Assembly: GCA_963819655.1 (NCBI GenBank)
Contig: CAWFXA010000002.1
Location: forward strand, 1 to 64,000
Length of the DNA: 64,000 nucleotides
Direction of reading: 5' to 3'
Source: an uncultured Chloroflexia bacterium
GTDB taxonomy: Bacteria; Chloroflexota; Limnocylindria; Limnocylindrales; CSP1-4
In this document: positions 1-64,000 of the stretch, in pieces
Layout: every line of letters begins with the position of its first letter
Numbering within the stretch: the stretch's first letter is position 1
Made by a program: the position numbers and the translations under genes
Notes under the pieces: generated by a model
The model's input: the letters and a program-made list of their open reading frames with translations, nothing else
What the model was told of the DNA's origin: nothing
Database searches by the model: none

Positions 1-1069
1 CCGGAGGCTGAGCCTCTGCTGAGGTTGCGGCCGGGCATCCCGTACATCGAGCCGTCCGTGGATGCGGGGTGGCGCCGCGGGCCTGGCGCGAGGTGTCGGC
101 TCAGCCGCCGGCGCGGGGATACGATCACGCTGCGGGCCTCCCGGCGCTCCGGACAGCCCTGGCCGAGTATGTCGCCCGGGTCCGCGGGATCGCCTGCGGC
201 CCCGAGAACCTGCTGATCACCAACGGCACCACCCACGGTTTGCGCCTGCTGCTCACGGTCACCCGCCGGCCCGGCGAACGGATCGCCATCGAGGACCCGG
301 GCTATCGCAACGCGGTCACCGCCGCCCGCGACCACGGCTCCTGGGCGTCGCCGATGTGCCGGTGGACGCCGACGGGCTGCGGGTCGATCTGCTCGGCCCG
401 GACCTCGCCGCGGCGTACGTCACGCCCTCCACCAGTACCCGCTCGGCGGCCGCCTACCGATCGCCCGCCGCAACGCCCTCGTCGACTGGGCCGGCCGGAC
501 CGGCGCCACCGTGATCGAGGACGACTACGACAGCGAGTTCCGGTACGACGTGGCGCCGCTCCCCGCGCTGGCCCAGCTCGACCTCGACCTGGTGGTCCAC
601 CTCGGCACCCTCTCGAAGATGCTCAGTCCGGCGATGCGCCTGGGCTGGCTCGTCGCCTCCGCCGAGGTGGTCGACGCGCTGACCGCCTATCGCGAGAGGT
701 CCGGCGACTGGCCCTCCTGGCCGTGCAGGCGGCCCCGCTCGCCATGCTCCGCGACGGCTACCTCGACCGCCTGGTACGCCGAGGGCGCCGGCGCTACGCC
801 GAGAGGTGCGACCGGGTGTGCGTCGGCCTCTCGCCGTACGGGCAGGTCGTCGGGCGGGACGCCGGCCTGCACGTCACCCTGGTACTGCCCGAGGGAATCG
901 AGGACAGAGAGTGCGGCGCGAGGCCCTAGCGGCCGGAGTCGCGTGGCCTCGCTGTCCGAGTACCGCCGCTCGATCCCGGGTCCGGCGGGCTGGTAATCGG
1001 CTACGCGACGCCGTCCACCGGAGAGCTCGACCGCGCGCTGCAGATACTTGCCGGAGTTCTCGAAGCTGA
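1..1069 (+). CDS. MocR/PdxR-type PLP-dependent GntR regulator, aminotransferase-like domain (5' part outside window; frameshifted)
   Basis: Joined frames give GLPALRTALAEYVARVRGI, LITNGTTHGL, IAIEDPGY, IEDDYDSEFRYDVAPLPAL, GTLSKMLSPAMRLGWLV and AGLHV; TGA at 1067-1069. Confidence 0.85.
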
Positions 1070-1070
1070 C

Positions 1071-1303
1071 TCAGGGCCGTGAGGGGTTGTCGCGCAGCGG
1101 CGGCTGGACCTGCGGGGTGTCGCCGTCCCAGGTGAGCTCGGACAGCCACATCGTGCGGCCGGGTGGATCAACGCCGACCAGCGCGGGATCCCAGGCGTGG
1201 TACACGAACCAGTACCGGTCGTCCTTGACCAGCACCATGTTGTGACCCGGTCCTCGAGCACGGCCGGCCGACCACCGCCGGGTTCCTGCGCAGGACGGGT
1301 TCG
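1071..1303 (-). CDS. Glycoside hydrolase family 43, C-terminal fragment (cut by junction)
   Basis: NPVLRRN...GPGHNMVL..DDRYWFVYHAW..GRTMWLSELTWDGDTP is a typical GH43 last blade; upstream sequence switches to an unrelated + strand gene. Confidence 0.75.
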
Positions 1304-2798
1304 ATCGCATCTATCCGCGTTTCGAAACGGCTGGCGCCGGACTTCTTCTTTCAGCCGCAGGTCTACCGCCGCGACGGCCAGTCGATTGCGCTGCCGGCGG
1401 GAGACTTCACCGTGACGGCGACGCGCGGCCCGATACGTGTCGCAGACCAAGCGCTTCTCGGTCAAGGCGGCCACCGATCTGGTCTTTATCTGCTCCGCTG
1501 GATCGATCCGTCGCAGTCCGGCTGGTATTCCGGCGATCACCACATCCACTCGTCCGGCTGCTCGCACTACGAAATCCGACCGAGGGCGTCCGGCCGGAGG
1601 ACATGTGGCCGCAGATCGACGGCGAAGCGCTCAACCTCGCGTCGGTGCTGACGTGGGGACCGTCGTATTACTTCCAGAAGCAGTTCTTCAGCGGCGTCGA
1701 TCACCCGCTGTCGACGTCGTCACGGCTGATGCACTACGACCTGGAGGTCTCCGGCTTTCCGTCGAGCCACGCCGGTCATCTCGTGCTGCTCGGCCTGAAG
1801 GACCAGGACTATCCCGGTACGAAGCGGCTCGAAGACTGGCCGACGTGGACCTGCCGATCCTGAAGTGGGCCAGGGCGCAGGGCTCGGTGGTCGGCTTCGC
1901 GCATTCGGGGTGGGGGCTCGAGGTCAAGAGCACCGATCTTCCGAACTACGATATGCCCGGCTTCGACGGCATCGGCGCCAACGAGTTCATCGTCGACGTC
2001 ACCCATCCCGAGACCGTCGATTTCATCTCCGCCGGCGGACACGCCGTACGTCTGGGAGCTGAATATCTGGTACCACACGCTCAACGCCGGCTTTCGCACG
2101 CGCATCAGCGGGGAAACGGACTTTCCCTGCATCTACGACGACAAGGTCGGCCTGGCGCGTTCCTACGCGAAGGTGGACGGTCCGCTGACGTATCGCAAGT
2201 GGCTCGACGCCGTCCGCGCCGGGCGGAGCTACGTCTCCGACGGCAAGACCCACCTGATGGACTTCGCCGTCAACGGCCCGCCCGCCGGCATCGCCGAGAG
2301 CGAGGTGAAGCTGAGCGCGCCGGGACGGTCGAGGTGGCGGTGACCGCGGCGGCGAACCTGGACGGCATCCGAACGACGCGATTGCGGCAGCTGCGCTACG
2401 ACGAGAAGCCGTACTGGGACATCGAGCGCGCGCGCATCGGCCGCTCGCGCGAGGTGCCGGTGGAGGTGATCGTCAACGGCGAGCGCGCGGCGGTGCAGAA
2501 CCTGACCGCCGACGGCAAGGATCCGGACGCTGACCTTCGACGTTCCGGTCGAGCGCAGCAGCTGGATCGCCGTGCGCGTGCTGCCGTCCGCCCACACCAA
2601 TCCGGTCTTCGTCATGGTTGGAGGAAAACCGGTCCGCGCCTCGAAGCGCAGCGCCGAGTGGTGCCTCAACGCGGTCAACCAGTGCTGGACGCAGAAGGCG
2701 CGCAGATCACGGCCGCGGAGCTCGACGCCGCGCGCGCCGCCTACGATCACGCGCGCGAGGTGTATCGGCAGAGGCGTGGAGGCTGGAATCGGCGATGA
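1304..2798 (+). CDS. CehA/McbA-family (PHP-like) metallohydrolase, C-terminal part, frameshifted
   Basis: RIYP..KRLAPDFFFQPQVYR, WYSGDHHIHSSGCSHYE, YDLEVSGFPSSHAGHLVLLGL, VGFAHSGWG, SGETDFPCIYD and AHTNPVFV across several frames. Confidence 0.75.
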
Positions 2799-2943
2799 CG
2801 TTCGTAGCGCGGACGTTAGGATCCGAGCAACCGGATCTCAAGACGGATGCTCCGGAGCTCGCCCGACGGAGGCCCGGAGCGAGAACAACATCTGATCCTT
2901 TGCTCCGTTGAGCTCCGTTGCTTCGTTTTTGAGATCCGGTTGC
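2794..2943. repeat. REP-like element: partial GTAG REP plus 15-bp perfect inverted repeat
   Basis: gatgacgttcgtagcgcgg (2794-2812) is identical to 7807-7825; gcaaccggatctcaa (2827-2841) pairs with ttgagatccggttgc (2929-2943). Confidence 0.7.
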
Positions 2944-2989
2944 CTCCGCGCGAACTCCGGCTGCAATCCATGTTAGAAGAGCGATCGGA

Positions 2990-4476
2990 TCAGATCCCTG
3001 ACCACGAAGAACGCGAAGAACGCGTAGAACGCCGAGCACAGCAGCAGGCCGACTTCGCGCCACAGCGGCGGCCGCACCGCCGGCGGCAGGAAGCGGCGGT
3101 TGACCAGGAAGATCTGCACGCCGGCGATCGCCAGGACGATGCCGGCCATGTTCGCGAGGATCTTGAACAGCTGGAACGGCGAGGCCGAGCGGATGACGAT
3201 GACGCCCCAGACCGAGAACGACCAGCAGGATCCCGTAGTAGATCGCCCGGATGCCCGCCTTCCACTCGCGCGCGCGGCTGCTCGACATCCACATCGCGTC
3301 GGTGATCGTGCGCACCAGGATGTCGGTGTTGCCGAGCTGCGTCTTGAACAGGATCCAGAAGCCGTTGAACAGCGTCAGGAACCAGAAGCCCGGCCAGATC
3401 TGGCTCAGGTACTCCGCCTGATAGGCGCCCGCCGCCGAGGCCCTGCAGGTCGGTGCCGTGCGGGATGATCGCGGTCGCGAGGTTGACGTTCAGGAACATG
3501 CCGAGGAAGCAGAACAGCCCCCAGACCCAGATCTGGTCGGCGTGGACGTAGCGCAGCCACTCGCGCCAGCGCGCGAGGTTCGGCCTCGGTCGCCGGGAAG
3601 ACCGTGCCGACGTGCGAGAGCTGGATCTCGTGCCGCCGACGGCGCTCGGGATCGCGCCGACCTTCGCGCCCATGCCGAAGCCCTTGTCGCGGACCCAGTT
3701 GGTGACGGTCAGGTTGCCGAGGCCGCCCGAGCCCGCGGTCGCCGCCAGCGCGCCGATCAGGCCCCAGTCGATCGGGCTGCGGCAGCCCGGAGAAGCTGAA
3801 GAAGCCCGAGGAAGGTCCGGCCCCAGTGCGCGAACGGCACGAACGCGACGTTGATCGACCAGCAGGAACAGGAACACCACCGCGAGCATCGTCCAGGCGA
3901 AGTACTCGAGCATGCGCTCGATGGTGCCGCCGAAGGACAGGATCAGCGACGACGCCGACGATCAGCGCGGTGGCGATCCAGGCCTGCGTGGCCTGATCGG
4001 GCGCGCCCGGCATGCGGCCCATCCAGGCGCCGAGCAGCGTCGCCGCGGCGCTGCCGGCGAGCGCCGGCCAGCCGAGCTGGAAGAAGCCGAGGACGGTGTA
4101 GAAGCCGGCCCAGAAGTTCGGCCCGGGCCTGAGCCGCATGATGCCGCCGTAGATCGGCTCGCCGGTGTAGAGCGTGTAGCGGATCGCCTCGAGGTTGAAG
4201 ACGACCTGCAGCACGATCGCGACGGTGGCGATCAGGAAGATCGACGACGAGTACTTGACCGCCGCGGCCGGCCCGACCAGCCATTCGCCGCCGCCGATCG
4301 AGGTCGCCGCCATGATCGCGCCCGGGCCGATCACCTTGAGCAGGTTGCGGACGCTGAACGGCGGCGGCGCCGGCAGGTCGGCGACGTCCCAGCGCGGCAG
4401 CTCGCCGTGATCGGCCGGGAGCGCGCCGCCGTCGCGGGGGTCGGGTGGCGCGGCCGGCCGCGTCCTGAGTGGTCAT
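2990..4476 (-). CDS. Nramp/YcsG-like divalent metal or solute transporter, frameshifted
   Basis: IGPGAIMAATSIGGGEWLVGP, FNLEAIRYTLYTGE, GSGGLGNLTVTNWVRDKGFGMG and many TM segments. Confidence 0.75.
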
Positions 4477-4708
4477 CCTGGAGTCTCCTCGGGAACAGGG
4501 CTGTTCGCGGCTCGACCCGTCAGTCTACCCGCAATCGCTGTTCGTATTCGCAGTCGCGCGTCCGGAGTCCTGCTAAGACGCGCACGGATCCGGGCGGAGA
4601 CGTCGGCGGGCTGGTCGCGACAGCCACCATCCAGCGCTCGATAGCTCCGTTGCGGACTACGCACATCATAGCCCCGGCGTCGGACCGCGATCCTGCTATC
4701 CTCCCCGC

Positions 4709-5958
4709 ATGCCCAGCCGCCTTGTCGCGCGCATGCTCGCCGTCCTCGCCATCGCCCACGCTCCGTGCCGGCGCCGACTGGCCGCAGTTTCTCGGCCCGA
4801 CGCGCAACGGGGTCGTACCGCGGCGCGCCGATCGTCAGCTACCTTTCCCGCCGGCGGACCGAAAGTGGTCTGGCGCGAAGAAGGTCGGCCAGGGCCTCAG
4901 CGGTCCGGTCGTGGTCGGCGAGCCGCGTGATCCTCTTCCACCGGGTCGGCGATCGCGAGGTCGTCGAGTCGCTCGACGCCGCCACCGGCGACGCCGCGTG
5001 GCGGTATCGGCTATCCCACCGCGTATCGCGACGACTTCGGCTTCGACGAGGGGCCGCGCGCGGTGCCGGTCGTCGCCGACGGGGTCGTCTACACGTTCGG
5101 CGCGGAGGGACAGCTGCACGCCGTCGACCTCGCGACGCGGCAAGCCGCTCTGGACCGACAGACACGATGCGGCAGTTCGGCGTGCCGAAGGGATTCTTCG
5201 GCGCGGCCGGCTCGCCGCTGGTCGAAGACGGCCGGGTGATCGCCAACATCGGCGGCGCCAAGGCGCGGCATCATCGCGTTCAACGCCGACACAGGCGCCG
5301 TCGATGTGGACGGCCACCGACGATGCCGCCAGCTACTCGTCGCCGGTCGGCGCGACGATCGGCGGACAGCGCTACGCCGATGTTCTTCACCCGCAACGGC
5401 CTGGTCGGTCTCGATCCCGCGACCGGCGCCGTGAAGTTCCAGCGGGCGCTGGCGGGCTCGCGCCAACGCGTCGGTCAACGCCGCGACGCCGGTCGTCGTC
5501 GACAATCTGATTTTCGTGTCGGCCGAGTACGGGCCCGGGCGCGGCGGTCCTGCGGCGTCGACGGGCAGCGACGCTGACCGAGCTCTGGTCGTCGGACGAC
5601 GTGTTGTCGAATCACTACGCGACCAGCGTCTATCGCGGACGGCGTGCTCTACGGCTTCCACGGCCGCCAGGAATTCGGGCCGAGCCTTCGCGCCGTCGAT
5701 TTTCGAGACCGGCCAGGTGCGATGGTCGGAGGAGAAGTTCGGCGCCGGCACGGTCACGCTGGCCGGCGATCAGCTGCTCGTGATGCGCGAGAACGGCGAG
5801 CTGCTGCTCGCGCCGGCCACGCCGCCGCGTTCAAGCCGACCGCCCGCGCCGCAGTGCTTCCGGCGACCGTGCGCGCCTATCCGGCGTTCGACGCGGGATT
5901 TCTCTACGTGCGCAACGACGACACGCTCGTGTGCCTGGATCTGCGGCGGACGCGGTGA
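4709..5958 (+). CDS. PQQ-binding-like (BamB-type) beta-propeller protein, frameshifted
   Basis: Signal peptide then ADWPQFLGPTRNG, GPRAVP, FFGAAGSPLV, ASYSSP and LYVRNDDTLVCLDL; TATCCT -10 lies 6 nt before the ATG. Confidence 0.8.
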
Positions 5959-6120
5959 TTCTGCGAACGCTCACGCTCGCCACGGGCGGTGACATGAGGA
6001 CACGAGGTCAAGAGGAATTCTTCCCGGCTGTGCCGAAGAGCACGGCGTGTGCTGGAACAAGAAACAAAACGGCATCCTGACATCCTGTCCTCATGTTGAA
6101 GCTCTTGGCGAATACCGTCT

Positions 6121-6207
6121 TGTGGCTTCCGGCTTCAGCCGGAAGGATGCGTGAAGCGTGCGAATTTGCTCGACAGCCGCAGCCTTCCGCCTAAAGGCGG
6201 AAGCCAC
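6121..6207. repeat. Inverted pair of GTGG-type REP palindromes (REPIN-like)
   Basis: gtggcttccggcttcagccggaagg ... ccttccgcctaaaggcggaagccac; each unit is a hairpin with a GTGG foot. Confidence 0.8.
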
Positions 6208-6343
6208 GCAGACGATTTTTCGCAGGGCAATGCATCACCGCGCTGCCTCCAATGAAGCCGGCATCGCACAATGCGCCGACCCAGCAACCTGTCGTACACC
6301 TATGCCGTCTCCCATCTCCTTGACACTCGCATTAGGAGACGCC

Positions 6344-7796
6344 ATGCTCCATCTGCTCGTCGCCGTGCTCGCCCGACGTCTGGGTGCAGGCCGCAGCACC
6401 CGTGGCTCCCGTTCGCAGCCGTCCCGCCGACATCGCCTTCAAGGTGCAGATGATCGATCCGGGCTTCAGCGAGAGCGTGGCCGTCGCCGACTTCAACAAG
6501 GACGGCCGCCTCGACATCCTCTCGGCCGAGTACTGGTACGAGGCCCCGGCCTGGACGAGGCACAAGATCCGCGACATCGCCTTCAACGGCAGCTATATCG
6601 ACAACTTCAGCGATCTGCGCGGTCGACGTCGACGGCGACGGCTACACCGACATCATCCAGATCGCCTACTTCGCGCGGCGGATCGTGTGGCTGAAGAATC
6701 CGGGCAAGGGCGGCACGGCCTGGGTCGAGACTGAGATCGACGCGGTCGGCCCGACCGAGTTCGCGTTCCTCGTCGATTTGAACAACGACGGTCGAGCGCG
6801 TCGAGATCCTGCCGCAGTTCACCGGCGCCGCGAAGGCGCCGCTCACCTGGTACGAGCTCGCCGACGGCAAGTGGCAGAAGCACGTCGTCAGCAGTCAGAG
6901 CTACGGCCACGGCATCGGCGCCGGCGACGTGAACGGCGACAAGCGCAACGACATCATCACGCCGGCGGGCTGGCTCGAGGCGCCGGCCGACGTCCGTGCG
7001 CCGGCGAATGGATGCTGCACCCGACGAGTTGGAGCGGCGTGTCGCTGCCGCAGCCGGGCGATGCCGCCGCGCCGCCGGCTCAGGGCGAGATGCGGAGGCT
7101 GACCCGTGAACAGGCGATCAGAGGGATTCGTGGTCGAGACGCCGACCGGTCCTGGGAAGTTCGACCTGCGTAACGGCGCGATGATGACGCCCGACGGTGC
7201 TGTCGTCCTCGTGCCACTGGCACCGGCAGGCGCTCAGCCGGCCCCGCCGCCGTCCCGCCCGGCGGAGTACGGCTTCATGTACGTCGTCGACATCAACGAC
7301 GACGGCACGGAGCGACGTCCTGACGTCCATGGCGCACAGCTACGGCGTGCTGTGGTTCGAGCAGCAGGACGAGCGGTGGCGCCCGTCGATCATCGACACC
7401 ACCTGGGCCAACGCGCACTCGACCGCGATGGCGGACATGAACGGCGACGGCCGCCCGGACCTCATCGCCGCGAAGCGCTACTTCGGCCGGAACGGCACCG
7501 ACCCCGCGGAACGCGAGCCGATGGGCATCTACTGGTACGAGTTCCGGCCCGGGCTCAAGGATACCGTCGAGTGGATCCGCCACATCGTCGACTACGGCGG
7601 CCGCGCCGGCGGCGGTCTTCAGATGGTCGTGACGGATATGGACGGCGACGGCGACCTCGACATCGTCACGCCGGGGAAGACCGGGTTGTTCCTGTCGGAG
7701 AACCTGACGCGCACGCCGCCCGTAGTCCGCAATCCGGAGTCCGTAGTCCGGGGTCCGACAGCCCCGCGCTACGCACGCGGCGGGGCTCGGACGTAG
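6344..7796 (+). CDS. FG-GAP/VCBS repeat secreted protein, frameshifted
   Basis: ggag RBS before ATG 6344; repeated DxNxDGxxD loops (DFNKDGRLD, DVDGDGYTD, DVNGDKRND, DMNGDGRPD, DMDGDGDLD). Confidence 0.8.
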
Positions 7797-7809
7797 GACG
7801 TCGGACGAT

Positions 7810-7987
7810 GACGTTCGTAGCGCGGCGCTTTAGCGCCGCGTTTCAGCCCCGCTCGACTCGATTGCCTGATTCGGTCGCTCGGACGCGGAGCTAAAGCTCC
7901 GCGCTGCGAACGTCAGGTCCCAACGTTCGACCCCATTTCTGATTCGGGCGTCCTGACGCGGAGCTGAAGCTCCGCGCTACGAACGTC
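7810..7987. repeat. Cluster of three GTAG-type REP palindromes
   Basis: gtagcgcggcgctttagcgccgcg (7817-7840), cgcggagctaaagctccgcgctgc (7884-7907) and cgcggagctgaagctccgcgctac (7957-7980), each flanked by gacgttc or gaacgtc. Confidence 0.85.
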
Positions 7988-8813
7988 GACGGGTAACCGG
8001 AACAACCCGTTGACCAGCGCGAACGGCACGGCGCGGCCGAGCGCGGTGAAGGTGCCGCTGCCGGCGATCTCGGCGGCCGCCGTCGAGGAAGCCGCCCCAG
8101 GCGGCTCGGGCCAGCGCACCCCCGACGCTGATCCGCCGCACTCCGAGCGGCGGCGAGCGTCGCGACCGTGGCTGAAGGGCGAGCCCACCAGGACGTTCAC
8201 CGGTTTCGGCGCCACGGCGCGGACGACCTCGGTGATGTCTTCGATCGACTGCAGCCCGGGCGCGTAGAGGCAATCGGCGCCGGCGTCGGCAAAGGCGGTG
8301 AGGCGGCGGATCGTCTCGGTGAGATCCGGGCGTCCGGCGATGAACCCCTCGGAACGGGCGGTCAGCACCAGGTCGAGCCCGCTGGCGTCGACGGCGCGCC
8401 GCGCCGCGGCGACGCGCTCGACCGCGAGCGCGAACTCCAGCAGCGGGCTCTCGGATTGCCGGGAGGCGTCCTCGATCGACAGGCCCGCGAGCCCGGTCCG
8501 GGCCGCGAGCGCGACGTGGGCTTCGACCTCCGCGGGCTCGACGGCGAAGCCACCCTCGAAATCACCGGAGACCGGCAGGTCGACGGCCGCGGCGATCCGC
8601 CCGGAAATGCGCCAGCGCCTCCTCCAGCGGCACGTGGTTGTCGGCGCGCCCCTGCGACCAGGCGAATCCGGCACTGGTCGTGGCGAGCGCCGGGAAGCCG
8701 AGATGCGCGAGGGTCTGCGCGCTGCCGGCGTCCCACGGGTTGGGGATCACGAAGCACCCGGATGCATGGAGCTCGCGGAAGACGCGGCAGCGTTCCTGCG
8801 TTCGATCGGTCAT
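7913..8813 (-). CDS. Isocitrate lyase/PEP mutase family protein, frameshifted
   Basis: FRELHASGCFVIPNPWDAGSA, ALATTSAGFAW, LPVSGDFEGGF, LSIED, AGADCLYAPG, RRISVGGALAR; 3' end uncertain because it runs into the REP cluster. Confidence 0.85.
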
Positions 8814-8847
8814 CGAATCACCCCCCGGTAAGATCGACGGGCGCGCG

Positions 8848-8970
8848 CAGTCAGTTTCCAGTTCCCAGTCGGCAGTTTCCAGTCAATCAGTGCCCGGTCA
8901 CCAGTTCCTCGTCTCTCCGATTCAGGCGAGCCAGCTGGGCGAACTAGCGAACTGGCCACTGGCGACTGTC
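8848..8970. repeat. Heptamer-repeat palindromic element (CAGTTYC ... GAACTRG)
   Basis: Left arm cagtttc-cagttcc-cagtcgg-cagtttc-cagtcaa; right arm gaactag-cgaactgg-ccactgg-cgactg. Confidence 0.65.
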
Positions 8971-8980
8971 AGGGCGCCGA

Positions 8981-10606
8981 TCAGCGACGGGTCGTGCCGT
9001 CCACCGCCGCGGCGGCCGGCTTGATCGCTTCGGTGAGGGCCCGTCCGGATGATCCCGACGGGGTCTGGACGTTGAGCAGCGTGGTCAGGGTCGGCGCCAG
9101 ATCGTTGAGCGCCACCGGATTCGAATAGGTGCCCGCCTTGATTCGCGAGCCCATGATCACCAGCGGGATGTGCGCGTCGTAGTTGTAGGGACTCCCGTGG
9201 GTGGTGCCGGTCGCCGATCGCATCCAGAACGGCTCGAGGATGATCTCGAGATCGCCGGAGCGCTGGGCGTTGAACCCGCGCACCACGCGACGGCCGATCC
9301 GATCGTCGCCGACCTGGCCGCGGAGCAGCTGGTCGCGGGTGTAGACCCGGGCGACGTGCGGCACCGCCGCGGCCGCGGCCGCCGCGACCCGGCGCACCTC
9401 CTCGGGATTCAGCTTCATCGTGTCGATCAGGGCGTAGTCGAGATACGGAGACGACCCCGCGGTCGAGGCCAGCCACTGGCCGGGGCCGAACTTCGCCTCG
9501 AGGGCGGTCTGGATCGCGCCGAACAGCTCCTTGTTGGCCATCCGGCCGCCCGGCATCGACCGCGCGGTCAGGCTCTCCGGCAGCGGCGCCACCCCGTGAT
9601 CCGCGGTCAGCGCGACCAGCGTGTGCTGCAGGCCGACCAGCTTGTCGACCCGCTCCAGCAGCTGGCCGATGACGCGGTCGGTACGGATGGCGATGTCGCG
9701 GACCTGCGGCGACTCCGGACCGTAAGTGTGTCCGACCGAATCGTTCGACGAGAAGCTGACCGACATCAGGTCGGTCTGGCCGCGCTGTCCCATCCGCTCG
9801 TGGGTCAGCGCGTTGGTGGCGAACTCGAGCAGCAGCTCGTTACCGAAAGGACTGGCGAACACCGCTTCGTAGAACGGCTGGCCGAGCTCCTTGGGCATCT
9901 GCTTGAGCGGCGGGGCGGAAGGCGACAGCGGCGTCCACTCCTCACCCAGGTGCGCATCCGCGAGATGGCGGTCGTTGAAGGCGCGGACCCACCCCGGCAC
10001 GTCCGGCATGTAGTAGGTGCTCGACACGAACGCGCCGGACTTGGTGTCGAGCCAGTAGGCCGCATCCGCGCCACGGCCCACCGGCATGATCGCCGACCGA
10101 TCCTTCAGCGACATGCCGATGACCCGTGGAGCGCTCTCGGATCCTTTCGGCGCCGCCGAGCTGAGCTTCAATTCGTCGCCGACGGTGCTGACGAGGAGCC
10201 GCCGCGGCGAGGCGGTCGCCGCATTCGGCGCGCCGATCGGCTTCACCGACGTATCGGTCACGCTCTGCACCTGCCCCTTGGTCTCCCGATCGAACCAGTC
10301 GTTGCCGATGATCCCGCTCACGCTCGGCGTCGCGCCGGTCAGCATCGTCGCGTGCCCGATCGCCGTGACGGTCGGGTAATGCTCGAGATTGGCGTCGGTG
10401 AAGACCGCTCCGTCGGTGAGGAGCTTCCTGAAGCCGCTGGTGAAATCGTTCCGGAACCGCGTCAGATAGTCGTAGCGGAACTGATCCACCGCGATGAGCA
10501 GCACGAGGCGAATCTCCGGCGGCGCGGGCCGGCGGGCCGGCGGCGGCGCCTGCGGAGCGGCAGCCAGCGACGAAAGCGCGAGGAACAGGGCGATCAGCTT
10601 TTTCAT
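8981..10606 (-). CDS. Alkaline phosphatase superfamily, PafA-like phosphomonoesterase/NPP
   Basis: Intact ORF from MKKLIALF; VDQFRYDY, TVTAIGHATMLTG (Thr nucleophile), SLKDRSA, DSVGH, TADHG, THGSPYNYD. Confidence 0.9.
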   Translation of the reverse strand: MKKLIALFLALSSLAAAPQAPPPARRPAPPEIRLVLLIAVDQFRYDYLTRFRNDFTSGFRKLLTDGAVFTDANLEHYPTVTAIGHATMLTGATPSVSGIIGNDWFDRETKGQVQSVTDTSVKPIGAPNAATASPRRLLVSTVGDELKLSSAAPKGSESAPRVIGMSLKDRSAIMPVGRGADAAYWLDTKSGAFVSSTYYMPDVPGWVRAFNDRHLADAHLGEEWTPLSPSAPPLKQMPKELGQPFYEAVFASPFGNELLLEFATNALTHERMGQRGQTDLMSVSFSSNDSVGHTYGPESPQVRDIAIRTDRVIGQLLERVDKLVGLQHTLVALTADHGVAPLPESLTARSMPGGRMANKELFGAIQTALEAKFGPGQWLASTAGSSPYLDYALIDTMKLNPEEVRRVAAAAAAAVPHVARVYTRDQLLRGQVGDDRIGRRVVRGFNAQRSGDLEIILEPFWMRSATGTTHGSPYNYDAHIPLVIMGSRIKAGTYSNPVALNDLAPTLTTLLNVQTPSGSSGRALTEAIKPAAAAVDGTTRR

Positions 10607-10667
10607 GAAACCTCGCCGCCGGACGGCGGCCTGGAAAGTCGAGAACGAGTGTACAACGCGTCCCGGG

Positions 10668-10830
10668 GTCAAATCCCAAGCTCCAAATCCCAAGCTCCAA
10701 CCACGCCCAACCTCCAAGCTCCAATTGGAATCCGAAAGCCGGACGTTTTTGGGACTTGGGCGTTGGGCGTCGTTGGGATTTTGGGCGTTGGGAGTGGTTG
10801 GGATTTGGGATTTGGAGCTTGGGATTTGAC
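10668..10830. repeat. Family-A terminal-inverted-repeat element (163 bp)
   Basis: gtcaaatcccaagctccaaatcccaa ... ttgggatttggagcttgggatttgac, with 7-nt periodic arms. Confidence 0.9.
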
Positions 10831-11006
10831 ATGACTCCCCCTAAACCCACCCCGCCGCCGGTCATCGATCCCCCGGGAACCGGCACCGGCGTCGTGTTGT
10901 TGGCATTTCCGCTCCCTTGGGTGTAAGGTGGCGGGCGGCAAATTGCAATTTTGTTTCGATCTTTAACGGTCAAGACCATCAAGGGTCGAGATGAGGAGGG
11001 GACAGT

Positions 11007-14000
11007 ATGGGTCAGGCATTGCACCAGCGCAGGTCCGGTCGCGCGGCGATTGGAGCCTTGGTGCTGTTGTTGGCGAGCGCGACGAGTGCGTTCGCGCAGC
11101 TCGACCGGGGCACGATCTCCGGCACGGTCAAGGATGCGCAGGGCGGCGTCGTCCCCGGCGTGACCGTGACGGCGACCTCCACGCAGACGCAGCAGACCCG
11201 CACGACCGTCACCGACGGCAGCGGCTTCTACACGCTTCCCGAACCTTCTGCCCGGGCGCTACGACATCGTCCGTCGAGCTGCAGGGCTTCAAGAAAGGCA
11301 ACCGCACCGGCGTCCAGGTCGACGCCGCGTCCGCGCTTCAACCTCGATTTCACGCTCGACGACCGGCGCGCTGACCGAGGAAGTCACGGTCACCGCCGAA
11401 GCCTCGCTGCTGCAGACCGACGTCGCCGTCCGGAAGACGGTCGAAGCGAAGGACATCGAGCTCCTGTCGTTCAACGGCCGCAATCCGATTGGCGTGCCCG
11501 CGCTCAAGGCCGGCGTCATCGGCGGCAGCTTCAACAACGCCGGCGCCATGTCGCTCACCGCCGGCGGCTTCAACATCAACGGTGGTCGCTCGGACGAGGC
11601 GGTCGTCTACGTGGACGGCGCCGTCGCGACGCGCACCCGATCGGCCGGCTCGATGATCGGCGTGCAGAACGCCGACACGGTGCAGGAAGTTCAGGTGTTG
11701 ACCGCCAACTACATGCCCGAGTACGGGCGCGCGAGCGGCGGACAGATCCGGTTCATCTCGAAGAGCGGGAGCAACCGCTACTCCGGCAACGCCTCGTTCT
11801 TTTTCAGAGACGACACGCTGCAGGCCAACACCTGGGCGCGCAACCGCAGCCCGAACGCGACGGAGAATTCCGGCCCTGCGCCGTTCGACCAGAAGCAGTA
11901 CGGGTACTCGTTCGGCGGCCCGATCCCCGGAGGGATGTTCAAGGACAAGCTGTTCTTCTTCGGCGCGCAGGAGTGGGTTGATTTCTTCGCGGTGTCGACC
12001 GGTACCGGCGACGGTGCCTACTCTTGCGATGAGGCGGGGAGACTTCAGCGAGCTGCTCGGGTCGAATCCGTTCTTCGGCAGCCCTCAGATCATCCGCGAT
12101 CCGACTACCGGGCAGCCGTTCCCCGGAAACATCATCCCGTCGGGACGCCTGTCGCCGAATGGGACCGGGTTGATGAAGTTGTATCCCGAGCCGACGCCGG
12201 GCTTCCAGCAGGGCACGGCCAATGCGATTTTCAACAGCGAGAACCCGCAGGATCAGCGGAAGGACAGCATCCGGCTCGACTACCGGCTGAACAACAGCAA
12301 CCAGGTCATGTTCCGTTTTCAACGATCGAACTGGAAGGCCATCGATGCGTTCCGCGGAACCTTCGCTCTGGCTCGCACCGAATGGGAACGGCCGAATCGG
12401 ACGGAGACCTTCAACTGGACCAGCACCATCAAGGGCAACCTGATCAACGACTTCAACTACTCGCACTCGCTCGACGAGGTGTTCATCGGCGTGTTCACCG
12501 AGACTGGCATGCACAGCCGAACCCGCGGCGGGCGTCAACTACCCGTACATCTTCCCGGTCGGGAAGGAGCTCGAGGACAAGATCCCGACCGTCAACGTGA
12601 CAAACTTCAGCGGGTTGGACGGTAGTCCGTATCCAGCGTCCTCGGCGGGGCCGATTCACACGTTCTCGAACACCACGACGCTCGTGAAGGGCCGCCACAC
12701 CTTCAAGGCCGGCGTTGTGGTCGAGTACTCGGGCGAGGACGACTTCGATCAGATCAACGTGAACGCGATTCCGGGCGGCACCAACAACCAGAACGGCCAG
12801 TTCGCGTTCAGCAACAGCGGCAGCGGCGCGTTCCGGTCTCGCCATGGCCGACATGGCGCTTGGTCTCTTCGATACGCTACGCCGAGGTTGGGCAGCGTGC
12901 GTTCACGAAGTGGCGGTCGCTCGCGACCGACATCTTCATTCAGGATTCGTGGCGGCCACGGTCGAATGTGACCGTCGAAGGCGGGCGTCCGCTACGTGAT
13001 CTGGCCGCCGTGGTATTCGACGACCAACAACATCGCGAACTTCGATCCACGGTTCTACGATCCTGCCGCGGCAGCGATCATCAACCCAGCACCGGCCGCA
13101 TCACCGGCGGCAGCCGCTACAACGGCATGGTCCTGGCGGGCGACGGCTTCAAGGGAGACGGGAACGAGCTCGCGGTTGCCTCGGATCCCCAGGTGCAGGC
13201 ACTGTTCCGGGGTGAGCCACGTGGATTCTCCAAGACGCACTACAACGTCTTCGAGCCGCGCCTCGGTGTGTCGTATTCGTTGAACCCGAAGACCATCCTG
13301 CGTACGAGTGCCGGGATCTTCCACAACCGTGTCCTGTTGAACGACTCGACGCTGCTCGGAGGGAACGCGCCGCTGCAACCGATGGCCGTGGTGTCGGGCG
13401 GCAGCGTCGACAACCCTGGCGGCAGGTAGTTCCGGCGGCGCGGATCTGCCGCTCGGCGTCCAGGCGCAGGACGTCGAGTTCAAGCATCCCACGTCATACA
13501 TGTGGTCGACCGGCGTTCAGCGCGAGGTGCCGTTCGGGTTCATCGTCGATGTCACCTATGTCGGGCGCCGCGGTCTCTACCTCCCCCGTGAGCGCAACAT
13601 CAACCAGTTACGGCCGGGCACCTACGAACCCGCAAGTGAACATCGCGGCCCAGCGGCCTTACAAGGGGTATGGCCTGCTTCGCCTGTCGGAGAACGCCGC
13701 GCGCTCGATGTACAACAGCCTGCAGGTGAGCGTCGATCGCCGTTACTCGAACGGGTTGAAGGTAGGCCTCGCGTACACGCTGGGCAAGTCGACGGACAAC
13801 GGCAGCGACAAGCGTAACGTGCTGTGGGACCCCTACGACGACACGAGCTACGAGGGGCCGTCCAACTTCGATCGGCGCCACGCGCTGTCGATCTACTACA
13901 TCTACGACCTGCCGTTCTGGCGTGAACCGACCAATCTGCTCCAGAACCTGCTCGGCGGCTGGCAGATCTCCGGTGCGGCGTTCATGCGCACCGGCACGCC

Positions 14001-14445
14001 GTTCACGATCACGCGGACCGACGACCGCGCCGGAATCGGGCCCGACAGCAGCATCGGCCAGCCCATCGACATGAATGGCGATCCCTTGCAGGGGACGAAC
14101 GGCAAGTTCTCGGGAGGGGTGACCGGCGGTGTCGCTGCCGACGACAACTTCTACTTCAATCCAGCCGCCTTCTCGCAGGTGCCGGTCGGCGCGAACAGGT
14201 TCGGGAACATGCCCCGCAACGCGGTCTACAACCCCGGCGATCAGCAGTGGGACCTCGCGATCTTCAAGAACGTCAAGCTCGCGGGGACCCATCAGGTCCA
14301 GATTCGCGTGGAGATGTTCAACTTCATCAATCACCCGAACCTGAGCGGACCGACCACGGACATCACCAACGCCAACTTCGGCCGCATCATCACGAAGTCG
14401 GGCGATCGCCGCGACATTCAGCTCGCGCTCAGGTACACGTTCTAG
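11007..14445 (+). CDS. TonB-dependent receptor (Oar type with carboxypeptidase-regulatory N-domain), frameshifted
   Basis: AQLDRGTISGTVKDAQGGVVPGVTV, VQEVQVLTANYMPEYGRASGG, KSGSNRYSG, KDKLFFFG, FIQDSWR; ends in the OM barrel motif QLALRYTF. Confidence 0.9.
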
Positions 14446-14453
14446 ACAATCGA

Positions 14454-14488
14454 CACGCAGAGGCGGCCTCGGTCGCCGCCTCTGCGTG
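14454..14488. terminator. GC-rich hairpin downstream of TonB receptor (probable terminator)
   Basis: 14-bp perfect stem cacgcagaggcggc / gccgcctctgcgtg, 8 nt after the stop; no clear U-tract. Confidence 0.55.
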
Positions 14489-14589
14489 GTGCTCTCGTCA
14501 AATCCCAGCCTTCAACTCCCACGCTGCCTTCGCCTCCCACGGCCACCTTCGGCGGGTGCGGACCGTTCGGCCCGCACGATCGACGACGA

Positions 14590-14942
14590 CGACACGACGT
14601 CAGAAGACCTTGCGAAGTCGTTGCGACGAGCTCTGACCAGCTCGCCGTTCTCCGCAATCGCGCGGTCGCGAGCCGCTGAGGTGCCGATCGGATCACACGG
14701 AGCCGATACGTTCGCTTCGGCTACTCGCACGATCCTCGATCCTGACGTTCGGTCGACGCCGGCTCGAGCCGTCGTCCGCTCCTCGTAGTCGGCGGCGGCG
14801 GAGTTCCGGTGAGCACTGTGCAGATGACTGCGACGGGTCCTCGAGTGTGCAGATACTGCACCAACCGAGTAATCGCGCAAGCGACGATGAGCCGCTCGCG
14901 TAAATCGTCGGGTCTGTCGAATGTCCAGTCTGATGTCGTCAT
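14590..14942 (-). CDS. Four-helix-bundle protein (23S rRNA-IVP/Avd-like, TIGR02436 type), heavily frameshifted or degraded
   Basis: Manual frame-joining gives MTTSDWTFDRPDDLRERL..ACAITRLVQYLHTRGPVAV...GT/NSAAADYEE.DDGSS...YRLRVIR...IAENGELVR, resembling the family pattern DLxER..F...SGTSxxANYEEA..S...ELxxI. Confidence 0.6.
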
Positions 14943-15021
14943 AGCGAGCATCAGCCAAGCCAGCCAGCGCGCTCGCAGGCGTCCGTGGACTGCGATTGGC
15001 AGCGTGACGCGATCAGCGCCG

Positions 15022-18000
15022 CTAGAAGCTCCCGAGCACCACTCGCACCTGGTGGGTGCCGGTCACGCCGGCGAGCGGGATCAGCAGGTCGGGCTGCTCG
15101 CGTCCGTCCACTGTCACGCTTCGCACGCCCCGGCACACGCCGTCGGGGTTCTCGACGCTGATCTGGAACTCCGCGGTGGGCGATCGGAAGGTGATCTCGT
15201 ATCCCTTCCACGTGCTCGGGATGCACGGGTCGATGCGCAGCGCGCCGCGCTGCAGGGTGACGCCGAGCAGCGCCTCGACGCCGACCCGGTACATCCAGCC
15301 CGCCGACCCCGTGTACCACGTCCAGCCGCCGCGGCCGACGTGGCGATCCTGCGAGTAGACGTCCGCCGCGACGACGTAGGGCTCGACCCGGTAGCGTTCG
15401 ACGCTCTCCGGATCGAGCGCGTGGTTGATCGGATTGATCATCCGGAAGAGCGCCTCGGCGCGGTCCCCGTTGCCGAGGCGGCGCGTGCGCCAGCACCGTC
15501 CACAGCGCGGCGTGCGTGTACTGGCCGCCGTTCTCGCGGACGCCCGGCACGTAGCCCTGGATGTAGCCGGGGCTGGGCGTCATCTTGTCGAACGGCGGCG
15601 TCAGCAGCAGGATGATGCCGTCCTGCTCGCGCACCAGGTGCCGATCGGTCGACGCCATCGCCTGACGGGCACGCTCCGGCGTGCCGGCGCCGGAGATCAC
15701 CGACCACGACTGCGCGATCGCGTCGATCCGGCACTCGGTGTTCTCCTTCGACCCGAGCGGCGTCCCGTCGTCGAAATACGCGCGGCGATACCATTCGCCG
15801 TCCCAGGCGTCGTCGAGCGCCGCGGTGAGCGTGCTCGGCGTGGGCGCGGTAGACGCGCGGCGCGATCGGCTTCGCCGCGCGCGTCGGCGACCTCGGCGAA
15901 CGGCCGCGAGCAGCGACACCAGGAACCAGCCGAGCCACACGCTTTCGCCGCGTCCTTCGGCGCCGACCAGGCTCATGCCGTCGTTCCAGTCGCCGATCCC
16001 CATCAGCGGCAGGCCGTGCGCGCCGGTCGACAGGCTCAGCGCCGATCGCGCGCACGCAGTGCTCGTAGATCGAGCCCGACTCGCTCGACACCGTCGGCCG
16101 CTCGTAGACCTCGTGCTCGTCTTCGTTGAGCAGCCGCCCTTCGAGGAACGGCACCTGCTCGTCCCAGACCGCGTCGTCGCCGGTCGCCGAGACGTAGAGC
16201 AGCGGCGCAGAAGATCAGCCACAGCCGATCGTCGGAGAATCGCGTCCGGACGCCCTGGCCGCCCGGCTCGTGCCACCAGTGCTGGACGTCGCCTTCGACG
16301 AACTGTCGCGACGCGGCGCGCAGCAGCTGGGCGCGAACCAGGTGCGGCGCCGCGTAGAGCAGCGCCAGCGAATCCTGCAGCTGGTCGCGGAACCCGAACG
16401 CGCCGCTCGACTGGTAGAACGCCGAGCGTCCCCAGATCCGGCACGAGAGCGCCTGATAGAGCAGCCAGCGGTTCAGCATCAGGTCCATCGACGGCTCGGG
16501 CGTCTTCACCTGAATCGTGCCGAGCACGCCGTCCCAGAACTCGATGCGCCGTCGGTCGCCGCGGTGGCCGCGGCCAGCGGCGTCCCGGAACCGCTGCACG
16601 CGTGGCGCGGGCCCCGGCCGGATCGGCCGCTTCGCCGAGCTGACCGATCAGCGTTCGCTCTTCGCCCGGTCTCGAGCGTGACGGCGAGTTGCACGGCGCC
16701 GCAGGGATCGAGCCCCGGCGCCGATCCGGTCGGACAGCCGCTGCCGTGCCAGCGCCGCCGGCGACTGCAGCGATGCCGTTCCGGCCGATGAACTCGGTGC
16801 GGTCGCCGGTGACGCTCCGCGCCGGCGGCACCATGCGCGCGCCGCCGATCCGTCGTGCAGATCGACGAAGGCGACGCGATCGCCGAACGGCTCGCGGAAC
16901 GCGTTGATGGCCAGCACCGCACCGGTCGCCGGCTCGCGGCTGGTGACGACGTGCAGCCGGGTGCGGGAGCGCTGCTCGCCGAGCGTCCATTCGACGTAGA
17001 GCGTGACCGAGAGCCGCCGGGTGCGGGTCGAGGCGTTGCGCAGCGTGGAGCTCGAAGATCTTGACGCGCTCGTCGCGCGGCACGAACAGGCGCAGCGCCG
17101 AGCGATGCCGTCGCGCGTGTGCTCGTAGATCGAGTAGCCCTGACCGTGGCGGACGGTGTACGGCTGGCCGCCGCCGGCCGGCAGCGGTGTGGCCGACCAG
17201 ACCTGCCGGGTCTCGTCGTCGCGCAGGAAGATCGCCTCGCCCGGGCGGATCGCTGACCGGATCGTTCCGCCACGGCGACAGCCGGTTGTCGTGGCTGTTC
17301 TCCGACCAGGTGAAGCCGAGGCCGAGATCGGTCGCGGCGAAGCCGAACCCGGCGTGCGCGACCACGTTGCACCAGGGCGCCGGGGCGATCGCGCCGGCAT
17401 CGGCATGCACCCGCATCACGTATTCGCGGCCACCGCGGCCGAACCCGCCGAGGCCGTTGAACGCCTGCAGCGGTCCCGGAATCGGCGGCGCTCGCCTTGA
17501 CGTCGGCGCTGCGGGTCGCCGGCGGCGGCGAGCGGCGGCTGGCAGCGCTTCGATCGGCGGCAGCGGCCGAACGAGCTGCTGATGGAGGCCGCCGTGCGAG
17601 GCGTCCATCACCACTCGCGCGGTGGCCCGCAGCAGCGTCTGATCCTCCGGCGGCATGAGATCGGCGCGCCGCAGGAACACCCCGCCCGGCTTGTCGAGCC
17701 CAGCCGTGCTCGGGACCGCTCTGCAGGATCTGCCTGCAGCGACTCCTGCAGGTCCTGACGGTAGCCGGCGCCATGTTCGTTGAGGACGACGAGGTCGAAC
17801 GTCAGCCCCTTGGCGCGCAGATACTCGTGGGCCTTGAGCAGATCGCGGAACAGCGGCAGCTCGGCCCCGTCGGTGACGCGCGCCAGCAGCATGCGGCGTG
17901 TCGCCGGAGATGCCGTACTTCCACAGCTCGGGCTGGCCGCGACGGTTCGCCGTGGACGGCGTCGGCCGCGCGCAGCCGCGGATCGCCATAGAGCAGCCGG

Positions 18001-21000
18001 CCGCCGAGCCGCTGGAAGCGGATGGTGTCGTCGACGGTCAGGCCGAAGTGCCGCAGCTCGATCTGGCTGTGGGTGCCGACCAGCGCCAGCGCCCGCGCGA
18101 CGGCGCGCCGGTCGTGGTACTTCTCGGCCAGGCGATGGGCTTCCTCTTCGGAGTCGGCGAAGCCGGTGATGAAGGCGATCCGCGCGGTCCCGCCGGGCGG
18201 CAGCCGCACGAACTGACGCAGCGCCACGATCGGGTCGAGGACCGGCGCCGGTCGTGTTCGACAGCGGGTCGTCGGTCGCCAGCGCGATCGGATTGGCCGA
18301 GCGTGCGGCCGCGGCCGACGAAGCGCGCGCGGTTGGTCTCGTACTGCGTCGCCGGGCCGACGCGCCCGCGCCCGCTGAGCATGTGCAAGCAGGTAGGTCC
18401 GAGTGCCGCCCGCTGCGCGGCCGGCGGGCGCAGATCAGCGCGTCACGCTCGGGCAGCGCCGAGGTCTCGATGAACAGGTTCGAGAACGCCGGGATGCGCG
18501 AGGTCGGCATCCGGCGGCGCCAGCACGACCTCGGCGTAGCTGGTGAGATCGAGGCTGCGCGGGTCTCGCGGCCGTGGTTGGTGATCGACACCCGGCGCAG
18601 CTCGACGTCGTCCTCGGTCGACACGACGATCTCGGTGCGCGTCTCCAGCCGTCCGTCGACCCGGCGGAAGATCGCCCGATCGAGCGCGAAGGTCACTTCG
18701 AACTCGTCGGCGTCGCGCCCGACCGGCTGATGGGTGGTCGACCAGACCGCGCCCGGATTCGAGATCGCGAACGAAGCAGAAGTTGCCCCATTCGTCGGTG
18801 GTGATGTCCTCCCGCCAGCGCGTCATCGCCAGGTTCTGCCGGCGGCTGTAGCCGCCGCCGGCATTGGTCACCATGACGCGAATAGGATCCGTTCGACAGC
18901 AGGTGCGCGCGCGGGCTGAGCGTGTGCGGCGTCACGTAGCGCCGCACCGGCGGCGCGATCGCGCCGCGCGTCACCGGCACGTGCTCGGCGCGTTCGATCG
19001 GCGGATTCTTCAGCGGCACCAGCCGCGGGATCCGCTCCTGGAGCAGGAGCTCCGCTGCCTCGATCGCGCGGATCGGCGTGGAACCGGCGCTGCATCGGAC
19101 TGCCGTTCAGCAGGTTGTCGAGCGCGAGCAGGCCCATCCCCTGGTGATGCGCCATGTAGGTGACGAGGACGACGCCCCCTTGGCCTCGGCCGGCAGCCGT
19201 TCCGGCGTGTAGTCGATCGCCTCGTAGTAGCCGAGGCGCCCGTACAGGCCTTCCTGGAGCCGCAGCCGATCCAGGTTCGCGAGCGACTTCACGCGGCGCG
19301 AGCGGCGCCGCCAGCAGCGTCGCGTACGGCGCGATCACCAGGTCGTCGGCCAGACCGCGCTTCAGATCCGAGGCCGGGCACGCCGAAGGCCTTGTACTGA
19401 TAGTTCCCTTCGAGATCCTGCACGTTGTAGGCCGACTCGGAGATGCCCCACGGCACGCCGCGGCCGGCGGCATAGTCGATCTGGCGGCGCACGACGGCCT
19501 CGTAGGTCTCGTCGAGCAGCGTGCCGGCGTGCGATCGCATCACCAGCAGCGGCATCAGGTACTCGAACATCGAGGCGCTCCACGAGAGCAGCGCCCGCGA
19601 CGAGCCGCTCGGCGTCAGCGAGCGTCCGAGCTTGAACCAGTGCTCGTGCGACACCTTGCCGAGCGCGATCGCCATGTAGCTGGCGAGCCGGGCCTCCGAC
19701 GCCAGGATGTCGTAGTAGGAGTTGTCGAGACGCCCGTCGTACGACGTTGTAGCCGATCGAGAACAACTGGCGCTCGTCGTTGAAGAGGAAGCCGAACTCG
19801 ATCTCTTCGAGCAGATCGTCGGCGAGGCGCGGCGAGCCGATCGGCGCGCTCGATGAGCTCCTCGGCATGCTGGCGGGCCTGCTTCGATCAGCGCGCGGAG
19901 CCGGCGCGCTCTGCGGGCGGGTCGCCAGGCGCGTCCAGCGCGCGATCGCACCACGGCATCGACGCTCGTCGAGCGACGGCACGGTCAACGACAGGCTGAG
20001 CGGCGACTGTGCGCTGATCGACGGTCATCCATCCGGTCAGGCGTTCCAGCTCGGCGTGCCGGCCGGCGATCGCCGCCTCGGCACGTTCGAGCCAGAATCC
20101 CGCCTCGTTCCACGTCGACGCGTGCGGCGCCGTCGCGCCGACGTCGGTGCCGCTCGGCTCGTCGAGCTCGTGCAGCAGCAGCGCCAGCGAGGTCAGGCGC
20201 TCGCGCATCTCGCGAGCAGCGTCCGCCAGTCGCCGGGAGCGCGGCCGGCCGCTGCGGAGCATCGTCGCGCAGCTCGTCGATCTGCTTGTCGATCCGTGCC
20301 CGCGCGGCGCGCGCCGCCGCCGGTCGCTTCCGTCTCGAACAGGCCGAGCACGTCGTCCAGCCCCTCGAGCACCGAGGTGTCGATCAGCGGCCGTCGACTC
20401 GGTGAGCTCCGCGAGGCCCGAGCGAAGCGTCAGGAGGTAGCCGGCGAGGTTGCCGCTGTCGACGGTCGAGATGTAGGGCGGCGCGCAGCGGGACCAGCGT
20501 GCGCGTGTCGTACCAGTTGTAGAAGTGCCCGCGATAGCGCTGCATCCGCAGCAGCGTGTCGAAGGTCGGCTCCAGCCGATCGACGACGTCGGTGATGCTG
20601 AGATAGCCGAAGTCGTGCGCCGCCAGCACCGTCAGGAGCTGCAGGCCGATGTTGGTCGGCGAGGTCCGGTGCGCGATGACGTCGGCGCGGTTCTCCTGAT
20701 AGTTGTCCGGGATCAGCCAGTTGTCGGCCGGCGTCAGCAGCTCCTCGAAGAAGCGCCAGGTCTTGCGCGCGATCCGCCGCAGCGCCGCGCGCTGTTCGCG
20801 GTTGAGCGGCGGATGGCGATGCTCGAGCGGCAGACCGGTGGTATAGGCGAGCACGGGCGACAGCACCCACAGCACCAGGATTGGGGCCGCCAGCAGCAGC
20901 CGTCCCGGCGCGACGGTCGCCACCAGCACTCCGAACGGCCAGCCCGATCGCCGGCGCCATCCACATCCGCTCGAACACGCCGCGCGAGCGTGGTGGGGAC

Positions 21001-23800
21001 CACGGCGCGATCGGCGGTGCAGCCACTGCAGCAGGTGGCGCCGGGTGACCAGCATGCGGAACAGCACGTCGGCGATCGCATCGAGCATCACCACGGTCTG
21101 ATGCGCGAGCATCACCAGCGACAGCGCGGCCTGGCGGAGGCCGCCCAGGATGTTGTCGCGCTCGGCCCGGAAGTGCTCGCGGAGCGGCACGCCCGGCAGG
21201 CGGTTGGTCAGCGAGCGGCCGAGCTGCGTGTACGCGGGGAACGCGATCACCAGCAGCGCCAGCGTGGTCCAGAGCGCCGGCGACCCGGGCAGGATCGTCC
21301 AGGCGCCGACCAGCAGCACGACCAGCGACGGCGGCGACCAGGCTGCGCCGCAGGTTGTCGAGGATCTTCCACCGCGAGATCGCCGGCAGGCGGTTGGGCA
21401 CGCGCGCGCCGCTGGCGTCGCGGCACGGTCCGCCAGATCCAGCGCGCGATCTGCCAGTCGCCGCGGACCCAGCGGTGCTGCCGGGCGGCGAAGCTCAGAT
21501 AGTGGAACGGGTAGTCGTCGATGACGTGGATGTCGGTGCACAGCGCCGCGCGCGCGAACGAGCCTTCGAAGAGGTCGTGGCTGAGCAGCGAGTTCTCCGG
21601 CACGCGGCCGGCGAGCGATCGTCTCGAAGGCGTCGACGTCGTAGATGCCCTTGCCGACGTAGCTGCCCTCGTGGAACAGGTCCTGGTAGACGTCCGACAC
21701 GGCGGTCGTGTACGGGTCGATGCCGACGTGGCCCGAGAAGATGCGCGAGAACCGCGCTGCGGTTCGCGCTGACGACGCTGACCGCGACCCGCGGCTGGAG
21801 GATGCCGTAGCCCTCGGTCACGCGCTGCACCGCGGGGTCGAAGCGCGGCCGGTTCAGCGGGTGCGACAGCGTGCCGACCATCGCGCGGCCGGCCTCGAGC
21901 GGCAGCTGCGTGTCGCGTGTCGAGCGTGATGACGTACCGGACCGAACCGGCAGCACCGAGAGATCGCCGAGCTGGACCGCGTAGCTGGTGTCGGTGGCGC
22001 CGCGCAGCAGCTGGTTGAGCTCGTGCAGCTTGCCGCGCTTCCGCTCCCATCCCATCCAGCACCGTTCGTCGGCGTTGTAGCGGCGCTCGCGGTGGAACAG
22101 GAAGAAGCGATCGGCGCCGTGGCGCGTCGTTGAGGCGCCTCGATGGCCGCCTGCGCGGCCGCGAGCAGCGGCCGCGTCTTCGGGCGCCTCGCGCTCGGCC
22201 GCGTCGCGGAAGTCGGTCAGCAGCGCGAAGTGCAGGTGCTGATCGCGGTTGGCGAGGAACCGCACCTCGAGATCGTCGACGAGCGTGCTGGATGTGCGCC
22301 TCGGTGTCGATGATCGCCGGCACGACCACCATCGTCCGGTCGCTCGGCGGGAATGCCGCCTCGCAGGTCGAGCTTCGGCAGCTGACGGGGCGGCACGTGC
22401 GTGGTGATCAGCAGGTTCAGCAGGTTGATCGCCAGCTCGCTGACCGGCAGAAGCACGCGACGGCGTGACCAGCAGGAGCTCCGGCCACGTCGCGCCGTGG
22501 CGCGCCGCGTAGGACAGAAAGCTGAACAGGATCAGCGCGATGCTCACCGCCGCCATCGCGCCGAGGTAGCCGATCGCCGGATGGCGGAACAGGAACCTCG
22601 CCACCCGCTCGCCGACGGTCGGCGGATAGCCGAGGTCCTGCTTCGAGCCGGAAGCGGCCGCGCGAGATCAGGTAGTAGCCGACGTGATGGCGGCGATCGT
22701 TCTGCGGATCGGCTGGCGCGCCCCTCGCGCGCGAGCGCCACCGCGCGCGCGCGCGACGTCGGGCTCCGGCTGTCTTCGCCCCGCGCGCCAGCTGTTCGAC
22801 CGAATGGCGATAGCGATCGCGCGTCGGGAAGTCCATGCGCGCGTAGGCGCCGACCGGATCCTCCTTGAGGATCCGCTCGACGACGCTGACCTGTTCGACG
22901 AAGACCGGCCAGTCGCTCGCCGAGATCAGCCGCATCGTCGTGATGATGTTGCCGATGGCGAGCTGGTTCGCCGCCTCGCGCTGGTGCTCGCGCCGCAGCA
23001 TCACCTCGGGCGAGTCGCCCTGCGCTTCGAGCGCGCGATGCAGGGCCTGCCAGGCTGGCGCGGCCGTCGACGGCTGATCGCGCAGCCACTGCAGCAGTTC
23101 GACGACGAACGCCGGCGGCAGGCGCTCGTGCTTGCGCGAGGTCGCGCGCAGGACGCTGCTCGATGATCACGGCGGCGTCGAGGGCCCGCCGCGGCGATGC
23201 GCAGGCCCCAGCCGCGCGCGCCTCTTCGCGGTTGCGGCTCGCCGTCAGCACGTCCTCGGCGCGGCGCCGCAGCTCGTCGATCAGCGCCACCCGCAGCATG
23301 ATCGGGATCGCCCACAGCTCGCCGATGTTGAGCGCGACGCCGCGCTGGTAGGCGCTGATGTAGCCGATCAGCGTGCTGCAGGTCGAAGCGGCCGGCGGTG
23401 TGCGCGACCAGATCGCGCGACAGCGCAAACACGCGCGGATAGCCGACGTACTCGCCGTCGGCCAGCTTGGGCAGCTGCGAGGTAGTAGCTTGCGCGGCAG
23501 ATCCTGACGGACGGCGCGGACCTGATCCTGGACGACGTGATGGTTGTCGCGGAGCCAGTCTTCCGACGGAATCGGCTGGGCGGTGCGGGTCGCGGCGGAC
23601 AGGAAGTCGTAGGCCTCCTCCAGCAGCTGCGCGTCCTCGTCGAGCAGAGGGATCAGCGGCCGGCCGCGGCTCGGGTCGGACGCAAGCTGATGCGTCGCGG
23701 CGAGCGCCGCGGCGTGCGCTTCGAGCTGCTCCTGGCTGAGCAGGATGGGCGGTTCGGGCCGTGTGTCGACGGCGTCCGCGGTATCGGCGGTCGACGTTTA
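15022..23800 (-). CDS. ndvB: Cyclic beta-1,2-glucan synthase (GT84 + glucoamylase-like cyclisation domain + GH94 phosphorylase), many frameshifts
   Basis: [120 protein letters not shown]; start position approximate. Confidence 0.9.
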
Positions 23801-23867
23801 CCAAGGCTGGCTGACGGACTGAGGCGGCGACTAGCCCGACTGTTGCAGTAGTGCATGACACAGCTTA

Positions 23868-23883
23868 TTCAACTGCTGGGCCA
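23868..23883 (-). promoter_or_regulatory. Possible sigma-54 -24/-12 promoter upstream of the glucan synthase
   Basis: Minus strand TGGCCCAGCAGTTGAA against consensus TGGCACGNNNNTTGCW; spacing correct, but GA replaces GC at -12. Confidence 0.3.
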
Positions 23884-23896
23884 ATCGAGCTCAAAC

Positions 23897-24099
23897 GTCA
23901 AATCCCAAGCTCCAAGCTCCGAACTCGCCAACCGCGTCGCGAAGCGCTCGAATCCCGAACCGAACGTGCGAATTCGCGAATCCCAACCGAACTCCCGAAC
24001 TAACTCGCCATTCACGACCGCTGACTCTGTCGGGACTGCGGCTCGCGACGTTGGGATTTGGGAATGGTTGGGATTGGAGCTTGGAGCTTGGGATTTGAC
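23897..24099. repeat. Family-A terminal-inverted-repeat element (203 bp)
   Basis: gtcaaatcccaagctccaagctcc ... ggagcttggagcttgggatttgac. Confidence 0.9.
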
Positions 24100-25539
24100 T
24101 CCAGAAGCCACGTGAGCGATGGCCCCGGTGGCGCCACGAAGACCGTGGCGCGTGTCACGCGCCGGAAAACGCGTCCGGTAGTCCGACAGCCAGCGCGCCG
24201 CGAAGTCGACCGCGTCGGCTGTCTCGACCAGCGCCCAGACGCTGCCGCCGAAGCCGGCGCCGAAGCTCGACGCGCCAAACGCGCCCAGGGTCCGGGCCGC
24301 GCGCGCGAGGGCGATGGTTTCGGGCACTCTGATTGCCCAGCAGCACTTCCGCGTCGGACTGTGAATCGTCCGACAGCGCGCCGATGCGCGCGCGATCGGC
24401 GGCGCGGATGGCGTCGACCGCGGCGGGAATCCGCGCGTCTTCGTTGAGGAAGTGGGTCAGCCGGTCCAGCAGATCCGCCGCCGATGGGTCGGCGCGCCGC
24501 CCTGAGCGTGGTCGAAGGGCCTGCCCTGAGCTCGGTCGAAGGGCGGACGGTCGCGGACGAGCGTGGCCAGCCGCTCCGGTGCCGCGGCGCTCGTGGCCAG
24601 TGCCGCGTGGAGCGACCGGGCCTGTGGCTCGGCGCTGTTCCAGAGATCGAGCAGCGCGCTGGCCAGCGAGGACAGCCGGTTGTAGGCGTCCCGGGCGCCG
24701 CCGGTCTTCTTGGCAGCCACGCCGCTCGACGCGATGACGAACGTCCAGCCGGCGGGAACCGCGACATCGGCGATGTGGTGAATGGGCACGAATCGCCACG
24801 CGCTGACGTGACCGGCGCGTCCACAGATCAACGCGACGTGATCTTCGCTGCCGCCGTGGGTGCCGACCCCGGCGTCGCCGCTCGAGGCCGCCGAACGACA
24901 GGCCGTTCTCGATGCACGCGTAGTAGCCGGCCGCGTCCGCCGGCGTCGCGATCGCGGCGCGCCACTCCGGCCGCGCCTCGATGTCGCCGAGGCGCACCAG
25001 CGTCGCCGCCAGACCCAACCATCAATGCGCTCGAACTGCTCATGCCAGACGACGGCGGGAGGTCGCTGGCGAAGACGATGTCCGCCCCGATCACCCCGCC
25101 GGGGAAGTTGCGCTGCAGCCGGCGCACCGTGGTCGCCGCGTAGCGGCGCCACCCGGTGCCTCCGGCTGGCTGCCAGGCGCCGTCCGCCTGTCGCGCTGCC
25201 GCCGTAGCCTTCGCGTACGGCGCGACAAGGCCCGAGATCGATGCTGAACTGCTCGCCGCGCACCGCATCGGTCATCGACACGATCGGGTCGTCCCGGCGC
25301 CGTGCCACGAAGGCGAATCCGCGCGGGACCGGGCCGACCAGTGAGCGGCCGCCGCCGTAGTCGGTGTGCTTCCCGAACACTTCGATCCGCCCGGGCACCC
25401 ACAACGCCGATGCCGGGTCGCCGCCAGCCGCGCGCGAGAAGTGCTGCAGCGCCAGATCCCAGAGCGAGCGCTTTCGTGTTTCCTCGATGGCGTCCAGGCC
25501 GTGCCGCGTGAGCTGCGCCGCCAGGCGCTCGCCGGTCAT
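24012..25539 (-). CDS. Galactokinase-like GHMP sugar-1-kinase, frameshifted
   Basis: VPGRIEVFGKHTDYGGG, SDLPPSSGMSSSSA, GTHGGSEDH, GASSFGAGFGGSVWAL; 3' end runs into the family-A repeat. Confidence 0.85.
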
Positions 25540-26352
25540 GGTCGCGGCACCGTTCCGGACAACCGGCGTGCGACGTCGGGCGCGTCGGCGCGTTGCGACA
25601 GATCGAGCACGGGACCAGCGGCGGGCACGACCTTGAAGCGTACCCCACGCTCGACCGCGAGCCCGACCGCGGCCGGCAGCTCGAGCTCGCCTCGCGCCGA
25701 CGGGGTCACGGCACGGCAGGCGTCGAAGATCCGCGAGTCGAAGCGCCAGCAGTTCATGCTGACCCGGGCGGCCGCTCCCAACCGCTCGACCTCTTCGTGC
25801 CGACGGCTTCTCGACGATCCGCGTCAGGCAGCCCTGATCGTCCTGCTCGATCAGCGCGAACGCGCGCACCCGATCGGCGGGGATGTTGCCGGTCCGCACC
25901 AGATCCTCGGCGATCGAACCCCGGCAATCCCGGCTCGGCGAGGCGCGCGCAGCGCCGAGAGCGCGCTCACCGGATAGAGGTTGTCGCCGTTCATCACGAG
26001 GAAGGGGTCGCCCTGCGCTCCATCGTTCCGCGGCGAGGACGGCATCGGCGGTCCCGCGCGGTTCCGGCTGGACGACGAAGTCGACGGTGACGCGGCCGGC
26101 CGCGCGTCGACCTCGTAGTAGTGCGCGCAGGTCGTCGTGATCCGGCGCGACGACGAGCGCGATCCGCTCGAGCCCGGCGTCGGCGGCGGCGGAGAGCACG
26201 TAGTCGAGGAAGGGCCGTCCGGCGATCGGCATCATCGCCTTCATGCCGGCGTCGGCGGCACGCTGCTGATCGGGAGTGAGCGCGGCGCCGGGATCCGCCG
26301 ATCGCATGCGCGTGCCGAGTCCGCGGGCGAGGATGATGGCGCGGGCGGTCAC
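25536..26352 (-). CDS. Sugar-1-phosphate nucleotidyltransferase (NTP_transferase), frameshifted
   Basis: AIILARGLGTRMR, KAMMPIAGRPFLDY, QPEPRGTADA, NGDNLY, IVEKP, SARGELEL; ATGA overlap with the kinase start. Confidence 0.85.
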
Positions 26353-26360
26353 AGAGCCTC

Positions 26361-26508
26361 GATCGAGCTGCGGCGTTCGCGGGTCGCGGGTTCGCGAAGC
26401 TGGCAGTCGTTCAGCGGGCAACAAGTCCGCGACTATCTGACGCCTGTTGCCTCTGAGTACCGCCGGGCTTCCGAGCCCGCGAACCCGCGAACCGCCGACC
26501 CCGCGATC
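26361..26508. repeat. Octamer-repeat palindromic element (GGTTCGCG ... CGCGAACC)
   Basis: Left arm gatcg..cggcgttcgcgggtcgcgggttcgcgaagc is the imperfect reverse complement of right arm gcttccgagcccgcgaacccgcgaaccgccg..cgatc. Confidence 0.7.
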
Positions 26509-26512
26509 TCGT

Positions 26513-29500
26513 CTAGAACACGAACCGTCCGCCGAACCGCACGCTGCGCTGACCGCCGGTCGTGCCGGTGATCTGGCCGAACGTGTTGCCGGCGGCGGTG
26601 CTGAAGCCGGTGTTCGGGTTGCCCCAGCGCACCGAGTTGGTCACGTTGTAGGCATCGACGCGGAACTCGGCGTAGCGGCCGCCGCCGACGTGGAAGCGCT
26701 TGAACAGCGAGCCGTCGAGCTGCCAGAAGCCCGGGCCTTCCGGACCGCTGTTGCGGGTCATGTTGCCCTGCACGCCGGCCGCCGGCAGCGAGTAGACCGT
26801 GGGATCGAAGTACAGGTTGCCGGGGCCGAGGCCGCCGAGCACGCTGTTCTCGCCGTTCAGGTTGATGAAGGCGGTGTTGCCCGGCGTGTTGAACAGGGCG
26901 TTGCCGCCGATGTTCAGCGGCGCGCCCGACTGCGCGGTGAAGATGCCGCTCACCTGCCAGCCGCCGATGATCGTGGCGAGCACGCCGTCGTTCAGCCACC
27001 GCTTGTTCGGTCCCCACGGCAGCTCGTAGACGCCGGTCGACACGTAGTTGTGGGTGCGATCGAACCCGGCGCGCCCCCAGCTCAACTCGAAGTCGATCGG
27101 CGTGCCGATGCCGGCGTTCTCGTCGACGTAGTTCATCGCGCGGCTGTAGGTGTACGAGTTGGTCAGCAGCAGCCCGTTGCGGAACCGGCGATCGATCTTC
27201 ATCTGCAGGCCGTGGTAGGTCGTCTTGTTGTCGTTGGTGCGGGTGCGGTTCTCGCCCTGCCGGTTGAACCGGGCGAAGTACGGCCGGCCGTTGTTGCCGG
27301 AGCCGTAGACCATGCTCGCGTTGGTGTTGACGTCCATCACGATGTCGACGCCGCGGTTGCCGACGTAGGCGACGTCGGCGGTGAGCAGGAAGGGCAGCTG
27401 CCGCTGGTAGGCGACGTTCCACGAGTGCAGCGTGCCTTCGTGCAGGTCCGGTCGGGATCACGTCGAGCGTGGCGTTCTGCAGCGCCGTGCCCGCGACCGG
27501 CACGATGCCGGTGTCGGGAATGTCGAGCAGCGCCGGGGCGGGGAAGCCGGCGGCCATCGAGCCGGCGCGCTGGAACGCCGTTCGGCGAGGCGCCGACGTA
27601 GTTCTGCTTCACCGGGTAGTTGAACGCGTAGCGGTTGTCCGGGAACGGAATCGTGCTCGCGCCGTAGCCGGCGCGGACGACCGACAGCTGGTTGAGACGC
27701 CAGGACACGCCGGTGCGCGGCGAGAAGTTCTTGAAGTTCTTCTTCACGTTCAGCGCGTTGTCCAGATCGCCGTAGCCGGCGACCCGGATCGTGTGGGTCT
27801 CCGGGTCGTAGTTGGCGAGCGCGCCCTTGCCCTTCGAGCCCGACGAGCGGCTGGTAGTACTCCCAGCGCAGCCCGAGATCGACGGTGACGTTCGAGCGCG
27901 CCTGCCACTTGTCCTGCACGAACCAGAACGACGCCCAGTGCTTGGTGCCGGGGTTGTCGAAGACCTTCAGGTCGCGCTGCACCGCGGACGGCCAGTCGAG
28001 CAGGAACGACGCCATCGAGTTGGCGAGGCTGCTGGTCGACGCGGTCTCGGCCGGGCTGCCGGTGCCCGACGCGTTGAAGGTGAACGAGCCGCGCGGGCCG
28101 CCGGCGTCCTGCGTCTGCAGCAGCATGTCGCTGTTGTGGCGCAACTCGCCGCCGAACTTGACGGTGTGCGTGCGCAGCAGCCGGGTCAGCGTGGCGGTGC
28201 CGTTCCAGGTCTTCTCCCAGCGATCCCAGGGCTGGCTGGCCGAGAAGCCGAGCAGCGGGCCGGTGTAGCTGTTGATGTTGATGCTACGAGATGCCGCTGG
28301 TGAAGTCGTTGAGGTTGGCGCCGGGAATGCCGACGTCCGTGCTGGTCGTCAGGCCCTGCCCGGTGGTCGACGTGATGTTGCGGTAGTAGTTCAACCCGCC
28401 GCGGACGTCGAGCACGGTCTTGGCGCTGATCACGCGCGTCCAGGTCACCGCGCTGCTGTAGCTGGTGTTGGTGCCGGTGCCGGCGAAGCCGCCGTTGGCC
28501 GGACCGCCGTACTCGCCGAACGCGCCCGGGTCGAACACCACCGGCCGCATGAAGCTGAGGCGGTACGACATCTGATCCTTCTCGTTCACCGCGTGATTGA
28601 CCTTGGCGTCGAACCCGTCGGTGGTCTTCTCGCGCTGCGCCGCCTGCGGGAAGTTGTTCTGCCCGAGGGTCGCGCGCGATGTTGGGCTCGGGAATCAGCG
28701 CCAGCAGCCGGCGGGCGATCGGGCTGATCCGCTCCTGCCGGAATCTGGTTGTTCGGCGAACCGCGTCCGGCCGTTGCCGTTGATGTCGCCGGTGAGCGGA
28801 TCGTAGATGCCGTTGGTCACCGCGCTGAAATCGCCGTTGCGCATCGCCATCGTCGGCATCGTCGCGCGGACGACGTAGCCGCCGTTGTCGACCGTGCGCT
28901 GATAGTCGCCGAAGAAGAACAGCTTGTTCTTGACGATCGGGCCGCCCAGCGTGAAGCCGCTGTTGAAGAACTTGGTCGGCGCCTTGAGGTGCGTGAAGTA
29001 GTCGCTGGCGTTGGTCTTCTCGTTGTTGCCGAAGACGAACACGCTGCCCTTCAGGTCGTTGGTGCCGGACTTGAGCGTCACGTTGGTGACGGCGCCGCCG
29101 GACGCGGCCGAACTCCGCGTCGTAGTTGCTGGTCGTCACCGCGACGGTCTCGAGCGCGTCGGCGGCCGGGATGATGACCTGCAGCAGGCCGGTCTTGTGG
29201 TTGTCGTCGAGCCCCTCGATCAGCGTGTTGCTCGCCATGCCCGGCTGGCCGTTCACTTCGAAGCGCAGCGAGTCCTGCGAGTTGAAGAACTGCGAGTGCT
29301 CGCGGTGCGGCCGGGTCACGCCGGGCACGGTCTGCATCAGCGACTGGAAGTTGCGGTTGAAGGTGAGCGGCAGCTCCGCCACCATCTTGGACTCGATGAT
29401 GCGGCCGGTGTCGGTCCGGTCGGTCTGCAGCAGCGGCGTTTCGGCCGCGACCGTGACCGTCTCGTTCAGCTGGCCGACTTCGAGCTTCAGGTCGACGCGG

Positions 29501-29833
29501 ACCGTGCGTGTTGACGTCGACCTTGACGCCTTCGCGGAGGACTTTCTTGAAGCCCTGGAGCTCGGCCTCGACGGCGTAGGTGCCGTTCTGGAGGCTCGAG
29601 AAAGTGTAGTAACCGGTCTCGTTGGTGACCGCGGTCCGGCTGACGTTGGTCTGGGTTTCACGCGCGGTGACGGTCGCGCCGGGGACGGCGGCGCCGCTCG
29701 AATCGGTGACGTTGCCGAGCAGCGTGCCGGTGACGGCCTGCGCGCTCGCGAGCGACGGGACGATCAAGAAGAGTCCCAAGAGGAGAGCCAACGCCAGGCC
29801 GATCGCCTGGACGCACCCCACGAACTGCAACAC
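26513..29833 (-). CDS. TonB-dependent receptor (Oar type), frameshifted
   Basis: AQAVTGTLLGNVTDSSGAAVPGATV, TSNYDAEFG, KSGTNDLKG, KNKLFFFGDYQ, FVQDKWQ; ends VRFGGRFVF; ggagg RBS. Confidence 0.9.
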
Positions 29834-30219
29834 ATCAGTTGCCTCCTCCCGACAGTGCGATGGTGATTGCTGGCGACGGGCACGCACCCCGCTCCGGCCA
29901 GCGGATTATCCTACCAAAGCCGAGCTTTAGCGGTGAAGTGGCGTGATTTGGCCGCGGGCCTCAGCGTCCTACGGGCCGGGGTCCGGCCGCTTCAGCGGCA
30001 TCGGGTGACTCGAGGGCCAGCGCGCTTCACACAGCGGCCAGCATCGCTCAGCGCCGGTGACTAGAGCACGGGCTTGGATAGCTCTGCGAGCGTCAGGAGT
30101 CCAAGCGCTGGTTCTCGATCACCGGCGTCGAGCGATGCGAGCGTCGCGGAGTGGCCCCAGCGTCGCCGGTGAGGCGGACACAAGAAATGCTGACCGGCCG
30201 CTCCGGATAACCCCGACGC

Positions 30220-31959
30220 TCAGTGAATCTCCGGCTCCGCGAATCGGCGCGGTCCCCTCCAGGAAATCGAAATCGCACCCCTTGTCGGCCTGCGTGACGT
30301 GCTGGGAGTAGAGGCGGCCGAAGCCGCGCGGATAGATGCGGCTCGCGCGGCGTCCAGTCGGCCCGGCGGCGCGCCAGCTCCTCGTCCGGCGACGCGCAGC
30401 GTCAGCCGGCGGCCGGGGACGTCGAGCTCGATGATGTCGCCGTCGCGGACGAACGCCAGCGGGCCGCCGACGAACGACTCCGGCGCGATGTGCAGCACGC
30501 AGGTGCCGTAGCTGGTGCCGCTCATGCGGGCGTCGGAGAGGCGCACCATGTCGCGGACTCCCGTGCGCCAGGAGCTTCTTGGGAATCGGCAGCATGCCCC
30601 ATTCCGGCATGCCCGGGCCGCCGAGCGGGCCGGCGTCCTGCAGGACCAGCACGGAATCGGGCGTGACCGGCAGATCGGGATCGTCGATCCGCGCTTCGAG
30701 GTCGTTGTAGTTGCGGAAGACGACGGCCGGGCCGGCGTGGGTCAGCAGCCGGCGATCGAGGACGGCGGTGTGCTTGATGACCGCGCCCTGCGGCGCGAGG
30801 TTGCCGCGCAGCACGGCGACGCCGCCTTCGGGCCCGAGCGGCTGGTCGCGCGGCGCGATCACGTCGGCGTTGCACACGATCGCCGCCGGCGACGTTCTCG
30901 CCGAGGGTCCGGCCGTTCACGGTCAGGCAGTCCGGTGTGCAGCAGATCGCGCATCTGCTGCATCAGCGCGGCAGGCCGCCGGCGTAGTAGAAGTCCTCCA
31001 TCAGGAACCTGCCCGACGGCCGGATGTTGGCGAGGAACGGCGTGCGCCGCGACAGCGCGTCGAAGCGATCGAGATCGAGCGCGCGCCGGCGCGGCCGGCC
31101 ATCGCGATCAGATGGATGATGGCGTTGGTCGATCCGCCGAGCGCCATCGCCGTCGTCACCGCGTTCTCGAACGCCTCGGTGGTGAGGATGTCGCGCGGCT
31201 CGCAGGTCTTCCCACACCATCTCGACGATGCGGCGGCCGGCGGCGGTGGCCATGCGGGGATGCGCCGAGTCGGCGGCGGGAATCGACGACGCGCCGGGCA
31301 GCGTCAGGCCCAGCGCATCGACCGCCGACGTCATCGTCGACGCCGTGCCCATCGTCATGCAGGTGCCGAACGAGCGCGCCATGCCGTCTTCCATCTCGCG
31401 CCACGAGCACTCGTCGAGCGTGCCGGCGCGGCGCTCGGTCCAGTACTTCCACACGTCGCTGCCCGACCCGAGGATCTGGCCGCGCCAGTTGCCGCGCAGC
31501 ATCGGACCGGCGGGCACCAGGATGGCGGGCAGGTTGGCGCTGGTCGCGCCCATCACCAGCGCCGGGACGGTCTTGTCGCAGCCGCCGAGCAGGACCACGC
31601 CGTCGACGGGATACGAGCGCAGCGCTTCCTCCGCGTCCATCGCGAGCAGGTTGCGGTACATCATCGTGCGTCGGCTTCATGAACGTTTCGCCGAGCGTCA
31701 GCAGCGGGATCTCCATCGGGAAGCCGCCGGCCTGCCAGATGCCGCGCTTCACTTCTTCGGCGCGGAGGCGGAAGTGCGTGTGGCAGGGATTGGCGTCGCT
31801 CCAGGTGTTGAGGATGGCGATGACCGGCTTGCCGCTGATGTCGTCGAGGCTGAAGCCGGCCTGCTTGGCGCGCGACCGGTGGCCGAACGATCGCAGGTCG
31901 TCCTTGCCGAACCAGCGGTGGCTGCGCAGATCGGCGGGCGTGAGTCGCGGGCGGCTCAT
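30220..31959 (-). CDS. IlvD/Edd-family sugar-acid dehydratase (L-arabinonate dehydratase-like), frameshifted
   Basis: [75 protein letters not shown]; ends EPEIH. Confidence 0.9.
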
Positions 31960-32886
31960 GCGGCTGGCTCGCGCAGCGCGCGGGCGACCGGCGCGAGTTG
32001 CTCGAGCTGGCGTCGCGTCGAGCGGCGAGACGAACGGCGGGATCGGACCGGTCGGCGCGATGCCGGCGAGCTCGGTGCCGTGGTGCAGCACGCGCGCCGG
32101 TCCCCACTCGTCGCGCAGATCTTCGAACGGGATGAAGTGGGCGCGAATCGCTTCGGCGCGCGCCCAGTCCTGCGCCCGGCACGCCGCGAACAGCGCGCTG
32201 CAGAGCGTCGAGGCGATGCAGCCGGATCCGGTCGTGAAGCCCGGCAAGCCGAAGTCGCGCATGTGCACGACCGCCGGCCGCTCGCCGATGCCGCTGACCA
32301 CGCGGCGCGCGATCGACGCGCCGCAGCAGGCCGTCGAGATACGCGTCCTGCCGCGGATCGTCGCGCACCACCGCGTATTTGATCGCGACGGCCACGCCGT
32401 CGCGCATCAGGCGGCCGACGGCGTCGAGCCCCGCGTCCTTGTCCGCGCCGAAGCCGTCCTCGGACTTCAGGTAGAGGATGAGCGGCATGCCGGCGGCGTC
32501 GGCAATCTCGCGAATGCCCGCCTCGAGGCCGCGCGCGTCGCGCGGGTCGCCGCACGGCAGCATCATCGCGGTCCGGAACGCGATGCCGCCGCAGCAGCCG
32601 CGCCTGATCGATCGCGCGGCCGAACGACGGTCCGATGCTGGGGATCGCCCAGCGCGACGCCGGGAACCCGCGAGCCAGCCGAGCAGCGCCTCGAACTCGT
32701 CGAGCGTGATGTGGTAGAGGAAGGCGTTGCCGCCGTAGAGCAGCCGGGTGATGCCGCCGGCTTCGATGTGCCGCGCCACGCATTCGGCGGCGTCGAAGTC
32801 GAGCGTGCCGCTTCGGCGTTGCGCTTGCGCGGCAGCGGCGGCACGGAGAAGACGCCGGCGAGATCGTCGACTGGGATGGTGCTCAT
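31956..32886 (-). CDS. DHDPS/class I aldolase-family protein, frameshifted
   Basis: GVFSVPPL, LLYGGNAFLY, LILYLK, AIKYAV (Schiff-base Lys), SGIGE, FTTGSGC; ATGA-coupled to the dehydratase. Confidence 0.75.
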
Positions 32887-32994
32887 GTCCGGGAGATTGT
32901 AGCGCCAGAGATTCTTCGAGGACAGCCGCTCACAGCTCTGAGACGCCGGTGCCGGTCGGAGTGGCGATCGGGGCGACTCGCGGCGCTCGCGATC

Positions 32995-33070
32995 ACAGGA
33001 GCGGAGCCAGGAGATCACGGAGGCAACGAGCAGTCTGAACGATTGGCCTCCTGATCTCCTGACCTCCTGT
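32995..33070. repeat. Nonamer-repeat palindromic element (CAGGAGRT ... AYCTCCTG)
   Basis: acaggag..caggagatcacggaggc pairs with gcctcctgatctcctgacctcctgt. Confidence 0.65.
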
Positions 33071-33076
33071 CAAAGA

Positions 33077-34520
33077 TCACAGGCCATCGAACGACCCCGA
33101 GTGCCGCTGAAGCACCCGACGCCGCGAGCGACGGGGCGGCTGTCGTTCTAAGGAACGTTGGCCCGGCCGCGACGGACCGCGGACCACCGACCGCGGGCTG
33201 CGGCTCGGCGATCGCGGAGTCTTGGACGGCGCGTCCGGCAGCCTCAGGATGCTGACCAGGATCGCTTCGATGATCAGCGCGCCCGCGAGCACGAGCAGGC
33301 CGCCGCTGTAGCCGCCGGTCACGTCGCGCAGCGATCCCATGATCGTCGGTCCGAAGAACCCGCCGAGGTTGCCGATCGCGTTGATCAGCGCGATGCCGGC
33401 GGCCGCCGCGGCGCCGCCGAGCAGCATCGGCGGCATCGTCCAGAACACGCTCATCACCGAGCGCTGGCCGATCTGGCAGATCGTGAAGGCCAGCACCAGC
33501 AGGTACAGGTTGTCGCGGAAGGCGACCGCCAGGAACAGGCCGATCGCGGCGGTGATCGCGCAGGCGGCGACGTGGAGCTTGCGCTCGCCGGTCTTGTCGC
33601 TGTGGCGGCCGATCAGCACCATGCGCGATCAGCGCCGCCACGAACGGAATGCGCGGTGAGCAGGCTGACCGAGACGCCCGGGCCCGGCGGCGTCCTGCAG
33701 CATCCGCGGCAGCCACAGGAAGATGCCGTAGGTCACCGACGTGTTCAGCAGGTAGACGACGCGTCAGCAGCCAGACGCGGCCGCTGCGCAGGCTGCGAGC
33801 CGACCGAGACGTGGCCGGTCTCGCCGCCGCTGCGCCCGCTCGGCGCTCATCGTCGCGGCCAGCCACTCGCGGTCGGCCGGCGGCAGCCAGTCGGCCTGCT
33901 CCGGGCCGATCGGTCAGCACCCGCAGCGCGAGGACGCCGAGGATCACCGCGGGCAGCCCTTCGAGCAGGAACAGCCACTGCCAGCCGCGCAGCCCGAGCG
34001 ATGCCGTCCATGCCCAGCAGCGCTTCCGACACCGGCGCGCCGACGATCACCGAGACCGGCGCCGCCATCATGAACAGCGCATTCGTGCGGGCGCGCTCGG
34101 CCGCCGGAATCCAGTAGGTGAGGTAGAGCACCATGCCGGGAAAGAAGCCCGCCTCGGCGATGCCCAGCACGACGCGCGCGATCATGAACGACCGTCACGT
34201 CGGTGATGAACATCGTCGCCATCGACACGAGGCCCCAGCCGATCATGATCCGGGCGATCCAGCGGCGCGCGCCGACCCGCTCGAGGATCAGGTTGCTCGG
34301 GAATCTCGAACAGGCAGTAGCCGAGGAAGAACAGCCCGGCGCCGAGCCCGTATTCGGTCGCGCTCAGCCCGAGATCGCGCTGCAGCTCGCGCTGCCGCGA
34401 AGCCGATGTTCACGCGGTCGATGTAGGCGACGACGTAGCAGATGAAGGCGAAGGGGATCAGCCGCCGGGTGACGCGGCTGATGACGGCTGCGCGGCGGGC
34501 GTCGTCGGAGTCGAGGTCAA
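33077..34520 (-). CDS. MFS transporter, ACS family (tartrate/sugar-acid type), frameshifted
   Basis: RRLIPFAFICYVVAYIDRVNIGF, GARRWIARIMIGWG, LGIAEAGFFPG, GWQWLFLLEGLP, HSDKTGER, ALINAIGNLGGFFGP. Confidence 0.9.
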
Positions 34521-34541
34521 GGCGGGCGACGATAACAGGCC

Positions 34542-34693
34542 GTCAAATCCCAAGCTCCAACTCCCAAATCCCAACGCACTCCCAACTCCCAAGCCCGAAT
34601 GCAACGCCCAAGCCACGACTGGGTTCGGCAGTTCGCTTGGATGTTGGAGCTGGGATCGCCTTGGGAGTTGGGAGTTGGAGCTTGGGATTTGAC
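34542..34693. repeat. Family-A terminal-inverted-repeat element (152 bp)
   Basis: gtcaaatcccaagctccaactcccaa ... ttgggagttggagcttgggatttgac. Confidence 0.9.
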
Positions 34694-34699
34694 GCCGAC

Positions 34700-35348
34700 T
34701 CAGCGCCGCGAGTCGAGCGCGGTGAACAGCTCGGCGGTGACCTTGTCCGGCGGCTGCGCGCCGTTCGACGGCGATGAAGCCCGGGCGCGAGCGAGTAGAG
34801 CGCGATCAGCGGCTCGGCCAGCGCGGCGTAGGTCGATCAGCCGCTTGCGCACGGTCGCCGGCGTCGTCGTCTTCGCGGCGCACCAGCGTGCCGCCGCAGT
34901 ACGGGCAGTCTTCCGCCTGGTCCCGTTGCTTCGGACACCGACTGCGTCAGCGCGCACGACTCGCAGATCCGGCGGCTGCTGAGCCGGCGGATGATCTCCT
35001 CGTCGGGGACGGCGATGTGCACGACGATCGAGGTTGGATCGCGCATCTCGTCGAGCAGGCGTGCCTGGGCGACGCGTGCGGGGAAAGCCGTCGAGGAGGA
35101 ACCCGCCGGCGGTATCGGACGCGCGACAGCCGCGCCTTGACCAGGTTCGAGATCAGCTCGTCGCTGACCAGCGCCCCGGCGGCGATCGTCGCCGCCACCT
35201 CGCGGCCGAGCGGCGTCTCGTCGCGGACCGCCTGGCGCAGGATGTCGCCGGTCGAGATGTGCGGCACGCTGTAGCGCCGGGCGATGCGCACGGCCTGCGT
35301 GCCCTTCCCGGAGCCGGGCGGGCCTATCAGAACGAGGTTGAGGGGCAT
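34700..35348 (-). CDS. adk: Adenylate kinase with Zn-binding lid, frameshifted
   Basis: LIGPPGSGKGTQA, HISTGDILR, LVSD, FLLDGFP, RRICESC...CPYCGG.LVRREDD. Confidence 0.9.
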
Positions 35349-35361
35349 TGCAGATCGAGAT

Positions 35362-35526
35362 GCCAAGCTCCAAACTCCCAACTCCCAACTCCCAACTCCC
35401 AAGGCAAGTCGTCCCAACAACGGGTGCAAGACGTCGCAGCCAGCCTGGTCTGGGCATGCGTTCGCCTCGGGAGTTGGCGAGTTGGGACGTGCCTTGGGAG
35501 TTGGGAGTTGGAGCTTGGGAGTTGAC
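35362..35526. repeat. Family-A element (left end degenerate)
   Basis: ccaagctccaaactcccaactcccaactcccaactcccaagg ... ccttgggagttgggagttggagcttgggagttgac. Confidence 0.85.
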
Positions 35527-35533
35527 ATGCTCG

Positions 35534-36341
35534 CTACTTGAGCGCCTGCTTGATCGCCGCCTCGGCCAGCGGCGCCATGATCGCGTAGCCCTGCGCGTTC
35601 GGGTGCAGGTCGTCGCCGCTCAGCTCGGTGCGGAGCAGGCCGGTCTGGTCGAGCATCGCCGAGAAGTAGTCGAGATAGATATGACCCTCGGCGGCCGCGT
35701 ACTTCTTCATCCAGTCGTTGATCGCGCGAATGCGCTCCATCGGCCGGGTCTGGGTCTGCGGCACGCCGTTCGGCGCGACGTGGTAGTGCTGGTCGGCGGA
35801 TGCTCGAGAGCACCACCTTGATCTTGTTGGCCTTGGCGAGCTCCGCCATCGACATCAGGTTGTTCTGGATCTCCTCGTTGGTCATCGGCCCGGTGTTGCC
35901 GGCGATGTCGTTGGTGCCGGCGAGGATGACGACCGCCTTCGGATGCAGGTCGATGACGTCGGGGCGGAATCGGATCAACATCTGCGGCGTCGTCTGGCCG
36001 CTGATGCCGCGGCCGATGTACGACTTGTTGCTGCGCGAAGAAATCGCCGAAGCGCGGCTGCGGCCAGGCGTCGGTGATCGAGTCGCCCATGAACACCACG
36101 CGGGACTCGCCGGCGCGCCGGCTTCGGCAGGGCGCGGTTGGCGTCGCGGTAGCGCCCGAGCTGCGCCCAGTCGCGCATGCCGCGCGTCGTTGGCCAGCAG
36201 CCGCGTGATCGCGGCGGCCACCTCGGGACCGCTCGGCGCGGCCGCCGGCTGCGGCGCGGCGGCGGCCGGCGGGGCCGGCTGCTGTCCGGACAGCGAGACC
36301 ACCAACAGCGGGACGGTCAGGAATGCGGCGCTTCTGCGCAT
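35534..36341 (-). CDS. SGNH/GDSL hydrolase, secreted, frameshifted
   Basis: VVFMGDSITD, RGISGQTTPQML, LAGTNDIAGN, DDLHPN. Confidence 0.9.
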
Positions 36342-36389
36342 GCGGATGATCCTTTCATGGAGATGCACGGTGACGAGCCGGCGCGGCGC

Positions 36390-36576
36390 TCACGGCCGGG
36401 GCGTCGTGATCCGCTTGTAGCCGCTGACCGCGAGCGCCAGCATCACCGCGCCGCCGCCGAGCGGCGTCACCCGGATGCTCGCCGGTCCTGGCATAGGCGA
36501 CCGCCACCGCCGCGAAGCTCAGCGCGGCGGCGACGAAGGCGAGGACGACGGCGAGCTTCTGAGTCGAGGTGGCCAT
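36390..36576 (-). CDS. Small two-TM membrane protein (one frameshift)
   Basis: MATSTQKLAVVLAFVAAALSFAAVAVAYARTG / IRVTPLGGGAVMLALAVSGYKRITTPRP; TACGAT -10-like box upstream. Confidence 0.55.
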
Positions 36577-36603
36577 GCGAGGCGAAATCGTAGCTTGAGT
36601 CGC

Positions 36604-36753
36604 GTCAATTCCCAACGGCCAACTCCCAACTCCCAAGGAAGCCGATCGCACCAGCGGCGTAACAGACGCGGAATCAGCCGGTTGCAGTTGCTTTCCACCC
36701 GGCCGGTTCGAGCGACTCTCCTTGGAGGTTGGGAGTTGGAAGTTGGGAGTTGA
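36604..36753. repeat. Family-A element (divergent)
   Basis: gtcaattcccaacggccaactcccaactcccaagg ... ccttggaggttgggagttggaagttgggagttga. Confidence 0.8.
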
Positions 36754-36782
36754 ACCGCGCCGTTCCGCTATGCTATGCGGCC

Positions 36783-36848
36783 ATGCCGTTCACCGTCACT
36801 CGCGATCTCGTGCTTCCGAGCACCGTCACTGGCTCCTGGCCGCGTCCC
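36783..36848 (+). CDS. First 22 codons of a cobalamin-independent methionine synthase (MetE/Meth_synt_2-like) gene, cut by junction
   Basis: MPFTVTRDLVLPSTVTGSWPRP matches the LPTxxxGSxPRP N-terminal motif; TATGCT -10 at 36769-36774. Confidence 0.65.
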
Positions 36849-39800
36849 GCCGCCGCGTGATCCTGGAGCAGACCGAACAGCTCGTCGAAGCGCTCGCGAC
36901 CATCAGCACGATCGCGCAGCACCTCCGACAGACGCACGGCAGCGACGCTATCCGCGCTGAGCGCCGCGACGTGGCGGCCACTCGGGTCGAACAGGTACGC
37001 CCGTCCGCCGGTCATCCCGGCCCCGAAGTTCGCCCCGACCGGGCCCAGCACCACGACGACGCCGCCGGTCATGTACTCGCAGCCGTGCGCGCCGATGCCC
37101 TCGACCACGGCCGACGCGCCGCTGTTGCGGACCGCGAAGCGCATGCCGGCCCGCCCGACGAGATGCAGCCGACCGCTGGTCGCCCCATACAGGACGGTGT
37201 TCCCGGCGATCGCCTCACCGGCGGCCGCGACAGGCAGGTCGGGCTCGGGGCGGACGACGAGCCGGCCGCCCGACAGCCCCTTCCCCACGTAGTCGTTGGC
37301 CTGACCGACCAGAGTGAGGTCGATCGATGGGGACGCGAACGCCCCGAACGACTGGCCCGCTGCTCCCCGGAGCTCGAGGCGCACGGGTCCGCGCAGCTCG
37401 CCCCGCTCGATCGAGCCGGTGAGCCCGGCACCGAACGAGCGATCGGCTGTCGATAGCCGCAACCCGGAGGCCGTCACCGGCCCCTGGTCCCGGAACGCGT
37501 CCGCGACACGAACCTCCAGAGGCGATGCGGGCGCATGGCGGACCGTCCGCACAGGCAGTCCCGGGTCGGCCCGCCGTGCCGCATCCGCGCTCCACGATGC
37601 CGCCCCGACCACCGCGCGGAGCTCCCGCGACGAACGGGCGACCGGTCGCAAGCCTCGCCTGCTCTCTCCCACGATCTCGCCCACGGAGCGGGAACCGACG
37701 GCCGCCAGCTCGCGCCGCAGGTCCTCGGCGATCGCGAGGAAGAACGTCTCGACCATCTCGGGCGTGCCTCGGAACTTGGCGCGCAGGTCCTCGCGCTGCG
37801 TGGCGATGCCGGTCGGACACGTATCGAGATGGCACTGGCGCGCCATGTCGCAGCCGATCGCCACCAACGCCGACGTCCCGAACGCGAACTCCTCGGCCCC
37901 GAGCAGCGCCGCGATCAGCAGGTCCCGCCCGGTCTGCAGCCCGCCATCGGTGCGTAGCGCGACCCGGTCGCGCAGATCGTTGCGTAGCAGGACCTGGTGG
38001 ACCTCGGCCAGCCCGAACTCCCACGGCGCCCCGACGTGTTTGATCGACGACAGCGGCGACGCTCCCGTCCCGCCTGCGTGTCCGGACAAATGGATGTACG
38101 ACGCGCCGGCCTTCGCCACGCCTGCCGCGATCGTCCCGACGCCGCGCGACGCGACCAGCTTCACGCCGATCCGTGCGGCGGGGTTGATCGCCCGCAGGTC
38201 GGCGATGAGCTGCGCGAGATCCTCGATCGAGTAGATGTCGTGGTGTGGTGGCGGGCTGATGTAGCTCTGGCCGGCCTGGCCGCGCCGGAGCGCCGCGATG
38301 TAGGCGGTCGCCTTGCGGCCGGGGAGCTGGCCGCCCTCGCCGGGCTTCGAGCCCTGGGCGATCTTGATCTCCAGCTGGTCGGCGCGGGCGAGGTACGTCG
38401 CGGTCACACCGAACCGTGCCGATGCGACCTGCTTGATCCGCGCATCGCGACGCCGTCCGTCGGCGCCCACCGCATACCAGGCGGGATCCTCGCCGCCCTC
38501 ACCGGTGTTCGCGGCGCCCCCGGCTCGCTGGATCCCGATCGTCAACGCCTGGTGCGCCTCGGGCGACAGCGCCCCGACGCTCATTGCCGAGACGACGAAC
38601 CGGCGCGCGATCGACCGCGCATCCTCCACCGACGCGAGGTCGACCGGCTCGCCCAGCCGGCGTACGCGAAGTTCATCGCGCGGCGTCGCCGACGCCGTCG
38701 CCGGCCGTGCCAGCTCCGATCGGTAGCGCGCGAGCGATTCGTCGACCGTCGGCGTCGGCCCCTCCCCGACGGGCGTCGCGCCCGACAGGAGCTGGATCTC
38801 GCTCGCGATCCGCGGCGCGAACAGGTGCGCCTCCCCGTCGCCCCGGAACCGGGCGAAGCCCGGGTCGGGGAGCCGTGCCTCGCGACCCGGCGCGGGATCG
38901 GACAGAGCCAGCGCCGCCTCCCGCCGCCTCACGACACGCTCCCCGAGATCGCGCAGCGTCGTCCGGCCGGGCCACGCCGCGGCCGCCGGGAAGCACCGGG
39001 CGAGGACATCGGGCGCGAGGTCGATCGTGTCGATGAGCGACCCGCCGACATAGCTCGCGACCGCGCTGATCCCCATCCGGGCTAGCGTCTTGCGAAGGCC
39101 CGTCGCGAACGCGTCGACGATGTTCTCGACGGCATCGCCCGGCGTCACGTTCTCAGCGCCGCGCGACCCGGCCAGCTCCGCCGCGAGCTCGAGCGCGAGC
39201 CGCGGGTGGACCGCCGTCGCCCCCACCGCCAGCGCCATGGCCATGGCGTGGACGTCGAGGAGGTCGGCCGCGTCGAGGACCAGATCGGTCCTGCCCCGGA
39301 GACCGGCCTCCGTGAGGGCGGTATGGACCGCGCCCGCAGCAAGGATCGACGGCACCGGCAGGCGATCCGCTGACAACGCCGCGTCGCTCACGACGAGGAC
39401 CTCGACACCGGCCTCGCTCGCCGCGAGCGCGGCACCAGCGAGCCGATCGAGCGCGAGAGCGAGCCCGCCAGCGCCCTCCGCGACCGGCCACGTCGCATCG
39501 AGAACCCGGTGGCGTCGACCGCCGCCCGTGAGAGTCTCGATCAGCCCGCCGAGATCAGCGACGATCGGGCGTTCGAGCCGGAGCGTGCGTGGACCACGCG
39601 GCGGGCCGCCGAGAAGCGCCGGTCGGCGACCCAGCTCGACCCGGAGATCCATGACGACCCGCTCGCGCTCCGGGTCGATCGCCGGGTTCGTCACCTGCGC
39701 GAACGCCTGCCGCAGATGATCGGCGACGGGCCGGTCGAGCCGACCGCGACCCGGGGTCGGGGTGTCGTCACCCATGCTCCAGAGCGGCTCGTGCGCCTCC

Positions 39801-41257
39801 AGGGCCATCGTCTTGATATCGAGCCGCGCCTTCTCGGCGTCGAGACCGGCGAGGTAGCGGAGTCGATGATCCAGCGCCGGCCGTGCCTCGATCGCCGCGG
39901 CCGCCGCCTCGGCCGTGTCCTCGTGGAGCGGCCGCGGGGCATCGTGGATCGGGAGGTGGCGGAGGACGCGTGCCTTGGCATCGGTGTCCTCGAGGATCGC
40001 GCGCCGGCCCGGCTCGACCAGCAGCATCTCGCCCGGCCCGAGGCGACCGCGACGGACGGTCTCCGAAGCGGTGAACGGCACGGCGCCCGATTCCGATGCG
40101 AGCGCGACCATCCGCTCCGCCGTCACTGCGAAGGCGGCCGGGCGAAGCCCGTTCCGGTCGACCAGCGCGCCGACGCGCTGGCCATCGGCGAACACGATGG
40201 CGGCCGGGCCGTCCCAGGGCGCGAGCGTCCCGGCGGTCCGGCGTCGGAGCGTCGCCACGTGCGGGTGCGGGGCACGCCGCAGGCCCACCGCCTCGGGGAT
40301 GGCGGCAAGCAGCGCCGGGGCGAGGTCCCAGCCGGTCGTCGTCAACAGCTCCAGGCCCTCGTCGAGCGATAGCGAGTCCGAGCCGTCCGGCGACAGCAGA
40401 GGGCCGGCGTCGAGCAGCTCCGCCGCGACCGGACGTCCGCCGCGGTCGCGCGTTCGCCCGCGGACCTGCTCGCGGTTGCCACGGACCGTGTTGATCTCGC
40501 CGTTGTGGGCGATCGAGCGGAACGGCTGGGCGAGTCGCCAGACGGGGGTCGTGTTCGTGGCGTACCGCTGGTGGAAGACCGCGTACGCGACCTCGACCGG
40601 CGCACGCAGGTCCGGGTACAGCTCGCCGAGACGCGTGCCCTCGACAAGGCCCTTGTAGACAACGGTCCGGCACGACGCAGAGGGCACCGACAACCCGGCG
40701 ACCTTACCGCCTCCCGCGCGCGCGGCCGTCTCCAGCCGCCGCCGAGCGACGACCAGCCGACGTTCGAACAGCGCGTCGGACGCCGCGGGGGGCCGCGCGA
40801 CGATCGCCTGGACCACGGCCGGACGCGACGATGCGGCTGCCGCCCCGAGCGCCCCAGGCTCGAACGGCACGGATCGCCAGGCAACGACCGGCAGGCCGGC
40901 ATCCGCGAAGACCTTGTCCACAAGCCCTCGCGCCACGCGCGCCGCGACCCGCCCCCGGGGCAGGAACAACGTGACCACGCCAGGGCTTTCGGTGGCGCGC
41001 GCTCCCGCGATCAACGACAGCAGCGACCCCGACAGCGGCATTGCGACGCCCGCGCCATCGCTCGACTCGCCGTCGGCGGCGAATGCCCCACGGTGGGCCA
41101 GTGCCGCGAGGCCTGCGAGCGCGAGCGGCAGCACCCGCCCATGCGACCCGCCGCCGGCATCCGCCACGAACCCGACCCCGCACGCATCGTGCTCGAACCG
41201 CGCGTCGTACAGCGGCGCTCGGATGTCGCGCTCGTCGTGTCGGTCGGTGGCGTCCAT
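36845..41257 (-). CDS. gltB: Glutamate synthase large subunit (C-terminus truncated at junction)
   Basis: DACGVGF, HQRYATNT, HNGEINT, PWDGPA, FAQVTNP, KQVASARFGV, KIAQGSKPGEGGQLPG, CDMARQCHLDTCPTG, GCEYMTGG. Confidence 0.95.
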
Positions 41258-41409
41258 CTCGCGCTGGCGGCTCCGAAGGAAGTGGAGCGGCCGCCGCCCG
41301 GCTGGGACGGTGGCCGCATGGACGGGAAGTGGCGGGTCGAGCGAGGGAGCGTCGGCCGGTCGAGACCCGGGAGGAGCCGTCCCCGACCGGCCGTTCGCCC
41401 CTTCCTGGG

Positions 41410-42642
41410 TCAGGTCTGGTAGGCCACCTCGCCGTGGGTCGCGAGGTCGATGCCCATCTCCTCGTCCTTGGCCGATACGCGGATCCCTAGGATCAGGTCG
41501 ACGACCTTGATGATCACGAGGGTCGACACGGCGGCGTAAGCGACGGTCGCCCCGACCGCGATGAGCTGGTTGACGAGCTGCTGGGCGTTGCCCTCGAGCA
41601 GGCCGGTGTAGGCCTCCTGGATGGCGGCCGTGGCGAAGACACCGGTCGCGACCGCGCCGAACATGCCGCCGACGCCGTGGACCGCGAACACGTCGAGCGC
41701 GTCATCGATCTTGAGGCGCGAGCGCAGCAGCGTCGCGCTGTAGCACAGGCCGCCGACCACGAGGCCGATGACCAACGCCCCGCCGACACCGACGAAACCG
41801 GAGGCCGGGGTGATCGCGACCAGGCCCGCCACGGCGCCGCAGGCGGCACCGATGACGCTGACCTTGCCCCTGTGGAGGTAGCTCGCGAGGACCCAGGTGA
41901 TGGTCGCGGCAGCGGCGGCGGTGTTGGTGACGATGAATGCGCTCGCCGCGAGACCGTTCGCCGCGACCGCAGAACCGGCGTTGAAGCCGAACCAGCCGAA
42001 CCACAGGAGTCCCGCGCCGAGGACCGTCATCGGGACGTCGTGCGGCTCCATCGGCTCACCGTTGGCGACGCGACGGCCGATCAGCAGGGCCACGACAAGC
42101 GCCGAGACGCCCGAGCTGATGTGGACCACGGTCCCGCCCGCGAAGTCGAGGGCGCCGAGCTTGAACAGCCAGCCATCGGCCGACCACACCCAGTGGGCCA
42201 GTGGCGAGTACACGAGGATCGACCACAGGATCGTGAACAGCACGAAGGCGCCGAACCGCTTGCGCTCGGCGAAGGCGCCGGTGATGAGGGCCGGCGTGAT
42301 CGCGGCGAACATCAGCTGGAAAGCCGCGAACAGCACGAATGGCACGGTCGTCGCGTAGGTCGTTGACGGTTCGAGACCGACGCCGTTGAAGAACGCGAAG
42401 TCGAGACCGCCGATCCAACCGGCGCCGATGATCGGCAGCGTGACGTCCGGTCCGAACGCCAGCGAGAAGCCGACGATGACCCACACGACGCTGACCAAGG
42501 CCAGGCCGAAGAAGCTGTGCATGATCGTCGATAGGACGTTCTTGCGCCGTACGAGGCCGCCGTAGAACAGCGCCAGCCCCGGCAGCATGATCATCACGAG
42601 GGCTGTCGACATCAACAGCCAAGCGGTATCGCCACTGTTCAT
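41410..42642 (-). CDS. amtB: Ammonium transporter
   Basis: MNSGDTAW, PGLALFYGGLVR, FQLMFAAITPAL, DFAGGTVVH, WFGWFGFNAGS, DDALDVFAVHG; ggagg RBS. Confidence 0.97.
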   Translation of the reverse strand: MNSGDTAWLLMSTALVMIMLPGLALFYGGLVRRKNVLSTIMHSFFGLALVSVVWVIVGFSLAFGPDVTLPIIGAGWIGGLDFAFFNGVGLEPSTTYATTVPFVLFAAFQLMFAAITPALITGAFAERKRFGAFVLFTILWSILVYSPLAHWVWSADGWLFKLGALDFAGGTVVHISSGVSALVVALLIGRRVANGEPMEPHDVPMTVLGAGLLWFGWFGFNAGSAVAANGLAASAFIVTNTAAAAATITWVLASYLHRGKVSVIGAACGAVAGLVAITPASGFVGVGGALVIGLVVGGLCYSATLLRSRLKIDDALDVFAVHGVGGMFGAVATGVFATAAIQEAYTGLLEGNAQQLVNQLIAVGATVAYAAVSTLVIIKVVDLILGIRVSAKDEEMGIDLATHGEVAYQT

Positions 42643-42822
42643 CCGTTCCTCCCGGCATGGTCGGGACACCCGATCCGAACGGGTGTGGAACGAACGCTAC
42701 GGGGCGGTCAGGCGGCGGTCGTCCCCCGCGGCGGGAACGAGAACGTCGCGGTTCGGGACCATGGCGCGGCCCTGATCGGTTCAACGTTGCGCTTCGGCGT
42801 CACCGCACGTGCAGCCGGTCGG

Positions 42823-43791
42823 TCAGTCCTCGCCGCGGACGCGTACAGACCCGACACCGCCCTGGATGTCGAGGTCGACGCGGTTCTCGGCGGTCGCGTA
42901 GTCAGTCGACTGATAGCCATCGCCCATCCGCGGGAAGCGCGACTCGTCGACCTGGATGCTGCCGAGACCCATCTTCGTTCTGATGCGCGCCGCGACGCCG
43001 GTCGGGACGAGGATCGTCAGGCTGGCGGCACCGGTCTCGGCCCGCACATCGGTTGCTCCGGCCGCCCGCGGCAGGAGGACGGTCGTCTCGCTGGCACCCG
43101 TCTTGAGCTCGAGACGTCGCAGCTTCGTCTCGCGGAGATCGAGCCGAGTGCGGCTGGCACCGCCCTCGAGACGCAGATCGAGCGGCAACTCACCGGTCAG
43201 GCCGAGATTCCATCGCGATTCCTGGTTCAGCCAGGGCATACCCCATGAGGTGTCCTGCTCGAGCTCGACGTTGCCGGGGCCCAGCTCGCGGTGGACGACA
43301 CCACCGCGAAAGTCGCCGTCGACGAGAGCGCCGAGCGCGGCGATCCCGGTCGTCAATGTGCCGGCGTTGAACTTGATCCGGACCGACGCCTGCGCTGCGG
43401 CCCGAAGCGGGACGACCAGCTGCTCCTGCGGCTTCGATCCACCCGGTACGACGGCGCCGATCAGGAACCAGACACCCAGGGCCACGAGAAGCCACGGCCA
43501 TCCCTGCTCGATGAGCTCGCCCGGTCCTGTGCCGAGCTGGCCGGTCGTGCTCAGGAGCAGGAGCACGCCAACGACGATCCACACGATCGGCCAGGTGAAC
43601 GACCAGAGGACGGGAGCACCGGGTCGCCGGCCGAGGATGGTCGAAACGAGCGATGCGACACCGACGAGGATCACGAACAGCGGCCAGACCTCGGTCCACG
43701 CCAGGTCCATCGCCTGCCGCGCGAGGAAGACGATCCCAAGACCGATCAGCCACGTCCCGGCGATCAGCGGTCCACGGCGGCGATCGTTCAT
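42823..43791 (-). CDS. LiaF/DUF5668-type membrane protein with C-terminal toast-rack beta domain
   Basis: Two WPL/WPW TM hairpins followed by repeated beta strands (L.L.GGAS, L.L.TGAS, V..ETGAA, I..KMGLG). Confidence 0.7.
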   Translation of the reverse strand: MNDRRRGPLIAGTWLIGLGIVFLARQAMDLAWTEVWPLFVILVGVASLVSTILGRRPGAPVLWSFTWPIVWIVVGVLLLLSTTGQLGTGPGELIEQGWPWLLVALGVWFLIGAVVPGGSKPQEQLVVPLRAAAQASVRIKFNAGTLTTGIAALGALVDGDFRGGVVHRELGPGNVELEQDTSWGMPWLNQESRWNLGLTGELPLDLRLEGGASRTRLDLRETKLRRLELKTGASETTVLLPRAAGATDVRAETGAASLTILVPTGVAARIRTKMGLGSIQVDESRFPRMGDGYQSTDYATAENRVDLDIQGGVGSVRVRGED

Positions 43792-44360
43792 TCGGATCCG
43801 CCCGATCGCGGGCCACGGCCCATCGCCATCATGACGAGGAGGAGCCCGAGGAGCACCAGGATGAGCGGCCAGAACCAGTCGAAGTCGATCTGGGGCAGGA
43901 ACTCACGGACGAGGAAGAACACCCCGAGTAGGATCAGGAAGCCGCCGAACAGGAGGCCCAGTGGCATCCCGCCGCCGCGCTCGGCGCGGGCGGCGCGACG
44001 GGCGGCGCGCGCTTCGGCCCGCGCGTCACGCGCGTCACGCGCGGCCTGCGCTGCCTGGACTGTGTCGCCGGTCTCGGCGAGCGGCATCGAGCTCGCCGCA
44101 GTCTCGCCCGTCAGGGTCGCCCTGGTCGGTGTCGCGGCGTGTGGCGCGGCCGCGGTCGTCGGCATATAGGTGTCGTCCTCCTCGGGCACCACGATCGCCA
44201 TCACGATGTACACGACCAGAGCGATCCCGCCGGTGAAGATGACCAGCAGCGCCCAGATGATGCGCACGAGGGCCGGGTCGGCGCCCCACATCTCGGCCAG
44301 CCCGCCGGCCACACCGGCCAGCATCCGGTCGTCACGCGAGCGGTACAGCCGATCGCCCAT
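43788..44360 (-). CDS. PspC-domain membrane protein with DUF5668-like C-terminus
   Basis: RLYRSRDDRMLAGVAGGLAE...DPALVR...YIVMAIVVPEE; C-terminal FWPLILV. Confidence 0.9.
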   Translation of the reverse strand: MGDRLYRSRDDRMLAGVAGGLAEMWGADPALVRIIWALLVIFTGGIALVVYIVMAIVVPEEDDTYMPTTAAAPHAATPTRATLTGETAASSMPLAETGDTVQAAQAARDARDARAEARAARRAARAERGGGMPLGLLFGGFLILLGVFFLVREFLPQIDFDWFWPLILVLLGLLLVMMAMGRGPRSGGSE

Positions 44361-45313
44361 CAGCAGCCTCCTTCAGGGTCGAGCGAGAAGTTCGCGGCGT
44401 TGCCCTCGACTGACAAGTCGATGACCGGTGCACCGACGGCTCCCTCGCGGGTCCAGACGTCGCCGCTCTGGGACAGCCCGCGGTCCTCGAGGTTGTGCGC
44501 GAACGTCAGCTGCTCCTCGACCCGAAATCTCAGAGTTGCATCGGCGGGGACGCACAGCTCGAGTGCGCCGGCGTTCGCCGAGAGCGATCCCGTCGTGTCA
44601 CTGTCGACCAGGAGTCGCGCGCGGCCGGCATTCGTCGAGATGTCGAGTTGCCCGATGCGGGCGCCGATGGCGTCGACGCGACCGTCCCCCGCGTTGAGGT
44701 CGAGCTTGAAATCGGTCAGCTGGGCGCCGGCGAGCCGGACCGTGCTGCTGCCCGCGTTCGCCGACACCTCGATCGACTGGGTGTGGTCGCCGGGAAGCGT
44801 CACGGCCCAGGACTGGCGCCGGAGGCCGAACCCACCGGGTGAGCGCAGACCGATCTCCAGGTCGCTCAGCTCGAGCGTCGGCGGCTCGCCCTGATAGTCG
44901 GCCTGGATGCGCCACGCGTCGCCGGGCGCTACGGACAGCTCCATCGAGCCGCAATCGAGATCGAAGGTTGCGCTGATCGGCTGAGAGAAGGTGCCGTCGT
45001 CCTCGAACCGCTGGCTCGTGCCGGAGCCGAGGGCCCCGCAACCACCGACGTTGCCGATCCACATCGTGCCGGACGCGAGGATCCCGCCGGCCGCGATCCC
45101 GAGCGCGACGGCAGCGAGCACGGTTGCGATGATGCCGGCCTGGCTGCGACCGAAGATCAGCGCGAGGCCGAAGGCGACCAGCAGCAGCGGCCACAGGCGC
45201 CAGGCCTCGGAAAACGCGTTCGGGTCTATGGCGCCGGCGCGGACGAGCAGCGGCAGCCCGCCCAGGAGGATGAAGAAGAGGCCCCAGAACAGGAGGCCGG
45301 ACCGGATGCGCAT
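44360..45313 (-). CDS. LiaF/DUF5668-type membrane protein with toast-rack beta domain
   Basis: GLLFWGLFFILLG...WRLWPLLLVAFGL followed by repeated NAG beta-strand motifs. Confidence 0.7.
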   Translation of the reverse strand: MRIRSGLLFWGLFFILLGGLPLLVRAGAIDPNAFSEAWRLWPLLLVAFGLALIFGRSQAGIIATVLAAVALGIAAGGILASGTMWIGNVGGCGALGSGTSQRFEDDGTFSQPISATFDLDCGSMELSVAPGDAWRIQADYQGEPPTLELSDLEIGLRSPGGFGLRRQSWAVTLPGDHTQSIEVSANAGSSTVRLAGAQLTDFKLDLNAGDGRVDAIGARIGQLDISTNAGRARLLVDSDTTGSLSANAGALELCVPADATLRFRVEEQLTFAHNLEDRGLSQSGDVWTREGAVGAPVIDLSVEGNAANFSLDPEGGC

Positions 45314-45403
45314 GGGGCGGTCCCTTGGAGCGAGGTGCGGACCGCAATGATGCGTCCACGCACCGTCGAACCGTCAAGGGCCGGATGTGCCTATCGCCAG
45401 CCT

Positions 45404-45733
45404 GTCACTCACAGTGACGATGTCGCTCTCAGTGACGCTCTGGTGATGAATGAGCACGCGCCGATCGCCCGGGATGCAGTTCTCCGTCATCTGGGCGAGC
45501 GATCCTGCACGGCTGTGCGGATCGCGTCACTCACAGTGACGCTGTCGCGCTCGCAGTGACAGGAGATCACCTCGCGAGGTCACTCACAGTGACGATGTCG
45601 CTCTCAGTGACGCTCTGGTGATGAATGAGCACGCGCCGATCGCCCAGGATGCATCTCTCCGTCATCTGGGCGAGTGATCCTGCACGGCTGTGCGGATCGC
45701 GTCACTCACAGTGACGATGTGGCTCTCAGTGAC
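45404..45733. repeat. Array of four double-hairpin units inside a 175-bp tandem duplication
   Basis: gtcactcacagtgac at 45404, 45526, 45579 and 45701, each followed by a second gt(c/g)gc..cagtgac hairpin; 45404 onward repeats at 45579. Confidence 0.9.
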
Positions 45734-45786
45734 ACGGGATCATCTGGCGAAGAGACGAATGAAGGATTGCGAATGGTCGATCCTCG

Positions 45787-45862
45787 TGGCGAGCCGGGTG
45801 GGATTCGAACCCACGACACAGGGATTAAAAGTCCCCTGCTCTAACCACTGAGCTACCGGCCC
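45787..45862 (-). tRNA. tRNA-Lys(UUU)
   Basis: GGGCCGGTAGCTCAGTGGTTAGAGCAGGGGAC-TTT-TAATCCCTGTGTCGTGGGTTCGAATCCCACCCGGCTCGCCA; 76 nt, anticodon loop CTTTTAA, encoded CCA; TACGCT -10 lies 6 nt upstream. Confidence 0.97.
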
Positions 45863-45898
45863 GGCCCTAGCGTACCGTGCGGCGCGATCCTGATCGGC

Positions 45899-46426
45899 TT
45901 AGCCAACCGAGGACCGAAGGGCCGATAACGCCACCTCGATGACGACGTCGAGCGGCGGCCTGACATCGATGACCACGCCACGCTCGTCGGGCTGCAGCGG
46001 CTCGAGCGTCGCAACCTGCGACTCGAGCAGGCTCACCGGCATGAAATGACCCATCCGCTCCGCCATCCGCTCTCGGAGCGTCTCGATATCGGCATCGAGC
46101 TGGATCACGAATGACTCGTCGTTCGGGACCCTCGATCGCAGGATGTCCCGGTACGAGCGTCTGAGCGCAGAGCACGCGAGTACAGTGCCGACGCCGGCCA
46201 CGTGACGCACGCCGACCAGCCCCGCCAGGGTCTCGAGCCATGGTCGCCGGTCCTCGTCCGTCAGTGGGATGCCGGTCGCCATCCTCTCGATGTTTGCGAG
46301 CGGGTGGTAGTCGTCGCCTTCGATCATCTCGAAGCCGAGTGCTTCGCCGAGCGCCGACGCGACCGACGATTTGCCGCTCCCCGCGACCCCCATGACGATC
46401 AGGTGACCGGCACATCGCGGTCGCAT
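45899..46426 (-). CDS. gntK: Gluconokinase (GntK/IdnK type)
   Basis: IVMGVAGSGKS, EGDDYHP, GIPLTDEDRRPWL, ACSALRRSYRDIL, HFMPVSLLESQ. Confidence 0.9.
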   Translation of the reverse strand: MRPRCAGHLIVMGVAGSGKSSVASALGEALGFEMIEGDDYHPLANIERMATGIPLTDEDRRPWLETLAGLVGVRHVAGVGTVLACSALRRSYRDILRSRVPNDESFVIQLDADIETLRERMAERMGHFMPVSLLESQVATLEPLQPDERGVVIDVRPPLDVVIEVALSALRSSVG

Positions 46427-46639
46427 CACGGATCGGCCGGCGGAGGAGGGTCCGTTCCCGTCAGGAACGGATCTCGAATGAACGAGCGTGGTCGATGGCC
46501 AGATCTGACACTTTCTGTCGGGACCACACGGTGACAGTGCACGTTCATGGCGATCTTGTTCCCGGGAGGAACGCGGGCCGAGCCTGCCGCGCCGCGTCGG
46601 GGCAGGCACGAAGTACGGGCAGTTCCCGCGGACAAGCGA

Positions 46640-47620
46640 TCACGCCGGCGGCGGCACCTCGGTGGGGAGCTGCTCGCCGCGCACACCCGCGACCAGGTTC
46701 GCCGCGGCCATCGCCGCCATCTTGCCGCGGGTCGCCCGCGACGCGGAGGCGATGTGCGGCACGATCAGGCAGTTGTCGAGCTCGACGAGCGGGTCGTCCA
46801 TCGGGATCGGCTCCGGGTCGGTGACATCGAGGCCGGCCGCCCAGATCACGCCGTCGCGCAGCGCAGCCGCGAGGGCTGCCTGGTCCACAACGGGTCCCCG
46901 CGACGTGTTCACGAGTACCGCTGTCGGATTCATCATCGCGAGCGTCTCGGCGTTGATCATGTGGCGGGTCACCGGGGAGAGGTTCACGTGGAGCGACACG
47001 AAATCGCTCCGCGGCAGGAGCTCCTCGAGTGGCAGGTAGGACGCCCCCAGCGGATCAGTCACCGACGACGGCAGCGGCTGGAGGTCGTGGTACAGGATTT
47101 CCATCCCGAACCCCTGCGCCCGCCGCGCGACCGCCTGGCCGATCCGCCCGAACCCGACGATACCGATCGTCGCCCCATGTACGTCCGGCCCGAGCAACAA
47201 AAGCGGCCCCCACGTCTTCCACGAGCCCGCACGCACGTATCGATCGGCCTCCGGCAACCGCCGCGCCGCCGCCATGAGCAGGGCCCAGGCGAGATCCGCG
47301 GTGGTCTCGGTCAGAACGCCCGGCGTGTTGCCGACGGGGATGCCGCGCCGCGCGCACGCCGCGACATCGATGTTGTCGAAGCCGACCGCGTAATTGCTCA
47401 CGACCTTGAGCTGCGGCCCCGCAGCGTCGAGGAATTCGTCGTCGACCTTGTCGGTGAGCAGGGTCAGGACGCCATCGGCCCCCGCGACCCGCCGCAGCAG
47501 CTCGTCCCGTGGCGGCGGCAGCTCGTCCTCCCAGAGGTCCATGTCGCACGCCGCGCGCACGGCAGCGAGTCCCTCCTCGGGGATCCGTCGCCCGACGAAG
47601 ACCTTCGGCCGGTCAGCCAC
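46640..47620 (-). CDS. D-glycerate dehydrogenase / glyoxylate reductase
   Basis: YAVGFDNID, NTPGVLTETTAD, GIVGFGRIG, NTSRG, AGLDVTDPEP, PHIASA. Confidence 0.92.
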   Translation of the reverse strand: MADRPKVFVGRRIPEEGLAAVRAACDMDLWEDELPPPRDELLRRVAGADGVLTLLTDKVDDEFLDAAGPQLKVVSNYAVGFDNIDVAACARRGIPVGNTPGVLTETTADLAWALLMAAARRLPEADRYVRAGSWKTWGPLLLLGPDVHGATIGIVGFGRIGQAVARRAQGFGMEILYHDLQPLPSSVTDPLGASYLPLEELLPRSDFVSLHVNLSPVTRHMINAETLAMMNPTAVLVNTSRGPVVDQAALAAALRDGVIWAAGLDVTDPEPIPMDDPLVELDNCLIVPHIASASRATRGKMAAMAAANLVAGVRGEQLPTEVPPPA

Positions 47621-47628
47621 GGCTGTCG

Positions 47629-48822
47629 TCAGCCACGGCCGAGGCCGGCCACGAACCGGCCCATCCGAGCCAGAGCCTCGGTCAGGTTCTCCCGCGAGTT
47701 GGCGTACGAGATCCGGATGTGCTCGGTGCCAACGCCGCCGAACGCGGTCCCGGCCAGGACGCACACGTCGTGGTCCACGAGGAGCCGCTCCGCAAATTCG
47801 GCTCCGGACAAGCCCGTGCCCGAGACGTCCGGAAAGGCGTAGAAGGCCCCGAGCGGCGTGGCGCAGCGGATCCCCTCGATCTCATTGAGCCCTTCGACGA
47901 TCAGATCGCGCCGGGCCTTGAACTCGACGACCATCGCCTCCACGTCGTCCTGCGGCCCGACGAGGGCCTGGACCGCACCGACCTGTACGAACGTCGGTGC
48001 GCACGAGATCGTGTTGATGACGAGCTCGGCGTACGTCGGGATGAGCGATTCGGGCACGACCGCGTAGCCGAGCCGCCAACCGGTCATCGCGAAGGTCTTG
48101 GAGAACCCGTCGAGCACGATCGTGCGATCGGCCATGCCCGGCAGCGACGCGATCGAGACGTGCTCCTCGCCGTCATACAGGATGCGGCCGTAGATCTCGT
48201 CGGTCATGACCCACAGGTCGTGCTCCTGGGCGAGCTCGGCGATCCGCTCGAGGTCGGAGCGGGTCAGGACACCGCCGGTCGGGTTGGCCGGCGAGTTGAT
48301 GATCAGCAGTTTCGTCCGCGGCGTGATGAGCGAGGCAAGCTCCTCGACATCGAGCCGGAACGCGTTCTCCATCCGGATCGGGATCGGGACCGGCGTGGCG
48401 CCGACGAACCGCGTCAGCGACTCGTAGATCGGGTACCCCGGGTCGGGCACGATCACCTCGTCGCCCGGATCGATCAGGCCGAGGATCGCGTACAGCATCA
48501 CGCCCTTGCCGCCGACCGTGACGAACACCTGCGACGGGTCGGCCGGGAAACCCTTGCGCGCGGTCACGTCGTCCGCGATCGCCCGGCGCAGTTCGGGGAT
48601 GCCGGGGAACGGTGCGTAGTGCGTCGCTCCGTCGTCGAGCGCCCGTTTGGCCGCCTCGCGGACGTGTGCGGGTGTGTCGAAATCGGGCTCGCCGATCTGC
48701 AGGTGGATCATCGGTCGCCCGTCGGCCTCGAGCGCGCGGGCACGAGCGCTGACGGCGAACGCGCCCTCGGTACCGATCATGCTCATCCGGGCGGCGACGC
48801 TGCGGACTGACGAGACAGACAT
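47629..48822 (-). CDS. Class I/II PLP aminotransferase (aspartate aminotransferase-like)
   Basis: IGEPDFDTP, NSPANPTG, DEIY, GFSKTFAMTGWRLGY, GAFYAFP. Confidence 0.92.
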   Translation of the reverse strand: MSVSSVRSVAARMSMIGTEGAFAVSARARALEADGRPMIHLQIGEPDFDTPAHVREAAKRALDDGATHYAPFPGIPELRRAIADDVTARKGFPADPSQVFVTVGGKGVMLYAILGLIDPGDEVIVPDPGYPIYESLTRFVGATPVPIPIRMENAFRLDVEELASLITPRTKLLIINSPANPTGGVLTRSDLERIAELAQEHDLWVMTDEIYGRILYDGEEHVSIASLPGMADRTIVLDGFSKTFAMTGWRLGYAVVPESLIPTYAELVINTISCAPTFVQVGAVQALVGPQDDVEAMVVEFKARRDLIVEGLNEIEGIRCATPLGAFYAFPDVSGTGLSGAEFAERLLVDHDVCVLAGTAFGGVGTEHIRISYANSRENLTEALARMGRFVAGLGRG

Positions 48823-48839
48823 CGGGTGGACCTCCCGGG

Positions 48840-49757
48840 CTATGGCAGCAGTGAGCGGAGCGCGAAGGCGACGTTGGCGGGTCGTTCGGCCAGCCGGCGC
48901 ATGTACCACGGGTACCAGGCCTCACCGTAGGCGATGAGCGTCTGGACGCGATAGCCGGCCTTGGCGAGTCGATATTGCTCCCGCGCGCGGATCCCGTACA
49001 GCATCTCCACCTCGAACCCATCCTTGGGGACACCGGCCGGGTCGACCTGCTCGGCGATCTGCTCGATGAGCGCCACGTCGTGCGTCCCGAGCCCGAGCCG
49101 GATCGGCTGGCCGCGCCCGGTCTTGAGGAAGTCGACAGCGAGGGCGAGATAGCTGGCGTCGACCTGGCGCTTGTCGCGATACGCGATCGACTCCGGTTCG
49201 TCGTACGCGCCCTTGACGAGGCGGATCGCCGGGTGGAGCGGACGGAGACGCTCGACGTCCGAGGGCGTGCGCTTGAGGTACGCCTGAAGGCAGATCCCCG
49301 TCCTGGGCTGGACCGCGCGCAGTCGCTCGTAGAGCGAGATCGTCGCCTCGACGTAGTCGCTGCCTTCCATGTCGATCCAGAGATACGAGCCGATCGCCGC
49401 GGCCTTCTCGGCCAGGCGCGTGAGGTGGGCGAGCGTCCGGTCCGGGTCGTGATCGAGCCCGAGCTGGGTCGGCTTGACCGACACCTCCCCGCGATAGCCT
49501 CGAGCCGCGATCGCATCGAAGACCGCGACGTAGTGGTCGGCGACGGCGTCGGCCTCGTCCAGGCTGGCGAGGTTCTCGCCGAGTCGCGTGTACATCGTCC
49601 CGATGCCCGCCGCCTCGAGCGGCGCGGCGGCGTCGAGTGCCGACTCGAGGGTCTCGCCCGGCATGAACTTCCGGACAGCCCGCTTCATGAATCGGAACTG
49701 CGGGAGCCGGGTCTTGAGCCAGCTATTGCGGGCCGCCCACAGGAAAACGCGGCGCAT
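48840..49757 (-). CDS. Monofunctional proline dehydrogenase
   Basis: FMPGET, LGE, SVKPTQLG, IDMEGS, QAYLKR, RLVKGAY, THD, EMLYGIR, YMRRLAERPAN. Confidence 0.93.
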   Translation of the reverse strand: MRRVFLWAARNSWLKTRLPQFRFMKRAVRKFMPGETLESALDAAAPLEAAGIGTMYTRLGENLASLDEADAVADHYVAVFDAIAARGYRGEVSVKPTQLGLDHDPDRTLAHLTRLAEKAAAIGSYLWIDMEGSDYVEATISLYERLRAVQPRTGICLQAYLKRTPSDVERLRPLHPAIRLVKGAYDEPESIAYRDKRQVDASYLALAVDFLKTGRGQPIRLGLGTHDVALIEQIAEQVDPAGVPKDGFEVEMLYGIRAREQYRLAKAGYRVQTLIAYGEAWYPWYMRRLAERPANVAFALRSLLP

Positions 49758-50527
49758 CAGGGCAGGGCCTTCACCATGCCGCCATCGACCGGCACGATGG
49801 CGCCGGTCACGTAGGAGGCCGCCGGCGACAGCATGAAAGCCCCGAAACGGCCGATCTCCGCCGGATCGCCGTAGCGCCCGAGCGGGATCCGGTCGATCAC
49901 ACTCTGGCGGACCGCCTCCTGGGTCAACCCGGTGCGGGCCGCGGTGACTACCTCCACCTCGATGGCCCGGGGAGTCTGGATCCGTCCGGGTGTGAGGCCG
50001 TTGATCCGCACCGGGGCGATCTCGGCAGTCAGCGCCTTGATCAACCCGGCAAGCCCGGGGCGGATGGTGTTGGACGCCACCAGGCCGGGGATCGGCTCGC
50101 GCGCGGACGACGACAGGATCACGAGGATCGACGCTCGCTCGCTAGCGCGAAGATGTGGCAGCGCGGCGCGGATGAGGCGGACGGCGCTGAGGAGAGTGCC
50201 ATCGATCGCGTGCTGCCAGCTGGCTTCGTCCAGCTCATCGAACGTGCCGGGCGGCGGGCCGCCGGAGTTCACGAGCAGCAGGTCGAGCCCGCCAAAGGCG
50301 GCGACGACCTGGTCGACGCTGGCCGCCGGGCCGACGGGCGTGCCGAGATCGACGCCGGCCGCGATCGCGCCCCGGATGGTCGACATGGCCGCATCGAGCT
50401 TCTCGGATGGGCGAGCGGCGAGCGTCACCCGCGCTCCCTCGGCGCCGAGCGCGGTAGCGATGGCCAGGCCGATCCCGCTCGATCCACCGGTGATCAGGGC
50501 GCGCGCGCCGTCCAGACCGAGATCCAT
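49757..50527 (-). CDS. SDR family oxidoreductase (atypical, no YxxxK)
   Basis: TGGSSGIG, NSGGPPPG, SNTIR in place of YxxxK, IPLGRYG.P.E, VDGG. Confidence 0.9.
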   Translation of the reverse strand: MDLGLDGARALITGGSSGIGLAIATALGAEGARVTLAARPSEKLDAAMSTIRGAIAAGVDLGTPVGPAASVDQVVAAFGGLDLLLVNSGGPPPGTFDELDEASWQHAIDGTLLSAVRLIRAALPHLRASERASILVILSSSAREPIPGLVASNTIRPGLAGLIKALTAEIAPVRINGLTPGRIQTPRAIEVEVVTAARTGLTQEAVRQSVIDRIPLGRYGDPAEIGRFGAFMLSPAASYVTGAIVPVDGGMVKALP

Positions 50528-50635
50528 CCGAGTCCGGTTCCTCCCCGCACTGACCGCTCGATGGTACGCGAAGGCAACACCTTTACGGAGGACCAGGAGG
50601 CCATCCCTCGCCGGTCGGGCTAGAATCGCCACCGG

Positions 50636-51046
50636 ATGACCAAGTTCTTCGATATCGACGCCGCCAACGAGGCCCTGGTCGAGGTCGGGCCGCTGCTCGC
50701 CACGCTCGCCGACCAGCGCGCCGAGCTGATCCGGCTGCGCGACCGGACGCTCGCGGCGCACACGGCTGCGTCGACCGGTGGACCCGCCGGGCTCGACGAG
50801 GACGAGGCGCAACGGATCCGGCTCCGGATGCAGGGCATCGTCGATCAGATGGCCGCGGCCGTGGCGCGCATCGACGGCCTCGGCATCACGCTGCGGGACA
50901 TCGCGCGCGGGCTGATCGACTTCCCGGCTCTCGCGGGCGGCCGCCAGGTCTGGCTGTGCTGGGAGCTCGGCGAGGAGGATGTCGCGTTCTGGCACGAGCT
51001 GGACACGGGGTTCGGGTCACGCCGACCGCTTATCGAGCTCGTATGA
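50636..51046 (+). CDS. DUF2203-family protein
   Basis: FDIDAANEAL...LRDIARGLIDFPA...VWLCWELGE..VAFWHELDTGFGSRRP. Confidence 0.85.
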   Translation: MTKFFDIDAANEALVEVGPLLATLADQRAELIRLRDRTLAAHTAASTGGPAGLDEDEAQRIRLRMQGIVDQMAAAVARIDGLGITLRDIARGLIDFPALAGGRQVWLCWELGEEDVAFWHELDTGFGSRRPLIELV

Positions 51047-51462
51047 CCGAACGCCAGGTCGTGGTCGGGACCGATGGCCGCGCCAAGGCGTATCGACCCC
51101 TACCGGCAGACGCGCGCATCGCCGCGGTCCGCGCCGGTCTCGAGGCCTACGCGGCCGGCGACTACTTCGAGGCGCACGAGCTGATGGAGCCTGCCTGGAT
51201 GGGCACGGCCGACCTGGCCGAGCGATCCCTGATCCAGGGGCTGATCAAGGTGGCTGCCGCGGACGTCCATGCGGTCCGCGGCAACCCGGCCGGTGTCCGA
51301 CGGAACCTCGAAGGCGCACGCGATCGACTGCGTTCCGGGGCGACGGGATCGATCACCGGCGTGGAGCTGGACGTGGCCGGACTCCTGGCCGCGATCGACG
51401 AGCGGCTTGCCCGCTCGACCGGCCTCGAGACGCCCATCTCGATCGACTGGAGGACACGATGA
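51043..51462 (+). CDS. DUF309-family protein
   Basis: GDYFEAHELMEPAW...LIQGLIKVAAA..H..RGN; ATGA-coupled to the upstream gene. Confidence 0.85.
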   Translation: MTERQVVVGTDGRAKAYRPLPADARIAAVRAGLEAYAAGDYFEAHELMEPAWMGTADLAERSLIQGLIKVAAADVHAVRGNPAGVRRNLEGARDRLRSGATGSITGVELDVAGLLAAIDERLARSTGLETPISIDWRTR

Positions 51463-51827
51463 ACGCTGGCCCGCCGATCCCGGCGATCGATGTCGCGGAG
51501 GCCGAGCGACGCCTCCGCGAGGACCCCGATCGACCGTTGCTCGTCGACGTGCGCGAGGAGAGCGAGTTCGTCGACGTCCGGGCGCCCGGTGCGGTGTTGC
51601 TGCCGATGTCCATGTTCGCGGCACGGGCCGGGGAGCTGCCCCAGGACCGGCCTCTGATGCTCGTGTGCCATCTCGGTGGTCGATCCTCGGCGGCGGCCGG
51701 GTTCCTGATCCGGTCGGGCCGGTCCGACGTGGTCAACGTGACCGGCGGGATGGACGCCTGGGAGCGGGGCGGCCTGCCCGTTCGCCGTGGCACGCCCGAG
51801 CCGGGCGAAGGCGACCTCCCGGGCTAG
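51459..51827 (+). CDS. Single-domain rhodanese
   Basis: LVDVREESEF...PGA...CHLGGRS...GGMDAW. Confidence 0.9.
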   Translation: MNAGPPIPAIDVAEAERRLREDPDRPLLVDVREESEFVDVRAPGAVLLPMSMFAARAGELPQDRPLMLVCHLGGRSSAAAGFLIRSGRSDVVNVTGGMDAWERGGLPVRRGTPEPGEGDLPG

Positions 51828-51847
51828 ATCGGTTCGGTCCGGACGGC

Positions 51848-53311
51848 CTAGCGTACTCGGCGGACTACCCGAGAGATCATCGCGCGGGCCTGCGGCTTGT
51901 GGGCATACGCCCACCCGATGATGATCAGGAGCACGAAGGTCACCGTGCCGACGCCGGCCGCGTTGGCATACCCGAGCTGCTGCCCGATCTCACCGTCGAT
52001 CTTGAGGCCGGGGACGGTCGCGCCGAACGGGCCGAGCTGGAAGAACGGGCTCTGGGGCGACGTATTCGCACGGACGCTGGATGTCACCACGCCGGCGGCC
52101 GTCTCACCGCCGGTGATGATCACGTTCGGGCCCGTCACGAAGGAGCTGCCCCCGGTCATCCCGATGGGCAGGTCGCTGACCGGCAGGTGCTTCCACTCGG
52201 TGATCGTCCCGTCGTTCTCCGGGATCGACCAATAGAGCTCGGTCTTGGGGCCTTCGTTGTCTGCGCCGCCGACCAGGTACAGCGTCCCGTTGGCGGTCCA
52301 GCCTGCGGGATCGTCGCGAGCCGCCGGCAGGTTCCACGCATTGTCGATGTCCCACTTGACGACCTTGCCCTCGTCCGCGTTCACCGGGAACCCTTCCGGA
52401 GCCTCGAGGCCGACCGTGCCGCGTTGGACAGCCCCGACAGGGCCGGCCTCATCATGGCCGCCGTACAGCAGGACGTAATCGCCGACGATCGCGGCGATCG
52501 CGTCGGCCTGTGGCCTCGCAAGCGGGGCTTCGGTCTGCCACCCGCCGAGGACGCCCTTGACGTCGAGCAGGCTCTTGTAAGTCGTCGTAACGGGGCCATC
52601 CGGGCCTTCGCCACCGATGAGCAGCAACCCGTCGGGCGCGGCCACACCCGCAGCCCCGCCGCGCCCTTCGGGCAGGGCCAGGCTATCGACCGGCGTCCAC
52701 TCCACCAGCACGCTGGTCTGCGGGTCGGGCGTGAGCGCGTACACCGTCGTTGTCGGGGCACCCTCGGCGTCGAACCCCCCGATCACAAAGACGGTGCCTG
52801 ACACGGCCACCACGCTTGCATCGGTCCGTGGCTCGGGCAACGGCGGGCCATCCTGCCACTTGTCGAAGTTGCCGGTGCCTGACAGGTTGGCCACGAACAC
52901 GGTCGACTGCGCGGTCGTGCCGTCTGACCCGCCGATGTACAGGATCTTCGTGCCGAGCTGGATCGCGCTGCCATCGGTCCGGGGCGCCGGAAGCGCAAGC
53001 TCGGGCGGCGACGCGTGCCACGGCACGATGGCGCCACGCGGCGCCGGGCACGGGAGCGTTTCGTTCTCGGACGAACAGAAGTTGATGGGCGACCACACGA
53101 GCAGCCCGAGGTCGACCGTGCGGTTGACTGTCAGGTAATACGCCCGATCCGGGAGATAGCCGAGCAACAGGATGATGATCACGAGCCAGACGAATGCTTT
53201 GATGCTGGCCCACGTCCAGCCGTCGGCGTCGAGCAGGCCGAAGAGTGCCCGCCTCTTCGGCACGATCATCCCGGGCCCGAGGGCAGGACGCGTGGTCCCG
53301 GTGGCGCTCAT
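51848..53311 (-). CDS. Kelch-repeat beta-propeller protein with N- and C-terminal TM helices
   Basis: Repeated LP.PR...hhhhGG...W units (ILYIGG, VFVIGG, LLLIGG, VLLYGG, LYLVGG, VIITGG); ATGA overlap with the cytochrome c gene. Confidence 0.8.
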   Translation of the reverse strand: MSATGTTRPALGPGMIVPKRRALFGLLDADGWTWASIKAFVWLVIIILLLGYLPDRAYYLTVNRTVDLGLLVWSPINFCSSENETLPCPAPRGAIVPWHASPPELALPAPRTDGSAIQLGTKILYIGGSDGTTAQSTVFVANLSGTGNFDKWQDGPPLPEPRTDASVVAVSGTVFVIGGFDAEGAPTTTVYALTPDPQTSVLVEWTPVDSLALPEGRGGAAGVAAPDGLLLIGGEGPDGPVTTTYKSLLDVKGVLGGWQTEAPLARPQADAIAAIVGDYVLLYGGHDEAGPVGAVQRGTVGLEAPEGFPVNADEGKVVKWDIDNAWNLPAARDDPAGWTANGTLYLVGGADNEGPKTELYWSIPENDGTITEWKHLPVSDLPIGMTGGSSFVTGPNVIITGGETAAGVVTSSVRANTSPQSPFFQLGPFGATVPGLKIDGEIGQQLGYANAAGVGTVTFVLLIIIGWAYAHKPQARAMISRVVRRVR

Positions 53312-54384
53312 TCGGCCGTGAGGGTGCCGGTCATGTTCGGGTGGACCGAGCAGATGAACGGATAGTCACCCGCGGCGAGGGCCGGGACGTTGTAGTCCGC
53401 CTCGGCGACGCCTGTGATGATGTCGCCCCGAACGATGACCTGACCGCTGGAGTCGTTGACCTGGACGTTGTGCGCCACGCCGGTCTCGTTGTTGGCGAAA
53501 TGGATGACGAAGGCCTCGTCAGCGGGCGCGGTCACGGTGCTCTGATCGAAGGCACTGCTCGAGCTCGTCGAGATCTCGACGACCGTCGCATTCGGATCCG
53601 GCGTGGCGGCGGGCGACGTGCCAGGCGACGCACTCGCGCCGCCGGTGAGCGCGTCGAGGTAACAATCCGGGTAGGGCGTCGCCCCGGGAGCGGGCTTGTA
53701 GTTCGGGTCGCGCCAGCCCGTGAAGGTGATGACCTCACCTGTGATCGGGTCCTTCTTCGGATCGAGCAGATGCTCGTCCCGGACGATGTATGTCGTGTCG
53801 TTCGTCGCGAGCAGGAACGCGATGAGCTCCTCGATCTGGCGATAATTGAGCGGCCCCGCCGGATTGCCCTGGTCCGACCAGATCGGCATCTTGGAGAGCG
53901 GGTTGCCGCAGACATAGCGGCCACCGACGGTCAGCACGTTCCGGATGTATGCCTCGTTGAGGTGGCTGAACAGCTTCTCCTGGCTGTTGAGGGTCGGGCC
54001 CTCCCCGCCCTCGCCGTCGACCCCATGGCAGCGCGCGCAATTCGCCTCGTAGATGAGATAGCCGCGCTCGACCTTGGCGACCTGCTGGGCGTCGATCTCC
54101 ATGGCCTGACGGGCCGTCGTGAGCCCGCCCGGGGCGCCCAGCTCGTAGAACCAGTACAGCGAGACGAACAGGATGATGACGATCAGCGCGAGGAAGCCGA
54201 CCCAGCGTGCGTTGGCCGACTGGCGAACGACCTGGGCAGCCCGTTCCGGCGAGAACTCGATCCTGCGGATCGACGGTGGCGACGTGAACCGGTCGACTGG
54301 CGCGACCTCGTCCGGCGGGCGAACGGCGGGCAGGCGCTGCTCGGGCTCGTGCCCCTCGGGCTCGCGTCCGGGCGTATCGGTCAT
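53308..54384 (-). CDS. Membrane-anchored monoheme cytochrome c fused to a C-terminal cupredoxin (blue copper) domain
   Basis: TM helix, NCARCHG, KMPIW (Met ligand), Pro/Ala linker, then AHNV...YPFICSVHPNMTG type-1 Cu motif; gagggg RBS before MTDTPG. Confidence 0.9.
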   Translation of the reverse strand: MTDTPGREPEGHEPEQRLPAVRPPDEVAPVDRFTSPPSIRRIEFSPERAAQVVRQSANARWVGFLALIVIILFVSLYWFYELGAPGGLTTARQAMEIDAQQVAKVERGYLIYEANCARCHGVDGEGGEGPTLNSQEKLFSHLNEAYIRNVLTVGGRYVCGNPLSKMPIWSDQGNPAGPLNYRQIEELIAFLLATNDTTYIVRDEHLLDPKKDPITGEVITFTGWRDPNYKPAPGATPYPDCYLDALTGGASASPGTSPAATPDPNATVVEISTSSSSAFDQSTVTAPADEAFVIHFANNETGVAHNVQVNDSSGQVIVRGDIITGVAEADYNVPALAAGDYPFICSVHPNMTGTLTAE

Positions 54385-54424
54385 CGGTCCCCTCGAGCGG
54401 TCGGGTCGATCACTGGCATGCCGC

Positions 54425-55099
54425 TCAGATGCAGCCGGTCGGAGTGCGCGGCGGGATGATGCCCGGCTGCCCGAGCGCGACAGGGAGTGGCCCCAGGGTG
54501 ATCTTGCCAGTATCGATCGAGAGGGCGCCGCCGCCATCGACCGAGATGGAGAACCGGTCCATCCCGCGCGGCGCCGGGCCGTACTGCGCACCGTCGGCCT
54601 TGATCCCGAGCCGGTCGTAGCGCGACCCATGACAGGGACACTCCAGCCAGAAGTTCTTCAGGCACGGGTTGGGCTTGCAGCCCAGGTGCGGGCAGCGCTG
54701 GTAGAGGGCCCGCACATTGAGCGCCGACCCGTCGCCGCTCGTGTCCTCGCCGGCGACGAACCGTTGCTGGGCCGGGTCCTTGAGGATCACGAACGCCCTG
54801 GCCTCGGGGAAGTAGGCCGGGAAACCCTCCGCGATCGGCAGAGTGCTGTTGAGCGTCTTGACCTCGTCGAGCGTGCCGATCCGCAGGACGCCGCCGAAGC
54901 CCTTGCGGAGGGCGGGCCAGGCGAAGGCCAGCGTGCCGGCCAACGCCTCGAGGGTTCCGAGCGCGATCCCCGCCCCGAGCGCGACGCGCATCAGCCGGCG
55001 TCGGGACATGCCCTGCACCTGTTCCTTGCGCAGCGACTTGATGGCCTCGGACGTGAGGGCGGCGGGCTGGGCGGCGGGTTCGACCTGGTAATTGCTCAT
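54425..55099 (-). CDS. petC: Rieske [2Fe-2S] subunit with Tat signal
   Basis: MSRRRLMR, TM helix, CPHLGC and CPCHGSRYD, GPAPRGMD. Confidence 0.93.
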   Translation of the reverse strand: MSNYQVEPAAQPAALTSEAIKSLRKEQVQGMSRRRLMRVALGAGIALGTLEALAGTLAFAWPALRKGFGGVLRIGTLDEVKTLNSTLPIAEGFPAYFPEARAFVILKDPAQQRFVAGEDTSGDGSALNVRALYQRCPHLGCKPNPCLKNFWLECPCHGSRYDRLGIKADGAQYGPAPRGMDRFSISVDGGGALSIDTGKITLGPLPVALGQPGIIPPRTPTGCI

Positions 55100-55106
55100 G
55101 ACGGAC

Positions 55107-55709
55107 CTACAGCGAGAAGTACATGCCAGGGGCGGTCACGAACGGGATGACGAACGTGTAGCCCGGGCCACGGAAGAAGATCCCGACGAACGTCAGGACC
55201 AGGCCGAGGATGCAGAACAGCGTGAACAGGACCACCGCAGTCTTTCGCTGCGAGGGCCGCGTGACCAGGAGGTCGCCGCGATCGACATACGGGATGAATG
55301 CCGCCCCGACGAGCACGAAGGTCGGCGCGAGGACGCCTGCCACGACCGGATGCAGGTAAGCCAGAAGCTCCTGGAGTCCGAGGAAGTACCACGGCGCCTT
55401 GGCGACAGCCGGAGTGACGTTGCCGTTCGCCAGCTCTTCGAGGGGCGCGTTGATGAACAGCCCCATGAGCAGCAGGAAGATCGACATCACGCCGGCCGCC
55501 AGGAACTCGATCGACAGCAGATGCGGCCAGGTCATGACCGTGTCGTCCGGTTCCTTCTGGACGCGGACGACGGCGTCCTGCTTGACCAGCGCGAGCAGCC
55601 GATACGGCCGCGCCGACATCGGCACGCGCTGCTTGTCGATCTCGGTCCGCCGCGCCGGGTCGACGGGCAACACCTCGCGCCGCGTCGTCGGATCCTTCGT
55701 ATCCGTCAT
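55107..55709 (-). CDS. petD: Cytochrome b6/b subunit IV (C-terminal half of split cytochrome b)
   Basis: TWPHLL..EF, APLEELAN...TP...KAPWYFLGLQELL, IPYVDR...RPSQR; three TM helices. Confidence 0.88.
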   Translation of the reverse strand: MTDTKDPTTRREVLPVDPARRTEIDKQRVPMSARPYRLLALVKQDAVVRVQKEPDDTVMTWPHLLSIEFLAAGVMSIFLLLMGLFINAPLEELANGNVTPAVAKAPWYFLGLQELLAYLHPVVAGVLAPTFVLVGAAFIPYVDRGDLLVTRPSQRKTAVVLFTLFCILGLVLTFVGIFFRGPGYTFVIPFVTAPGMYFSL

Positions 55710-55827
55710 TCGAACTGCCTCGCGGGCCAATAGGAGCATTCAGCGCAAGGCGGCGACGAGCACGCGAAAGAGCGCATCTCAGGATGCGTGAGTGAGCGCG
55801 CGCAGGAGCCAACGCGGCGATGGATGC

Positions 55828-56556
55828 TCATAGCGGCCCGCTGATCCCACCATCTTTTCGGATCCGCCAAAAGTGCACCGTAAGAAAGATGGCCGCGATG
55901 AGCGGCAAGAACACGACATGTCCCACATAGAAACGGATAAGGGTGTTCTGGCCGACCTCGACGCCGCCCAGCAGGATCCGATTGACCGGTGTGTTGAAGA
56001 TCGGTACGTAGCCACCCATGTTGGTGCCGATCGTGATGGCCCAGAAGGCGATCTGATCCCACGGCAGCAGATAGCCCGTGAAGCTGAGCATGATCGTCAG
56101 GAACAACAGGACGACGCCGACCACCCAGTTGAACTCGCGCGGCGGCTTGTATGCCCCGTGGTAGAAGACCCGCATCATGTGCAGGAACACGAAGAAGACC
56201 ATGAGGTGGGCGCCCCACCGATGGACGTTCCGGGTCAGCAACCCGAAGGTGACCTCGCTCTGGATCTCGAGGATGTTCGTGTACGCCAGGGTCGCGGACG
56301 GCACGTAGAAGAACATCAGGTACACGCCCGTCACGGTCAGGACGAGGAACAGGAAGAACGACAGCCCGCCGAGGCAGAACGTATAGGCGAACTTGACCGC
56401 GTGCTGGCGGACGCGGACCGGGTGGATGTGCAGGAAGACGTTGTTCATGACCGCGTACGCGCGCGAGCGCTCGTCCCGCGGGTAGGGCTGCCGGAAGAGG
56501 GACCGCCAGACCGGGCTGCGCCGGATCGTCTGGTCGACCCGCTCCAGGAAACTCAC
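55828..56556 (-). CDS. petB: Cytochrome b6-type (split) cytochrome b
   Basis: FCLGG (heme ci Cys), RNVHRWGAHLM...LHMMRVF, PREFNWVVG, GYLLPWDQ, RFYVGHV...HFWRIRKDGGISGPL. Confidence 0.95.
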   Translation of the reverse strand: MSFLERVDQTIRRSPVWRSLFRQPYPRDERSRAYAVMNNVFLHIHPVRVRQHAVKFAYTFCLGGLSFFLFLVLTVTGVYLMFFYVPSATLAYTNILEIQSEVTFGLLTRNVHRWGAHLMVFFVFLHMMRVFYHGAYKPPREFNWVVGVVLLFLTIMLSFTGYLLPWDQIAFWAITIGTNMGGYVPIFNTPVNRILLGGVEVGQNTLIRFYVGHVVFLPLIAAIFLTVHFWRIRKDGGISGPL

Positions 56557-58388
56557 CGGGCTCCTCCTGCGACGCCGGGGGTTCCGGCCAGCTGCGCATC
56601 CCGGTACGACTCCTTGTAGAGCCGTCCGTCAGTCGAGATCTCCTGCATCTCGAACCGCTCCATCGTAATGGCGTCGAACGGGCACCGCTTGACACACAAC
56701 GCGCAGCGGATGCAGCGCTCCTCGTCGAGGATCATCGCGCCGCCGTTCTCCCAGCCATAGGCCTCTTCCAGCTCCGGCAGGAGGCCCTCCGACTTGAGCG
56801 TGTTGATGTCGGTCATGTGGATGACGCCCTCGGGGCAGACATCGGCGCAGGCGCCACACAGGACGCAGCGGAACGGGTCGAACCAGATGTTGTAGTTGCA
56901 CATGAGGCAGCGGGTCGACTCGGCGACCGCGCCATTCGCGTCGTACCCGAGCTCGACCGGCGTGTTGAAGTTGACGATCGGATCGGTCGATGGCATCCGA
57001 GCCTGGAGCGGGACCATCGGGATGTGCTGTCGAGGAAGCACGTCGTAGAACTCGGGCATGTCGTGGCGCCACGAGCTCGTGACCTTCACGTTGGCGTCGA
57101 CCGTCACGTCGGTCCGCCCGGCAAGGTACCGGTCGAGCGCATAGGCGGCCTTCTTGCCGTGCCCGGCCGCCTCGATCAGTGTCGTCGGGCCGGTCACGAA
57201 GTCGCCGCACGCGAACACGCCACGGACGTTCGTGGCGTACGTCGCGGGGTCGACCTTGACCCGGCCGCGATTGATCTCGAAACTCGCCTCGACCGGGAGG
57301 AACGTGAGATCGGCCGCCTGCGACACGGCCGGGATGACGGTCTTGGCCGGGACGATGAACTCCGATCCCTCGATCGGGACAGGGGAGCGTCGACCGGACG
57401 CGTCCGGCTCGCCGAGGCGGTTGCGGATGAACTTGACGCCGGTGACCTTGCCGTCCTCGCCGAGCACCTCGATCGGGCTGGCCAGGAACTCCATCCGGAC
57501 GCCCTCGCGCTCGGTCTCGCCGAGCTCCTCCTCGTCGACGACGAGCTCGGAGCGGGTTCGCCGGTAGGCGATCGTCACGTTCTCGGCGCCGTGGCGCAGG
57601 CTCGTGCGCGAGCAGTCCATCGCGGTGTACCCGCCGCCGATGACGACGACGTCATTGCCCACCTCGAGCGGCTCACCGAGATTGGCGCGCTTCATGAAAT
57701 CGACGCCGTAGTCGACGCCGTCGAGGTCGGCACCCGGGACGTCCAGGGCGACGGCGTCCATCGCTCCGGCGGTGATGGCGATCGCGTCGAAGTCGCGCTG
57801 GAGCTGATCGAACGTGATGTCCTTGCCGATCGTCGTGTCGTAGATGAACGTGACCCCGAGGCGCTCGATCAGGCGGATATCCATCTCGATCGCCTCACGC
57901 GGAAGGCGGAATGCCGGCACGCCGATGAGCATCGTGCCGCCGCCGTACGGCAGGCTGTCGAACACCGTGCACTGGTAGCCCTTCATCGCCAGCTCGCGGG
58001 CGACGGACAGGCCGGCCGGGCCGGCACCGACGATGGCGACGCGCTCGGATCGCTGCGCGATGTCGGGCATGACGTCCGGGATGCCGGACGCCTCGTGCCA
58101 CTCGACGAGGAACCGCTTCATCGCCCGGATCGCGAGCGGGCGATCGATATCGCCGCGCCGGCATGCCCGCTCGCACGGGGCGGAGCAGACGTACGAGCAC
58201 ATCGCAGCGACCGGGTTCGGTTCGCGCGACAGGATGTAGCCCTCTTCGAACCGGCCCTCGGCGGCGAGGTTGAGATAGCCCCGGCAGTTCGTCCCGACAG
58301 GGCAGGCTTCCTGGCATTCGATGTTGCACTGCAACCAGGAGGCGTCGACAGGCTGGACGAGGAATTCCTGGGCTGGATCGATGGCCAA
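56553..58388 (-). CDS. GltD/NfnB/DsrL-like FAD- and NAD(P)-binding FeS oxidoreductase with C-terminal 2x[4Fe-4S] ferredoxin
   Basis: CQEACPVG..C, CSYVCSAPCERACRR, GAGPAG, GGGYTAMD, YRRT, GDFVTGP, RCLMC, CVLCGACADVCP, CIRCALCVKRCP; TTG start after ggaaagg; GTGA overlap with cytochrome b6. Confidence 0.9.
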   Translation of the reverse strand: MAIDPAQEFLVQPVDASWLQCNIECQEACPVGTNCRGYLNLAAEGRFEEGYILSREPNPVAAMCSYVCSAPCERACRRGDIDRPLAIRAMKRFLVEWHEASGIPDVMPDIAQRSERVAIVGAGPAGLSVARELAMKGYQCTVFDSLPYGGGTMLIGVPAFRLPREAIEMDIRLIERLGVTFIYDTTIGKDITFDQLQRDFDAIAITAGAMDAVALDVPGADLDGVDYGVDFMKRANLGEPLEVGNDVVVIGGGYTAMDCSRTSLRHGAENVTIAYRRTRSELVVDEEELGETEREGVRMEFLASPIEVLGEDGKVTGVKFIRNRLGEPDASGRRSPVPIEGSEFIVPAKTVIPAVSQAADLTFLPVEASFEINRGRVKVDPATYATNVRGVFACGDFVTGPTTLIEAAGHGKKAAYALDRYLAGRTDVTVDANVKVTSSWRHDMPEFYDVLPRQHIPMVPLQARMPSTDPIVNFNTPVELGYDANGAVAESTRCLMCNYNIWFDPFRCVLCGACADVCPEGVIHMTDINTLKSEGLLPELEEAYGWENGGAMILDEERCIRCALCVKRCPFDAITMERFEMQEISTDGRLYKESYRDAQLAGTPGVAGGAR

Positions 58389-58651
58389 GCGGGCGTGCCT
58401 TTCCGTGGATTGGTCGGGCTCGGGGCGCAACGTGATGATCGGCTGTTCGCCGACCGCCCGAATCTACCATTGGCCTCGTGAGCGCTGCAAAGCGCGGCCG
58501 GGTGCGGGCGAGCGGGTGGCCGGCTGCCGGGAACCCGTTCTCGCGCACGCGTCACAGGTTGACGCTGACCCGTGTTCGCAGCTACGCTGGCCATCCGGGG
58601 GAACCCGCCCGTGCTCGGTGAGGGGCGCGATCGGATGGAGTTGCGGACAGC

Positions 58652-60394
58652 GTGACCGGGAGCGAGTTCGTCTTCCTGGCGTTCGGCCTGATCCTCGGGA
58701 TCGCCGCGGGTGCCGCACTCATCGAGTTCATCCGGGCACGGCGACCCGCGAGTGCAGTGCGCGTGATCGTAGCTCCGGACGCGATCCCTCGTCGTCGCGC
58801 CGCGACCCTCGCCAACGATGCATTCACCGACTCACCGGTCGTGCTGGATCCGGCACACGGAGGGCCGGCCGACCGCCAGGACCTGCTGTCGAACAACGGC
58901 GTGACCGCGCCCGCACTTCGAACACCTGTTCTCGCACCGCAGCCAGGGACGGTTGCCGAGCCGGCCTTCCGGCTGACCGGTCCGACGCCTCCGAGCGTCG
59001 GTCCTCTCGTGCCAGGCTCCCCGGGTCGGGCCGTCGCGCAGGGGATGCCGATCTCGACCGGCATCGACCCGATGCTGCTCGCCTTGCGGGCGAGCGCCGC
59101 GGCGAGTGCTGAGGCGGCCATGCACGGTGCCGCCGCGCCGGTCGCCACGGCCGTCATGACCGAGTCGGACGAGCCGGCCGAGGTTGCTGCGACGGCGAAC
59201 CCGACGTCGACGAAAGGTCGCGCGACGAAGGGTGCGAGCCGGGCGGCGCCAGAAGCCCCGTCATCGACCGAAGCCCCGAGCGGACCGTGTGGCGATGCGC
59301 GCCGCATCGCCGATGAGCGTTGCGAGCTCGCGACCCGAGCCCGAGGTCAGGCGACCACGGCGGAGGAGACCCTTCGGGCAGCGCAGCGGGCCTACGACGA
59401 CCACGAGACCGCCATGGCGGAGGCCGCCACGGCAGCCGACGCCCGGGCGATCCGCGAGGCCAAGGACCAGGCCCAGGCACGATTCCGCGCAGGGCGGGCC
59501 GCGGCGCGGACCGCGGAGGACATCGAGAACGCGGCACGCGACTGGCTCCACGAGATCAATCGGATCAACGCCCAGACCGGCAACGCGACGGCGATCCTCC
59601 AGCGCGCGCGGGCCGCCGCCCCCGAGATGGCGGTCCGCCTGGAGCGGACGGCGGTCGCGGCCGATGGCGCGCGGGTCGCGGCCGAAGCCGCCGAGGCGGC
59701 GTGCGTGGCGGCCCGTCAGGCCGTGGCGGATTGCGAGGAACGCGCCACCAGCGGCCGGCCGAGCCCAGCGCCGACCGATACGGGCGACGATCGCGACCGG
59801 GACGACACGACGTCCGACACCCTGGTGGCCGCGCTGCGCGCCGGGGCGTCACCACGGATCGTGCGGCTGCTGCGCGGCGACCGGACGGCGATGCACGAGG
59901 TCGTCGATGCGCTCGGTGGCAACGACGCCGACGAGCGACGCCGATGGCAGGTCGCGATCGCCGATCTGATCGACGCGATCGTGGTGGATGCGATCGCCGC
60001 GTCCGCGTTCGACTTCCCGACCGACCATCCGTTCTGGGGCCCGTTCAACCGGTCGCAGGGTCGAGACATCGCCGCCGCGCTGTCGTCACTCGGGTATCGA
60101 TTCGATGGGCTTGGCGGCTGGGTGGACGATCGGTACCCGTCGCAGCGCGACCTGTCGCTCGCGCTGGGCTATGCCGGGCTCGACCCGATGCGGATGCGCC
60201 ACTGGCCGAACGACGCCGAGATGGCGACGCTGTTCGAGGAGGTCGAGGTGGCCGCTGCGGAGCACCTTGCCAACACGGCCGGCGACCTCACGCTTGGCGA
60301 GCTTGTCGCGATGCTCGGGCGACGGGCCGACGGCATGGCGGACATCTGGAACGAATGGGGGCGGATCAGGCCGATCCTGCTAGACGAGCGCTGA
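58652..60394 (+). CDS. Hypothetical membrane-anchored protein (TM, disordered linker, coiled coil, globular C-domain)
   Basis: 580-aa intact ORF with an N-terminal hydrophobic helix, an Ala/Glu/Arg heptad-like segment and an aromatic-rich C-terminus. Confidence 0.75.
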   Translation: MTGSEFVFLAFGLILGIAAGAALIEFIRARRPASAVRVIVAPDAIPRRRAATLANDAFTDSPVVLDPAHGGPADRQDLLSNNGVTAPALRTPVLAPQPGTVAEPAFRLTGPTPPSVGPLVPGSPGRAVAQGMPISTGIDPMLLALRASAAASAEAAMHGAAAPVATAVMTESDEPAEVAATANPTSTKGRATKGASRAAPEAPSSTEAPSGPCGDARRIADERCELATRARGQATTAEETLRAAQRAYDDHETAMAEAATAADARAIREAKDQAQARFRAGRAAARTAEDIENAARDWLHEINRINAQTGNATAILQRARAAAPEMAVRLERTAVAADGARVAAEAAEAACVAARQAVADCEERATSGRPSPAPTDTGDDRDRDDTTSDTLVAALRAGASPRIVRLLRGDRTAMHEVVDALGGNDADERRRWQVAIADLIDAIVVDAIAASAFDFPTDHPFWGPFNRSQGRDIAAALSSLGYRFDGLGGWVDDRYPSQRDLSLALGYAGLDPMRMRHWPNDAEMATLFEEVEVAAAEHLANTAGDLTLGELVAMLGRRADGMADIWNEWGRIRPILLDER

Positions 60395-60400
60395 CGGCGT

Positions 60401-61159
60401 CTAGCCCTTCGACTCGTCCTCATCGTCGTCGATGACGATCACGCGCAGGGCCTCTGCCGCCCCGGCGCCGATCGACTCGCCCTCCTCGGCCGCCCAGCTC
60501 CGGATGCGCGTGGCGAGGGCATCCATGTCGCGGATCTGGCTGCGATGCTCGGCCAGCGCGGCGAGCTTGCGGTCGAGCGTCCCTGTGATGTCGACCCATG
60601 CATCGGGGCGCTCCGACCAGAAGAGGTAGATGCGGCGGACCGCGTGCGCTGGCAGGCCGTCGCGCGCCAGGGCGGGGAACGCCATCGGGTTGCGCGCGGC
60701 CGGATAGACGGCATCGACCGCCGCGAAACCGGCCGCCCGATGGTCGGTGTGGTTCACTCCACCGCCGCGGTGGAATACGGCCTCGGGGTCAGTGGCGAAG
60801 ACCGCGTCGGGTCGGAACGTCCGGATCTCGCGGACGAGAAGCTCGCGCAATGGAAGGTCGTTCGCGAGCGCCCCGTCCGGCTGGTGCAGGAAGCTCACGC
60901 CCGCGTAGCCGACCACGGCCGCCGCGGCGCGCTGCTCGGTCTCGCGCAGGGCTGCGAGCTCGAGCGGATCGGCGTCCGGGTCTTCGCCACCTTGATCGCC
61001 CGAGGTGCAGCACACCAGCCAGCCGACGGATCCCGCATCGATCCAGCGGGCGGCGGTGCCGGCTGGACCGAAGTCGGCGTCGTCCGGGTGACCGGCGATG
61101 ACCATGAACCGGGCGGGCCGCCAGTCGTGGTCGCGAGGCGGCTCGGCCGGGCTCGTCAT
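60401..61159 (-). CDS. PIG-L/LmbE-family deacetylase
   Basis: GHPDDADFG, TSGDQG, RETEQ..AA, NHTDHRA, KLAALAEHRSQ. Confidence 0.9.
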   Translation of the reverse strand: MTSPAEPPRDHDWRPARFMVIAGHPDDADFGPAGTAARWIDAGSVGWLVCCTSGDQGGEDPDADPLELAALRETEQRAAAAVVGYAGVSFLHQPDGALANDLPLRELLVREIRTFRPDAVFATDPEAVFHRGGGVNHTDHRAAGFAAVDAVYPAARNPMAFPALARDGLPAHAVRRIYLFWSERPDAWVDITGTLDRKLAALAEHRSQIRDMDALATRIRSWAAEEGESIGAGAAEALRVIVIDDDEDESKG

Positions 61160-61246
61160 GGGGCGCGGCGGAGGCGGGCTCCGACACGCGGCCGCGATGC
61201 AGGAATGTCCTTGCGGGCGGTGTGAGGGGCGCGTACGCTTGAGGCC

Positions 61247-61282
61247 GAGACTTCGCTCGTCTCCCCCCACGGGCGAAGTCTC
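61247..61282. terminator. Strong hairpin downstream of bcp (possible terminator)
   Basis: gagacttcgctcgt / acgggcgaagtctc, a 14-bp stem with one G-U pair. Confidence 0.45.
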
Positions 61283-61315
61283 CTTCCATCTCCCGGAGGA
61301 TCAGTCACCGGCCGG

Positions 61316-61798
61316 TCAGCGGGCGACTGCCTGGAGCTCGTCCAGGGCGGCCAGGACCGCGCTGGCGTGGCCCTCCGGCTTGACCTTCGGCCAGACCTTG
61401 GCGATGCGTCCGGCGGGGTCGACCAGGAACGTCGTCCGGGCCGTCCCCATGTACGTGCGTCCGTAGTTGTGCTTCTCGACCCACGAGCCGTACGCCTCAG
61501 CGACCTCGTGGTCCTCGTCGGCGAGGAGCGTGAACGGCAGCCCGAACTTCTCGCGGAACTGGCGCTTGCTGGCGGCGCCCTGGGGGCTGATACCCCAGAC
61601 ATCGGCTCCGCGCTCCGTGATGGTCTGGTTCGCGTCGCGGAACTCGCACGCCTCGACGGTGCAACCCGGCGTGTCGTCCTTCGGATAGAAGTACAGGATG
61701 GTCCAGCGGCCGCGTTGATCGGCGAGGTCGTGGACCGTGCCCGTCTCGTCGGGCAGGGCGATCGGGGGCGCCTGATCGCCGACGGTCGGCATACTCAT
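61316..61798 (-). CDS. bcp: Peroxiredoxin BCP/PrxQ
   Basis: LYFYPKDDTPGCTVEACEFRD, GISP, LPFTLLAD, RTTFLVD, KVKPEGHA. Confidence 0.95.
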   Translation of the reverse strand: MSMPTVGDQAPPIALPDETGTVHDLADQRGRWTILYFYPKDDTPGCTVEACEFRDANQTITERGADVWGISPQGAASKRQFREKFGLPFTLLADEDHEVAEAYGSWVEKHNYGRTYMGTARTTFLVDPAGRIAKVWPKVKPEGHASAVLAALDELQAVAR

Positions 61799-61800
61799 CG

Positions 61801-62493
61801 TCAGAGCGTAGCAGGGGTCTCCACGATGAGGAGAGTGCCGGCCCGGAGAGTGACGGTCGCGGTCTGTGCGGTCCGCAGGTTGGACAGGCCGCGGCTCCGG
61901 CCGACGAGCAAGGCCTCGTCGTGGAGCGCGTACTGGAGGCCGACGGTGGTCACGCCGGTCGCGTCCGCACCGACCGGCAGCAACGACACGTGGTCGTCGA
62001 TCCGGCCGTTGAGGTCCACCTCTTCAGGCGAGCCGTCGGGCGCGGGCGCCAGCAGCAGCCGGACGCGTGCATCGGCGCCGACCAGACGGACGTCGACGGC
62101 GCGGAGCTCCGGCATCGCGAGGAGCGCCAGGTTCGCCAGCGCGTGATCGAGACGCGGGCCGCCGAGCGCGCCGACGATCGTGATCGCGGCAGGCCGCCGG
62201 GTCAGGGCCGCGGCGACGGCGAGCTCGGTGTCGGATTCGTCCTTGTCGACCGGCGCCCGCTCGACGGGAATCCCTGCAGCCTCGAGGGAGGCGATACCGT
62301 CCTCGCCGAGCGAGTCGCCATCGCCGACCCACAGATCGACACGGAGCCCGAGCACTCCGGCATGCCGTGCGCCGCCGTCCGCGGCGACCACGTACGGGTC
62401 GCGCGCCAGCCAGCCGGGCCAAGCCAGGTCGATCGCGATACGCGACCCCACGTCGCCGTCAGCGAGGACGATGGCCTGGGTGGTCGACATCAT
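61801..62493 (-). CDS. thiN: Thiamine pyrophosphokinase
   Basis: AADGGA, VGDGDSL, DKDESDTELA, GALGG.RLDH.LAN, VSLLP, GLQY, RGLSN. Confidence 0.92.
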   Translation of the reverse strand: MMSTTQAIVLADGDVGSRIAIDLAWPGWLARDPYVVAADGGARHAGVLGLRVDLWVGDGDSLGEDGIASLEAAGIPVERAPVDKDESDTELAVAAALTRRPAAITIVGALGGPRLDHALANLALLAMPELRAVDVRLVGADARVRLLLAPAPDGSPEEVDLNGRIDDHVSLLPVGADATGVTTVGLQYALHDEALLVGRSRGLSNLRTAQTATVTLRAGTLLIVETPATL

Positions 62494-62541
62494 GCTGCGG
62501 ATGCTAGCGGCCCCGCACGGACCCGATGCTAGACTCCGGCC

Positions 62542-63102
62542 GTGCCTGCCCAGATCGACCACCCTGCCGTCCGACGCGTCATCGCCGCTGCAGAGCGGAA
62601 GGGGATCGACCTCGACATCGTCACGTTCGACGAGTCGACCCATACCGCCGAGGAGGCGGCGCTGGCGGTCGGTGGCGAACTCGGCCAGATCGTCAAGTCG
62701 CTCGTGTTCGTCGCCCCGTCGGACGAAGGGCCCGAACCGATCATCTGTCTCGTGTCGGGTCAGAATCGGGTCGACGTCGCGCGATTGGCAGCGGTCGCCG
62801 GCGAGCCGGACATCCGGCGGGCGACGGCTCGCGAAGCGCACGAGCTGGTCGGCTTCGTGATCGGCGGCATCCCGCCCATCGGTTTCGATCGGCCGGTCCG
62901 CGTGATCATGGACCCGGACCTCGGGCGGTATACGACCGTGTGGGCGGCGGCCGGTCTGCCGACCGCGGTCTTCGAGGTGCCTCCCGCGACGTTGCGCACG
63001 CTGGCCAACGCCACGGTCGCGCCGATCAGCGAGGAGCGCCGGGCGGCCGACGTCGAGGCGGACGAACAGGGATCCGGTCGCCTCGCCTCGACGGGGGCGT
63101 GA
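62542..63102 (+). CDS. YbaK/EbsC aminoacyl-tRNA editing domain protein
   Basis: THTAEEAA, QIVKSLVF, GFVIGGIPPIG, VWAAAG. Confidence 0.9.
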   Translation: MPAQIDHPAVRRVIAAAERKGIDLDIVTFDESTHTAEEAALAVGGELGQIVKSLVFVAPSDEGPEPIICLVSGQNRVDVARLAAVAGEPDIRRATAREAHELVGFVIGGIPPIGFDRPVRVIMDPDLGRYTTVWAAAGLPTAVFEVPPATLRTLANATVAPISEERRAADVEADEQGSGRLASTGA

Positions 63103-63698
63103 CGGCACAGGCCAGGTCGAGCCGCGTGGCTCACGAACCGCGCAACGCGACGATCGCCTACCCGGGCGGTCTGCGCGCGCGATGGCGCTGGGGCGGGAGC
63201 GGCCAGTCCGACGAGGTCTTCGCGCTCAGCGAGGCCGGTGGAGCGCTCATCGACCTGGGCCCCAACGTCAGCTCCGACCCCGATGCTCTGTGCCGCGCCG
63301 AGCTCCGGCTCGATGGCCCGCGCGGGTCGTGGACAGCCCGGTTCGCCTCGACGATCTACGACGAGCCGCGCGCGATCTACTGGGACACGGCGAGTCTGCT
63401 CGTCGTCGCCTACGGGTTCCATACGTTCGGGCTGGACGCCGCGAGTGGCGCGCTCCGCTGGGAGCATCGCTCGGCATCACCGATCATCGCGCTGCTCGGT
63501 TCACCGCGGCTCGGCCACATCCTCGTCCAGGCGGAGATCGAGACCTTCGCGCTCGAACGGGACGGGACGGTCGGATGGCGGGTCGCCCACTCGGACGTCG
63601 TCACCGCGGCCGAGCTGATCGGTGGTCGGCTGGTCCTGACCGGGTTCGACGGACAGCTCAACGCTCTGGATCCTGCCACAGGCCGGTCGGCGGGCTGA
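63099..63698 (+). CDS. Hypothetical protein with PQQ-like beta-propeller repeats
   Basis: GLDAASGALRW, ALERDGTVGWR, ALDPATG; GTGA overlap with the ybaK-like gene. Confidence 0.65.
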   Translation: MTAQARSSRVAHEPRNATIAYPGGLRARWRWGGSGQSDEVFALSEAGGALIDLGPNVSSDPDALCRAELRLDGPRGSWTARFASTIYDEPRAIYWDTASLLVVAYGFHTFGLDAASGALRWEHRSASPIIALLGSPRLGHILVQAEIETFALERDGTVGWRVAHSDVVTAAELIGGRLVLTGFDGQLNALDPATGRSAG

Positions 63699-63919
63699 CC
63701 GCGCTGTGGACGGACGGTGGATAACCTGTCGCACCCCGCCCACATTGGTGGATGACCGCCGTTGACCGTGCCGAGGCTTCACCCGTAGCGTAGAGGCCAG
63801 CCCGGAGGGGCCGAACGATACTAACGGCGGCGATCGCATCAACGCCCACGTGTCGTGGAGGTTCCTTCGGGCCCTTCCATGTCCAGGCCACGCACGGGCG
63901 AGCGGGTATAGTCGCCGCC

Positions 63920-64000
63920 GTGACCCCCCTGATCCCGATCGTCGTCGGCTTCGTCGCGCTCGGCATCGGCGTCGCGATCCTGCGGACACTCGGGGCGAAT
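63920..64000 (+). CDS. Start of a membrane protein (runs off window)
   Basis: VTPLIPIVVGFVALGIGVAILRTLGAN; TATAGT -10 lies 7 nt upstream. Confidence 0.5.
   Translation, partial: MTPLIPIVVGFVALGIGVAILRTLGAN

Follow-up and report, generated by a model that had tools for sequence, protein, structure and literature searches.

A flavoprotein-headed Rieske/cytochrome b6 operon with a haem-copper exit in an uncultured Limnocylindria bacterium

Rieske/cytochrome b complexes that bear a flavoprotein are an already noted class (Dibrova 2017; Hauser 2025). Described examples are the Kuste4569-4574 and Kustd1480-1485 complexes of the anammox bacterium Kuenenia, for which Kartal 2013 and de Almeida 2016 are cited; as cited by both Dibrova 2017 and Hauser 2025, de Almeida 2016 found the subunits together in complexes. 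Potentials of +303 and +335 mV were measured for the Kuenenia Rieske proteins and argued to fit a reduction of NAD(P)+, and in AlphaFold3 models of the same study His43 ligates a proposed extra haem b (Hauser 2025). The association of an NAD(P) oxidoreductase with Rieske/cytochrome b beyond the anammox bacteria is also in print (Dibrova 2017). Kao and Hunte (2014) defined the APWY clade and its motif and tied it to Rieske proteins of mid-to-high potential.

We analyzed a window of 64,000 nucleotides from an uncultured bacterium of the Limnocylindria (Chloroflexota). ORF map and Pfam matches revealed six close-packed genes at 51848-58388 on the minus strand, forming one operon; all six genes proposed in a preceding sequence-only reading were found. 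The gene order from the 5' end is flavoprotein, cytochrome b6, subunit IV, Rieske, cytochrome c-cupredoxin and Kelch protein.

58389..58651, no strand: divergent intergenic region upstream of the operon, presumed promoter region (ORF map and sequence)
56553..58388, minus strand: flavoprotein, cytoplasmic NADP(H)/FAD iron-sulfur protein, 611 aa, TTG start (Pfam, NCBIfam and PDB matches)
55828..56556, minus strand: split cytochrome b6, 242 aa, GTG start (PF00033, E 1.8e-46)
55107..55709, minus strand: subunit IV, 200 aa from M11 (PF00032)
54425..55099, minus strand: Rieske [2Fe-2S] protein (PF00355)
53308..54384, minus strand: membrane-anchored monohaem cytochrome c-cupredoxin fusion, 358 aa (PF00034/PF13442 and PF13473)
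51848..53311, minus strand: Kelch beta-propeller protein, last gene of the operon (Kelch Pfam families)

The genes are separated by 4-nt overlaps and short gaps. The flavoprotein stop and the cytochrome b6 start share 4 nt (GTGA), and the start of the Kelch gene overlaps the cytochrome c-cupredoxin gene (ATGA). For subunit IV the start at M11 is favoured, as relatives align from residue 11 (alternative start at 55739); relatives of the cytochrome c-cupredoxin align from residue 1 with the start at 54384. Unrelated genes flank the operon, rhodanese, DUF2203 and SDR downstream and a 580-aa ORF (no Pfam match) and PIG-L upstream. A scan of the region 58389-58651 gave no match to a sigma-70-like promoter, so that the operon promoter is presumed rather than seen. 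Four RNA libraries from three studies yielded contigs that cover the operon, and the flavoprotein/cytochrome b6 junction is spanned by three contigs; such contigs are no proof of a single transcript, and these libraries may hold DNA.

Cytochrome b6 is of the split four-helix type, with four haem-ligand His and a separate subunit IV. It aligns with residues 33-215 of chloroplast and cyanobacterial b6 including FYCLGG (E 8.7e-52). The CxGG cysteine of haem ci (cn) is C61 (FCLGG), aligned to Cys35 of b6. This cysteine is kept in 23 of 27 flavoprotein-linked cytochromes b and missing in four, all from Acidobacteriota, while His43 in the N-terminal extension is invariant in all 27. Judged from these alignments, the haem ci cysteine is dispensable in flavoprotein-linked cytochromes b and His43 is invariant, a finding that is new here. 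The same counts weaken the earlier suggestion that haem ci acts as the cytoplasmic electron port. Subunit IV has three TM-like segments, and its APWY Qo motif lies within AKAPWYFLGLQE, which is again invariant (27/27). The Rieske protein carries a twin-arginine (SRRR) signal or anchor and the Ser-Tyr signature (CPHLGC...CPCHGSRY). Its best PDB matches are 9rk4 (Kuste4569, E 6.1e-11) and 9rk3 (Kustd1480, E 7.7e-10), with the next at 1e-5.

Similar to the window, the anammox complexes contain a split b6-type cytochrome with CxGG and His43, a subunit IV and a cytoplasmic flavoprotein of ~600 aa with the same domain order. Also Scalindua and Brocadia loci hold Rieske, flavoprotein, cytochrome b and subunit IV together. 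They differ on the p side, where the anammox systems have an HAO-like protein or cytochromes with six or eight haems. In contrast, the window encodes a monohaem cytochrome c-cupredoxin that has CARCH at residue 116, a single TM-like segment (61-79) and a type-1 copper domain with the C..H..M loop CSVHPNM, followed by the Kelch protein. The latter has a TM-like segment at either terminus (35-53 and 451-469), and its PDB matches are all generic Kelch proteins. With a single CxxCH, a cupredoxin domain and no multihaem cytochrome c, the operon is therefore a variant and not the anammox form. It further differs in a gene order that begins with the flavoprotein, in 8 instead of 6 Cys in the N-terminal domain of the flavoprotein, and in its host, an O2-respiring soil-type member of the Chloroflexota.

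The Kelch gene is part of the operon in 5/5 loci of the window's own family whose sequence extends to this point (in a sixth the contig ends before it) and in 2/2 loci of a sister family, and is missing from 8/8 loci of a third. The copper/Kelch exit, seen only in the own and this one sister family, is new here.

The flavoprotein shows no TM-like segment. Its Pfam domains are Fer4_20 (33-115, 8 Cys), Pyr_redox_2 (130-425) and two Fer4 (515-589). It contains the FAD Rossmann motif GAGPAGL and an NADPH-type Rossmann stretch (GGGYTAMD...YRRT), and ends with two CxxCxxCxxxCP motifs and an additional CxxC, followed by a conserved tail. From these motifs about four [4Fe-4S] sites are predicted. In the AF2 model the core reaches a pLDDT of 70-97, whereas confidence in the C-terminal ferredoxin domain is low (<50). 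Best PDB sequence matches are NfnABC (9bov, 364 bits), NfnB (4ylf, 293) and GltD (2vdc, 222), and Foldseek of the model also returned 9bov_A first (E 3e-49). Its best PDB neighbours, NfnABC 9bov/9bp5 and FwdF 5t5i, are also the two given for Kuste4570 (Hauser 2025). The Bfu-type NfnABC/StnABC and the NfnB of NfnAB (9bov, 8oh5, 9n5u, 4ylf, 5jca) match best over residues ~20-500 and share the NADPH/FAD domain pair as well as the N-terminal dicluster domain. They are, however, bifurcating transhydrogenases that are soluble and work with NuoF-like or NfnA partners, whereas the flavoprotein has, by gene context, a membrane cytochrome b6 as partner and a terminal dicluster ferredoxin domain of its own. 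The domain order of DsrL is presumably similar; a scan of the flanks revealed no dsr genes.

Phylogenetic analysis placed ten linked and five orphan flavoproteins in one clade (UFBoot 100, SH-aLRT 98), which takes in the Rieske/cytochrome b-linked flavoproteins of Brocadia and Acidobacteriota as well as flavoproteins of the f12 family. This bears out the kinship with anammox bc partners that had been suspected. A FastTree of 95 rows united 23 linked and six orphan sequences (support 98) and left 64 other GltD-like proteins outside. The Scalindua flavoprotein falls within the clade in FastTree and outside it in the UFBoot/SH-aLRT tree; a single clade of all 16 including Scalindua is not rejected by the AU test (p 0.48). 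Linked flavoproteins from three phyla thus share a single clade, within which the orphans are nested, and most of the linked complexes found belong to heterotroph-type lineages (Acidobacteriota, Chloroflexota). Clade membership, together with a Rieske protein nearest to the Kuenenia structures, makes the operon a member of the already noted class; by its sequences it is very probably a complex of Dibrova's 'subfamily G', the APWY-type flavoprotein-bearing kind. It does not represent a system of a new kind. Of the novelty first claimed for it the haem-copper output variant stands, whereas the flavoprotein association beyond anammox had already been published (Dibrova 2017).

The arrangement recurs throughout the class. 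The flavoprotein gene adjoins cytochrome b6 in 26 of the 27 sampled Limnocylindria genomes having both, the 27th being split by contig ends, which argues against chance juxtaposition. Both genes are absent from six own-family genomes; in one genome the syntenic slot between the 580-aa ORF and DUF2203 is a stretch of 1.5 kb from which all six genes are missing. Adjacency and joint loss support the co-conservation of flavoprotein and cytochrome b6 within the class. Two of the outcomes that the sequence-only reading had named as refuting, a grouping with true GltD and a lack of co-conservation, are not what the data show.

Outside the Limnocylindria the picture differs. In 19 of 20 core-operon loci of other Chloroflexota families the flavoprotein is missing from the fetched flanks (one of the 19 has only 573 nt upstream), so the core operon works without it. 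These b6c-type operons share the core order cytochrome b6-subunit IV-Rieske-cytochrome c, a cytochrome b6 with 58-64% identity, and FLHxHP, CxGG, APWY and CPCHGSxY, but show no cupredoxin or Kelch match. Homologues of the flavoprotein with 40-45% identity occur there as orphans amid unrelated genes. They were found in 37 of the 51 genomes from outside the Limnocylindria that carry the close b6 type compared to 2 of 217 without it, counts for which thresholds were set after the data were seen and which come from related genomes. The cytochrome b6 tree joins the Limnocylindria to exactly those Chloroflexota genomes that have an orphan flavoprotein (90/96). On these sequence data the orphans of other Chloroflexota track the same cytochrome b6 subclade, which is new here.

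Beyond the observed gene content, motifs, conservation and clade membership, we infer docking, wiring and direction. The flavoprotein is probably associated physically with the cytochrome b6 complex. As a whole, our tentatively favoured explanation is that the six genes encode one membrane complex running an NADPH-fed Q cycle. The core would be a Rieske/cytochrome b6/subunit IV quinol oxidase of APWY type. The fusion of monohaem cytochrome c and blue-copper domain would be its periplasmic exit, and the NADP(H)-FAD flavoprotein, with its roughly four [4Fe-4S] clusters, would sit on the cytoplasmic face. Electrons could be exchanged between NADP(H), FAD, the two clusters of the N-terminal domain, the two of the C-terminal ferredoxin domain and the n-side haems of cytochrome b6, i.e. 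bH, ci and possibly a His43-bound haem. From NADPH they would pass via the n-side haems and Qi quinone to Qo, Rieske, haem c, copper and a haem-copper oxidase. With the host taken as an aerobic heterotroph, the complex would be a self-contained NADPH:cytochrome c/cupredoxin oxidoreductase. Ferredoxin:NADP+ reductase (FNR) binds chloroplast b6f and may feed electrons towards haem ci and the Qi site in cyclic flow. The working of the complex may be likened to FNR on b6f or to Mitchell's 'donor d'; the FNR case is a functional analogy of an n-side NADP(H) flavoenzyme, but from an unrelated family, with no shared operon and no Fe-S wire.

The genome contains a NuoF gene set and two COX1 genes. A second, QcrB-like cytochrome b adjoins an oxidase, making two Rieske/cytochrome b systems; the operon is therefore an additional branch in an organism respiring O2. 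Another subfamily of GltD-like proteins has the module fused to NuoH, where it takes the place of NuoI and would thus be an input to a quinone reductase. Judging from established redox potentials, the transfer of electrons from NADPH to a quinone at the Qi site would be strongly downhill and would not call for a crossing of the membrane. The O2-respiring genome, the heterotroph-type hosts, the downhill Qi step and the NuoH-fused relative are the reasons for which we favour the net direction from NADPH through the Q cycle to the oxidase, to which we give somewhat below an even chance. The flavoprotein-free core operons of other Chloroflexota and the low pLDDT of the C-terminal ferredoxin domain count against the favoured explanation. 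The Ser-Tyr Rieske signature and APWY run counter to its direction, as the literature associates both with Rieske proteins of high potential.

The Ser-Tyr signature and APWY fit the anammox proposal, taken up also in the sequence-only reading, in which the same docked complex works in reverse and bifurcation at Qo drives NADPH production from quinol. This has a lesser, though appreciable, chance of being true here. The high-potential electron might then pass to Rieske, haem c, copper and oxidase, and the low-potential one, again with limited probability, to bL/bH, Fe-S, FAD and NADP+. The shared clade with the anammox subunits, the CPCHGSxY and APWY motifs with their mid-to-high-potential association (Kao and Hunte) and the high-potential copper/haem exit agree with it, as do the Kuenenia Rieske potentials above +300 mV and the AlphaFold3 cluster path to FAD (Hauser 2025). 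However, Ser-Tyr and APWY are common to the Chloroflexota operons without flavoprotein and so do not mark a bifurcating NADP+ reducer. An electron would also have to move against the membrane potential, which would bring the reaction near equilibrium, and a heterotroph with other NADPH sources would have no obvious need of NADPH from quinol; the genome also has an NfnABC-like locus. As to the quinone type, the 91% complete genome gave no MqnA match and no MenD above the cut-off, a point against the favoured direction as well as against quinol-driven NADPH production.

Less probable still, the flavoprotein is co-transcribed but undocked, a soluble oxidoreductase between NADPH and a ferredoxin-like acceptor for which co-expression is merely suitable. 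The stand-alone homologues in other Chloroflexota families and the lack of a TM segment would suit such a protein. Against it stand the 4-nt overlap kept across the class, the co-loss, the single clade of linked forms from three phyla with nested orphans, the orphan counts with the caveats given above, and the reported joint occurrence of the Kuenenia subunits in complexes. A docked but reversible redox valve is rather improbable. The n-side b haems would equilibrate with the NADP(H) pool, ease over-reduction at high proton-motive force and limit semiquinone and ROS, a role that, at the same low probability, would be no main metabolic route. The n-side haem/NADP couple, estimated to lie near equilibrium from the potentials of Hauser 2025, the presence of two Rieske/cytochrome b systems and the relatives' core that works without flavoprotein are compatible with a valve, which is purely inferential, as nothing in the sequence separates it from either directional model. 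An ordinary GltD or NfnAB-type NfnB that merely adjoins a bc operon, as homology to both families over residues 18-440 might suggest, is effectively refuted by scores below every curated cut-off (TIGR01317 201.6 vs 447.7, TIGR01318 268.6 vs 482.95, TIGR01316 332.5 vs 471.75 bits), the additional C-terminal dicluster domain, the absence of GltB- or NfnA-like (PyrK-like) genes from the window flanks and a clade separate from the 64 other GltD-like proteins, in line with the initial view of a GltD/NfnB-like protein that is not a true GltD.

In a wider and rather speculative reading, abundant aerobes of soil, namely Limnocylindria, the orphan-bearing Chloroflexota and the Acidobacteriota, would run a reversible quinol:NADP+ / NADPH:cytochrome c Rieske/b6 machine. 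Bifurcation at Qo, pulled by the O2-linked exit through copper and haem, might in this less than likely case send the low-potential electron via a His43-bound extra haem and four Fe-S clusters to NADP+, and the orphan flavoproteins could conceivably still belong, as subunits, to b6 complexes whose genes lie elsewhere in the same genome. If true, bc-type bifurcation into NADPH would be widespread in respiration and no mere peculiarity of the anammox bacteria. Throughout an entire class of Chloroflexota abundant in soil and fresh water the design is a fixed trait, here with a simple haem-plus-copper exit to O2 respiration. It bears on the bioenergetic question of whether NAD(P)H is made by Qo bifurcation or burnt via an NADPH-fed Q cycle. 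Related core operons with and without flavoprotein, the orphans, and the invariant His43 beside a dispensable ci cysteine provide comparative handles, which make the question of direction easier to test in aerobes than in the anammox bacteria.

The split cytochromes b of Geobacter ExtO/ExtP/ExtQ are also of APWY type. The Ext selenite/tellurite cluster, as described by Jahan 2018, comprises multihaem cytochromes together with a porin and a rhodanese, but lacks a flavoprotein. Assignment to this module was rejected, with subunit IV scoring 56.4 against the ExtQ cut-off of 150 and Ext multihaem/porin neighbours absent from the locus. Cytochrome b6 barely clears the NCBIfam ExtP cut-off (293.2 vs 290), and the name ExtP would be a mis-annotation here.

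The six-gene operon on the minus strand at 51848-58388 could be confirmed in its gene order and coordinates, in which the sequence-only reading agreed with the ORF map, the Pfam and NCBIfam matches, the junctions and the flanks. The operon is real and conserved. That reading did not recognise the six-gene form with a copper output as characterised; the class to which the operon belongs is already known, although uncharacterised. New are the order-level variant exit with cupredoxin and Kelch protein, the pattern of orphan flavoproteins and the contrast between His43 and the haem ci cysteine.

Operon features and flanking genes in the window
51456-51827, plus strand: rhodanese gene, just downstream of the operon, convergent
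56553-58388, minus strand: flavoprotein, 611 aa, with Fer4_20, Pyr_redox_2 and two 4Fe-4S ferredoxin motifs (Pfam, NCBIfam)
Flavoprotein/cytochrome b6 junction: 4-nt overlap (GTGA)
55828-56556, minus strand: cytochrome b6, 242 aa (Pfam, NCBIfam)
Cytochrome b6 to subunit IV: 118 nt, with M11 as start, as supported by relatives
Subunit IV to Rieske: 7 nt
Rieske to cytochrome c: 40 nt
Cytochrome c/Kelch junction: 4-nt overlap (ATGA)
58652-60394, plus strand: 580-aa ORF with no Pfam match, just upstream of the operon, divergent

The flanks consist of unrelated genes, downstream the convergent rhodanese, DUF2203 and SDR and upstream the divergent 580-aa ORF and PIG-L. The G+C content of the window is about 70%. 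A promoter/terminator scan found no promoter-like site, and its four terminator-like matches in the cytochrome b6 gene are compatible with chance (2.0 +/- 1.4 expected). The operon is covered by RNA-library contigs of four runs, which come from three studies (30/30 bins in two runs, 18/30 and 25/30 in the others), and the flavoprotein/cytochrome b6 junction is bridged by three contigs (2 differences over 206 nt in one case). Neither transcription nor a single transcript is proved by such contigs, and their depths cannot rank the genes.

The flavoprotein carries the FAD motif GAGPAGL and the NADPH-type stretch GGGYTAMD...YRRT, YRR being a mark of NADPH preference. No TM-like segment was found in it. 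Of its eight N-terminal cysteines, six are common to nearly all 27 homologues encoded beside Rieske/cytochrome b genes (hereafter linked), and C21 and C35 occur in Limnocylindria only (20/27). Ten C-terminal cysteines, arranged as two CxxCxxCxxxCP motifs and one CxxC, are invariant. In the AF2 monomer the C-terminal ferredoxin domain is modelled at pLDDT <50, too low for its fold or surface to be read. By sequence and by fold, the best PDB matches were NfnABC (9bov/9bp5), StnABC and NfnB, then GltD, with FwdF (5t5i) for the tail. The same 9bp5/5t5i pair is reported for Kuste4570 in Hauser 2025.

Cytochrome b6 can be aligned to the chloroplast and cyanobacterial proteins from residue 59 on, the haem ci cysteine included, and His43 lies within the preceding 58-residue N-terminal extension. 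With 293.2 bits it exceeds the cut-off (290 bits) of the NCBIfam equivalog "selenite/tellurite reduction operon b-type cytochrome ExtP". The rest of the Geobacter Ext cluster is missing, and the automatic name ExtP is likely a mis-naming; that a rhodanese also occurs in the Ext cluster is probably coincidence. Subunit IV is PetD-like with an APWY Qo motif, and an uncharacterised "APWY clade" including Chloroflexi and Planctomycetes is defined in Kao and Hunte 2014. Behind a twin-arginine leader, the Rieske protein carries the motif CPCHGSRY. In the fifth protein a single TM-like segment is combined with one CxxCH and a copper loop of the form C..H..M; its PDB matches are weak ones to cytochrome c and no others. 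For the Kelch-repeat protein, which has TM-like segments at both termini, the PDB search gave only generic Kelch matches and no functional lead.

Conservation was followed in 301 Chloroflexota genomes, five unpublished ones (G038, G227, G173, G272, G145) entering as counts. Cytochrome b6 was matched in 185/301 (E<=1e-20) and the flavoprotein in 66/301 (E<=1e-120). The class Limnocylindria is here taken as the family of the window (f1), its sister family (f2) and a third family (f3). The flavoprotein is co-conserved with cytochrome b6 in this class: 27 genomes have both genes, 26 of them with the flavoprotein directly upstream of cytochrome b6, and in the remaining one (G124) the two genes lie at contig ends. 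Both are missing from six f1 genomes. In one of these (G187) the syntenic slot from the 580-aa ORF to DUF2203 is just 1.5 kb long, and all six genes are absent from it. Gene order was read in 16 fetched Limnocylindria loci. The full order was present in 5/5 f1 loci reaching that far and in 2/2 f2 loci; in the sixth f1 locus (L067) a contig end cuts the cytochrome c-cupredoxin gene. All eight f3 loci have the first five genes, with a cytochrome c devoid of the cupredoxin part, and the Kelch gene is absent. As to the flanks, the 580-aa ORF is syntenic in 6/6 f1 loci and has no match in f2, and the rhodanese is syntenic in the five f1 loci reaching past the operon, with a match about 1.5 kb further downstream in one of two f2 loci.

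Outside Limnocylindria, 20 loci with a cytochrome b6 of 42-64% identity were compared. In 19 of them the gene order is cytochrome b6-subunit IV-Rieske-cytochrome c and the fetched flanks show no flavoprotein; one of these 19 loci has 573 nt upstream only. The exception is a genome of family f12 (G294), in which a flavoprotein at 32% identity stands beside a long cytochrome b:

L062:13715-17214, minus strand: G294 flavoprotein with its neighbour, a long fused cytochrome b without the CxGG cysteine

Its second Rossmann motif reads GDDDSA in place of GGGxTA and YRR is absent, so the ability to bind NAD(P)H may have been lost.

In a library of 50%-identity cluster representatives, full-length flavoprotein relatives were found at 40-43% identity, the named members of these clusters being Nitrospinota, Thermincola and Brocadiaceae/Ca. 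Wunengus. When species-representative genomes were scanned with an alignment that has the Wunengus protein as its first sequence, 80 loci were obtained, 17 of which have cytochrome b6, subunit IV and Rieske beside the flavoprotein (2 Scalindua, 1 Brocadia sapporoensis, 4 Acidobacteriota and 10 Limnocylindria-type). The best PDB matches of the window Rieske are two Kuenenia proteins, namely 9rk4 (Kuste4569, E 6e-11) and 9rk3 (Kustd1480, 8e-10), the next match following at 1e-5. Neither Dibrova 2017 nor Hauser 2025, in their accessible parts, reports flavoprotein biochemistry. We found no literature description of such a complex in Limnocylindria or Chloroflexota, though the trees in Fig. S1 of Dibrova 2017 may already list Chloroflexota cases.

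The phylogeny separates the linked flavoproteins from other GltD-like proteins. In a FastTree of 95 rows, 23/23 linked flavoproteins and 6 orphans, i.e. homologues among unrelated genes, form one clade (support 98), with 64 other GltD-like proteins apart. The clade was recovered in a quick IQ-TREE of 44 rows (SH-aLRT 94). A careful IQ-TREE united 10 linked and 5 orphan flavoproteins (UFBoot 100 / SH-aLRT 98) and placed Scalindua outside; forcing all 16 into one clade costs 0.9 log-likelihood units (AU p 0.48). In the cytochrome b6 tree, Limnocylindria group with the b6 of orphan-carrying genomes (90/96), and anammox bacteria and Acidobacteriota form another linked clade (98/94).

The orphans are full-length, share 40-45% identity with the flavoprotein and occur in five other Chloroflexota families:

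L053-L057, L060, L061: orphan flavoproteins of 597-648 aa, families f23, f27, f15, f8, f42

They were found in 37/51 non-Limnocylindria genomes with a close b6 type (E<=1e-96) compared to 2/217 without, a tally whose thresholds were set after the data had been seen and whose related genomes are not independent. The orphans may nevertheless act as subunits of b6 complexes whose other genes lie elsewhere in the genome. They nest inside the linked clade, and the cytochrome b6 of their genomes groups with that of Limnocylindria.

Haem ci is a proposed electron port on the cytoplasmic side of b6f. The ci cysteine is present in the window b6; going by the alignments, haem ci cannot be a universal port, because the linked cytochromes b of the four Acidobacteriota are without this cysteine. 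His43 is found in 27/27 linked cytochromes b. The AlphaFold3 models in Hauser 2025 contain four clusters, and a further haem b with His43 of Kuste4571 as ligand is proposed there. As a marker of the flavoprotein His43 was rejected: it occurs in 23/24 aligned Chloroflexota cytochromes b, linked or not, and since unlinked relatives keep it, it marks the clade. The Rieske Ser-Tyr signature and APWY were also discarded as markers of the flavoprotein-bearing form, as unlinked relatives have both.

For the mechanism, we propose that the flavoprotein would dock on the cytoplasmic side via its C-terminal dicluster domain, and electrons would pass between FAD, 2+2 clusters and the haems of this side. 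Anammox-style reduction of NADP+ is thermodynamically possible given a low-potential quinone and a high-potential Rieske cluster (potentials above +300 mV are given for the Kuenenia Rieske proteins in Hauser 2025), and we consider it somewhat less likely than the opposite direction. We tentatively favour oxidation of NADPH into the Qi side, because the reaction is simple and downhill, the carriers were found mostly in heterotroph-type lineages, and dehydrogenase, bc core and exit carrier in one operon read as a complete chain.

Homologues close to the flavoprotein (87-94% identity) carry the NCBI names Candidatus Limnocylindrales or Chloroflexi, and named loci at 84% and 52% identity belong to Ca. 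Limnocylindrus and Ca. Limnocylindria, respectively. The genome of the window (G000; 3.49 Mb, 91% complete) encodes a second Rieske/cytochrome b system and a second COX1:

G000:C2:774745-780356, minus strand: long cytochrome b (486 aa), followed directly by an 807-aa ORF that contains COX1

QcrA/QcrC-like ORFs, so called by position alone, precede the long cytochrome b. Two NuoF-type genes are present, one directly upstream of a GltD-like paralogue, and no NirK was found above cut-off in this genome. On this gene content, the operon adds one more quinol-oxidising branch to an organism that respires oxygen. A NosZ propeller search gave no match, the control genomes being equally silent. Neither known menaquinone pathway was detected, since MqnA had no match and MenD none above cut-off, which is no proof of absence because the genome is 91% complete.

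Related flavoproteins also occur in other gene contexts. Two genomes of the Chloroflexota family f58 carry a fusion of NuoH with a GltD-like flavoprotein that has a dicluster tail, a fusion for which no description was found in the literature:

L058:6893-9907, minus strand: NuoH fusion, G244
L059:1358-3688, plus strand: NuoH fusion, G260

The fused flavoprotein is 42-44% identical to that of the window, belongs to another subfamily than the linked clade in the trees and fills the place of NuoI in a nuoB-C-D-H~flavoprotein-J-K-L-M-N operon; both genomes have four NuoF-like genes each elsewhere. In the genome of the window itself, the NuoF-type gene with the GltD-like paralogue named above forms this locus:

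G000:C2:430775-434553, plus strand: NuoF-like gene, then a protein of about 870 aa

By its domains this locus looks like an NfnABC/StnABC-type bifurcating transhydrogenase. The ~870-aa protein has a 2Fe-2S N-terminus, several 4Fe-4S motifs and an NADPH/FAD module of GltD type that shares 39% identity with the operon flavoprotein.
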